Shown here: piece after piece, positions 1 to 64,000 of the stretch
How positions within the stretch are numbered: position 1 is the stretch's first letter
Layout of the letters: every line of letters starts with the position of its first letter
From: Eledone cirrhosa
Lineage: Eukaryota
Direction: 5' to 3'
Assembly: GCA_964016885.1 (NCBI GenBank)
Contig: OZ024758.1
Location: 30,132,001-30,196,000, forward strand
DNA: 64,000 nucleotides
Translations under genes and position numbers: made by a program
Notes under the pieces: generated by a model
What the model was told of the DNA's origin: nothing
Database searches by the model: none
The model's input: only the letters and a program-made list of their open reading frames with translations

Positions 1-451
1 TATATATATTCAGTATATATATATATTCAGTACTATACGAACATGCCAGACAACAACACGACGGTAACATAGACAACATAGAAATGACCCAGCAGATAGG
101 CAAATCAGAGAGGCCAATGAAATAGAACTTAGAAGGCCAAGGCTAAACAGAAAGAATGAATGGAATAACAACAACACCCAAACAAACAACACTGACCTAA
201 GAGAAGTATAAATAAATAGATAAATAAATACATACACAAGCACAATAACAACAAACACATATAAACACACACACTAGTAAAGATAGAATACATTAACCAA
301 TACACAGTCACCCAATCACGAACACACATCAAACAAAACACTATACATACACGCATGCGCAAAGAAGACAAAATAAAATAAACAAATAAATAAATATATA
401 AACAGACTAAATAAAGATGGCGTAGAAAATACAATGCAACGGGAGGAAACA

Positions 452-505
452 ATAGCACCACTGACGATGTTGCAGATGTGCAACGAAAGAACTTTGATAA
501 ACTAT
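452..505 (+). ncRNA. Minimal hammerhead ribozyme motif (family A)
   Basis: CTGACGA(461-467)-T-GTTGCA-gatg-TGCAAC-GAAA(485-488)-GAAC-TT; perfect 6-bp stem II; partial stem I atag/ctat. Confidence 0.75.
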
Positions 506-692
506 ATATATGTGTTTGCGTCTATATTGTATCTGTATTATTTTTGACCGTTGGTCAGTCAATGGCAACATTGAGGACCGAATAAATTAGATTACCGATA
601 TAAAAGACACAGAAGCGAAAACCAACCAAACAGTGAGTGTGTTCTGTTATTAATTCTGGCAATATTACACAAATATGACCCTCCCCAAGTAT

Positions 693-732
<40 letters not shown>

Positions 733-734
<2 letters not shown>

Positions 735-930
735 CGAAGGAAATGTGGTAAGGAACCAGATGGACCATAACGCACCAAAGTACTCAATACTTAGGGTAGT
801 AGAGTGGGTAATAGGAATAAAGGACCCCGACGGCTGAGCTCAAGCCGTTTCGACGGCTAATTCTGGACTTAATTAGCCGTCCAGAATTAGCCGTCGAAAC
901 GGCTTGAGCTCAGCCGTCGGGGTCCTACTT

Positions 931-933
<3 letters not shown>
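733..933. mobile_element. Palindromic (TA)n-flanked element with the 3' half of a hammerhead (family G)
   Basis: Inverted arms ~822-865/881-926; GAAA-CGGCT-tgagctc-AGCCG-TC; second copy at ~59646-59860. Confidence 0.6.
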
Positions 934-968
<35 letters not shown>

Positions 969-993
969 CATTTGTTCGCTCTACATGGCTGAA

Positions 994-1205
994 TACAATA
1001 AATGTAATATGAGTTTTTCGAATATTAATAATAACATTCGATTCGTTTGCAATTATGCAAACAAGCTTCATTTTTAAAGCCAGGTAAGTAGAATGAACCC
1101 TTCATTCTTGCTCATTACATACATGGCTTTAAAATGGAGCTTGTTTGCATAATTACAAACGAATCGAATGTTATTATTAATATTTGAAAAACTCAGATTA
1201 CATTT

Positions 1206-1211
<6 letters not shown>
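994..1211. repeat. Foldback inverted repeat between (TA)n tracts
   Basis: ~90-bp arms 994-1082 and 1125-1211 are near-perfect reverse complements. Confidence 0.8.
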
Positions 1212-1268
<57 letters not shown>

Positions 1269-1353
1269 AAAAGGTAACCAGAAATAACAACACAATGGGT
1301 ACAGTATATGGAAGGTATACATTAGGTTAACGCTTGATACAGCAGGAAGAGGG

Positions 1354-1389
1354 TCTTAACGTTTCGGACGCTAGTCCTTCATCAGAAGA
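1354..1389 (-). ncRNA. Minimal hammerhead ribozyme motif (family B)
   Basis: Minus strand tctt-CTGATGA-a-GGAC-tagc-GTCC-GAAACGTT-aaga; identical core at 52052-52087. Confidence 0.8.
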
Positions 1390-1872
1390 AAGAATGAGAA
1401 ATAAAATAGATTAAGGGGACGGGCGGGATGGAATTGGAAAAAAATGTCTTTAGATAATATATATATGCACCAAAACAATGTATCTCTAGCGGTCGACTGA
1501 TGAGATGGGACCACTGTTTGTATTTGTTCATTTTCCTATCTTCATCCATATTTTTATTCACACACACACATACATATATATATATAAATGAAAATATAGA
1601 AATTATTGTGAGCAAGAAGCCAACAGTATTTCATATATATAAGTGACTATAACGTCAAAATGGAAAATAATTAACGTAAGATATGAGAAAATAATTCAAA
1701 CTCAATTAAAAAAAAGTCAAGACAGAGATTTTATCCACAGATTTTGTGAAATCCAGGGAAAAACCAATAGAGTCTTAACTCAGAATCAAATAAAGCTTAA
1801 ATACTCATCCTTCAATTTGGAAAAACTACAAATGCTCTATATAGTCTTAAAAAGACTATTTCACACACACAC

Positions 1873-1910
<38 letters not shown>

Positions 1911-2254
1911 CCATATGTAGTTGAAAGCCTACTCAATACCGAAGTAGAATTTAAATATTTCTTTAAGACTAAATAGTGAGTCTTGTTACTCTGGGGTTGT
2001 TTCACTTCTTCACAAGCTGACTCTCCAGAATAACAAGACTCACTATTTAGCCTTCATAAGATGGATATATATATATATATATATATATATCTATATATAT
2101 ATATAGATTTTGAGTTTATGTTGGTTGTATATCAACACCTCAGTATGCAGGCTGGAGCACTCGACGAAGTGCGCAGGTTGGTTTGGTTACTCCGGAGTAG
2201 TGTAAAATAAAGTTATATAAAAGTCAAATGATTAAAATTTAGCTTCGTTTATTA

Positions 2255-2307
2255 CTGCTATATATATTTCAGTGACAGCCATCTTTGGCTGTGACCTCTT
2301 CAGGCAG
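2255..2307 (-). ncRNA. Hammerhead motif (family C), left arm of palindrome 2201-2470
   Basis: Reverse complement of 2362-2414. Confidence 0.75.
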
Positions 2308-2361
2308 TTTGAATTAGTATGGTATAGACATATGTACTTGTCTATACCACACTAATTCAAA

Positions 2362-2414
2362 CTGCCTGAAGAGGTCACAGCCAAAGATGGCTGTCACTGA
2401 AATATATATAGCAG
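2362..2414 (+). ncRNA. Hammerhead motif (family C), right arm of palindrome
   Basis: ctgc-CTGAAGA-ggtcacagcca-aaga-tggctgtcact-GAAA-tatata-TA-gcag, followed by AATAAA. Confidence 0.75.
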
Positions 2415-3261
2415 TAATAAACGAAGCTAAATTTTAATCATTTGACTTTTATTTAACTTTATTTTATATATATTTATATATATATACAGAGGTGCAATAG
2501 CAATAGTCTTATTGGTTTCACGCTTGAAAGAAAAAGGAACGTATCGGACGTTAGTCCTTCATCAAGAGTACAGGAAACTCAAAGATGGGATTCACAGATT
2601 TAAGAGGACAAAAAAGGAAGGTATATATGCGTGTGTGTTGTAATAATTCTTATGAAGAATTAAATACAACATGAAGACATCTCTCTAGAAGGTCACTGAT
2701 ATAAAACCTGCGACTTCGTTTGCATCCAATGATGTAAACCAGTTCTGAAGACCAGTACTTCTTTTGGGGGCAAATTCATTTGATGTTCAGAGAGTGGGAC
2801 TGGCCCCGTGAAAAGCCTTTCCTTACCGAAAAAAGCTTCAAGCACAGGCATTGCTTGATATGCGACATTCTTTTGCTATACATGGAATTACTGGCCATAG
2901 CCAAGTCTCTAGCAGTCCGTGATGTCCATGCTTAAGTATCAAGCGATGGCATTACTCGAAATGGAGTTTCAGCCATCATATATTAATGTATGTATGATGT
3001 AACAGTGAGAGAGGGACATGGTGTAATATATTATGTAGTAGGGGATCTCTATTAATTCCTGCTAATATCTAAACATAATGAATCTTTCAGGCTTCACAAT
3101 GGTGCCATCTTCTCTCTGTTATACTCAACTAAATCCCAAAACTTGGAGGGTTCAAGTATTAAACTGTGATAACAGATGGTGTAATCTTCCTCTTTATGTT
3201 ATAACTTACACCCCACACCCTCTCTCTTCCCTTCACTCTCTCTTCCCCTCTCCTTGTGACG

Positions 3262-3455
3262 ATGGTAGTGGTGGTGGTGGTAGTGGTGACGGTGGTGGTG
3301 GTGGTGACAGTGGTGGTAGTGGTGGTGGTGGTGACAGTGGTGGTAGTGGTGGTGACGGTGGTAGTGGTGACGGTGGTGGTGGTGGTGACAGTGGTGGTAG
3401 TGGTGACGGTGGTGGTGGTAGTAGTGACGCCGACAACAACGACAACGACGACGGC
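3262..3455. repeat. (GGT)n/(GAC)n degenerate trinucleotide repeat
   Basis: Direct inspection; explains the Gly/Thr/Pro/Val-rich ORFs. Confidence 0.9.
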
Positions 3456-3668
3456 AACGTTGGTTCTGTTAAGAGTGGCACTGCCGCTAATGGCGATGGT
3501 GGTGATGTCGGCAATGGCCATGACGAGAACGAAATAAGTGTATAAAAAGCTTCATTCAGATTATATTCAGATTATAGAGATAGAGTTATGTAGCTACAAC
3601 TTTCACCTGTATCTGTACTTACCATCTGTTGACTTATCACTGGTTTCTACAGACCCTTTAGCCAGCTG

Positions 3669-3709
<41 letters not shown>

Positions 3710-3829
3710 GTTTGACAAAGAGGGGAGAGGTGGGTGGTAGTAGAATCTGAAAAGGAGACAGGCAAGTTGAGAAAGGGAAAGAGGGCAATTGAAAGGTACT
3801 TCGAAGTTGTTTGAAAGATGGATAGCTAC

Positions 3830-3863
<34 letters not shown>

Positions 3864-6728
3864 TGGGGGTGGTGGTCAGAACAAGAAATATCAGAATGAG
3901 GGTTCATCAAACTGTCAGTTGAAATTATTTTATTTGGGAGATCGGGGCACATAACTAAGAGAAGGGGGCGTACATTGTAGAATAAAAGAATAAAAACTAA
4001 TGATATAATAACAAATACATTTTAATAAATGAGGCCCCCGACGGTGTGTGACCCTAAGTTATAGCTTATTTAGCTTATTGGTAAGTCTAGTATTGCAGAC
4101 ACCGGCTTAACCAATACAAATCCCCTCTCTTTTGAGATTATATCGTTCATAGCACACTTTTAAGACTTCGTTGTCGATTGTGGTGCTATTCCCAGTAGCT
4201 CAGTTTCTAAATAACTCTTATAACAGTCCCAGGAGGTACATATTGTGTTACTACTCAAGGGGACACACCCTTCATATATACAGTTCAAGGTCTTCGGTTA
4301 TTTTGTAAATTTGGAATTTTCACTGAGGAAAAAATATACTGAAAGGCATCCAATGTCAAGTCGATCTAACTACACCCTCTGTGTATATACATGAGGCGGG
4401 CCCTGGACGGTGTGTGGGAGTCCATGTGCAGGCCATCTCGTGCTCCCAGCGGGCAAAATGGAGAAACAAGTTGCACTGGAGATTATGTAAATAAATCCCT
4501 TCAAATTCTTGATTATTTTCAAATTTATTTCAAAATCATGTGTAGTATCTTTCGGCAGTAATGAAAGGGTCTTTGTTACAGCATTTCTGTAAAATGCATA
4601 AACAGCTTTGAAAAAACTAAAATTTATTCAAATATGAAATATTTCCTCCATTGAATAATCTGTTTATTGTAGATTTAGTTGTAACCCAAGAAAAACCTAC
4701 TACATCTAATTTTACTGATCGTCTGTTTACCAGAGAACGATATGACTGAACCTCGTTCATGGAAACCAGACGGTATAAAGCGTAAATGCAACGATTGGGT
4801 GGTATTGCCGATGTAATACTTATCTTTTACGCACTCCATATCATATATTAAGTATCTCTAAAGCATTTGCTGGGAATTCTTATAGGACAGTTTTGCTGTT
4901 CAGTCGGGAATATATAATAGATATTTATCAATTCTTAAATTGATAACTATCTAACGTATTCGGAATGATGACTGAAGTGTTTGCAACACTGTAGGTTCTT
5001 GAAAACGGCTTAACTTGGCTTCTCTTCACATTCGTTTGATGTGTGGCGTTCAAAGTTGATTCACTTGCACAAACTCCCCCACTTCTTTCGTCTGAGCAGT
5101 TTCCCATGTACTCATGATTTCTCTCTCTCCTTTTTTCTTAATCGTTTTTCCTATCTTTCTTACGAATCTTCCTTTTCTACCCCCGTCTACATTTATTTTG
5201 CTTCTCTTCCGCGTTTATTTTTCTAATGCGCGCCACATCTCTCTGTTTCTACTTATCAATATATGGTTTCATTATCATTTTTGATATTAGATAATCTTAC
5301 ATTTCCCCTTTCCAGCCTCTTGTTATCTTTCTTTTGAACTTTCCTTAATTTTTCTTTTTCCTTCTATATTTTCTTTATCCCTTCCTCATTCTTTTATCTT
5401 TTAATCTTACATTTCTCTGGAAACATCCTGTGATAGTAGGAAAAATAAAATAAAAAAAAGGAATTGTGATTGTTCCCATGTAATTTCTGATGGAGAGGAG
5501 TATCTATTCTAAATCTGTTATTAAACGCAACACACACGATAACCTAGACATTACATTCTTGTCCTCCAAGTAGGCTCAGAACCCAAAACAATGGTGGCAC
5601 AACACTTTAAACTTTTTGATACCAAACCAAGGACGGTGGAACTGGGGGAGGGGGCATGGCACCCTCCCCTCACAATAATTATATCCCCCCCCCCCCACAA
5701 AAAAACTACCAAAACACACAACTATTTGTATATACGCTACAATATATGTACATGTTATGTTTATCTCGTATCGAAGTTCTTTTATATCTTGTTTGATATT
5801 TGATAATAATAACCGCTAAACTAATCACTACAACTAAATTGACTAAATTTGGCCGCCACCAATTCAGAAATGCTTCCACCGCCCCCGAAACCGCCCCTTC
5901 ACGCACAGAAATAAAGAATAAATCAGTTAACAATATAATATAGACAAGACTAATCTATATATAAATCAGCAACCTATATAAGAAGGTTGTATTTTGTTGT
6001 CATACTTTACATACTTTCATTTCTTATACAAATTTTGAAACAAAAGTTCAATCCAGGGCCGGACTTTATCTGCTGGGGCCCTAAATATATTGAATTTGAG
6101 GCTCTTCTCTGAAAAGAATTTGAGTAAAAAGAAATTTTAAATCATTTTGTTTATGTGGAAAACCTTTGATCATAGTTCTACTAGGGTTGATCTGGGGTTA
6201 AATAACGATATCAAAGGAAGACCATTGATGTATTATTAGACATCTCGGCCTGGATCAAACTTCAGCAGTCTTTTGTCATTCGGTAAACATAGAAACCCGC
6301 CGTATAATATTGGTTTCTGATTTAAGTAGAAGGCCAACAATTTTGGGGGAGGGGAAAATCGATTAAATCGATCCCAGTACATTACTGGTACTTTATTTTA
6401 CCAACCCCGTAAGGATGAAAGGCAAAGCTAATCTCGGTAGGATTTGAACTCAGATCAAAGTACCGTAACACTAAAGCATGTTGTCCGACGCTCTACCGAT
6501 ACTGCCAATCCATAAATCCTTATCCTATTGTAAGTTATTTGTTTTCAAAACGAAAAAAAAAAAAAAAATACAACCCACCAAAAAACAAAATTAACTAGAC
6601 ACGCTCACTCAATTACATGCCACAGAATTAGGGACGTTAGAGTTTCCCTTCTAATAATTATTAAGGCATGCCAACACACTCGCAGAATTGCCGTAGGTGA
6701 TATCGAGGCTATGAATAACCCTGGAATA

Positions 6729-6988
6729 ACCATGAACCCTTGCGACCATCACCTGATATGTCTGTAAGAGAGACGGCCAAACCATGTACCCTCGCAAGCA
6801 TCACCTGATATGTCGGTAAGAGAGACGGCCAAACCATGTACCCTCGCAAGCATCACCTGATATGTCGGTAAGAGAGACGGCCAAATCATGTACCCTCGCA
6901 AGCATCACCTGATATGTCTGTAAGAGAGACGGCCAAACCATGTACCCTCGCGAGCATCACCTGATATGTCTGTAATAGGAACGGCCAA
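6729..6988. repeat. 52-bp minisatellite, ~5 copies
   Basis: Unit accatgtaccctcgcaagcatcacctgatatgtcggtaagagagacggccaa. Confidence 0.9.
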
Positions 6989-7464
6989 TAATGGCGGCCA
7001 AGCTTCCGTAAACGTCTCAAATGTTACTGCTAAAAATAAAAAAAAAATAGTTTGCCGACAATTCCTGATACATTATGAAGTTTCGGTTCAGTACACAATA
7101 AACCTGAGGTTTTGACAGATAATTTACGAAATATTTTTTTAATTTATAGATCCCCCTTTTTTATTTATTTATAAATCTCTTTTTTTATTACTCTTATTTA
7201 TCAAGAACAATGTTTTTCATCAGACTTCAAGTCTTCTGAAGCTATGAAACAGCTGCTCAAAAATATTCTGTAGCACTAAATAATTGTTTCTACTTTTGGC
7301 ACAAGGCCATCATCTCAGTGTATTACTGGTACTTTATTTTATCTACCCCGTAAGGATGAAAGGCAAAGTTAACCTCGGCGGGATTTGAACTCAGATCATA
7401 GTACTAAATAATGTTCGTATCTTTTACTAAAACACTTAAACTTATAATTGGTTCAGAATTCATA

Positions 7465-7871
7465 CGAGGGTCGGCTGAAAAGTTGATAGTCTGACCAAGA
7501 TTTCATAGCTCTAGCATCACTCCTTCACAGTCAGCCTATGGATATTTTCTAAAGTCGTACCATAGAGTTGATAGTCTTTTAAAATGAACAGGTCAGAACG
7601 AACCATAGCCCCAAACCTTAACTCTCGTGTGTATACACAGTGGGAAAAAAAACAATGCAAGATTTCACAGCTCTACCATCACTCCGCCATAGTCAGCCTA
7701 TGACCAAGATACTCTCATGGAATGACCAAATGAGGTTTATTTTTCAACATAATCTCTGGGAATAAACAGTGCAGTTATTAGTAAAAAGAGTTGAAATGAA
7801 TGCATGCAAGATTTCACAGCTCTAGCATCACTCCGTCCTAGTCAGCTTATCAACTCTTCAGCCCACCCTTG
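7465..7871. mobile_element. Mariner-type MITE
   Basis: TA|CGAGGGTCGGCTGAAAAGTT ... AACTCTTCAGCCCACCCTTG|TA; shorter relative at 26561-26759. Confidence 0.7.
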
Positions 7872-8499
7872 TATATTAATTTTTCTTCGTTTCACGCGGC
7901 TTTCAAAAATATCTGAAAATGTGACTCTTCCGTTAAGCAAATCTAGCCACTCCAGGTACATAATTAAAATAAACACGTTGGTTAGTGTTTAATTAATGTG
8001 GTATTTCTTGAAACTGTTGCCTAAATGTTGTCGAAGTGGGTTTGTCATCTGGTATATTTCCTCATTAGCTCGCGTGCCATTTCTGTTAATTTCTGCGTTT
8101 GTTGATCCTATAAAGGAAGGGGGAAGTAACAGCGGAGTTTTTCATATTTGTTTTAATTTTTAAGCAGAGGAAAGTAGACAGTATTCATGAAAGGAGGGGT
8201 TAGCATAGAGGAGTGTTTTAACTATGACGAATAAAGATACGCATGTATATAAAGACAGACATAAATGTTAATCCTTATCTGACTTTTCCTCCTTTAATAG
8301 AGATCGTCTGTGAACCGTTTACTCAAATAAAACCTTTCCGGACAGATTTAAGATACGTAAAGCAATTAAAGCAATCTGGTTTCACTCTGATTGTCAACAT
8401 AAAAAACTGTTCCTATCAGGTATAAATAATAAAAAAAAACATTTGTATAATTTGTTTGAATTTTTAATCGATGTATATTGAAATCTTAGCCATACGGTG

Positions 8500-8975
8500 T
8501 GTGATATTGTGTTTTTTTCTCTCTCTCTCTCTTACTGTTCCCCCATTCTCTCTGCTTCTCCCCCTCTGTCATGTCAGTTAACTCTTCCTCACACTTTCAC
8601 TCACTCACTGTTTCTCTTCTCTTCATTTCATCCTGTACACCACGAAGGCTATTTTTCTCTCTTCTCACATAGCCTTCGCTCGTGTCGGGTCTGTTCTAAA
8701 AACGCTCATATATTCACCTAGCTTATGCTAAACAGAATAATTTTTGAAGCTTGTTTCTTTCCCCTACGGTTAACTATACTCTTTGTTGTTCTCCTGTCTC
8801 ACTCGCTTTACGCGTTTCAATTGTCCTAATAACTTATTTTGGTTATTATTGCACCGACGTGAGGTATATGATTTTTAATGCAATGAAATATCTATGATCG
8901 TCGGCAAATCACTGATGAGGGACTCATTTTATTACATGTTATCCATGTGCTACCTGCAGTATTTTTCTCTATATT
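8500..8975 (+). mobile_element. Short interspersed element with CTGATGA motif, ending in (TA)n
   Basis: Homologous to the reverse complement of 62974-63630. Confidence 0.65.
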
Positions 8976-9075
8976 TTATTATATATATATATATATATAT
9001 ATATGGCCTCCAAATACAACGGTCAATTTTTAAAAGGGGTACGTCAATGTCTATTTATAAAACTGTTATATATTG

Positions 9076-9144
9076 TATTTTGTCTGATGAAGGCATACAT
9101 ACCATAATTTAACTTGGTATCCTTGAAATATATATAATGAAATA
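9076..9144 (+). ncRNA. Hammerhead motif (family D)
   Basis: tattttgt-CTGATGA(9084)-agg..atacca/tggtat..cctt-GAAA(9125)-tatata-TA-atgaaata. Confidence 0.65.
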
Positions 9145-9342
9145 AATATGGTTTTATAAATATAGTTTCCATTTATTAATATCGTATATATATATATATA
9201 TATTAAAGTGTTAAACAATATTCAATGATTATGTCAAAGAATGAGTTTTACAGTAGATTGGAAGCACTCAACGGGAAAATAATTTTCTGGAGTTATTAAT
9301 ATTAACATATAAGTATTAATAAAATAGATGTTCTTTTGATCA

Positions 9343-9405
9343 ATTACATTTTATTAAACATATTTCGGATGTACAACAGTACGTCCTCATCAGACAAAAT
9401 ATAAT
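9343..9405 (-). ncRNA. Hammerhead motif (family E), left arm of palindrome 9307-9589
   Basis: Reverse complement of 9491-9553. Confidence 0.75.
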
Positions 9406-9490
9406 GATACATGACATACCCTGAGATGTTAAATGGTTAAGATCTTGATTAAATCTTAACCATTTAACATCTCAGGGTATGTCATGTATC

Positions 9491-9553
9491 ATTATATTTC
9501 GTCTGATGAGGACGTACTGTTGTACATCCGAAATATGTATAATAAAATGTAAT
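9491..9553 (+). ncRNA. Hammerhead motif (family E), right arm
   Basis: attatatttcgt-CTGATGA-GGAcGTAC-tgtt-GTACaTCC-GAAA-tatgta-TA-ataaaatgtaat. Confidence 0.8.
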
Positions 9554-9613
9554 TGATCAAAAGAACATCTATTTTATTAATACTTATATATGTGTGTTCA
9601 TTCATTAATAAAT

Positions 9614-9660
9614 TGCTCCGAAGAATCCAAACCTCGGTTTGGAGGAAACAGTTGTAAGCA
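9614..9660 (+). ncRNA. Degenerate hammerhead motif
   Basis: tgct-CCGAAGA-a-TCCAAACC-tc-GGTTTGGA-g-GAAA-cagttg-TA-agca; one core substitution. Confidence 0.55.
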
Positions 9661-9695
9661 TAAAAATGTTTTGAACAGTTCTTTGATTCTTATAA

Positions 9696-9773
<78 letters not shown>

Positions 9774-9840
9774 TGATTTATTGACGGACATAGAAAAAGC
9801 ACTCAAAACCGAAGTAGAGTTTAAATATTCATTTACTATG

Positions 9841-9895
9841 GCTAAGTAGTTATTAATAGATGGGTGACCACTTGGGAAACGTAAGTGCTGCAAGC
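9841..9895 (+). pseudogene. 5S rRNA-like 3' fragment (5S pseudogene or SINE3 remnant)
   Basis: AGATGGGTGACCACTTGGGAAACGTAAGTGCTGCAAGC resembles the 5S box C region and 3' end (GGATGGGWGACCGCCTGGGAATACCRGGTGCTGTARGC). Confidence 0.5.
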
Positions 9896-10301
9896 ATCTC
9901 CAATTACAGTCTTCTCCCCCCTGTTGGCCGGGTACAAGGAGCAGACGACATATTAGAGAACATGTTTTTCTAATACTATGTTTTTTATTGAAACATTATG
10001 CCTAGCCTTTCAAAAAGGTATATATTAGTTTGGCCTTGCATTCACTAATACTTCCTCCAAAACACACCATGTTACATTTTCGTAGCATAGAGTTGCGGCC
10101 CATTACATTCTGGCATTGTGCCTAAAGTAGAAACAATGATTTTAATTGTAGTTAATGTTGCAATCATTGTTCCTACATAATAATGTTATGTTAATCTGAA
10201 GCAGAGGGAATGTCCCCTCTCCTTTATAATGCATTTTACAACTTATATCAGCCTAACTAGATGATAATCTTATATCAGAAAACAACTTTTCTTTTAACCA
10301 G

Positions 10302-11410
10302 ACATACACACTCACACACACACACACACTCACACACACACTCACTCACACACACACTCACTCACACACACACTCACACACACACTCACTCACACACACA
10401 CTCACACACACACTCTCACATACACACTCACTCACACACACACTCACACACACACTCACACACATACACTCACATACACTCTCACACACACACTCTCACA
10501 CACACACACTCACACATACACACTCACACATACACACTCTTACACACACACACTCACACATACACACTCACACATACACACTCTCACACACACACACTCT
10601 CACATACACTCTCACATACACACTATCACATACACACTCTCACATACACATACACTCTCACAGATACACTCTCACACATACACACTCACACATACATACT
10701 CTCACATACTCACTCTCACATACACACTCTCACACACACACTCTCACAGATACACTCTCACACATACACTCTCACAGATACACTCTCACACATACACTCT
10801 CACACATACACTCTCACAGATACACTCTCACACATACACACTCACACATACACACTCACACATACATACTCTCACATACACACTCTCACATACACACTCT
10901 CACATACACACTCTCACATACACACTCTCACACACACACTCTCACAGATACACTCTCACACATACACTCTCACAGATACACTCTCACACATACACTCTCA
11001 CACATACACTCTCACACATACACTCTCACAGATACACTCTCACACATACATACTCTCACATACACACTCTCACATACACACTCTCACATACACACTCTCA
11101 CATACACACTCTCACACATACACTCTCACAGATACACTCTCACACATACATACTCTCACATACACACTCTCACATACACACTCTCACATACACACTATCA
11201 CACACACACTCTCACACACACACTCTCACATACACACTCTCACATACACACTCTCCCATACACTCTCACACATACACACTCACACATACACACTCTCACA
11301 GATTCACTCTCACATACACACTCTCACACATACACACTCACACATACACACTCACACATACACACTCACACATACACACTCTCTCACATACACACTCTCA
11401 CATACACACT

Positions 11411-11463
<53 letters not shown>

Positions 11464-12752
11464 ATACACACTCTCACATACACACTCTCATATACACACT
11501 CTCACATACACACTCTCACATACACACTCTCACATACACACTCTCACATACACACTCACACACATACACACTCACACTCTCACACATACACACTCACACA
11601 TACACACTCTCACATACACACTCACATACACACTCACACACACACTCTCACATACACTCTCACACATACACACTCTCACATACACTCTCACAGATACACT
11701 CTCACAGATACACTCTCACATACACACTCTCACATACACACTCACACATACACACTCACACATACACTCTCACATATACTCTCACATACACTCTCACATA
11801 CACACTCACATACTCACACACATACTCACACGCATACACACTCACACATACACACTCACACAGACACACTCTCACAGATACACTCTCACATACACTCTCA
11901 CACATACACTCTCACGCATACACACTCACACACTCTCACAGATACACTCTCACACATACACACTCTCACAGATACACTCTCACATACACTCTCACATACA
12001 CACTCACACACACTCTCTCACATACACATTCACACATACACACTCACACATACACTCTCACATACACACCCACACATACACACCCACACATACACACTCA
12101 CACATACACACTCACACATACACACTCACACATACACACTCTCACACATACACACTCTCACATACACTCACATACACACCCACACATACACACTCACACA
12201 TACACACTCACACACATACACTCTCACATACACACTCTCACATACACACTCTCACACATACACACTCACACATACACACATACACACTCACACATACACA
12301 CATACACACTCACACATACACACTCTCATACATACACACTCTCATACACACTCACACATACACACTCACACATACACACTCACACATACACACTCACACA
12401 TACTCTCACATACACTCTCTCACATACACTCTCACACATACACACTCTCACACATACACACTCTCACATACACACTCTCATATACACACTCTCACATACA
12501 CACTCTCACATACACACTCTCACATACACACTCACACACATACACACTCTCACATACACACTCTCATATACACACTCTCACATACACACTCTCACATACA
12601 CACTCTCACATACACACTCACACATACACACTCTCATATACACACTCACATACACACTCACACTCTCACACTCACACTCTCACACATACACTCTCACACA
12701 TACACACTCTCACATACACACTCTCACACTCTCACACTCACACACTCTCACA
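10302..12752. repeat. 2.4-kb compound CA/CT/CATA microsatellite
   Basis: Direct inspection; source of the spurious 836-aa His/Thr ORF. Confidence 0.95.
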
Positions 12753-12949
12753 TCGTATGACATTGAACTAGTTTGTAATGAGTATCATTTATAAGAATCA
12801 AGAGGTGGAGATCAGCTTACCATCTTGATCAGAAAAGTTTCCAAAGCTGTCATGAATGTAAATGTACACACACACATATATATACATATATATACATATA
12901 TATATATATATATACATATATATACATATATATATATACATATATATAC

Positions 12950-13006
<57 letters not shown>

Positions 13007-13007
13007 C

Positions 13008-13048
<41 letters not shown>

Positions 13049-13127
13049 TATACATATATATCCAGATGGTAATTGAACCATTAAGGTCTGATTCCTGGGT
13101 ATGTCACTATTTATAAAACAAAGTTTG

Positions 13128-13181
13128 TATTTTATCTGATGAAAGCGTACCAAAGTACCCTTGAAATATATATAATAGAAT
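13128..13181 (+). ncRNA. Hammerhead motif (family D)
   Basis: tattttat-CTGATGA-aagcGTAC-caaa-GTACcctt-GAAA-tatata-TA-atagaat. Confidence 0.6.
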
Positions 13182-13239
13182 CAATATGGTTTTATAAATA
13201 TAGTTTCCATTTATTAATATCATTGATCTATATATATAT

Positions 13240-13628
13240 ATCATCATCATCATCATCATCATCAACGTTTAACGTCCATGTTCCACGCTTGCATGGGTTT
13301 GGACGGGGGTAGTCCCACTTGAGGCAAGAGTGGTTGTCTTGCTCGCATAGGACTGTCTGGCGGGTTTTCTACAGTTGGATGCCCTTCCTAACACCAACCA
13401 CATTTACAGTGTGGGACTGGGAGGTTTTTACCGTGTGGACTGTGTGTTTTTTTTGTCGTGACACCTACACGATCTCATTTGTTTCGGCCTGGATGGTGTG
13501 GCACCAACATAACTTTACATAGGAGGGGGTGGTGTGGATGGGGGTGTGGGTGGTGGGACGGGGGTGTATTTTGTTAGAGATGCCTACTGGCTGTAGTAGG
13601 TTTTACTATGTATTTAGGTAAGGCGGCC

Positions 13629-13629
<1 letters not shown>
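13240..13629 (-). mobile_element. RTE 3'UTR-only copy with (GAT)n tail
   Basis: Matches 33005-33415; flanked by (TA)n on both sides. Confidence 0.85.
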
Positions 13630-13667
<38 letters not shown>

Positions 13668-14131
13668 AAAGTGGTTGTTTTGGTATCACAACAAAACAAA
13701 AAGAGCGCAGTTGACACTGTAAAGTGGTTGTTTTGGTGGCATGATAAAAAGCACCCAGTCCACACTGTAAATGTTGATTGGCGTTAGGAAGGGCATCCAG
13801 CTGTAGAAACCACCCCAGAAATGGTTCTGTGTAAGCAAGACAGTCATATGATCTGACTTGTCTCACAATGAGACAACTTGTCTAATCCATGCTAGCTTGG
13901 AAAATGGCCATTAAATGATGATGATGATGATGATATATATGTTTAGAGTGGTATGGAAATTTTATTGGATAATAATGGAATATAGGTGCTAAAAAAAAAT
14001 ACAGAACTGGTAATTTGTAATAGCCACTAATTGTGTTTTGGTAAAGAAACACATTGAAGTGAAGTAATTATAGCTAAGTGTAGGTTAAAACAGCTTAACA
14101 TAGCAAGTATTTGATGAACAGATCCATTTAA

Positions 14132-14711
14132 CCCTTTAGCATTCACATTACTCTATATATACTATTGTATTTTCATGGTAAAGGCTTTACCTCGCACAAT
14201 ATCTCACATAACATTCACATTACTCTATATATACTATTGTATTTTCATGGAAAAGGCTTTACCTCGCACAATATCTCACATAACATTCACATTACTCTAT
14301 ATATACTATTGTATTTTCATGGTAAAGGCTTTACCTCGCACAATATCTCACATAACATTCACATTACTCTATATATACTATTGTATTTTCATGGAAAAGG
14401 CTTTACCTCGCACAATATCTCACATAACATTCACATTACTCTATATATACTATTGTATTTTCATGGTAAAGGCTTTACCTCGCACAATATCTCACATAAC
14501 ATTCACATTACTCTATATATACTATTGTATTTTCATGGTAAAGGCTTTACCTCGCATAATTATCTCACATAATAGCAAATCTATGAGATTTTGAAAGTAT
14601 TTATTTTGAGAACAATACCTTAACATCAGTTTGAGTGGCCAGTTACAGCCAGTTTCAACAGAAAAAGGTAGAGAATTCCGGCCGGTTTTGGCCGGTTTGA
14701 ACATTAAAGGG
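14132..14711. mobile_element. piggyBac-type MITE with internal 72-bp array (~6 copies)
   Basis: TTAA|CCCTTTA ... TAAAGGG|TTAA. Confidence 0.85.
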
Positions 14712-15072
14712 TTAAACTATTCCCACACAATTTAACCCTTTACCAGTCACATTACACTATATTTACTATTGTATTTTCATGGTAAAGGCTTTATTTTACA
14801 TAACTATTTCACATAACATTGAATCTACAAGATTTTGATGTTATTTATTTTGAGAACAATACCTTAACATAAGTATGAGCAGCTGGTTAATGGTTTCTGA
14901 TTTTGGGGGAGGGGAATTCGAATAAATCGACCCTAGTGTGTTACTGGTACTTTATCGACACTGGAAGGATGAAAGGCAAAGCTAACCTCTGTGGAACTTG
15001 AACTGAGAATGTAAGGGACTGTAACTATCTGCCACATGTTGTCTGATGCTCTGCCAACCTACCGGCCTTATA

Positions 15073-15688
15073 TCTATATATATAAAACTGAGGATGTCTG
15101 TGTGTGTGTGTGTGTTGTGTGTCTCTGTGAGTTTGAATCCCTAAAACTCGAGAAGTACCCAACCGATATTTTTTCAAACTTTACATGTGTACAACTTTTT
15201 GATCCCCTAGGGACTGCATTAGGTGAAAAACCGCGTTTTTTCAGCTTTTTAGGTTTTTTTTGAGGCGTTGCGTCAGACCGATTTCCTTGAAATTGTAACT
15301 ATGTATTACTCAGTCTCTTCTTCATACCGTGAGCAAAGAAAATCCAACTTTATTATGGCTTAGTGCCCGCATTAAGTGAAAAACTTCATTTTTTTCAGCT
15401 TTTTAGGGCTTTTTTGAGGCGTTACGTCCAGCCGATTTTCCCGAAATTTCAAGGCATATTATGCACATAAAAAAATTCATATTCTTGATCCCCTAGGGCC
15501 CGCATTAGGTGAAAACCTTCATTTTTCCTACTTCATCAAGGAAAATCTTAAAGATTATCCAGCCATCAGAGTATTCGGTTTATTTTCTTTACATATTGTC
15601 CAGGCATGCAGTTTTTCTACGATTAGGTCTGTTGGCGGCCCGCGTTCCAAAATACCTTATCCCGTGCAACACCGGGTACCACTGCTAG
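15073..15688 (+). mobile_element. Non-autonomous Helitron
   Basis: A|TCTATATATATAAAACTGAGG start; CCCGTGCAACACCGGG hairpin then CTAG|T end; no TSD. Confidence 0.8.
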
Positions 15689-17158
15689 TATATAATGAAA
15701 ATACCGCCAATTCTTTCTCTCATGTATCTCTTTCTTCTTAAATGAGTCATATGTCTCACAATTTTTTCCCTATGCAACATAGCATCAATGTATGTTGGTT
15801 GGTCTTCAGACTTCATCCTGGTTCATCAGTCTGTTAGAAATATCAGAAAACCTGAGAAATCAGAGGTATTCTAATTATGACCATCCTGTCTTTTTTAGGA
15901 ATATTTAGGACAACATTATATAAGTTGCCCTTATACATATTCATATACACATACAGAGAAAACTTGCCAAACTAAGGATTGAGAGGACTCTTCAGTTGTG
16001 TCAAAGACATGACAACTTCCCTAGTGCTGGTGCCATATTAAAATGGATATGCTGTACTCTATAGAGTGTGAAAATGTATGTAAGTGGGATGCAGGCCACC
16101 AACCCATCTGTAGGTCAGCTTTAAGTACTGACTTGGTCTGTGATGACCTGTCCAGAGAGAGAGAGACCAAAGATTATCCTTGTAATTAGAATACAAAAAC
16201 TCCCACTATGTGTGTTTAAAATCTTTAAACTGCAAGTAATGGAGACAAGTCTAACATCATTAGCTAATCCAAAATATCAGAAATTGATAATGTAGTTACC
16301 ATCTGTTAATAGACTTGGATTCATTAACTCTACAGACAATCTTTTCTTATGCTAACCAGTTTTCTGTAAAAACGATGTGGACTATCTTTCTTTTAAAACC
16401 AGGTTGAATAAAAGGCAAGGAGAGTAATGCATTCTCTTAGGATTTAACATAAAACATGATACATATTCCAGTTACTTTTACCGCAGACTAATAATTCCCA
16501 TAATGAATCACTGCACATTCGCAAGATGTTGCATGTGCATTGGAATTTTGTGGCAAGAAAACCTTATGAAGTTTCTAATTTATTCTGATATGAAAAAAAC
16601 ATATGTAAGAAAGGTGTGAAAAAAATGTTGTTCTCATGCTGAAATCCTTTTTCTAGTTTGTTAAACATATTTGTAAAATTTTCTATGAAAGGTCACGGGA
16701 AAGGAATGTGGATTATGTGATGTCAATGTTGTTGTTTAGCTTCAGGTCAGATTTGATAAAAGGCATTTTAGACATGTCTGTCTTGTCTTTTTGAACATCT
16801 AATTTGTTCTTCCTTTTTATATACAGTAAAAGTTTCAATATTTGGCTCCTATTTCTAGCAGGTTTAAATAACTGCGCAGAGATTCTCTTGTTGGCTTATT
16901 GCGATGTACCCTATATACTCAAATATAATCCCACACCACTATTTTATGTCTGAGAAATAGGCAAAAATCCAATCCATTTTCATGTAGAATTTGAAGTTGG
17001 TGAAAATCGTCAAAATATTGACTCCAAATATAAACCAATCCCCTTCTACCATCGATTTTTTTTTTTTTGGTCACATATTCCTCACCTTATATTCGAGTAT
17101 ATACAGCAATTAAGATTCAGCCCTGATATCTAAGAACTACATTATCTGAATATGTTAA

Positions 17159-17379
17159 CCCTTTAGCATTCAAACCAGCCATATCCGGCCAGAATTCACT
17201 CACTTCTTTCTGTTCAAACCGACCATTACCAGCTACTCATACTTATGTTAAGGTATTGTTCTCAAAATAAATAACGTCAAAATCTCTTTGATTCGATATT
17301 ATGTGAGATAATTACGTGAAATAAAGTGTTTACCTTGAAAATACAACAGTAAGTATTGAATAATGAAAAGGCTAAAAGG
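17159..17379. mobile_element. piggyBac-type MITE, diverged monomer
   Basis: TTAA|CCCTTTAGCATT start; homologous to 29307-29532. Confidence 0.7.
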
Positions 17380-17556
17380 TTGAAGTTGTTGTTTAGCCTT
17401 ATTCATGTTATGGTATGACTTGATTTTTATTGACAAATCAATAAGAGATCACAGTAGGGACATTTGAAATGTGTAAACAAGGTTTAGAATCTATCATAAC
17501 AGAGTGAAAAAATAAATAGATTTGTAAGCATTTTGTTTTGAAGACAGCAAGCAAAG

Positions 17557-17764
17557 TTTGAAATTTAGTAGAAATAGAAGCTTTTGCCGTATTTTGACTT
17601 CTGAAATTACCCTGATAGTGGGGTTTAAAAACCTCTAAATGGAAAAGGATGTACATGTATGTCAATACTCATCCTTTTCCATTTAGAGGGTTTTAAGCCC
17701 CACTATCAGGGTAATTTCATAAGTCAAAATATGGCAAAAGCTTCTATTTCTACTAAATTTCAAA
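17557..17764. repeat. Foldback inverted repeat (~95-bp arms, ~19-nt spacer)
   Basis: tttgaaatttagtagaaatagaagc...ggatg versus catcc...gcttctatttctactaaatttcaaa. Confidence 0.85.
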
Positions 17765-17887
17765 TAGATTTGAGTATTTGACTTGTTTCATAAGTTTGAG
17801 AAATATTTTGTTTCACTTTTTTAACAAAATTTATGTATTATATCACCACTTCTCTGTAGTGGTTTGGCATCATTATCTTTATCATCG

Positions 17888-18075
17888 AACGGTGGATTGG
17901 CAGTATCGGTAGAGGTTCAGATGCCATGCTTTCCAGCATAGTTACGTCCTTTTACGATCTGAGTTCAAATCCCGCCGAGGTTGACTTTGCCTTTCATCCT
18001 TACGGGGTCGATAAAATAAAGTACCAGTAATGCACTGGGTAATTGCTGGCCTTGTGCCTAAAGTAGAAACCATTA
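17888..18075 (+). mobile_element. tRNA-type SINE family 1 (representative copy)
   Basis: TGGCAG..GGTAGA A-box-like and GAGTTCAAATCC B-box, central gcctttcatccttacggggtcgataaaataaagtaccag; further copies near 6310, 7285, 14890, 23290, 31823, 37145, 44075, 44490, 44630, 45480, 47085, 47400, 60243, 62482, 62698. Confidence 0.8.
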
Positions 18076-18084
18076 TCTCTATCA

Positions 18085-18545
18085 TCACATTATGTCTCTT
18101 TTTCCATGCTTGCCTGGGTTGGACAAATCTATTCCAGCACAGCATCTCTCCAGTCATTGCAATCTTACATCATCTTGTCTGTAAGCTTCCGCTATTTAAG
18201 ACCAACTCTTACAAACTCTCTTCAGGTCTTCCTTGGTCTCCATCTATTGTAGCTTTCTTCCACTGAGATTTCTTGGCACATCTTTACCCAGCAATCATCA
18301 TCCATACATATCACATGTCCATACCAGTGCAGTCTTCTGTACAGCTCATTCCTCATACACCCAGTTTCTCTCAATTCATTGATGCTTTGTCATTAACACA
18401 TTAATATTGTACATCCATTGAAACATGTTTGTATCACTTCTCTCCAGCCTTTGTGTACTCTCTGCATTCACTGCCCATGTTTCACTACCATGCAACATCA
18501 TAAATGACACACAGGCATCTTACAGCTGATCTTTCTTTCATAGAG
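18085..18545 (-). pseudogene. Old degenerate RTE ORF 3' fragment
   Basis: Minus strand gives DACVSFMMLHGSETWAVNAESTQRLERS...RLHWYGHVICMDDDCWVK...RPRKT, paralogous to the RTE at 33447-34544. Confidence 0.75.
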
Positions 18546-18696
18546 ATTTGAAATCGGAATGTAGAGACCCAGAACAAATGCCCAACACTTTGACAAATTA
18601 ACCACCTTTTGTCTGGCATTGATTAAATAAAAGAATAGTCATACAATGTGGTTTATTAAATCACCTACAACCTTCCCTTGAAATGTGGGTCTATAT

Positions 18697-19401
18697 CAGG
18701 CACGGGCAACCTTTTTTGAGCAGTGAACCACTTAAGATATGGCTCATCATAAGGTGGGTCACATAAGGTGGGCCACATAAGCTGTGACTCATCATAAGGT
18801 AGGCCACATAAGATGTGACTCATCATAAGGTAGACCACATAGGATGTGACTCATCATACAGTGGGCCACATAGGATGTGACTCATCATACAGTGGGCCAC
18901 ATAAGATGTGACTCATCATAAGGTAGACCACATAAGATGTAACTCATCATAAGGTAGGCCACATAAGATGTGACTCATCATACAGTGGGCCACATAAGAT
19001 GTGACTCATCATAAGGTAGGCCACATAAGATGTAACTCATCATAAGGTAGACCACATAAGATGTAACTCATCATAAGGTAGACCACATAAGATGTAACTC
19101 ATCATAAGGTAGACCACATAAGATGTAACTCATCATAAGGTAGACCACATAAGATGTAACTCATCATAAGGTAGGCCACATAAGATGTGACTCATCATAC
19201 AGTGGGCCACATAAGATGTGACTCATCATAAGGTGGACCACATCAGATGTGACTCATCATAAGGTGGACCACATCAGATGTGACTCATCATAAGGTGGGC
19301 CACATTACTAAAAACTTCAAGGCAATTTTGAAATTAGGTGTGCCATTGGGAAAGCCAATCATGATGCATGTGGCTCATGGGCCACAGTTTGCTCATGGCT
19401 G
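18697..19401. mobile_element. hAT-type MITE with internal 31-bp minisatellite (~18 copies)
   Basis: Imperfect TIRs CAGGCACGGGCAACCT/AGTTTGCTCATGGCTG; 8-bp TSD gtctatat/ctctatat. Confidence 0.7.
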
Positions 19402-20535
19402 CTCTATATTACTATATCACCTTCTACTGGTTTCAATCATTAGACTGTGGCCATGCTGGGGCTCCTATTTGAAGAAATGTATGCAATCATATTGATCGCA
19501 GTACTTTTTCAGCTCTCTCTGTAATATGATAGTGCTGGTACCATGAAAAAAGCACATAGTTCACATTGACAGGTGGTAGGGGTGGTGCCATGAGAAAACG
19601 GGCCTGGTACATGCTGTGAAGTGGTTAGCATCAGGAAGGGCATCTGTTTGTAGAAACCATGTCAAAATGGAATGTATATGCAAGGTAGAGTCATCTGATC
19701 TGTCTAGCATCAACACCTGTCAACCAGTGGCAAAGGGTAACCTGGAAAGCAGGGCATGCACTCTAATTGCCATGGCGGAAAGTGGGGCTGTGCAGCCTTA
19801 CCCCCCCCCATTCCCTCTAAATGACCCTCCCGGTCAAAGCCGCATGTAGTGTTATCTAGTGTGTGTGTGTGTGTTATCTTTTTTTGTGTCTACGTTTTAG
19901 TAAGCAGCCAAAATTCTGCTTGCTTCAACCGACACAATTGATCAACTCACAGTGCATGCGTTGCATGCACGGACACTTCGCCCCTGCTGTCAACTCATTC
20001 AACCATGATTGTTCTCATCATTAGTCATCTGTGACACTCATTAGCAAAATTATTCAACCTTCAATAGTGGTTTCTGATTTAGTGTGTTTTGCTTTTATTA
20101 GATACCACTCAATAATTAATCTCCAAACTAGCATGGAAAAATGGCCGTTAAATAGTGATGATGATGATGATGATGATAATGATGGCTGCAATGACTGTTT
20201 GATAGGAATTGATGGCAGAAGAGTGATATCTCAGTCAAATGTTTGGGGAAAAGAAATTTAGTCATTTTTTTAAATTTTTTATTTTTGTCTGTGATATCTG
20301 TTATATATGAAATGATTCTTCTCTCTTGCTCTGTAAGCCACTCCCTGGAGATTTCTAAAGACATCTGTGTTAAACAGCTTTAGATAATGTAAGTTTTAAA
20401 TATTCCATATGGACTGGTGAGGGAGAAATTAAGAGAAAAAAGAACATGCATGCAATTTGAGAGGGGGAGAGAGAGGTGGGGGTGTAAAGAACAGGATTAG
20501 GGCAGGGGGAGGAATGTGGAAAGGAAAAAAAAAGT

Positions 20536-20599
<64 letters not shown>

Positions 20600-20708
20600 G
20601 ACACATGCACACATGTATACACACACATATATAAACAATATATTTCTTAACTTCCACATTAGAAGTTGATTGCTCTTTTGTTCTTTTATTCTAACTTGTG
20701 TGTATGTA

Positions 20709-20763
<55 letters not shown>

Positions 20764-20929
20764 TAAAATAACAGATTAAAGTTTAAGCAAAGAATCGCTG
20801 CTTTCACCCTTAACGGGATCTTCTGAAACTAACAAAGTCAATCTGTTCTTATATATGGTTCTTAGATATTTGATATATATTTATCCTTATCGAGCCCTCT
20901 TTGGATTTAGTCTTCAAATTTATTATTAT

Positions 20930-20970
<41 letters not shown>

Positions 20971-20971
<1 letters not shown>

Positions 20972-21360
20972 TTGCCTAAGTACAAAGCGAAACCTACAGT
21001 CAGTAGGCACCTCTTAATCAAATATACACCCCTCCCACTACCCCAGCTCCCCCACCCGACTCCCATCTATACCACCCCTTTCGCTGTCAAGTTATGTTGG
21101 TACCACAACATCCAATCCTAAATAAATGAGGTCGTGTAGGTGTCACGAAAAAAAAAACACAGTCCACGCTGTAATGTGGCCGTGTAGGTAACATGGTAAA
21201 AACCTCCCAGTCCACACTGTAAACGTGGTTGGTGTTAGGAAGGGCATCCTGCCAGACAGTCCTATACGAGCGAGACGACCAATCTTGCCTCAAGTGGGAC
21301 AATTCCCGTCTAAACCCATGCTAGCGTGGAAGATAGACGTTAAACGATGATGATGATGTT
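20971..21360 (+). mobile_element. RTE 3'UTR-only copy
   Basis: Reverse complement of 33005-33412; starts after (TA)n and ends in (GAT)n. Confidence 0.85.
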
Positions 21361-22363
21361 GACAATGATGTTGATGATGATGATGATGAATATGATGATG
21401 ATACGAGGGAGGGAGATAGTGAGGGACATAGATAAATAGATAAATGGAGGGAGAGAAACTTTTAAAAATGTGATAGAAAGAGTTGATGGTGTAGAAAATA
21501 GAAAATATCGAAATATTGTAGATGGAAAAAGAGGTAGAAATTGAACCAAAGAAGAAAGCAAACAATATTTCAATATGGAAAACATCTGACAATATCACAG
21601 AAGCTGTGTTCTTGTTTATGGTTAAAATATCTGTTACAGGAGGATAAATTCCAGTCGATTTTGACAGTGTAGTTACTACATTTTGTGAGGTGCAATCCTT
21701 TTTAATAGCTTGAGGTTTTAGGGGGAAAAAGTAACTGTCAGAGTCAACCATTCAAACTTTATCTTCTAAGATGGAAGTTGATCTCTTGTAGTAATCTTTA
21801 TTCAATTATATCTTGTCAATTCTGGTATCTATTTCAAAGCAGTATCTGCTTCAAAGATAATATGTGGCCTCTTTCAGTTAACTTAATCAACTGATCATAT
21901 TTAACACATTCAACAGTGAAGCATTCTTTTGCCAGTTTGAGATGTTTGGCAGAGCTGGGCTGCTGACAGCAAAGTTATTGTCATCATTAGCGGCTTGCCT
22001 TACAGAGGAGCCAGGTGATGTCTATGAGGGTGCTTAGTTGTTTCAGTGCCCTAGCCTCACCATCACGTGTTGGTTTACCTCAAAGATTTCCTATGACCCT
22101 TGTGGTGTGTGACCGATTGACACACTTAGTATTGAATTAATGTTTTTTTTTCTCGCTTTGATTACTCTTTTACTCTTTTACCTGTTCCAGCCATCCGGCT
22201 GAGGCCATGCTGGGGCATCGCCCTTGATTATATATTTTTGTGTAATATATCTACAAGATTCCTAGCAATAATTAATTGATTATATCTATGTACTTCTATT
22301 TAATCTTATATATTTGTTATATGAAAATAAATATAGCTCAGTTCTCTTTGTAGTTAGGGTTAA

Positions 22364-22629
22364 CTCTTTACCATTTACATTACTCTATATATATACTATT
22401 GTATTTTCGTGGTAAAGGCTTTATCTCACATACCATTTACATTACTCTATATATATACTATTGTATTTTCGTGGTAAAGGCTTTATCTCACATAAGATTA
22501 CGAGATTTTGATGTTATTTATTTTGAGAACAATACCTTAACACCAGTATGAGTGGCTAGTTACAGCCAGTTTGAACAGAAAGAGGTGAGAAAATTCTGGC
22601 TGGATATGGCCGGTTTAAATGCTAAAGTA
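22364..22629. mobile_element. piggyBac-type MITE with a short internal duplication
   Basis: Homologous to 14132-14711; flanked by TTAA. Confidence 0.7.
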
Positions 22630-23657
22630 TTAAAGTTCAATTCTGTTTGAAACACATCTCTTTGTTCTTTTGGGCCAGAGTTCATTGACCTTTTCAGTGT
22701 TTTGTTGACTGGCAGGGGATGATTTGGTAAGATTAATAGATCAGTCTTCATCTTTTTACCTTACTACTGGAGTATTAATTAGTTGGATCTACTTCAAAGA
22801 AAAACCATCTCCTGCATTTAATTGCAATTAATTTGTCAGGAAATTGGTGTTTGATGCTGGAGATCAAACATTGCTGGCTTTGAATGTCTTATTTGCTTTT
22901 CTCTGCTTGCAAGGGTGGGACGGGAACTGATTCTGGCTTGATATCTACAGCTGGATGCCCTTCCTGACGCCAACCTCATTTACAGTGAGTGCTGGGTGCT
23001 TTTTTGTTGTGGCGCCTACATGTCCACTTTACAGTGTGGGCTGGGTGCTTTTTTGCCGTGGCACCTCCACGACCACTTTGCAGTGGAATGATAGGGACCC
23101 CAGTCCTATCATCTCATTTCTACAGCTGAGTAAACTGGAGCAATGTGAAATAAAGTGTCTTGCTCAAGGAAACAACACATCACCCGGTCTGAGAATTGAA
23201 CTCACAACCTTTCGATTGCAAGGCCAATGCTCTAACCACTAAGCCATGTGCCTCCTTTAATACATCATTATTCATTATTATTTAACATCGGGCGGTGAAT
23301 TGGCAGTATCGCTAGAGAGTCGGACGCCATGCTTTGCAGCAAAGAGTTACGTCCCTTTATGGTCTGAATTCAAATCTCGCCAAGGTTAACTCTGCCTTTT
23401 CATCCTTACGGGGTCGATAAAATAAAGTACCAGTAATGCTCTGGGGTAATTGCTGGCCTTGTGCCAAAAGTAGAAACATTATTATTATAATTGCTTAACC
23501 CTCCACATGGAGTTCACAGACAACTTCCACTACCAGGTCATTACGTCATGTGGAGCGAGAAGAACAATATTTTCCTATGAAAAAACAAATATTCTTTTTA
23601 GATTAGCCGAAAGATTTCCATTAACGTCTATTTTCTCTGCTACCAAATCAGTATTTA

Positions 23658-24630
23658 CCCTTTACCATTTACATTACTCTATATATACTATTGTATTTTC
23701 ACAGTAAAGACTTTACCTCACATAATATCTCACATAACATTTACATTACTCTATATATACTATTGTATTTTCACAGTAAAGGCTTTACCTTACATAATAT
23801 CTCACATACCATTTACATTACTCTATATATACTATTGTATTGTCACAGTAAAGGCTTTACCTCACATAATATCTCACATAACATTTACATTACTCTATAT
23901 ATACTATTGTATTTTCACAGTAAAGGCTTTACCTCACATAATACCTCACATAACATTTACATTACTCTATATATACTATTGTATTTTCACAGTAAAGGCT
24001 TTACCTCACATAATATCTCACATAACATTTACATTACTCTATATATACTATTGTATTGTCACAGTAAAGGCTTTACCTCACATAATATCTCACATAACAT
24101 TTACATTACTCTATATATACTATTGTATTGTCACAGTAAAGGCTTTACCTCACATAATATCTCACATAACATTTACATTACTCTATATATACTATTGTAT
24201 TTTCACAGTAAAGGCTTTACCTTACATAATATCTCACATACCATTTACATTACTCTATATATACTATTGTATTGTCACAGTAAAGGCTTTACCTCACATA
24301 ATATCTCACATAACATTTACATTACTCTATATATACTATTGTATTTTCACAGTAAAGGCTTTACCTCACATAATATCTCACATAACATTTACATTACTCT
24401 ATATATACTATTGTATTTTCACAGTAAAGGCTTTACCTTACATAATATCTCACATACCATTTACATTACTCTATATATACTATTGTATTTTTACAGTAAA
24501 GACTTTACCTCACATAATATCTCACATAACATTTACATTACTCTATATATACTATTGTATTGTCACAGTAAAGGCTTTACCTCACATAATATTAAATCTA
24601 TGAGATTTTGATATTATTTATTTTGAGAAT
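23658..24630. mobile_element. piggyBac-type MITE (truncated) with 72-bp array, ~13 copies
   Basis: Same 72-bp unit; source of the 306-aa repeat ORF. Confidence 0.85.
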
Positions 24631-25255
24631 GTAAGTGTCCAGAAGATGAAATAAAGAAAGGCGATGTACATCTCCTTGTTCTCCTCCTCTTTCAATCTTT
24701 TCTATATTTCAATCTGCCTGTCACCCACCTTGTGGAGTGTCTCTCTGTTGACCACTGGCCACTGGTCTCTGTCCTCTGAGGCATTTTTGACCATTGATGT
24801 CTTTGACAGCATTTAGCTGTTTTAACAACTGTGCTAGCGATGAGTTTTCTCATTTTTATATGTATTCAAATAAACTCTCGCTTCGTCTCAATCAGAGACA
24901 ATATTGGTTTTTCCTTTTATATATATATATATTTATATATATATATATATATATATAGAAGACCTGACTCCTCACGGGTACAAGCTGAAGCATATAGACA
25001 ATATGCCCCCACATCCTCCCACGGCAAAGTGGTCGTGGAGGTGCCACGGCAAAAAAGCACCCAGCGCTCACCGTAAATGAGGTTGGTGTTAGGAAGGGCA
25101 TCCTGCTGTAGAAATCAAGCCAGAACCAGTTCCTGTATGAACAAGACAAGGTTAGCTGACCGGACACTGCCCACAAGACAACCCGTCTAACCCATGCTAG
25201 CGTGGAAGAACGGACGTAAAACGGTGATGATGATGATCATATATATATATATTTT

Positions 25256-25481
25256 ACATTCATTTAATTTATTGATTTATTGATATTTTATTTGAGTGAT
25301 CCGAATCTTCCTGGTCGTTCTTTTTCGGCTGCACGGGTGATTTTTAGGCATGATCTCTATGTGTTGGTAATTTAACGATGGTTATAGCTCTGATTTATCC
25401 AAATTATTGAGCCCTCTGCCACACATGTCGGATATTGTTTATCGTGATTTCGTGAGCTGATTTTCCGATTCTCGATTATTC

Positions 25482-25483
<2 letters not shown>
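25256..25483. mobile_element. (TA)n-flanked interspersed repeat
   Basis: Reverse-complement copy at ~58131-58340. Confidence 0.65.
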
Positions 25484-25557
<74 letters not shown>

Positions 25558-25757
25558 TACCAAAACACAGCCATCATAACTGCTTTTCACTAAAAGGTGT
25601 GCACTCTCAACAGCTGGTTGCAGTTGTGCTACTGCAATTCGGTAAATTCATTGAGTGAGCTAGATGTTGGCCGAGGACTTGACATAATATCACCGATCTT
25701 CGTTACATTTATATATATATATATATAGAGAGAGAGATTTAAAAGAATCAAAGTTTA

Positions 25758-25848
25758 TTTGCATATTACAATTGTTTTGATATCAGCTCAGGGTACAATC
25801 AAGGTGACTGGGCCCAAGTCTTTTTCGAGATCTCGTCAGATGTGCAAA
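25758..25848 (-). ncRNA. Degenerate long-stem-II hammerhead (family F), left arm
   Basis: Inverted arm of palindrome 25745-26038. Confidence 0.45.
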
Positions 25849-25933
25849 GACACATCATGTATACATATTTATACAGTAGAGCTTTAAGAAAACAGATAAA
25901 TTCTACTTGTTACATATGTATATATGATGTGTC

Positions 25934-26024
25934 TTTGCACACCTGACGAGATCTCGAAAAAGACTTGCGCCCAGTCACCTTGATTCTACCCTGAGCTAAT
26001 ATCAAAACAATTGTAATATGCAAA
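25934..26024 (+). ncRNA. Degenerate long-stem-II hammerhead (family F), right arm
   Basis: tttgcacac-CTGACGA-gatctc...aatatc-AAAA-caattg-TA-atatgcaaa; GAAA box reads AAAA. Confidence 0.45.
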
Positions 26025-27443
26025 TAAACTTTGGTTCCCTTACTACAATTAACCACTCGACTGTAAAGTAGAAGTGGAACCTGTTTTTACTTTAGTCAAA
26101 ACTGGGACAAACTGAAGTGTTTTGCTCAGGAATACAATGTAATGGCTGGCATAATATTTAACAATTTAAGTCTGAAATAAAATATTTCCATATTTCTGTT
26201 TACCATGCTGCCATAACAAGTGGAAACAAAGAACTCTTGACAGAAATGGTGAAGTTTCAGTTTCGAATAAGTTAATGTGTGTGTGAACAGGACTATATCC
26301 CATATCACTTTCCAACATATTTATTTGGGGAAGTTAATAAATCCTGATTTAATGGATTTACATGCTGGAGAAATTGTTTTTTTTAAACTGGTTGTTCTTC
26401 CTACCATTAACCACTCACTATGAAGTAGAAGTAGGACCTATTTTTGCTCAGTTAAGTCAACCGAAGCAAGCAGAATTAATTACCTTGTTCACGGTACTAA
26501 TCAGCACTTATTTAACCAGCTTCAGTGGGATTTGAACTCAGAATAGCGTGATGTAAAACTAGAGGGTTGGCTGAAAAGTTCATAGGCTGACCAATATACT
26601 CTCAAGGAATGATCAAATGAGGTTTAGTTTTTAACATTAGTTCCTGGAAAGAAACAATGTGGTTATTAATAAGATGAGTTGAAATTAATGCATGCAAGAT
26701 TTCACAGCTCTAGCATCACTCCTTCATAATCAGCCTATGAACTTTTCAGCCCACCTTCATAGTGATGATTTAAGTCTTGGCTACTTCAACACCTCTAAAC
26801 TAATAACAAACATTGATTTCTCACATTGGTAAAAAAATAGCTGAGATTTATTCTATTGACCCTGGAGAAATTAGAGGTAAAGTTGACCTGGTAAAGTTGG
26901 CCGGGTAAAATTTAACCTACCATACATACTCGAATATAAACCGACCCCATTATGTCTGAGAAATGAGCAAAAATCCAAACCTTATTTATTTAAAATTTAA
27001 TGGTGAAAATCATCAAAATATTGTCCCCAAATATAAACAGACCCACTTCTACCATCGATTTTCTTTTTTTTTTTTTTTTTTTTTTTTTTTGGTTACATAT
27101 TCCTCACTTATCATTTATACTCAAATAAAAGCTATGTTTAAGGTTGAAACTAAATACTATAAAGATTGCCACAATATCATTATTATAACTTCATTTCCTA
27201 AGTGAAGAAATGTTAATAAAATTTCAGTTATTTTTAAAATATAAATCAAGAATTAAAAAACAGAACAAAAACAAAACAAAACAAAACAAAATAAAAGGAT
27301 AAATCCAAAATCTGATATATAAGCAAAGTTTTTAAGCCAATAATTTAATTAGTTTCTGTTTTCTGGCTCAGTAACTTCACTGGTGTAAGAAATATATATT
27401 TAAATTATGAGTAGTGCAGTCTTCTGTATCCAAGTTATATATA

Positions 27444-27841
27444 TCATCATCATCATCATCATCATTTCATTTTACGTCCGCTTTTCCCTGCTTGCAAGGG
27501 TGGGACGGGAACTGATTCTGGCTTGATTTCTACAGCTAGATGCCCTTCCTAACACCAACCTCATTTACAGTGAGTGCTGGGTGCTTTTTTGCCGTGGCAC
27601 CTCCACGTCCACTTTACAGTGAGTGCTGGGTGCTTTTTTGCCGTGGCACCTCCACGACCACTTTGCAGTGGAATGATAGGGACCCCAGTCCCTATCATCT
27701 CATTTCTACAGCTGAGTAAACTGGAGCAATGTGAAATAAAGTGTCTTGCTCAAGGAAACAACAGATCACCCGGTCTGAGAATTGAACTCACAACCTTTTG
27801 ATTGCAAAGCCAATGCTCTAACCACTAAGCCATGTGCCTCC
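27444..27841 (-). mobile_element. tRNA-type SINE family 2 with RTE-like 3' tail (representative copy)
   Basis: Head ggaggcacatggcttagtggttagagc...gagttcaattc, body ccttgagcaagacacttt, tail gttaggaagggcatc...(GAT)n; copies near 22895, 25015, 30308, 36780, 37596, 50253. Confidence 0.8.
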
Positions 27842-28206
<365 letters not shown>

Positions 28207-29306
28207 ATAACCCATGCAAGTGTGGAAAAATGGACATAAAAATTAGGATATATATATATAAAGCAAGCCAATTTTATATGTAAAACAAAATGCTGACATT
28301 TCATTTATTTTTTTATAGTGCAAACAAAAAAAAGAAAAGCGAGCACTCACATACACATATATATATAATAGAACAAACAATAAAAAAAAGCCTACTTTAA
28401 GATACTGATGGAATTTTAATTTATAGTCTCATTTACAGGAAAATTTTATTCAAAATTTCAGATTAACAACACAGATCTTTGACAAATTTTACACCCAATA
28501 ACTTAGTTTGTTTTCTCAATGAATAGTGAAATTCCTGTCTGGAACCTTGGTCTGTTATCTTGGTATCTTTTGCCTGTTTTTTATAGTAAGAGAAGACTTT
28601 AGAATTATATGGTCTTCATTTTCTTGTGTGTTTTTTTTTTTACTAGTTAATCTAAACTATAATAAAGGGAGGAGTGCGGGAGAGTGCCAGTTTTATATCT
28701 TTTTATCCCGTTAGTAAAATAAGTTGGATTACTTTGAATAAATAATGAATGAATGTTACATAATTTATCTACTAAATTTCGTAGCTGTTGATTAAACATA
28801 AATATTCTTATATATAAAGTATTGCTTATTTTAAGATTCACTTCTTTAAAATTTTCAAATGTCAACACTTCCAGTTAGTGTCTGTTATATTATAACACTC
28901 ATCACATCACTTATATAAACATTCATATATTTGCATTGTTATATAAGGTTTATATTTCCATCGCTAATTTTCTCCTTTTTTAATTTTCATAAAATTTATC
29001 ATGTTGTATATATAATATCGTCTTTTTTAAATGTATCATGGATTACTTTACTGATTATAGAAGAGAGTGTAACACAGACTTCATCCAGTTTCTGTACATA
29101 TTATCAATTACGATTCCATTTGACGTATCATATCTACATGCATGTATATTTGCGTATAATATCAATATACACACTACACATGCTAGCAGAAAAACACCCC
29201 TGGGTGGTTTTCTGCTAGTTAAAGTAATAACAGAGTCTCAAAACTTTTAATCGACCGACATACACTGCATCAATCAATGCAGTTGATCATCATTATCACC
29301 ATTTAA

Positions 29307-29532
29307 CCCTTTAATGTTCAAACTGGCCCAAACCGGCCAGAATTCTCTACCTCTTTCTGTTGAAACTGGATGTAACTGGTCGCTCAAACTGATGTTAAGG
29401 TATTGTTCTCAAAATAAATACTTTCAAAATCGAATCTATGAAGATTCGATATTATGTGAGATATTTATGTGAGGTAAAGCCTTTACAATGAAAATATAAT
29501 AGTATATATAGAGTAATGTGGAAGCTAAAGGG
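29307..29532. mobile_element. piggyBac-type MITE, intact monomer (~226 bp)
   Basis: TTAA|CCCTTTA ... TAAAGGG|TTAA; contains one copy of the sequence amplified in the 72-bp arrays. Confidence 0.85.
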
Positions 29533-31421
29533 TTAATGTCTATATTCCATGCTTGCATGGGTTAGATGGGTTGTCACATTATGTCATATTATAGAGTAAT
29601 GAAGCTGTTTGTTTCCAAATGAATCAAATATTATTATTTGATATAACACTCACGAATACATTTATATAGATATTTCATGGAAATATTTTTATATCATTTC
29701 AGACATGAATTGTTAAATCTTATGCCAGCCATTACATTATATTCCCGAGTAAAACACTTCAGTTTGTTCCAGTTTTGGCTGAAGTAAAAACACGTTCCAC
29801 TTTTACTTTACAGTTGAGTGGTTAGCTGTAGTCAGGGAATCCAGCTGTAAAAAAAAACAACAATTGGTCTAGAAACAAACCATCCTACATGCACATATTA
29901 AGTTTGGGTATGCAAGGGAATAGATGTCAAACAATACTACATCCCCCTCCCTTGAAAAAACCTAAACTAAACAAATATGTTGATATAATCTATTAGATGT
30001 CATTCCTAGAAATATTAGCATAGAGGTTAGTGTACCCATATCGTCAAAAATGATAGTTTTATTAATCAAGAAAAAATATTTTCGAATAGGCTATGTAGCT
30101 GGTAAACCCTAAACGGACGCAACACACATATTGCGATAGTGTTTCACCAGCCCCTTCCTGTCTCAGTTATTCATAGATGGGTGTGTATATTATAATTATT
30201 TTGTATAATGTGTCTATTTATGAATATGTATGAGTAGATGTGTGTGCGTGTGTATGTATGGGTTTGCACTTCTGCTGTCTATCTGTTTATGTATTTACAT
30301 ATGTGTGGTTAGAGCAAGGACCGGGTGATGTGTTGTTTCCTTGAGCAAGACACTTTATTTCACATTGCTCCAGTTTACTCAGCTGTAGAAATGAGATGAT
30401 AGGGACTGGGGTCCCTATCATTCCACTGTAAAGTGGTCGTGGAGGTGCCACGGCAAAAAAAGCACCCTGCCCACACTAAAGTGGTCGTGTAGGTGCCACG
30501 GAAAAAAGCACCCAGCACTCACTGAAAATGAGGTTGGTGTTAGGAAGGGCATCCAGCTGTAGAAATCAAGCCAGAATCAGTTCCCGTATGAGCAAGACAA
30601 AGTCAGCCGACTGGACACTGCCCACAAACAGGACAACCCGTCTAACCCATGCTAGCATGGAAGAACGGACGTAAAACGGTGATGATGATGATGTGTGTGT
30701 ATGTTACTAAAATAGACGACTAAATGATTTTAACTTGTTTTTTAACATTTGATACTGGAAAAGATTTCAAATTGTAAAAGGCCTCAACTCACTCTTACCG
30801 GCTATTTTACTGGGAGTGGTTACATAGCCTCTTCCAATTATTTAGAATAGATACACCATGTCCCTGTATTTTGTATGATGTGACTAAAAGGGTTGGTGTC
30901 AAGTAAGACTTCCAGCTGTAAAACACTGCTTCAAAAAGTCCTGTCAGCTGAGTATACTGGAGCAATGTGAAATGAAGTATCTTGCTCAAGAACACAACAC
31001 ACAACCCAACTCAGGTATTGAACCCATGATGTTATGTTGATACAGCCAAACAAAATAGTTTGTTTTGTTCAATGATGTTATTTGAACTTGTAACTTTCTG
31101 GTCAGTAATTCAGTATGACTACTTATTTAGTGTACTGGATACAGTGTGTCTCTTGATTTAGCGTGGGTGTGTGAGTGTGTGGGTGTGTGGGTGTGTGCAA
31201 GTGTATGTGTTTGAGAGAGAGAGTGTGTGTGTGCAAGTGTATGTGAGTGTGTGTGTGTGTGAGAGTGTGCTTGCATGTGTAGTGCATTCTCTTTTAATTA
31301 GAGGCAAAGTAAAGTTTACATTATCAAGATTAATCTATATCTTTACTAATTAATCACAATTATTGACAATCATGGATGTATTATGTAGTAAAATAGTCTG
31401 GGTTGTAGGTCATAGAGTGCA

Positions 31422-31814
31422 AATTAATATTATTATAATATTATTATAATTAATATTATTATAATATTATTATAATTAATATTATTATAATATTATTATA
31501 ATTAATATTATTATAATATTATTATAATTAATATTATTATAATATTATTATAATTAATATTATTATAATATTATTATAATTAATATTATTATAATATTAT
31601 TATAATTAATATTATTATAATATTATTATAATTAATATTATTATAATATTATTATAATTAATATTATTATAATATTATTATAATTAATATTATTATAATA
31701 TTATTATAATTAATATTATTATAATATTATTATAATTAATATTATTATAATATTATTATAATTAATATTATTATAATATTATTATAATTAATATTATTAT
31801 AATATTATTATAAT
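31422..31814. repeat. A/T-only 26-bp tandem repeat (~15 copies)
   Basis: Unit aattaatattattataatattattat. Confidence 0.9.
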
Positions 31815-32084
31815 CATTATCAATGGTGGTGGATTGGCAGTGCCGGTAGAGGGTCGGACGCCATGTTTAGCAGAATAGAGTTACGGTCCTTTACGATCTG
31901 AGTTCAAATCCAGCCGAGGTTAACTTTGCCTTTCATTCTTACGGGGTCAATAAAATAAAGTACCAGTAATGTACTGGGGTAATTGCTGGCCTTGTGCCAA
32001 AAGTAGAAATATTAATATAATCATTATCATCACTGATATGTCTTGTTAATCAGCAGGTCCTTCATATACACACACACACACACA

Positions 32085-32141
<57 letters not shown>

Positions 32142-32224
32142 TCATACACACACTAAAACATTCACACACACATTCTCATACACACACACACTCTCTCTCT
32201 CATACACACACACACACACTCACA

Positions 32225-32886
32225 CTGCTTTCACCCTTAACGGGATCTTCTGAAACTAAAAAAATCAATCTGTGAATGCAGAAGTAAATATTTCGAAAAA
32301 CGTTACACACTATATACATATATACACACGCACTATATATACATATATATATACACACACACACACATAGCATCATAATGGCATAATGCAGACAGCCAGA
32401 CATACAGACAGATATTATAAGGGCGCCACATTATATCTATGTCTCTAACTAAAAAGATAGACGAAGAATTATAGAGAGATCGCTAAATCGCCTAATGCGG
32501 TCCCTAGGGCATCGAAAATTTGAAATATATTTTGCTCAAAACACTCACAGGACCATAAGTATTACATGTGTAAAGTTTGAAAACAATCAGTTGGGTGGTT
32601 CTCGAGTTTTAGGGAGTCAGACAGACAGATAGACATTCTCTGTTTTAGATATATAGATTATTTGGAATATAAATGTTTGACTTATTGGTTATTTATGACT
32701 CACCTTGTATTTTAATAGAAATTTGTTGAATAAAGTGCATCAAGATATAAATAAAAAAAATACATTTATAAAATGTACAATTCCCACAGGTCTCACTAAT
32801 TTTGTGTAATGTTTGAAAACAACCGGTTGGGTGGTTCTCAAGTTTTAGGGAGTCAGACAGACAGGCATCTGTTTTAGATATATAGA
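32225..32886 (-). mobile_element. Helitron 5' fragments (two 5' ends)
   Basis: Minus-strand TCTATATATCTAAAACAGA starts at ~32657 and ~32886; body matches 63675-64000 and 15135-15215. Confidence 0.65.
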
Positions 32887-33004
32887 TTACCATTCTTATT
32901 TTTCAGTTTATTTACAGAAATAATGTCAGGTCTGCTGTGATAAGTATTGTGTAGCTATATGGAAATGTCTGTAACGGTGTGTATATATATGTGTATATGT
33001 GTGT

Positions 33005-36000
33005 ATCATCATCACCATCATCATCATCATCATCGTTTAACGTCCATCTTCCACGCTTGCATGGGTTTGGACGGGAGTTTTCCCACTTGAGGCAAGAGTG
33101 GTTGTCTTGCTCGCATAGGACTGTCTGGCAGGTTTTCTACAGCTGGATGCCCTTCCTAACACCAACCACGTTTACAGTGTGGACTGGGAGGTTTTTACCG
33201 CGTTACCTACACGACCACATTACAGCGTGGACTGTGTGTTTTTTTGTCGTGACACCTACACGACCTCATTTGTTCGGACTGGATGTTGTGGTACCAACAT
33301 AACTTTACATTGAAAGGGGTGGTGTGGATGGGGTGGGGGTAGTGGGACGGGAGTGTATTTTTGTTAGAGGTGCCTACTGACTAGTAGGTTTCACTTTGTA
33401 CTTAGGTAAGGCGGGTCTTCTGTATTACTGTGTAGCGCCAAAGATCTCAGTCCAGTGACATTGTCTTGGAGAGGTGTAAGTGTGTGAGGTCGGAATCTTT
33501 CAAGTTGTCCCAGGTTTTTCTGGGTCTGCCTACTCCGTGGCTACCGTCTATTTTTATTGGCCTGCACTTTTTTATACAGCTGTCGTCTTTCATGTGCATC
33601 ACGTGACCATACCAACGTAGTCTTCTCTCGAGTAAACAACATCTGATCCCTCTTATTTCTAATTTTTCCCTTAGTTCATTTATGCTTTGCCGTTCACGTA
33701 TATTACTATTACACATCCAGCAGAGCATGCAAGCTTCGTTCCTCTCCAGTCTGCGTATATCCTCTGCACACAATGCCCAGGTCTCACTGCCATGTAACAT
33801 TGCTGTTCGTATGCAGGCATCATACAGCCTGCCTTTCATTTTTAGAGAGAACCCTTTAGCGGCTAATAGTGGTATAAGCTCTCTGAACTTTTTCCATCCA
33901 GTTCTGACTCTAGCTACTGTACTTTCAGAGCACCTTCCACCACTGCTGATTTTGTCGCCCAAGTAATGGAAGGTGTCCACTATTTCTATAGAACCATCTG
34001 TGCAATGGAATGAGCTAGTATTCTGTGGGCACTTGCTGCTACTTATTGCACCAGAGCACCGGCCACATATAAAATCTATGTTCTTAGTTAGCTTACTTGT
34101 GATCCCACTACATCTTTTATGCACCCATACTTTGCATTTGGGACATAAAATGGAGTTTCTACCTACTCCTTTCCTACACACTGAGCATGGCCATTTCCCG
34201 GATGGGACCGGTGCCCTATTTTCCTTCCTACAAACTAGAACTTTAGTCTTAGAGAGGTTAATTTTAAGGCCTTTTGATTCTAGGCCATGCTTCCATGTTT
34301 GGAATTTCTTCTCTATTTCAGCCATTGATTCAGCTACGAGCGTTAGATCATCTGCGTATAGGAGTTCCCATGGGCAGCCGGTCTTGAACTCCACTGTTAT
34401 AGCCTGAAGGGCAATAATAAATAGTAGGGGGCTAAGAACGGAGCCCTGATGAACACCAACTTTTACGCTAAACTCTTCACTATATTCGTTGTTAATTCTA
34501 ACCTTGCTGACTGTTTCTTTATACATGGCTTGTATAGCTCTCACAAGCCATTTATCAACACCTAGTTTTCTAAGAGCCTACCAGATAATGGAACGGGGGA
34601 CTCTGTCAAAGGCTTTCTCCAAGTCGACAAAAGCTAAGTATAGGGGTTTACTTTTAGCTAGGTACTTCTCCTGTAGTTGTACAATGAAAAGAGCGTCTGT
34701 GGTACTTTTACCTGACACAAACCCGAACTGCATTTCATCTAGATCAATTCGCTCTCTGATTAGTTGCGCTATTACTTTTTCTGTGACTTTCATGACCTGG
34801 TCGATTAATTTAATGCCTCTATAGTTACCCCTATCTAGGGCATCTCCTTTACCCTTGTAGCAGTTAATGATGATGCTGCTACGCCAGTCCTTCGGAACAA
34901 CCCCATTCTGTATGACTTGATTTACTATCCGGGTGACCATGGTATGTCCCGCCGTTCCAGAAGCTTTCAGCATTTCAGCAACTATTTCCGAAGGCCCAGC
35001 CGCCTTACCCGTCTTCATATCTTTGATTGCCTTACTTATTATACGACCTTCGACTAACACTGCTGGTCCCTCTATTGGATCGATGTGGGGGAGACTGTCT
35101 TTCTTCCATTTATTCTCCTCATTTAGTAGCCTTTCGTAGTGACACTTCCAAGCTACCTTCTTATCAGCGTCAGTGATGGCAAGTACACCATCATCATTAA
35201 GGACACACTTCTCCCTGACAATATCACGGTTTTCCTTGACACATTGCCTAGCAATCCTGAACACCTCACGTTTTTGGTCCTCGCGTTGTAGAACATGCTT
35301 GAACTTTCTTTCCTCTGCTTCCCTTCTTGCGAAGTACACTTGTCTCCTAGCTTCCCTCCTGGCCACTTGATAGTCTTCTCTACTTCCCCCATCCCACCAT
35401 ACTTTCCAAGCCTGCTTTTTGGCCTTAATTGACTCCTCCACCTTACTGTTCCACCACCACGTTACTCTCCTCCTGCCTATAGGCCTGCTCCAGCCACAGA
35501 CTTCATCTGCTGCCATCAGCAGGTTTGCTTTCAGGAATTCCCACTGTTCCTCTATATTGTTCGACTCTAAATGCTCTTCCTTACTGTCGAAAGCATCAAG
35601 TAATATGCTTTTAAATTTATTACTGGCTGTGGGGTCCTTTAGCTTCCATATTTTTCTCCTGAGGATAGTCCTCTTCTGTTGTCGAGTATGTCTCGTCCTG
35701 ACTATGAGGTCGCTAATTATCAGTCTATGTTGGGAGGTGCATTCTTCATGGGGGAGGGATTTAGTGTTAACAACAGACACTCTGTCACGTCTTCTGGTAA
35801 GGATATAATCTACCTGGCTTGTGTGTTCCCCCGATCTATAGGTGATCAAGTGATTGTCTCGTTTTTTGAAGTTAGTGTTACAGATAGTTAGGTTATTTGC
35901 GTCACAGAATTCCAGGATTCTGGAGCCTTCCTCATTTCTAGTACCAAACCCATAGCCTCCATGGATTCTGTCATAGCCGTCACAATGTTGTCCAACGTGA

Positions 36001-36203
36001 CCGTTTAGGTCGCCAGCAATAATTATATAGTCACTGTCGGTTATTTGGGAGGTAGTGAGCATCAGTGTCTCATAGAATCTGTCTTTTATAGTGCCAGGCA
36101 GTCCGGATTGGGGTCCGTACGCAGATATTACTGTCACAGTGGTTCTATTTAGAACAAGTCTTATTTTAATTATTCTGTCATTCACTCTATTTAAGTCTAT
36201 TAT
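33005..36203 (-). mobile_element. RTE-clade non-LTR retrotransposon, 5'-truncated
   Basis: APE-RT ORF, 3'UTR and (GAT)n tail at 33005-33034. Confidence 0.95.
33447..36185 (-). pseudogene. RTE ORF (APE endonuclease + reverse transcriptase) broken by one in-frame TAG at 34578-34580
   Basis: APE motifs AGDLNGHVG, SQVDYIL, SQHRL; RT motifs NYRGIKL, QFGF, FVDLEKAFD, GVHQGSVLSP, YADD; the two listed ORFs are in the same frame. Confidence 0.92.
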
Positions 36204-38055
36204 ATTTGTGTATATGTGTGTACACTAGTGTGTATATGTGTGTATATATATGTGTGTATATTTGTGTATATGTGTGTACACTAGTGTGTATATATGTATG
36301 TGTGTGTATGTGTGTGTACACTAGTGTGTATATATATATGTGTGTGTATGTTTATATATGCGTGTATGTATATGTATGCATATATGATATGTGGGTATGT
36401 ATATATGTGTGTATATATATATATATGTGTGTATATATGTATGCATACATATTTTGTATGTGTGTGTATATATATATATATGTGCATATATGTGTCTGTA
36501 TAGTATATGTATATGTATGTATATGTATGTGTGCATAAATGTGTGGTATATATATGTGTATATATATATGTATATATAAGTATCTGTATGTGTGTATAGG
36601 TGTGAAAAAAAGGAGTGACATGGTGAGTCTATTAGAGTTAATTAACGAGAGTATTTTAAATATTACATCTATATCACCTACATACTGCTTCCTGCCTCAG
36701 TCTGCTTTGCATGTTTAATTAAGCGCACGCACACCATGCACATATACATATACCAGTGCATTCATACACTTGACAGCATCATTTCATCATCATCATTTTA
36801 CGTCTGCTTTTCCCTCCTTGCAAGGGTGGGACGGGAACTGATTCTGGCCTGATTTCTACAGCTGGATGCCCTTCCTAACACCAACCCCAATTACAGTGAG
36901 TGCTTGGTGCTTTTTTGCCGTGGAACCTTCATGACCACTTTGCAGTGGAATGATAGGGACCCCAGTCCCTATCATCTCATTTCTACAGCTGAGTAAACTG
37001 GAGCAATGTGAAATAAAGTGTCTTGCTCAAGGAAACAACACATCACCCGGTCTGAGAATTGAACTCACAACCTTTTGATTGCAAGCCCAATGCTCTAACC
37101 ACTAAGCCATGTGCCTCCACACCATATACATATATATATATATATAATAATTGTTTCTACTTTAGACACAAGGCCAGCAATTACCCAGTGCATTACTGGT
37201 ACTTTATTTTATCGACCCCGTAAGGATGAAAAGGCAGAGTTAACCTCGGCGGGATTTGAATTCAGACCATAAAGGGACGTAACTCTTTGCTGCAAAGCAT
37301 GGCGTCCGACTCTCTAGCGATACTGCCAATCCACAAGGAGTTGACGGACCCAGCATATTTATCAATGCCAGTACCGGTTGTATTTCAGCGTACTCAATAG
37401 GTAATGTAAGATACATTCCCAGAGTATACACATAGTTGAGGCAAGTTGGGTCAGGTGACCGTGTCTCGCTCATATAGGACTGTTTCCGGCTAGTTTTCTA
37501 CGGCTGGATGCCCTTCCTAGCGCCAACAACATTTACAGTGTGTGCTGGGTGCTTTGTACCATGTCTCCTACGTGACCACTTATATATATATATATCATCA
37601 TCATCTTCATTTTACGTCCACTTTTCCCTGCTTGCAAGGGTGGGACGGGAACTGATTCTGGCTTGATTTCTACAGCTGGATGCCCTTCCTAAAACCAACC
37701 TCATTTACAGTGAGTGCTGGGTGCTTTTTTGCCGTAGCACCTCCACGACCACTTTGCAGTGGAATGATAGGGACCCCAGTCCCTATCATCTCATTTCTAC
37801 AGCTGAGTAAACTATATATATATACACACACACACACATACACATACAAACTGATGCATATGCATACATAACAACATACATATATACATACTGCCACTCC
37901 TATATACATTCCAATGTACAAGCCCACCAACAAACTTTTGTGTAGCTACTTGGTTTGCCATAAACAATATAGTGAACACATTTTCTTCAAATGACTCCTA
38001 GCTTGCACTTTAACCCTTTTGTTACCATATTTCCAACAAAACATACTGTCTATAA

Positions 38056-41000
38056 CGGTGGTGTTTGTTTTGAAAGGTTTTTGATATGAATTCACGTGTT
38101 AAAACAGATGTTATATTTGGGGAGAGCCATGTTGTTATAATGTTGCCAGAAATATATAGTAAAACACACTCACTGTATTTGGGGAGAGCCATGTTGTTAT
38201 AATGTTGCCAGAAATATATAGTAAAACACACTCACTGTATTTGGGGAGGGCCATGTTGTTATAATGTTGCCAGAAATAGATAGTAAAACACACTCACTGT
38301 ATTTGGGGAGAGCCATGTTGTTATAATGTTGCCAGAAATAGATAGTAAAACACACTCACTGTATTTGGGGAGAGCCATGTTGTTATAATGTTGCCAGAAA
38401 TAGATAGTAAAACACACTCACTGTATTTGGGGAGAGCCATGTTGTTATAATGTTGCCAGAAATATATAGTAAAACACACTCACTGTATTTGGGGAGGGCC
38501 ATGTTGTTATAATGTTGCCAGAAATATATAGTAAAACACACTCACTGTATTTGGGGAGAGCCATGTTGTTATAATGTTGCCAGAAATAGATAGTAAAACA
38601 CACTCACTGTATTTGGGGAGAGCCATGTTGTTATAATGTTGCCAGAAATAGATAGTAAAACACACTCACTGTATTTGGGGAGAGCCATGTTGTTATAATG
38701 TTGCCAGAAATATATAGTAAAACACACTCACTGTATTTGGGGAGGGCCATGTTGTTATAATGTTGCCAGAAATATATAGTAAAACACACTCACTGTATTT
38801 GGGGAGAGCCATGTTGTTATAATGTTGCCAGAAATAGATAGTAAAACACACTCACTGTATTTGGGGAGAGCCATGTTGTTATAATGTTGCCAGAAATAGA
38901 TAGTAAAACACACTCACTGTATTTGGGGAGAGCCATGTTGTTATAATGTTGCCAGAAATATATAGTAAAACACACTCTCTGTATTTGGGGAGAGCCATGT
39001 TGTTATTATGTTGCCAGAAATATATAGTAAAACACACTCACTGTATTTGGGGAGGGCCATGTTGTTATTATGTTGCCAGAAATATATAGTAAAACACACT
39101 CACTGTATTTGGGGAGAGCCATGTTGTTATTATGTTGCCAGAAATATATAGTAAAACACACTCTCTGTATTTGGGGAGAGCCATGTTGTTATTATGTTGC
39201 CAGAAATATATAGTAAAACACACTCTCTGTATTTGGGGAGAGCCATGTTGTTATAATGTTGCCAGAAATATATAGTAAAACACACTCACTGTATTTGGGG
39301 AGAGCCATGTTGTTATTATGTTGCCAGAAATATATAGTAAAACACACTCTCTGTATTTGGGGAGAGCCATGTTGTTATTATGTTGCCAGAAATATATAGT
39401 AAAACACACTCACTGTATTTGGGGAGGGCCATGTTGTTATTATGTTGCCAGAAATATATAGTAAAACACACTCACTGTATTTGGGGAGAGCCATGTTGTT
39501 ATAATGTTGCCAGAAATAGATAGTAAAACACACTCACTGTATTTGGGGAGAGCCATGTTGTTATAATGTTGCCAGAAATAGATAGTAAAACACACTCACT
39601 GTATTTGGGGAGAGCCATGTTGTTATAATGTTGCCAGAAATATATAGTAAAACACACTCACTGTATTTGGGGAGAGCCATGTTGTTATTATGTTGCCAGA
39701 AATATATAGTAAAACACACTCACTGTATTTGGGGAGAGCCATGTTGTTATAATGTTGCCAGAAATATATAGTAAAACACACTCACTGTATTTGGGGAGAG
39801 CTATGTTGTTATAATGTTGCCAGAAATAGATAGTAAAACACACTCACTGTATTTGGGGAGAGCCATGTTGTTATAATGTTGCCAGAAATAGATAGTAAAA
39901 CACACTCACTGTATTTGGGGAGGGCCATGTTGTTATAATGTTGCCAGAAATAGATAGTAAAACACACTCACTGTATTTGGGGAGAGCTATGTTGTTATAA
40001 TGTTGCCAGAAATAGATAGTAAAACACACTCACTGTATTTGGGGAGAGCCATGTTGTTATAATGTTGCCAGAAATATATAGTAAAACACACTCACTGTAT
40101 TTGGGGAGAGCCATGTTGTTATAATGTTGCCAGAAATATATAGTAAAACACACTCACTGTATTTGGGGAGAGCTATGTTGTTATAATGTTGCCAGAAATA
40201 GATAGTAAAACACACTCACTGTATTTGGGGAGGGCCATGTTGTTATAATGTTGCCAGAAATAGATAGTAAAACACACTCACTGTATTTGGGGAGAGCCAT
40301 GTTGTTATAATGTTGCCAGAAATATATAGTAAAACACACTCACTGTATTTGGGGAGGGCCATGTTGTTATAATGTTGCCAGAAATAGATAGTAAAACACA
40401 CTCACTGTATTTGGGGAGAGCTATGTTGTTATAATGTTGCCAGAAATAGATAGTAAAACACACTCACTGTATTTGGGGAGAGCCATGTTGTTATAATGTT
40501 GCCAGAAATATATAGTAAAACACACTCACTGTATTTGGGGAGAGCCATGTTGTTATAATGTTGCCAGAAATATATAGTAAAACACACTCACTGTATTTGG
40601 GGAGAGCTATGTTGTTATAATGTTGCCAGAAATAGATAGTAAAACACACTCACTGTATTTGGGGAGGGCCATGTTGTTATAATGTTGCCAGAAATAGATA
40701 GTAAAACACACTCACTGTATTTGGGGAGGGCCATGTTGTTATAATGTTGCCAGAAATAGATAGTAAAACACACTCACTGTATTTGGGGAGGGCCATGTTG
40801 TTATAATGTTGCCAGAAATAGATAGTAAAACACACTCACTGTATTTGGGGAGAGCCATGTTGTTATAATGTTGCCAGAAATATATAGTAAAACACACTCA
40901 CTGTATTTGGGGAGAGCCATGTTGTTATAATGTTGCCAGAAATAGATAGTAAAACACACTCACTGTATTTGGGGAGGGCCATGTTGTTATAATGTTGCCA

Positions 41001-41315
41001 GAAATAGATAGTAAAACACACTCACTGTATTTGGGGAGGGCCATGTTGTTATAATGTTGCCATAAATATATAGTAAAACACACTCACTGTTTGGTTTTCG
41101 CTTCAGTATATTTTTATATTTCTATAAATAATTTAACTGGCAATCAATGTTTATCATTGATTTACCAACAGTTAAAAGATATAAATATAGATATAGTTTC
41201 TCAGCTAAATTATTTATAGAAATATAAAAATATACTGAAGCAAAAACCAAACAAAATAGTGTGTTTTACTATATTTCTGGCAATATTAGAACAACATGAC
41301 TCTCCCCAAATATAA
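38056..41315. mobile_element. Family-A foldback element hosting the 62-bp array
   Basis: 41030-41135 is inverted at 41205-41315; homologous to 540-697 and 51770-51895; actgtctataa direct repeat at 38045 and 41316. Confidence 0.65.
38116..41090. repeat. 62-bp minisatellite, ~48 copies
   Basis: Unit tttggggagagccatgttgttataatgttgccagaaatatatagtaaaacacactcactgta. Confidence 0.95.
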
Positions 41316-41814
41316 CACTGTCTATAATTTTGAAAATTTGGAGGGATTTACTAATACAAATAACATTTCATTAAGATGGTGTTTGGAACTTAACAAAGGC
41401 TCTTAAATAAAATTATGATGGCAGGTTAACATAAAGAACGATGTGCTCAATAGGGTAAAGACCCTTAAATGACAGAGAAAGAAGTTAGTATTTGATCCGT
41501 CTTTTAAGGGTCGTCACCCTATTTTATAAGTTATTTTATAGCATCTCTGCGCTTGAGCACGTCATCTTTTATATTCTCTATATTCTCAGTAGTCCTGGGG
41601 TCAATTCTTCCTCTCTCTGGAAGAAATCTGCTGTACTCAGACCTGGAGAGGGATGGGTTCTGCCATGCTTAAAATGCCCAAGAAACGCTGTATGTCAATG
41701 GCGCCCCTACGACTCTAAGGAGTTACGGGACCATACACACATACATGCCTATTCTCAGTACTTAAAAGTCCCAGAGATTGGCTATGTACTTGATGGACTG
41801 TAAATATAACCATA

Positions 41815-42098
41815 TTCAACATATTCAACTCCATTCCGGTACATGTCAGAAATCTATCAGGATGTAGTGTGGAATCATTCAAATTGCAGCTGGATAGACA
41901 CTTAAGCACCATTAGAGATGAACCCCATCTCCCAGGATATACACAACGAGCACAAACTGACTCAAACTCGCTCCTACACAGGTCAAAATTAAACAGAGAA
42001 TCCAACCTGGCAACCACACCAGACTCTGAGGTTGGAGTCTTCGACTTGGCCTGAGCATGGACTCAAACTCAAATGAAATGAAATGAAATGAAATGAAA
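41815..42098 (+). mobile_element. CR1/L2-like LINE 3' end with (AAATG)n tail
   Basis: IFNSIPVHVRNLSGCSVESFKLQLDRHLSTIRDEPHLPGY...SNSL is a typical LINE ORF2 C-terminus; (aaatg)5 tail. Confidence 0.7.
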
Positions 42099-42487
42099 TA
42101 TGCCACGTGTTGGTTTAGAATAGATACACCGTATCTCTGTATGATGTGACTAAAAAGGGTTGGTGTCAAGTAAGACTTCCAACTGTAAAACACTGCTTCA
42201 AAAAGTCCTGTCCAGCCCATGCCAGCATTGAAAAGGTGATGTAAAAACAATGATGATAAACACTGGCCCCTTTGTTACCAAGCTGGCCATACCAAGCTCT
42301 AGTTCTATGAAATAAAACCACTCGTTTAAAAAGTTTTCAATGTATATAAAAATCTTTCAACATAATTTTATATAAGAACCCTACGTTAAGTTACTATCTT
42401 AGTAATGAAATAATTAATAATTTTAGTAAATCCCTCTACATTCTTCATTAATGAATTGAAAAAAAAGTGTATTTCATTAGAAATAAA

Positions 42488-43660
42488 CTGGCCGTATCCA
42501 GCCAGATTTCTCTCACCCCTTTCTGATTAAACTAGTTTTAACTGGCCACTCATACTGATGTTAAAGTATTGTTCTCAAAATAAATAATATCAAAATCTCA
42601 TAGATTGGATATTATGTGAGATAAACCTCTACCATGAAGATACAATAGTATATATAGAGTAATGTAAATGTTATGTGAGGTAAAGCCTTTACTGTGAAAA
42701 TACAATAGTATATATAGAGTAATGTAAATGTTATGTGAGATATTATGTAAGGTAAAGCCTTTACTGTGAAAATACAACAGTAAATATAGAGTAATGTAAA
42801 TGCTATGTGAGATGTTATGTGAGGTAAAGCCTTTACTGTGACAATACAATAGTATATATAGAGTAATGAAAATGTTATGTGAGATATTATGTGAGGTAAA
42901 GCCTTTACTGTGAAAATACAATAGTATATATAGAGTAATGTAAATGTTATGTGAGGTATTATGTGAGGTAAAGCCTTTACTGTGAAAATACAATAGTATA
43001 TATAGAGTAATGTAAATGTTGTGAGTTAAAACCTTTACTGTGAAAATACAATAGTATATATAGAGTAATGTAAATGTTATGTGAGATATTATGTGAGTTA
43101 AAACCTTTACTGTGAAAATACAATAGTATATATAGAGTAATGTAAATGTTATGTGAGATATTATGTGAGGTAAAGCCTTTACTGTGAAAATACAATAGTA
43201 TATATAGAGTAATGTAAATGTTATGTGAGATATTATGTGAGGTAAAACCTTTACTGTGAAAATACAATAGTATATATAGAGTAATGTAAATGTTATGTGA
43301 GATATTATGTGAGGTAAAGCCCTTACTGTGAAAATACAATAGTATATATAGAGTAATGTAAATGTTATGTGAGATATTATGTGAGGTAAAGCCTTTACTG
43401 TGAAAATACAATAGTATATATAGAGTAATGTAAATGTTAGGTGAGATATTATGTGAGGTAAAGCCTTTACTGTGAAAATACAATAGTATATATAGAGTAA
43501 TGTAAATGTTAGGTGAGATATTATGTGAGGTAAAGCCTTTACTGTGAAAATACAATAGTATATATAGAGTAATGTAAATGTTATGTGAGATATTATGTGA
43601 GGTAAAGCCTTTACTGTGAAAATACAATAGTATATATAGAGTAATGTAAATGCTAAAGGG
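42488..43660. mobile_element. piggyBac-type MITE (reverse orientation) with 72-bp array, ~14 copies
   Basis: Reverse complement of the unit; AATGCTAAAGGG terminus. Confidence 0.85.
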
Positions 43661-45924
43661 TGAAAGCAAACAGTTTTGTATCATAGTCATAGGTAGTTTC
43701 AAGCAGTTAGGTTTTTAGAGGGTTAAAATAAGGCCTGTGGTGTGTGAAATTCATGCATTTTCTGTTTACATGCCTCCCACAACCTTCCAGCTGCCATACT
43801 GACTTGGTTACATCTTAAGTGTGGAGGAGAGGAGGGGGTGTCCTCATTTGAAGTTGGGCCTCATTTGGTCCTGGTTAAGGCGTGATTCATATCTATGTGA
43901 GTGTAGTGTAGTGAAGTGCTATTAAAGAGATGACTCTGCTGCACCTGCATCACTACACTCTTCTATATTCACAAACAGAGCCTCTATGTGATCGCTCAAC
44001 TTGCTAGAAATAGCAGCCAAGTCTTCACCAAATCATATCTTATTGTTTTAAATAAGGACGGAGGGGAGGATATTAAATAATTGTTTCTACTTTTGGCTCA
44101 AGGCCAGCAATTACCCCAGTGCATTACTGGTGCTATATTTTATCAACCTTGTAAGGATGAAAGGCAAAGTTAACCGTGGCGTGATTTGAACTCAGACCGC
44201 AAAGGGCCTTAACTCTATGCTACAAAGCATGGCGTCCAACCCTCTACTGATACTGCCAATCCACAAATAATGCAGTCCTACCTTTCCTTAAAAGGATTGG
44301 AGGATCATGTCTGGAATAGCTCAGTGAGGGTTGATTCTGGAGCTAGACAACAACCACAACAGTAAAAACAACCTCCTCAACACTAACCAAAGAAAGAGTC
44401 TCTACATGGTCATTAGCCTGCTAGAAATAGCAGCCAACTCTTCCTCAATTCATAGCCTATTGTTTTAAGGAGGGAGGGGAGGATATTAAATAATTATTTC
44501 TAATTTAGGCACAAGGTCAGCAATTTTGGGAGAGGGGTAAGTCGATTAAATCGACTCCAATGTATTACTGGTACTTTATTTTATCAACCCTATAAGGATG
44601 AAAGGCAAAGTTAACCTCGGCGGGATTTTAAATAATTGTTTCTACTTTAGGCACAAAGCCAGCAATTACCCCAGTACATTACTGGTACTTTATTTTATCG
44701 ACCCCGTAAGGATGAAAGGCAAAGTCAACCTCGGCGGGATTTGAACTCAGATCGTAAAGGGACGTAACTATGCTGGAAAGCATGGCGTCCAACCCTCTAC
44801 CGATACTGCCAATCCACCGGGATTTTAAATAATGCAATCCTAAAAGGAACGATCGACTTTCGTCAAATTGGACCGAGGAAACAATGTTTCCATTGGTCTT
44901 TCCAATTGCTAAAACTATCTACCGGTCGCAACTCCAGGTAGAAGGAGCAACGTGAAATAAAGTGTCTTGCTCAAGGACATAACGCACCGTCCGGTCCGGG
45001 AATCAAACTCACAACCTCACGATTCTGAATCCAATTCTCTAACCACTCAGCCACACGCCATCCTACCTATCCATAAAAGGATTGAGTGGTCATCTTTGAT
45101 CAAAGGTTTGCTCAATCAGGGTTGTTTCTGGAGCTAGACAACATTCACAACAGCAAAAACAACCTCGTCAAGACTAACCAAAGTGAGTCTCTACATGGTG
45201 ATTTGGCCTGCTAGAAATAGCACCCAAATTCCCTTCAGATCATACTCTATTGTCTTAATAAAAACAAGAAAAAAACAAAAAAAAATACAATGCAATGCTG
45301 GCCTTTGGTCAAAGGTCACCTTTTGGAATGCCTTTGATCATATGTCTGATGAGTAAAGGTTGACTTCTAACAACTGCCAATTCATGCTAACTATTAATAG
45401 ACCCCTCCAGTTCTACCCCCTCTCTACTAACCAACTACACACTCTCTCTCCTACACTCTTTCTTTCTATCCTAAACAAATAATAATTGTTTCTACTTTAG
45501 GCACAAGGCCAGCAATTATCCCAGTGCATTACTGGTACTTTATTTTATCGACCCCATAAGGATGAAAGGCAAAGTTGACCTCGGCGGGATTTGAACTCAG
45601 ACTGTAAAGGGATGTAACTCTATGCTGGAAAGCATGGCGCCCGACCCTCTACCGGTACTGCCAATCCACCGTCCTAAACAAATAATAATAATACTTCATG
45701 GATTAGCAGTTGCTCCCCTCCCCACCCCACTATATACCTGTGACACCCCTCCTCACCCCGCTATATACCGGTGACGCCCCCCCCCCCTCCTTAAAATGTA
45801 TTGTGGTAAGGAGCAGGTGATGGAAGGAGCCTCTACATAATTATTTCACCTGCTAGAAATAGCAGTCAAATCTTTCTCAAACCACACCCTGTTGTTCTGA
45901 AAGAACAAAAGAAAGATTATTATA

Positions 45925-47064
45925 TCTTTCTTTATTTGCCACAGGGGCGTACAAAAGTGGGACATTACAAGACGCGACGGTGGGGGTTTTACATAGAATC
46001 TTTAACAATGATAAATAACAATAAACTATATATAAATAAAACAATTAAAATCCCAATTAGGGGGCGGGGGTAACGCTACTGCGGGGTTGTTTTACACCCC
46101 GTGGATAGAACAACCCTCAACATCAGGAACACGTTTTGTAAGTGTTCCCGTCTTCCCTCTGTTTATCTTCCTCAACTTACAGGTTTATATACAGAGAGGG
46201 CCCACTCACCCCCTCAACTTACAGGTTTATATACAGAGAGGGCCCACTCACCCCCTCAACTTACAGGTTTATATACAGAGAAGGCCCACTCACCCCCTCA
46301 ACTTACAGGTTTATATACAGAGAAGGCCCACTCACCCCCTCAACTTACAGGTTTATATACAGAGAAGGCCCATTCACCCCCTCAACTTACAGGTTTATAT
46401 ACAGAGAAGGCCCATTCACCCCCTCAACTTACAGGTTTATATACAGAGAAGGCCCATTCACCCCCTCAACTTACAGGTTTATATACAGAGAAGGCCCATT
46501 CACCCCCTCAACTTACAGGTTTATATACAGAGAAGGCCCATTCACCCCCACAACTTACAGGTTTATATACAGAGAAGGCCCATTCACCCCCTCAACTTAC
46601 AGGTTTATATACAGAGAAGGCCCATTCACCCCCTCAACTTACAGGTTTATATACAGAGAAGGCCCATTCACCCCCTCAACTTACAGGTTTATATACAGAG
46701 AAGGCCCATTCACCCCCTCAACTTACAGGTTTATATACAGAGAAGGCCCATTCACCCCCTCAACTTACAGGTTTATATACAGGGAAGGCCCATTCACCCC
46801 TCACCTTACAGGTTTATATACAGAGAAGGCCCATTCACCCCTTCAACTTACAGGTTTATATACAGAGAAGGCCCATTCACCCCCTCAACTTACAGGTTTA
46901 TATACATGGAAGGCCCATTCACCCCCTCAACTTACAGGTTTATATACATGGAAGGCCCATTCACCTGGGCCATTTTCGCCACATTCACCCACCTTTCAGC
47001 GAATTTACTGGAGTGTAGCACCTCTCTCTCCACTCTCACCTTCCTTCTGAAGTTGTACTTAAAG
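45925..47064 (-). mobile_element. 5'-truncated L1/Tx1-like LINE with 16-bp TSD
   Basis: TSD aagaaagattattata at 45909-45924 and 47065-47080; minus-strand FKYNFRRKVRVEREVLHSSKFAERWVNVAKMAQVNGPSMYINL*; AATAAA near the 3' end. Clade assignment is from recalled similarity. Confidence 0.7.
46171..46965. repeat. 42-bp minisatellite, ~19 copies
   Basis: Unit ctcaacttacaggtttatatacagagaaggcccattcacccc. Confidence 0.95.
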
Positions 47065-48027
47065 AAGAAAGATTATTATAGTCTGGTTGGTCGTGTCGGT
47101 AGAGCGTCAGACAACATGCTTTGCGGCATATAGTTACGTCCCCTTTCTGTCTGTGTGTCTATCCATCTCTCGTAATGTCTACATCTTTTAATCCCGCCGA
47201 GGTTAACTTTGCCTTTCATCCTTACGGGGTCAATAAACTAAAGTACCAGTAATGTACTGGGTAATTGCTGGCCTTGTGCCAAAAGTAGAAACAATTATTA
47301 TTACACTCTCTCCCCCTCTCTTTCCTTTATCTCTCTATCTCTCCCTCCCTCTCTCTCTCTCCTTCTCTCTCTCTCCCTCTCTCTCTCTCCCTCTCTTTCG
47401 GTAGAGCGTCAGACAACATGCTTTGCGGCATATAGTTACGTCCCTTTACGTTCTGAATTCAAATCTCGCCGAGATTAGCTTTGTTTCATCTTTACAGGGT
47501 TGATAAAATAAAATACCAGTAACACACTGGGGTCGATTTAATTAACTTTTCCCTTCTCTTAAAATTACTGACCTTCTGCCTAAACCAGAAACCATTATAA
47601 TCTGGTGTATGCTATGTCTGAAAAAAGACTGGTTATGGCTTGAATAATTTTGATTATATGTTTACATGATTAGAAGTGATTTGAGTCTAAACAACAACAG
47701 TGTTGAGGTAATGTATACTATTTTTATAGTTTAGTCTGAGTAGGAAGAGCAGCACCGATAGCATGTCTTTTTATTTGATTGGTGGCAGAGAGGAACAGTT
47801 GTACTGGTGGGATCACTTTCCTACAATCTCATGGCATATATATATATATGGCAGATTTACGACAATCTCCTAGGTAAACATGTAAGTCATAAATTTTAAT
47901 TGAAACATTCATAAACAACAAATGTTATTTTTCCTATCACTTTTGTTCATCATGTAGAAAAATGGATTTTGGAAAATGGAATTTTTAGAGTTTCAATTGT
48001 AAGCTCTCCTGCTTTCATTTTCTTTAA

Positions 48028-48231
48028 CCCCTTAATGTTCAAACCGGCCAAAACCAGCCAGAATTCTCTACCCTTTTCTGTTGAAACTGGCTGTAACTGG
48101 TCACTCAAACTGATAAGGTATTGTTCTCAAAATAAATACTTTCAAAATCTCATAGATTTGATATTATGTGAGGTAAAGCCTTTACCATGAAAATACAATA
48201 GTATATAACGAGTAATGTAAATGCTAAAGGA
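48028..48231. mobile_element. piggyBac-type MITE monomer
   Basis: TTAA flanks; homologous to 29307-29532. Confidence 0.75.
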
Positions 48232-48603
48232 TTAATCAAATTTTTAAAACCACTTATCCTGTTTGGTTAAAAGATGACGAGGCTTATTATGGTTTAGTGT
48301 CTTACTGGGCTGGTGGAATGTGGACTTGTGCTTGTGAAAATGGCGATGTTATTTTCTTTTGATTATCATGTCTAAAGAGGACAGATCTGAAAGTGTGAAT
48401 GCCTCTGTGTGTGAAAGAGAGAGGAGAAAGATTAGTGTTAATATTTTGGATACCAAACCGCTTAAAACCACCCTTAGTTCTATGATACCAAACTTCCTGA
48501 AAGTGCCCATGGTTCTATGACACAAAACTCTATTTTAAAGTGTCTATATTTCTCTGAAATCATTCATCATTATTTTGGTGTTATGTTCCAAACACCAGCT
48601 TAA

Positions 48604-48746
48604 CCCTTTACCATTTACATTACTCTATATATACTATTATATTTTTTATTTTGAGAACAATACCTTAACATCAGTATGAGTGGCTAGTTACATCCGGTTT
48701 GTACAGAAAAAGGGAGAAGGTTCTGGCCGGTTTAAATGCTAAAGGG
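48604..48746. mobile_element. piggyBac-type MITE, internally deleted
   Basis: TTAA|CCCTTTA ... TAAAGGG|TTAA. Confidence 0.8.
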
Positions 48747-49497
48747 TTAATAATGAGAAAGTTAGTTATATTATTAAATCTTTTCAAATTCTTAATTATT
48801 TTCGAAATTATTTGAAAATCAGATGCTCATCAGTGCTTATCCCAGTTTTTGTGGCGTTAAGTAACCAAAAGTATGAGACTTCCCGCTAGACAAGATGCCT
48901 GGCCATTGCAAGATTAACCCCCCCAGCTATTACTGGTACTCATTTTCAGCTGAGTATACTGGAGCAATAGGAAATGAAGTGTTTTGTTCAAGAACACAAC
49001 ACACAACTCATAAGTCCAACAACCTTACCACTATGTACTCTTATTAAAACAGTAAAATAAATCAATGCAAAAAGTTTTCTAGGCATTTTAAAATTTGGCT
49101 AAAACAAAGGAAGCAATGTTATTTAAGAGGTGACAAGTGTATCCCATGTAAAAACAAACACTGTTTGTATTGTGAATTCTAGACATAACTAAACCATGTT
49201 GTCCCATGTTTACACTGTAATTCTCTACTCCAAACCAACACAGTTGTCCCAAGTTATTTCACACTCTTACTTTTATATATTATTTCTGCTTTGCTACAAT
49301 AGAGACTGGTTGTAGTCGATGTGTCAACATTCTGTCTATTCATATAAAACATTCTAACAGTTAGTAGGTTCATATTGTCTTTAGCTGAGTCGGCTGAGCC
49401 TTCTATCAGCAGAGAAAATATCAGCAACTGTATCACCTGTACACTGAGTCTGAAGACACACAAAAACAAGGTTGAATGATATCTACATGGCTTAGTT

Positions 49498-49540
<43 letters not shown>

Positions 49541-49841
49541 ACATGGCGTGCTGCGTGGTTGCAAATGGGTTACATATGAATAAATTTAGTCCTTCATCAG
49601 TGATCTTCCAGCCTTCATTGGTATTTCATCGCTTTAAAGACCATATACCTCTGGTTGGTGCGAGCAACGGCTAAAGAAAGTCATTGGGACACGTAAATAG
49701 GGGGAACGAGCGAGACAGTAAACAAACAAAGATGGTAATGCAACGAAAAGTGAGGAAGAAGGAGTCAAGTCCCTGAAATCGATGAACATAAGTTCTGTGA
49801 AATCGTGGACGAGAGAGAATAAAGACCATCAAACCTGGTCG

Positions 49842-49880
<39 letters not shown>

Positions 49881-50814
49881 TCATCATCATCTTCGTTTAA
49901 CGTCTATGGGGTAGATGGGAGTTGTCCCACTTGAGGCAAGGTTGGTCGGGTGACCGTGTCTCGCTCATATAGGACTATCTGGCAGGTTTTCTACGGCTGG
50001 ATGCCCTTCCTAACACCAACCACATTTGGGAACTTTTTACCGTGTGACCTACAAGACCACATTACAGCGTGGACATATCTACATACGTTAGTTTGTATAT
50101 ATATATATATATATATCTACATGCCATAGTTTGTATATATATATATCTACATACCTTAGTTTGTATATATATATATCTACATACCTTAGTTTGTATATAT
50201 ATATATATATATCTACATACCTTAGTTTGTATATATATATATATATATATACATCTCAGACCGGGTGATGTGTTGTTTCCTTGCGCAAGACACTTTATTT
50301 CACATTGCTCCAGTTTACTCAGCTGTAGAAATGAGATGATAGGACTGGGATCCATATCATTCCACTGCAAAGTGGTCATGGAGGTGCCACGGCAAAAAAG
50401 CACCCAGCACTCACTGTAAATGAGGTTGGTGTTAGGAAGGGCATCCAGCTGTAGAAATCAAGCCAGAATCAGTTCCCATCCCACCCTTGCAAGCAGGGAA
50501 AAAGCAGACTTAAAACGAAATGATGATGATGAAAATGACATATCTACATGCCTTAGTTTATATATATATATATATATCATAAAACATGTCTATAGAATAC
50601 ATACCATAGTTTGTATATATATATATACATAGCTATATGCCATAGTTTGTATATATATATACATAGCTATATGCCTTAGTTTGTGTGTATACACTGCTAT
50701 ATACCTTAGGTTGTGTAGATATTATACATTAAGCAATTCTCCTTTCTCACTTTCTCCTCTACACACATGCATGCCTAACTTTGGGTTATAGTCCTGATGC
50801 ACTGCTCAGTTTAA

Positions 50815-51600
50815 CCCTTTATCATTTACATTACTCTATATATACTATTGTATTTTCACAGTAAAGGCTTTACCTCACATAATATCTCGCATAACATTTA
50901 CATTACTCTATATTTACTATTGTATTTTCACAGTAAAGGCTTTACCTCACATAATATCTCACATAACATTTACATTACTCTATATATACTATTGTATTTT
51001 CACAGTAAAGGCTTTACCTCACATAATATCTCACCTAACATTTACATTACTCTATATATACTATTGTATTTTCACAGTAAAGGCTTTACCTCACATAATA
51101 TCTCACCTAACATTTACATTACTCTATATATACTATTGTATTTTTACAGTAAAGGCTTTACCTCACATATCTCACCTAACATTTACATTACTCTATATAT
51201 ACTATTGTATTTTCACAGTAAAGGCTTTACCTCACATAATATCTCACCTAACATTTACATTACTCTATATATACTATTGTATTTTCACAGTAAGGGCTTT
51301 ACCTCACATAATATCTCACATAACATTTACATTACTCTATATATACTATTGTATTTTCACAGTAAAGGTTTTACCTCACATAATATCTCACATAACATTT
51401 ACATTACTCTATATATACTATTGTATTGTCACAGTAAAGGCTTTACCTCACATAATATCTCACATAACATTTACATTACTCTATATATACTATTGTATTT
51501 TCACAGTAAAGGCTTTACCTCACATAATATCACACATAATATTGAATCTATGAGATTTTGATATTTATTTTGAGAACAATACCTTTACATACATATGAGC
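50815..51600. mobile_element. piggyBac-type MITE with 72-bp array, ~10 copies
   Basis: TTAA|CCCTTTA start; same unit. Confidence 0.85.
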
Positions 51601-51885
51601 AGCAGGTTAGAGCAGTTAACAAGAATCATTAGACTCTGTCATTCAACACGTCAATAACTTCATCAAACAACAAGAGTCACTACACTGTCCTTCAGTCAAC
51701 AAGTCATTAGCCTATCAAACAAATCATGACCCCTTATTTGTCATTAAGAGGCATTGTACCCTGTCAGTCACAGTTTGGTTTGGGTTGGTTTTTCCTTCAG
51801 TATATTTTTTTATTTCTATAATTAATTCAGCTGGCAAGCAATGTGTATTATTGATTGACCAACAGTTAAAAATATAGATATAAAT

Positions 51886-51937
51886 ATAGTCTCTGAGTTC
51901 TTTCGTCACACACTTGTGACATCATCAGTGATACTAT
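51886..51937 (-). ncRNA. Hammerhead motif (family A)
   Basis: Minus strand atagtatca-CTGATGA-T-GTCACA-agtg-TGTGAC-GAAA-GAAC-TC-agagactat. Confidence 0.8.
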
Positions 51938-52051
51938 TGTGTTTGTTCCGCTGAGAGATGTCAACATGAATGGATCTATTATTTTTATCTAAAGACATTT
52001 TTTCCTATTCCATCCCACCCGTCCCCTTAATCTATTTTATTTCTCATTCTT

Positions 52052-52087
52052 TCTTCTGATGAAGGACTAGCGTCCGAAACGTTAAGA
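52052..52087 (+). ncRNA. Hammerhead motif (family B)
   Basis: tctt-CTGATGA-a-GGAC-tagc-GTCC-GAAACGTT-aaga. Confidence 0.8.
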
Positions 52088-52357
52088 CCCTCTTCCTGCT
52101 ATATCAAGCGTTAACCTAATATATCCCTTCCATATACTGTACCGATTGTGTTTTTATTTCTGTTTACCTTTTACATACACATATATATATATATATATAT
52201 ATGCAGAGGTTATATTTAATTAGTTGGGATTCAACAAGCTTAAACATTTTTATAACTGATATAAAGCACTCAACAGATTAGTGGAGGAATCTCCAACCGT
52301 TAAGGTTGTCTTTTTTTATTTCCGGGTATGTCAATATTTATTTATAAAACAAATCTG

Positions 52358-52423
52358 TATTTTATCTGATCAAAATGCACCATAATTTGCCTTGGTTTCC
52401 CTTGAAATATATATAATAAAATA
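52358..52423 (+). ncRNA. Degenerate hammerhead (family D)
   Basis: CTGATCA core variant; otherwise homologous to 60147-60212. Confidence 0.45.
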
Positions 52424-52780
52424 AATATGGTTTTATAAATATAGTTTCCATTTATTAATATATTGTATATATATATATATATATATATACATGCACAACC
52501 AAAGTTTTTAAGCTCACTGTATTACATATATGAGACTTTACATTGTTTAATAAGCAGTAACCCTAACATGGTCTCTGATTGTATTGTATATGCCATCATA
52601 TACATCTCCATTATCTACCATGTTAGTAGAAATTATATTGTTGAGGATCTATATAGGGCCCCCCAGACTGCTCAGGTTGATGCAGTTCAGGCAAAGCCAG
52701 AAGATTTGGAAGGATTTGGTTGCAGTAAAGATCAGATTAGAAATAAGAATCTAAACCTGAAGATGTTGGCCTCCTGTGAG

Positions 52781-55478
52781 TAGAGGGAGACTAATACAGA
52801 CTAAAGTTAGAGGGAGACTAATATAGACTAATGTTAGAGGGAGACTAATACAGACTAATGTTAGAGGGAGACTAATATAGACTAAAGTTAGAGGGAGACT
52901 AATACAGACTAAAGTTAGAGGGAGACTAATATAGACTAATGTTAGAGGGAGACTAATACAGACTAAAGTTAGAGGGAGACTAATACAGACTAATGTTAGA
53001 GGGAGACTAATATAGACTAAAGTTAGAGGGAGACTAATACAGACTAAAGTTAGAGGGAGACTAATATAGACTAAAGTTAGAGGGAGACTAATACAGACTA
53101 ATGTTAGAGGGAGACTAATATAGACTAAAGTTAGAGGGAGACTAATACAGACTAAAGTTAGAGGGAGACTAATATAGACTAATGTTAGAGGGAGACTAAT
53201 ACAGACTAAAGTTAGAGGGAGACTAATACAGACTAATGTTAGAGGGAGACTAATACAGACTAAAGTTAGAGGGAGACTAATACAGACTAATGTTAGAGGG
53301 AGACTAATACAGACTAATGTTAGAGGGAGACTAATATAGACTAAAGTTAGAGGGAAACTAATACAGACTAAAGTTAGAGGGAGACTAATATAGACTAAAG
53401 TTAGAGGGAGACTAATACAGACTAAAGTTAGAGGGAGACTAATATAGACTAATGTTAGAGGGAGACTAATACAGACTAAAGTTAGAGGGAGACTAATACA
53501 GACTAATGTTAGAGGGAGACTAATACAGACTAAAGTTAGAGGGAGACTAATACAGACTAATGTTAGAGGGAGACTAATACAGACTAATGTTAGAGGGAGA
53601 CTAATATAGACTAAAGTTAGAGGGAGACTAATACAGACTAATGTTAGAGGGAGACTAATACAGACTAAAGTTAGAGGGAGACTAATATAGACTAATGTTA
53701 GAGGGAGACTAATACAGACTAATGTTAGAGGGAGACTAATACAGACTAAAGTTAGAGGGAGACTAATACAGACTAAAGTTAGAGGGAGACTAATACAGAC
53801 TAAAGTTAGAGGGAGACTAATACAGACTAAAGTTAGAGGGAGACTAATACAGACTAATGTTAGAGGGAGACTAATACAGACTAAAGTTAGAGGGAGACTA
53901 ATACAGACTAAAGTTAGAGGGAGACTAATACAGACTAAAGTTAGAGGGAGACTAATACAGACTAATGTTAGAGGGAGACTAATACAGACTAAAGTTAGAG
54001 GGAGACTAATATAGACTAATGTTAGAGGGAGACTAATACAGACTAAAGTTAGAGGGAGACTAATACAGACTAAAGTTAGAGGGAGACTAATACAGACTAA
54101 AGTTAGAGGGAGACTAATACAGACTAAAGTTAGAGGGAGACTAATACAGACTAAAGTTAGAGGGAGACTAATACAGACTAAAGTTAGAGGGAGACTAATA
54201 CAGACTAATGTTAGAGGGAGACTAATATAGACTAAAGTTAGAGGGAGACTAATACAGACTAAAGTTAGAGGGAGACTAATACAGACTAAAGTTAGAGGGA
54301 GACTAATATAGACTAATGTTAGAGGGAGACTAATATAGACTAAAGTTAGAGGGAGACTAATACAGACTAAAGTTAGAGGGAGACTAATACAGACTAAAGT
54401 TAGAGGGAGACTAATACAGACTAAAGTTAGAGGGAGACTAATATAGACTAATGTTAGAGGGAGACTAATATAGACTAAAGTTAGAGGGAGACTAATATAG
54501 ACTAAAGTTAGAGGGAGACTAATACAGACTAAAGTTAGAGGGAGACTAATACAGACTAATGTTAGAGGGAGACTAATACAGACTAAAGTTAGAGGGAGAC
54601 TAATACAGACTAAAGTTAGAGGGAGACTAATACAGACTAAAGTTAGAGGGAGACTAATATAGACTAATGTTAGAGGGAGACTAATACAGACTAATGTTAG
54701 AGGGAGACTAATACAGACTAAAGTTAGAGGGAGACTAATACAGACTAAAGTTAGAGGGAGACTAATATAGACTAATGTTAGAGGGAGACTAATATAGACT
54801 AAAGTTAGAGGGAGACTAATACAGACTAAAGTTAGAGGGAGACTAATACAGACTAAAGTTAGAGGGAGACTAATATAGACTAAAGTTAGAGGGAGACTAA
54901 TACAGACTAATGTTAGAGGGAGACTAATACAGACTAATGTTAGAGGGAGACTAATACAGACTAAAGTTAGAGGGAGACTAATACAGACTAAAGTTAGAGG
55001 GAGACTAATATAGACTAATGTTAGAGGGAGACTAATACAGACTAATGTTAGAGGGAGACTAATACAGACTAAAGTTAGAGGGAGACTAATACAGACTAAA
55101 GTTAGAGGGAGACTAATACAGACTAAAGTTAGAGGGAGACTAATACAGACTAAAGTTAGAGGGAGACTAATATAGACTAAAGTTAGAGGGAGACTAATAC
55201 AGACTAAAGTTAGAGGGAGACTAATACAGACTAAAGTTAGAGGGAGACTAATACAGACTAAAGTTAGAGGGAGACTAATACAGACTAATGTTAGAGGGAG
55301 ACTAATATAGACTACATTTAGAGGGAGACTAATACAGACTAAAGTTAGAGGGAGACTAATACAGACTAATGTTAGAGGGAGACTAATACAGACTAAAGTT
55401 AGAGGGAGACTAATACAGACTAATGTTAGAGGGAGACTAATACAGACTAAAGTTAGAGGGAGACTAATACAGACTAAT
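52781..55478. repeat. 27-bp minisatellite, ~100 copies
   Basis: Unit tagagggagactaataYagactaaWgt. Confidence 0.95.
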
Positions 55479-55533
55479 ATTTCAGATTTTTAATCTCTAA
55501 GTACGTCTTCCTGTCTCTGTTTCCAATTCTCCT

Positions 55534-55622
<89 letters not shown>

Positions 55623-55741
55623 ACACACAAGCACACACACACAAGTATATATTATACATATATATATTCAGTTCTGATGTAGCTGTTGAAATGGCAGGAG
55701 CTCAGCCGATAGGGCTCCAAAATGTTCATGTACATATATAT

Positions 55742-55825
<84 letters not shown>

Positions 55826-56001
55826 ACACACACATATATAATGATAACATTAATAAAGATGATTATGTAACATCAGCATCTTATTAATGTTATTATTATA
55901 CTGAATCTCTATCGTAACTACAAACTACGAATGTTGAGAGCTTTCTCCTGCTTGCTCCTGTTTTTACCAAAACAATCTCTTAAAATATATATATATATAT
56001 A

Positions 56002-56400
56002 TCATCATCATCATCATTTAACGTCCATCTTGCACGCTTGCATGAGTCTGGACGGGAGCTTTCCCACTTGAGGCAAGATTGGTTGTCTTGCTCATATAGG
56101 ACTGTCTGGCAGGTTTTCTACGGCTGGATGCCCTTCCTAACACCAACCATGTTTACAGTGTGGACTGGGAGGTTTTTACCGTGTTACCTACACGGCCACA
56201 TTACAGCCTGGACTGTGTGTTTTTTTGTCGTGACACCTACACGACCTCGTTTGTTTCGGGCTGGATGTTGTGGTACCAACATAGCTTTACATCGAAAGGG
56301 GTGGTGTGGATGGGGTGGGGGTAGTGGGACGGGGGTGTATTTTTGTTAGAGGTGCCTACTGACTGTAGTAGGTTTTACTTTGTATTTAGGGAAGGCGGGT
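56002..56400 (-). mobile_element. RTE 3'UTR-only copy
   Basis: Matches 33005-33416. Confidence 0.85.
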
Positions 56401-56410
56401 ATATATATAT

Positions 56411-57295
56411 AGCCACAGTCAGAATGGGATGGAAAAAGTTCAGAGAGCTTATACCGCTGTTGGCCACAAAAGGTTTCTCTCTAAAAATGAAAGGCAGGCT
56501 GTATGATGCTTGTATACGAACAGCAATGTTACATGGCAGTGAGACATGGGCATTATGTGCAGAGGACCTGCGCAGACTGGAAAGGAACGAAGCATGTATG
56601 CTCCGTTGCATGTGTAATAGTAATATACGTGAACAGCAAAGCATAAATGAACTAAGTGAGAAATTAGGAATAAGAGGGATCAGATGCTGTTTACTTGAGA
56701 GAAGACTACGTTGGTATGGTCACGTGATGCGCATGAAAGATGACAGATGTATAAAAAAGTGCAGGGCGATAAAAATAGATGGAAGTTACGGAGTAGGTAG
56801 ACCCAGAAAAACCTGGGACGAACTGATAAATTCCACACCTCGCACACTGGACCGAGCTCTTTGGCGCTACGCAGTAATACAGAAGACCCGCCTTGCCTAT
56901 GTACAAAGCGAAACCTACAGTCAGTAGGCACCTCTTAACCAAATATACACCCCAATCTACTACCCCTACCCTATCTTCCCACTCCCACCAACACCACCCT
57001 CTCTCTGTAAAGTTGGTACCACAACATCCAGTCCAAATAAACGAGATAATGAGATGGAGATTGAGATCGTGTAGGTGTCATGAGAAAATACACAGTCCAC
57101 GCTGTAATGTGGTCGTGTAGGTAACATGGTAAAAAGCTCCCAGTGTTAGGAAGGGCATCCAGCCGTAGAAAACCTGCCAGATAGTCCTATATGAGCGAGA
57201 CACGGTCACCCATCCAACCTTGCCTCAAGTGGGACAACTCCCGTCTAACCCATGCTCGTGTGGAAAATGGACGTTAAACGAAGATGATGATGATG

Positions 57296-57297
<2 letters not shown>
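56411..57297 (+). mobile_element. 5'-truncated RTE (ORF C-terminus + 3'UTR)
   Basis: WKKFRELIPLL...MLHGSETWAL...LRWYGHV...GRPRKTW; (GAT)n tail. Confidence 0.9.
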
Positions 57298-57332
<35 letters not shown>

Positions 57333-57475
57333 CAACTTCATTTGCATATTCATCTTAATAATTTGAAATATTTGACTTTTCTTCTCTTTCCCCTCTTTCC
57401 TTTTACTATCCAGGAAAAATTTGAACTGTTAAGATCTCGTTCCTGGATATGTCACTATTTATAAAACAAACTTTG

Positions 57476-57536
57476 TATTTTATCTGATGAGAGCATACCA
57501 AAGTTTTGGTACCCTTGAAATATATATAATAGAATA
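57476..57536 (+). ncRNA. Hammerhead motif (family D)
   Basis: tattttat-CTGATGA-gagcaTACCAAA-gt-TTTGGTAccctt-GAAA-tatata-TA-atagaata. Confidence 0.6.
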
Positions 57537-58465
57537 AATATGGTTCTATAAATATAGTTTCCATTTATTAATATCATTGAATATTATACTCCAGAAAACT
57601 TGTTGAGTGCTTCGAATATGTTATAAATAAATTTGTTGCATTACGAACAAATTAAATATCCCTTTGCTTATATATATCATCATCATCATTTGTTTAACGT
57701 CCATTTTAAACGAAGATGATGATGATGATGATGATGATGGTATATATATATATATATATATATATATCAGCAAATATATATATCAACTAGAAATTGATTG
57801 ACATATATATATCTAAAATAAACATATGAAACAATCACAGGGAATAATTTGTAAAAGTGTGTAAGCACACACAGCTATGTAGGTAACTAATTAAAGTTTA
57901 ACTAGAACTTTAAAAATAGATACCTTATAAGTTGATTAATCTTCCTTGTATATATTTCATTAAAGAAATATATTTCTACAGTGGATGTGGCGCATATCTC
58001 TCTGACATGACACCCTTAATATAATTTAATTTTGGATATATATATATATCATCATCATCATCATCATTTCATTTAACGCCCACTTTTTCCCTGCTTGCAA
58101 GGGTGGGACGGGAACTGATATATATATACAGTAGAAAGATGGAGAATCGGAATATCGGCCCACGAAATCACGATAAACAATATCCGACATGTGTGGCAGA
58201 GGGCTCAATAGTTTGGAAAAACCAGAGCTATAACTATCGTTAAAATACCAACACACAGAGATCATGCCTAAAATCACCCGTGCAGCCGAAAAAGAACGAC
58301 CAGGAAAATTCGGGTCACTCAAATAAAATATCAATAAATTAATAAATTAAATGAATGTAAAAAAACTCTATATTTTGAGTATACATTGGTTGTATACCAA
58401 CACGTCAGTATGCAGATTGGAGCACTCGACGAAGTGCGCAGGTTGGTTTGGTTACTCCGGAGTAA

Positions 58466-59399
58466 TCTATATATATAAAACTGAGGTTGTCTGTCTGTCT
58501 ATCGATTTTTGGCACACATCTCTTAGAATCTCTCACGGAATTGCACCGAAATTGCTATACTTGTACATTGAGCCCTAGCGAAGACATCGGAAAAAAAATA
58601 TTTCAAATTGACCCGCCCTATCTGACGAAATCGAATATAATGTATCGATTTTTGAGCGTAAGTGATCAGTTATTTCCCTTTGTTCTGTTTACATTGAGCG
58701 TCTGCGTGCAAAAATTAAAAAAATTACGCTGGCTTTCTCAGCGAAGCCTTTTAAAACAATATTTTTACTTGAAAACAAGTCTATTTAAAGACTACGTAAA
58801 ACAAGCAAATATTTCGTAAAAAAAAAGCAAAAATTATATAAGTTTATTTAAAATATATGTATCTGTAAATTTCGTTAGGCGTGCAGACAGACAGTCGTGC
58901 AGACAGATAGTTGTGCAGAGAGGTGATATACGCGTGCAGACAGACAGTCATGCAGAGAGGTGATATACGCGTGCAGACAGACAGTCGTGCAGAGAGGTGA
59001 TATACGCATGCAGACAGACAGTCGTGCAGAGAGGTGATATAGGTGTGCAGACAGACAGTCGTGCAGAGAGGTGATATAGGCGTGCAGGCAGACATAACTG
59101 ATAATTTGGTTACGCTAATGTTTTTCTCTGCGTTGCAGTGTTTACATTTTCGATCTTTGTTAATAAATAACCAGTGCAGTTTCTATCCCCAGCATCCTCT
59201 TTTGTTATAACATTCGGGTTATCGTTATGTTTTCTTAACTTCATAAGGCATATTGTTGGTTGAGGGAATATTAATCAAAAACACCACATGCAAGTCTGCA
59301 CAGTAGACACTACAGTTTTTAAGCCAAGAAAGAAACTTAACATTGTAACTTTAACACAGCTACTGAGCGACCCCGAGCAACGCCGGGCTTTACTGCTAG
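58466..59399 (+). mobile_element. Non-autonomous Helitron with internal ~37-bp repeats
   Basis: A|TCTATATATATAAAACTGAGG ... CCCGAGCAACGCCGGG ... CTAG|T; empty site seen at ~2190-2215. Confidence 0.85.
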
Positions 59400-59455
59400 T
59401 GTAAAATAAAGTAAAATAAATAAGTCAAATGTTTAAAATTTAACTTTGTTTATTA

Positions 59456-59508
59456 CTGCTATATATATTTCGGTGACAGCCATCTTTGGCTGTGACCTCT
59501 TCAGGCAG
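59456..59508 (-). ncRNA. Hammerhead motif (family C)
   Basis: ctgc-CTGAAGA-GGTcACAGCCA-aaga-TGGCTGTcACC-GAAA-tatata-TA-gcag; canonical G-C closing pair. Confidence 0.8.
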
Positions 59509-59645
59509 TCCGAATTAGTGTGGTATAGACAAGTACATATGTTGTTGAGGTGTATAATTTTGTCAATACTCTGATATGCCCAGTTCCTGGTTGGGTTGTT
59601 ATTTCACTGAGGAACTGGAATCATATATAACCTCTGCATATATAT

Positions 59646-59860
59646 AGGAACAAATAAGACCCCGACGGCTGAGCTCAAGCCGTTTCGACGGCTAATTCTG
59701 GACTGAATTAGCCGTCCAAATTGGACAGAATTAGCCGTCGAAACGGCTTGAGCTCAGCCGTCGGGGTCTTACTTGTTCCTATTACCCACTCTACTACCCT
59801 AAGTATTGAGTACTTTGGTGCGTTATGGTCCACCTGGTTCCTTACCACATTTCCTTCGTT
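59646..59860. mobile_element. Palindromic family-G element
   Basis: Second copy of 733-933 in the opposite orientation. Confidence 0.6.
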
Positions 59861-60021
59861 ATATATATATATATATATATATATATGCAGAGGTTATATT
59901 TAATTTGTTGGGATTCAACAAGCTTAACATTTTTTTATAACTGATATAAAGCACTCAACAGATTAGTGGAGTAAATACACAATATATTAATAAATGGAAA
60001 CTATATTTATAAAACCATATT

Positions 60022-60087
60022 TATTTTATTATACATATTTCAAGGGCCACCAAGGCAAATTATGGTGCACTTTCATCAGATAAAATA
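60022..60087 (-). ncRNA. Hammerhead motif (family D), left arm of palindrome ~59991-60242
   Basis: Reverse complement of 60147-60212. Confidence 0.6.
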
Positions 60088-60146
60088 CAATAAGCTCCAA
60101 CCGTTTCTTTCTGGGTATGTCAATATTTATTTATGAAACAAATCTG

Positions 60147-60212
60147 TATTTTATCTGATGAAAGCGCACCATAATATGCCTTGGTGGCCCTTGAAATATG
60201 TATAATAGAATA
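60147..60212 (+). ncRNA. Hammerhead motif (family D), right arm
   Basis: tattttat-CTGATGA-aagcgCACCA..TGGTGgccctt-GAAA-tatgta-TA-atagaata. Confidence 0.6.
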
Positions 60213-60594
60213 AATATGGTTTTATAAATATAGTTTCCATTTGTCCCTTTATGATCTGAGTTCAAATCCCGCCGAGGTTAACTTTGCCTTTCATCCTTAC
60301 GGGGTCGATAAAATAAAGTACCAGTAATGCACTGGGTAATTGCTGGCCTTGTGCCTAACGTAGAAACAATTAATATATTGTATATATATATATATCTCTA
60401 TATATATATATATACTCCATATATATATATATATACTCCATATACTCATACCCCCCCCACACACACACACACATATATATGTGTTACCCCCCCCCCTCTC
60501 TATCATTTGCTGATTTTCTGTCTGTGTGTCTATCCATCTCTCGTGTCTACCTCTTTTAATCATTTCCTCTTATATTCTACTTCATTATTGTTAC

Positions 60595-61092
60595 ACTCTC
60601 TCCCCCTCTCTTTCCCTTATCTTCCCCCTCTCTCTCTCTTTCCATCTCTCTCTCCCCCTCTCTTTCCCTTATCTCTCTCTCTCTCCCTCTCTTTCCCTTA
60701 TCTCCCTCTCTCTCTCTCTCCCTTATTTTCCACTCTCTCTCTCCCTTTCTTTCCCCCTCTCTCTCCCTTACCTCTCTATCGCTCCCTCCCTTTCTCCCTT
60801 ATCTGTCTCTCTCTCTCTCTCTCCCTTTCTTTCCCCGTATCTGTCTCTCTCTCCCTCCCTCTCGCCAGTTCTCTCTCCTTCCCTCTCCCCACTTCTCCCT
60901 CCCTTCCTCTCACTCCCTCTCCCCACTTCGCTCCCCCTTCCAACTTCCCCCTCCCCACTTCTCTACCCCCCTCTCTATCCCTCCCCCTCCCCACTACAGC
61001 CCCCCCCTCTCTAAACATCTGTCTCCTTAACTATTTCCTTCCATGTGGAATCACATCACAACTGACATCACATTCTCTATTGTTTCAAGTAT

Positions 61093-61164
<72 letters not shown>

Positions 61165-62375
61165 CTGTGTGTGTGTGTATGTGTGTGTATGTGTATGTAT
61201 CTGTATGTATGTATGTGTATGTATGTATGTGTATGTGTGTGTATGTGTGTGTATGTGTGTGTATGTGTGTGTGTATGTATGTATGTTAATGTGTATGTGT
61301 ATATATGTATGTATGTGTGTGTATCTGTATGTATGTATGTGTATGTATGTTAATGTGTGTGTGTATGTGTGTGTGTATCTGTATGTATGTGTATGTATAT
61401 TAATGTATGTGTGTGTGTATGTGTGTGTATGTGTATGTGTCTGTATGTATCAGTATGTATGTGTATGTATGTTAATGTGTGTGTGTGTGTTAATGTGTGT
61501 ATGTATGTGTATGTATGTGTGTGTGTGTATGTATGTATCTGTCTCAGTATGTATGTGTATGTATGTTAATGTGTATGTGTGTGTGTGTGTATGTGTATGT
61601 ATCTGTATGTATGTCTATGTATGTTGTGTGTGTGTGTGTATGTTAATGTGTGTGTGTGTGTGTATATCTATATGTATGTGTATGTATCTGTATGTATATG
61701 TATGTGTGAATGTGTATGTGTATGTATCTGTATGTGTATGTGTGTATGTGTGTGTATGTGTGTGTGTGTATATCTGTATGTATGTGTGTGTATGTATGTA
61801 TGTGTGTGTATGTGTGTGTGTGTGTGTGTATCTGTATCTGTGTGTGTGTGTGTATCTGTGTGTGTGTGTATCTGTATGTATGTGTATGTGTGTGTGTGTG
61901 TATGTGTATGTATGTCTATGTATGTTAGTGTGTGTGTGTGTGTGTGTGTGTGTATATCTGTATGTATGTGTATGTATCAGTATGTATGTGTATGTGTGTG
62001 TGTATATCTGTATGTATGTGTATGTATCTGTATGTATATGTATGTGTGTATGTGTATGTATCTATATGTGTGTGTGTGTATATCTGTATGTATGTGTGTG
62101 TATGTATGTATGTGTGTGTATGTGTGTGTGTGTGTGTATCTGTATCTGTGTGTGTGTGTGTATCTGGATCTGTGTGTGTGTGTATGTATGTGTGTGTGTG
62201 TGTGTGTGTATATATATGTGTGTGTCTGTGTGTATGTGTGTGTGTGTATGTGTATGTGTGTGTGTATATATGTGTGTGTATGTGTATGTGTGTGTGTGTG
62301 TGTGTATATATATATGTGTGTCTGTGTGTATGTGTATGTGTGTGTGTGTGTATATATCTGTGTGTGTGTGTGTGT

Positions 62376-62407
<32 letters not shown>

Positions 62408-62430
62408 GTGTGTGTATGTGTGTGTGTATA
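60595..62430. repeat. CT-rich low-complexity tract followed by compound (TG/TATG)n
   Basis: Direct inspection. Confidence 0.9.
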
Positions 62431-62799
62431 TTAATGTGGACATAAAACAATTCATAACAACAACAACAATATCTTGTGTTTATGTTTTCTGATTTAGGCA
62501 CAAGGCCAGCAATTTTGGGGGAGGGGAAAGTTGATTAAATTGACCTCAGTGCATTACTGGTACTTTACTTTATCAAGCCCGTAAGGATGACAGGCAAAGC
62601 TAACCTTGGTGGGATTTGAACTAAGAGCATAAGGGCCGTAACTCTATGCCACAAAACATCGTCCAATGCTCTACCGATTCTGCCAATCCACCACCCTTAT
62701 AATAATTGTTTCTACTTTTGGCACAAGGCCAGCAATTACTCAGTACGTTACTGGTACTTTATTTTATCGACCCCGTAAGGATGAAAGGCAAAATAATAA

Positions 62800-63760
62800 C
62801 TAGCAGAATGGCCCGGCGTTGCTCGGGATTTGCTCTAGGGTTCTTATATATTTGATATATATTTATCCTTATCGAGCCTTGTGAAGTAAATACGTTTGTT
62901 TATATTTTGTTATTGTGTATGCAAAAATATCTGTACACGAATATATAATTATATATATATATATATATATATATGAAAAAATGGGGAGAAGAATACTGCT
63001 GGTTGCACATGGATAACATGTAATAAAATAAGTCCCTCATCAGTGATTTGCCGACGATCATAGATATTTCATTGCATTAAAAATCATGTACCTCACGTCG
63101 GTGCAATAATAACTAAATTAAGTTATTAGGACAATTAAAACGCGTAAAGCGAGTGAAACAAGATAACAACAAAGAGGATAGCTAACCGTAGAAGGAAGGG
63201 AACAAGCTTCATAGTTATTCTGTTAGCATAAGCTAGGTGAATATATGAGCGCTTAGAAAAAAGACCTTTCAGGAGCGAATTCAAATGTGAGAAAGAGAGA
63301 AAATGATTTCGTCGCGAACGGGGTGAAGTGAGAAGAGGAGAAACAGTGAGTGAGTGAGTGGAAGTGTGAGGAAGAGTTAACTGACATGACAGAGGGGGCG
63401 AAAGAAAGTAGGAGAAACAGAGAGAGCGAGGGAGCGGTAAGAGAGAGAGAGAGAGAGAGAGAGAAAAAAACAGCATCGCAGTAGGTAAATATATGTGAAA
63501 AAATGGGGAGAAGAATACTGCTGGTTGCACATGGATAACATGTAATAAAATAAGTCCCTCATCAGTGATTTGCCGACGATCATAGATATTTCATTGCATT
63601 AAAAATCATATACCTCACGTCGGTGCAATATATATATATATATAAATAACAGATTAAAGTTTAAGCAAAGAATCGCTGCGTTCACCCTTAACGGGATCTT
63701 CTGAAACTAAAAAATCAATCTGTGAACGCAGAAGTAAATATTTAAAAAAACATTACACAC

Positions 63761-63814
<54 letters not shown>

Positions 63815-64000
63815 TACACACACACTATATATACATATATACACACACACAGATAGCGACGTCATAATGTCGTAATGCAGACAGCCAGGTATTATAAGGG
63901 CGCAACGTTATATCTATGTATCTATCTAAAAAGAAAGACTAAGAATTATAGAGAGAGATCGCTAAATCGACTAATGCGGTCCCTAGGGTATTGAAAATTT
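62800..64000 (-). mobile_element. Non-autonomous Helitron running off the window, with a nested insertion
   Basis: Minus-strand CCCGAGCAACGCCGGG-ccattctg-CTAG|T 3' end at 62800; body matches 20765-20895 and 32225-32520. Confidence 0.7.
62974..63630 (-). mobile_element. Partial-tandem element (522-bp unit plus ~135-bp direct repeat) in (TA)n
   Basis: 62974-63108 is repeated at 63496-63630. Confidence 0.75.

Follow-up and report, generated by a model that had tools for sequence, protein, structure and literature searches.

The inverted unit at 38109–41320 of this 64-kb window (the window being the whole 64,000-nucleotide stretch, which is repeat-rich, animal-type, perhaps octopus-like to judge by SINE motifs, of about 36% G+C and full of microsatellites and minisatellites) raises the question of whether a hammerhead ribozyme takes part in the insertion of Penelope-like elements (PLEs). 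The junction between the two arms of the unit coincides with the predicted cleavage site of the hammerhead carried by its family, here called family A, and the initial annotation proposed that the template RNA was cut by its own ribozyme and that reverse transcription then switched or folded back. What is at stake is the role of the PLE hammerhead, which is conserved, cuts poorly in vitro and is dispensable in one reconstituted system, according to the available portions of the sources (PMC4209133, PMC11167929). If the proposal were true, the junction would be the first genomic trace of PLE hammerhead cleavage during retrotransposition found in the open-access literature; it would stand against an in vitro result in which uncut RNA is the main template, and it would be measurable in any repeat-rich genome. 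A peak of breakpoints at the cut would place cleavage on the insertion path; the single locus 38109–41320 falls short of this, and appears as an ordinary PLE-type fold-back. The best reading, in which we place somewhat better than even confidence, is a microhomology-primed snap-back at a stop that fell on the cut by chance.

Structure of the fold-back unit

In this unit the element's sense strand is the minus strand for the long arm, which extends over 38109–41203, as judged from alignments of the arms and of the array, and comprises the 3′ part of a pseudo-LTR of family A: it begins at the predicted cut and extends as far as the 3′ end of the element, with a minisatellite interposed. Its outer end (38109) agrees with the end of the short arm and with that of a diverged copy at 0.4 kb. 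The portion at 41091–41203 (minus strand) is homologous to a copy at 51.8–51.9 kb: 41091–41204 aligns to 51785–51897 with 86.8% identity over 114 nt (E 5e-34), and the homology reported in the initial annotation is real, although it starts some 15 nt later than the 51770 given there (51770–51897). The 5′ portion of the long arm is an unduplicated centre of 62 nt (41140–41201, minus strand), the arms aligning from 41139 and 41202, and this centre overlaps a natural hairpin at about 41132–41175 (DNA fold of −10.1 kcal/mol). The short inverted arm (41202–41320, plus strand) begins immediately, as had been claimed: from 41202 it is identical to 41088–41139 at 50 of 52 positions, and it spans the element from a point 61 nt downstream of the predicted cut, where the arm has its 5′ end, through the element's 3′ end. 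A fold-back is present where the initial annotation placed one (41030–41315), within a larger unit whose long arm continues through the array to 38109.

The two arms differ by about five substitutions in 116 nt, plus small gaps, and either of them diverges more from the other copies than from its opposite. Each arm matches the outgroup at some of the differing sites, which fits decay from one template. The unit contains no ORF, and no direct repeat abuts both of its outer ends as a target-site duplication would. The hammerhead core is missing, in agreement with the initial annotation, both from the unit and from 3 kb of flanking sequence in each direction (the best match there, with E 0.07, falls in an unrelated array), and no displaced upstream or ribozyme part of the element was found within 3 kb. 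These features bear on the idea that the unit is a DNA-transposon MITE or the result of two independent back-to-back insertions. The unit does have terminal inverted repeats of about 115 nt, and at 59899–60242 an inverted arm enclosed by a longer copy of the same family suggests that self-insertion occurs here; both origins are nevertheless very improbable, given the missing target-site duplication, the existence of single-armed copies of differing lengths, the lack of a displaced upstream or hammerhead part, and the fact that the arms are closer to each other than to other copies.

The array inside the long arm (38114–41090) is a minisatellite of about 3 kb, made of 48 units of 62 bp (48.0 copies, 97%). 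The unit aligns to the 0.4-kb copy and to the short arm, and is the element's own 3′ segment. Six positions vary among the units, five of them in several units, the mean difference is 2.6%, and, at sites where the long arm departs from the short arm and the 0.4-kb copy alike, all units bear the long-arm letters. Since the units differ little, share variants and carry letters specific to the long arm, the array grew well after the insertion, and the long arm reaches 38109 because of this later amplification of the element's 3′ end. The same shared variants and arm-specific changes rule out that the array was written by reiterative reverse transcription at insertion. The founding 3′ segment is bounded by a short direct repeat, a neat case of a minisatellite born from the 3′ end of an element. 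Tandem amplification from PLE ends has been proposed for the non-LTR retrozymes, which are also type-I hammerhead repeats tied to PLE pseudo-LTRs (PMC7229834 and the preprint 10.64898/2026.07.22.740005, in their available parts). In these retrozymes, however, every tandem unit holds a hammerhead, whereas no match to the core was obtained in 38114–41090; the 62-bp unit, having none, makes a plain minisatellite and not a retrozyme.

The family-A hammerhead and its likeness to PLEs

The ribozyme is retained in two other family-A copies. The first (51785–51944, minus strand) reads through the cut, the homology to the family stopping near 51944 as judged from loose ends in reads, and contains a minimal type-I hammerhead at 51880–51937 (minus strand), recognised by its motif, with its core at 51928–51901. 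Core numbering assigns the predicted cut to the position after C17 at 51895, that is, to 51894/51895; the bar drawn in the initial annotation was near this site, 3 nt away. The second copy (447–696, plus strand) is diverged, with 72–76% identity, and has its core at 461–488, its predicted cut at 494/495 and a complete 3′ end followed by (TA)n. The boxes CTGATGA and GAAA are found on the minus strand at 51928–51901 and on the plus strand at 461–488.

Judged by sequence, family A has the conserved core and the three helices of a type-I hammerhead, and its self-cleavage is a prediction. Stem II has 6 bp, an extra base before it and a G–C closing pair; stem III has 2 bp and a non-palindromic AA loop. 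In folding, stem I forms in the 51.9-kb copy when the core is held open and does not form in the 0.4-kb copy, whose free fold differs from the hammerhead shape. When the two copies are compared, two of the six pairs of stem II are changed on both sides, a result equalled by 127 of 500 shuffles and not significant alone. In the first-mate-minus reads of X21, a public reduced-representation library with the same species label, C>T at 51907 (881) is paired with G>A at 51918 (852), and A>G at 51908 (868) with T>C at 51917 (1159). The paired changes in stem II across the family imply that the predicted ribozyme fold has been maintained. Rfam at its gathering threshold left the minimal hammerheads undetected and returned one tRNA-like match only. 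A plus-strand hammerhead at 52056–52079 was considered as the relevant one and discarded, as it belongs to another family and has its cut near 52083.

The minimal type-I hammerheads of metazoan PLEs share with family A the CUGANGA and GAAA boxes, the extra base before stem II, the G10.1–C11.1 pair, a stem II of 6 bp, a very short stem III and nearby pairs on opposite strands, which have been described at distances of 100–700 bp (PMC4209133, available portion). They differ in loop 3, in that the core has been lost from the fold-back unit, and in that activity is here only predicted. The likeness extends to the EN+ PLEs (Penelope/Poseidon, Neptune, Nematis): a minimal hammerhead sits in a terminal repeat on the element's sense strand, and 5′-truncated copies and a head-to-head inverted arrangement are present. 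As far as the accessible text of PMC8557442 and PMC3846280 goes, inverted 5′-truncated copies, self-priming, junction overlaps and microhomology have all been described for PLEs, and the EN+ members resemble the present unit in their unequal arms, short junction overlap, variable 3′ end, (TA)n neighbourhood and optional target duplication. Differences are the lack of an ORF in the unit, the 3-kb minisatellite that one arm has acquired from the 3′ end, and the position of the junction at a ribozyme cut, which is absent from those descriptions. The few family-A copies have their ends at either of two points separated by about 65 nt (51785 versus 41317 and 696), a distance greater than the 30–40 bp described for the optional tail of PLEs, which goes with two start sites of reverse transcription.

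The core of the 0.4-kb copy lies downstream of, and on the same strand as, the possible end of an ORF. This candidate remnant (30–208, plus strand, in two frames) is upstream of the copy, and on the strength of its motif we take it to resemble the C-terminal end of a GIY-YIG protein, as a lead only. A 47-aa stretch of it (68–208) gave no Pfam hits, no match among 1.84 billion representatives and none among 3 candidates, and its nearest named Atlas cluster has GIY-YIG on 15% of its members (score 0.80), which is again a lead; the piece upstream of it gave weak, unrelated matches only. No PLE-type reverse transcriptase was found, there was no significant protein match and the window holds no full-length copy, while pattern scans for further family copies returned none in metagenome contigs and none in prokaryote genomes. 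The unit would work like a PLE inverted insertion, to judge from its RNA and structural features, the protein being without a significant match; in structure, the fold-back is a new instance of the known head-to-head inverted form. Within the explanation that we favour by a little more than an even chance, the unit would be an old, non-coding insertion of a PLE in its usual head-to-head inverted form.

Chance stop or ribozyme cut at the junction

The TCTCA of the fold-back ends at 41203 and the inverted arm opens with CAG at 41202. These three bases (41202–41204) are common to both arms, and the overlap therefore allows the junction to be placed anywhere from 41201/41202 to 41204/41205. The consensus of loose ends in the reads gives TCTCA or TATCA as the plus-strand letters of the relatives up to the cut, and the 51.9-kb copy misses 2 nt there with respect to them (consensus behind 51894, from 29 contigs of run X5). 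Allowing for these 2 nt, the predicted cut maps to 41203/41204, inside the four-position window of ambiguity. The homology had been said to end within about 3 nt of the cleavage site; the agreement is in fact tighter, with the cut inside the CAG overlap.

How strong this coincidence is depends on the number of ends considered. The chance that a single event has its junction at the cut is 1–5% over the settings tried; with uniform stops over 130–400 nt and a 4-nt window it is 0.010–0.031, and this exact match, with its per-event coincidence of 1–3%, is what speaks against a chance stop. The probability of at least one chance match among 5–20 ends is 0.05–0.67 over all settings and about 0.2–0.5 over the plausible ones; among 10–20 ends with a 4-nt window, it is 0.10–0.47 for spans of 130–400 nt and 0.18–0.47 for a span of 130–200 nt. 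By our estimate, a class of cleavage-derived ends amounting to 5% would hardly alter the likelihood of one match in some 20 ends, and chance accounts for the coincidence in this single case about as well as cleavage does. Local microhomology, which the initial annotation named as the alternative that would count against cleavage, is present: 3 nt are shared, as would happen by chance at 12% of random joins, and this accords with either cleavage or a chance stop. Inverted matches to the cDNA end, of 1–8 nt with a mean of 4.3, are available for ends all along the arm. The notion of a thermodynamically favoured snap-back at exactly this end was rejected, the cDNA 3′ end being unpaired in the fold.

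Another way of approaching the question is to ask where other copies end. The breakpoint peak suggested in the initial annotation was sought in the 64-kb window, where 16 of 18 hammerhead-family segments run past the predicted cut, by 27–101 nt or more; the two remaining segments are the long arm, which ends at the cut, and the short arm, which ends 61 nt downstream. Five families with hammerheads supply the 18 segments (A, 4; B, 3; C, 3; D, 2; G, 6), and the proportion of 16 is biased, since a copy truncated at the cut would measure 38–63 nt in families C, D and G and could escape detection. The count excludes a weak AT-rich match (24904–24939), five simple-repeat matches at 61–62 kb, rows that repeat a copy already counted, the piece at 59899–59974 that holds upstream sequence only, a D-to-G cross match, the 48.8-kb family, and the fold-backs E, F, H and I, whose cores are uncertain. 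Three firm hammerhead fold-backs (2203–2466, 9307–9589 and 59992–60242) carry the whole core in both arms and have their junctions upstream of it.

Four of the 23 listed public runs were aligned to 51750–51990 at 80% likeness, giving 1704 X1 contigs, 8868 X21 reads, 884 X5 contigs and 7 X6 contigs; such reads are not loci, the loose ends are those listed, and alignments are broken at 51886–51896 by an (AT)n tract and the 2-nt gap of the reference. The depth of X21 is 3812 just downstream of the site versus 3458 just upstream, and its family molecules run past the cut in at least 56% of cases, when each read is placed once, and in 91% when reads are placed in pieces. X21 has stacks of loose ends at 51886 (589 reads) and at 51888 (1909 reads) whose consensus carries on into the ribozyme sequence; they arise from the (AT)n tract, which varies in length and lies some 10 nt away from the cut. 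At 51888 there is a stack in X1 too (58 contigs, agreement 0.47), for which the continuation is ambiguous. None of the three joints listed for the four runs changes strand, and as the unit's own junction is likewise unreported, sensitivity to fold-back joints is unproven. Since the same-species reads mostly run through and no fold-back stack is listed, cleavage is not what chiefly produces the 5′ ends of family A; these data are still compatible with a small peak at the cut.

A chance stop is preferred because 16 of the 18 segments and most reads pass the cut, because the three firm fold-backs have their junctions upstream of the core, and because there are precedents in the inverted insertions of PLEs and in the Anolis PLE, whose hammerhead mutants leave in vitro insertion unaffected and in which the cut coincides with neither the start nor the end of any RNA-seq read (PMC8557442, PMC3846280 and PMC11167929, in the parts available). 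Starting at the 3′ end, target-primed reverse transcription would have got through about 175 nt of the pseudo-LTR before it stopped, the position of the stop at the hammerhead cut being a coincidence. By way of the CA/CAG microhomology the cDNA end would then have primed anew 62 nt back, on itself or on a second template, and yielded a second, inverted copy of the element's 3′ end. Much later, 62 bp of one arm were amplified to 48 copies.

The cleavage reading is the less likely of the two. It supposes that, in a minority of insertions, the template RNA was cut by its hammerhead (as a dimer, and perhaps with the assistance of protein), that the reverse transcriptase ran off the new 5′ end, and that the cDNA end, ...TCA, snapped back on a TG 62 nt earlier. 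The predicted cut does lie within the CAG overlap, the priming CA would be exactly the last two bases of the run-off cDNA, and the paired changes of stem II point to a maintained ribozyme fold. Precedent exists in R2, in which the RNA 5′ end made by an HDV-like ribozyme sets the 5′ junction, the second strand is primed by microhomology, and snap-back junctions are a recognised class (PMC3774820, PMC11331408), and the Anolis PLE hammerhead does cut once protein is added (PMC11167929), as far as the available portions of these papers show. R2 differs in both ribozyme and element: its ribozyme fold is situated downstream of the cut and is retained, and as a rule a cleaved end is the mark of a full-length R2 copy, while here most copies read through. 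Against cleavage stand, besides the single event and the segments and reads that pass the site, the 2-bp stem III with its non-palindromic AA loop, the free fold of the 0.4-kb copy, and the poor cutting of minimal hammerheads in vitro (PMC4209133, available part). No report of PLE junctions at a hammerhead cut was found in the open-access literature, including the available parts of PMC7229834, PMC5625713 and the 2026 retrozyme preprint (10.64898/2026.07.22.740005). Thus, of the mechanism first proposed, the fold-back half is plausible and in print for PLEs, and the cleavage half fits the geometry of one event. That a minority of PLE insertions in this genome came from RNA which its hammerhead had cut, so that their 5′ ends and fold-back junctions lie exactly at the cut, is possible and, in our judgement, rather doubtful.

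It may also be imagined that a palindrome of greater length and symmetry, with a hammerhead in each arm like those at 2203–2466 and 9307–9589, was formed first, and that its centre was later lost by an asymmetric, microhomology-joined deletion. The centres of palindromes are unstable, the window contains near-perfect palindromes with centres of 8–9 nt, and the join has its 3-nt microhomology. Near-symmetric units persist in the window with intact centres, however, at 96–97% arm identity, and the deletion would require the same coincidence with the cut, which makes this course of events improbable. It and the MITE or double insertion are weaker than the chance stop and the cleavage of the template.

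Further repeats in the window

At least eight short fold-backs occur in the 64 kb, including 2203–2466, 9307–9589, 17557–17764 and 25745–26037, and several have cores in both arms; if transcribed, they would be a rich source of double-stranded RNA. At 59899–60242, a longer copy of family G encloses an inverted arm of the same family, which occupies the loop of a small natural hairpin (compare 52215–52460); the arrangement suggests self-insertion, or else a template switch and return. The fold-backs 821–926 and 59644–59782 belong to one family and are centred just upstream of a GAAA box; they may have folded back inside a predicted stem II, upstream of the cut. A weak relative at 55666–55708 (E 4e-5) has a hammerhead-like core. 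Another such core, at 25915–25990 and in both arms of fold-back E, has only six palindromic nucleotides between its boxes and a non-canonical stem II.

At 51785–52175, the family-A copy (minus strand) and a family-B hammerhead copy (plus strand) face each other head to head at a distance of about 40 nt, and the gap contains a portion of a third repeat, of high copy number (the read depth jumps at 51954). A broken LINE ORF with endonuclease and reverse transcriptase lies in two pieces (548 and 376 aa) at 33447–36224 on the minus strand, with a fragment at 56325–56927. Lastly, one 72-bp unit recurs in four dispersed arrays with shared flanks (14140–14572, 23666–24592, 42671–43652 and 50823–51543), which are probably a mobile element carrying an internal satellite.
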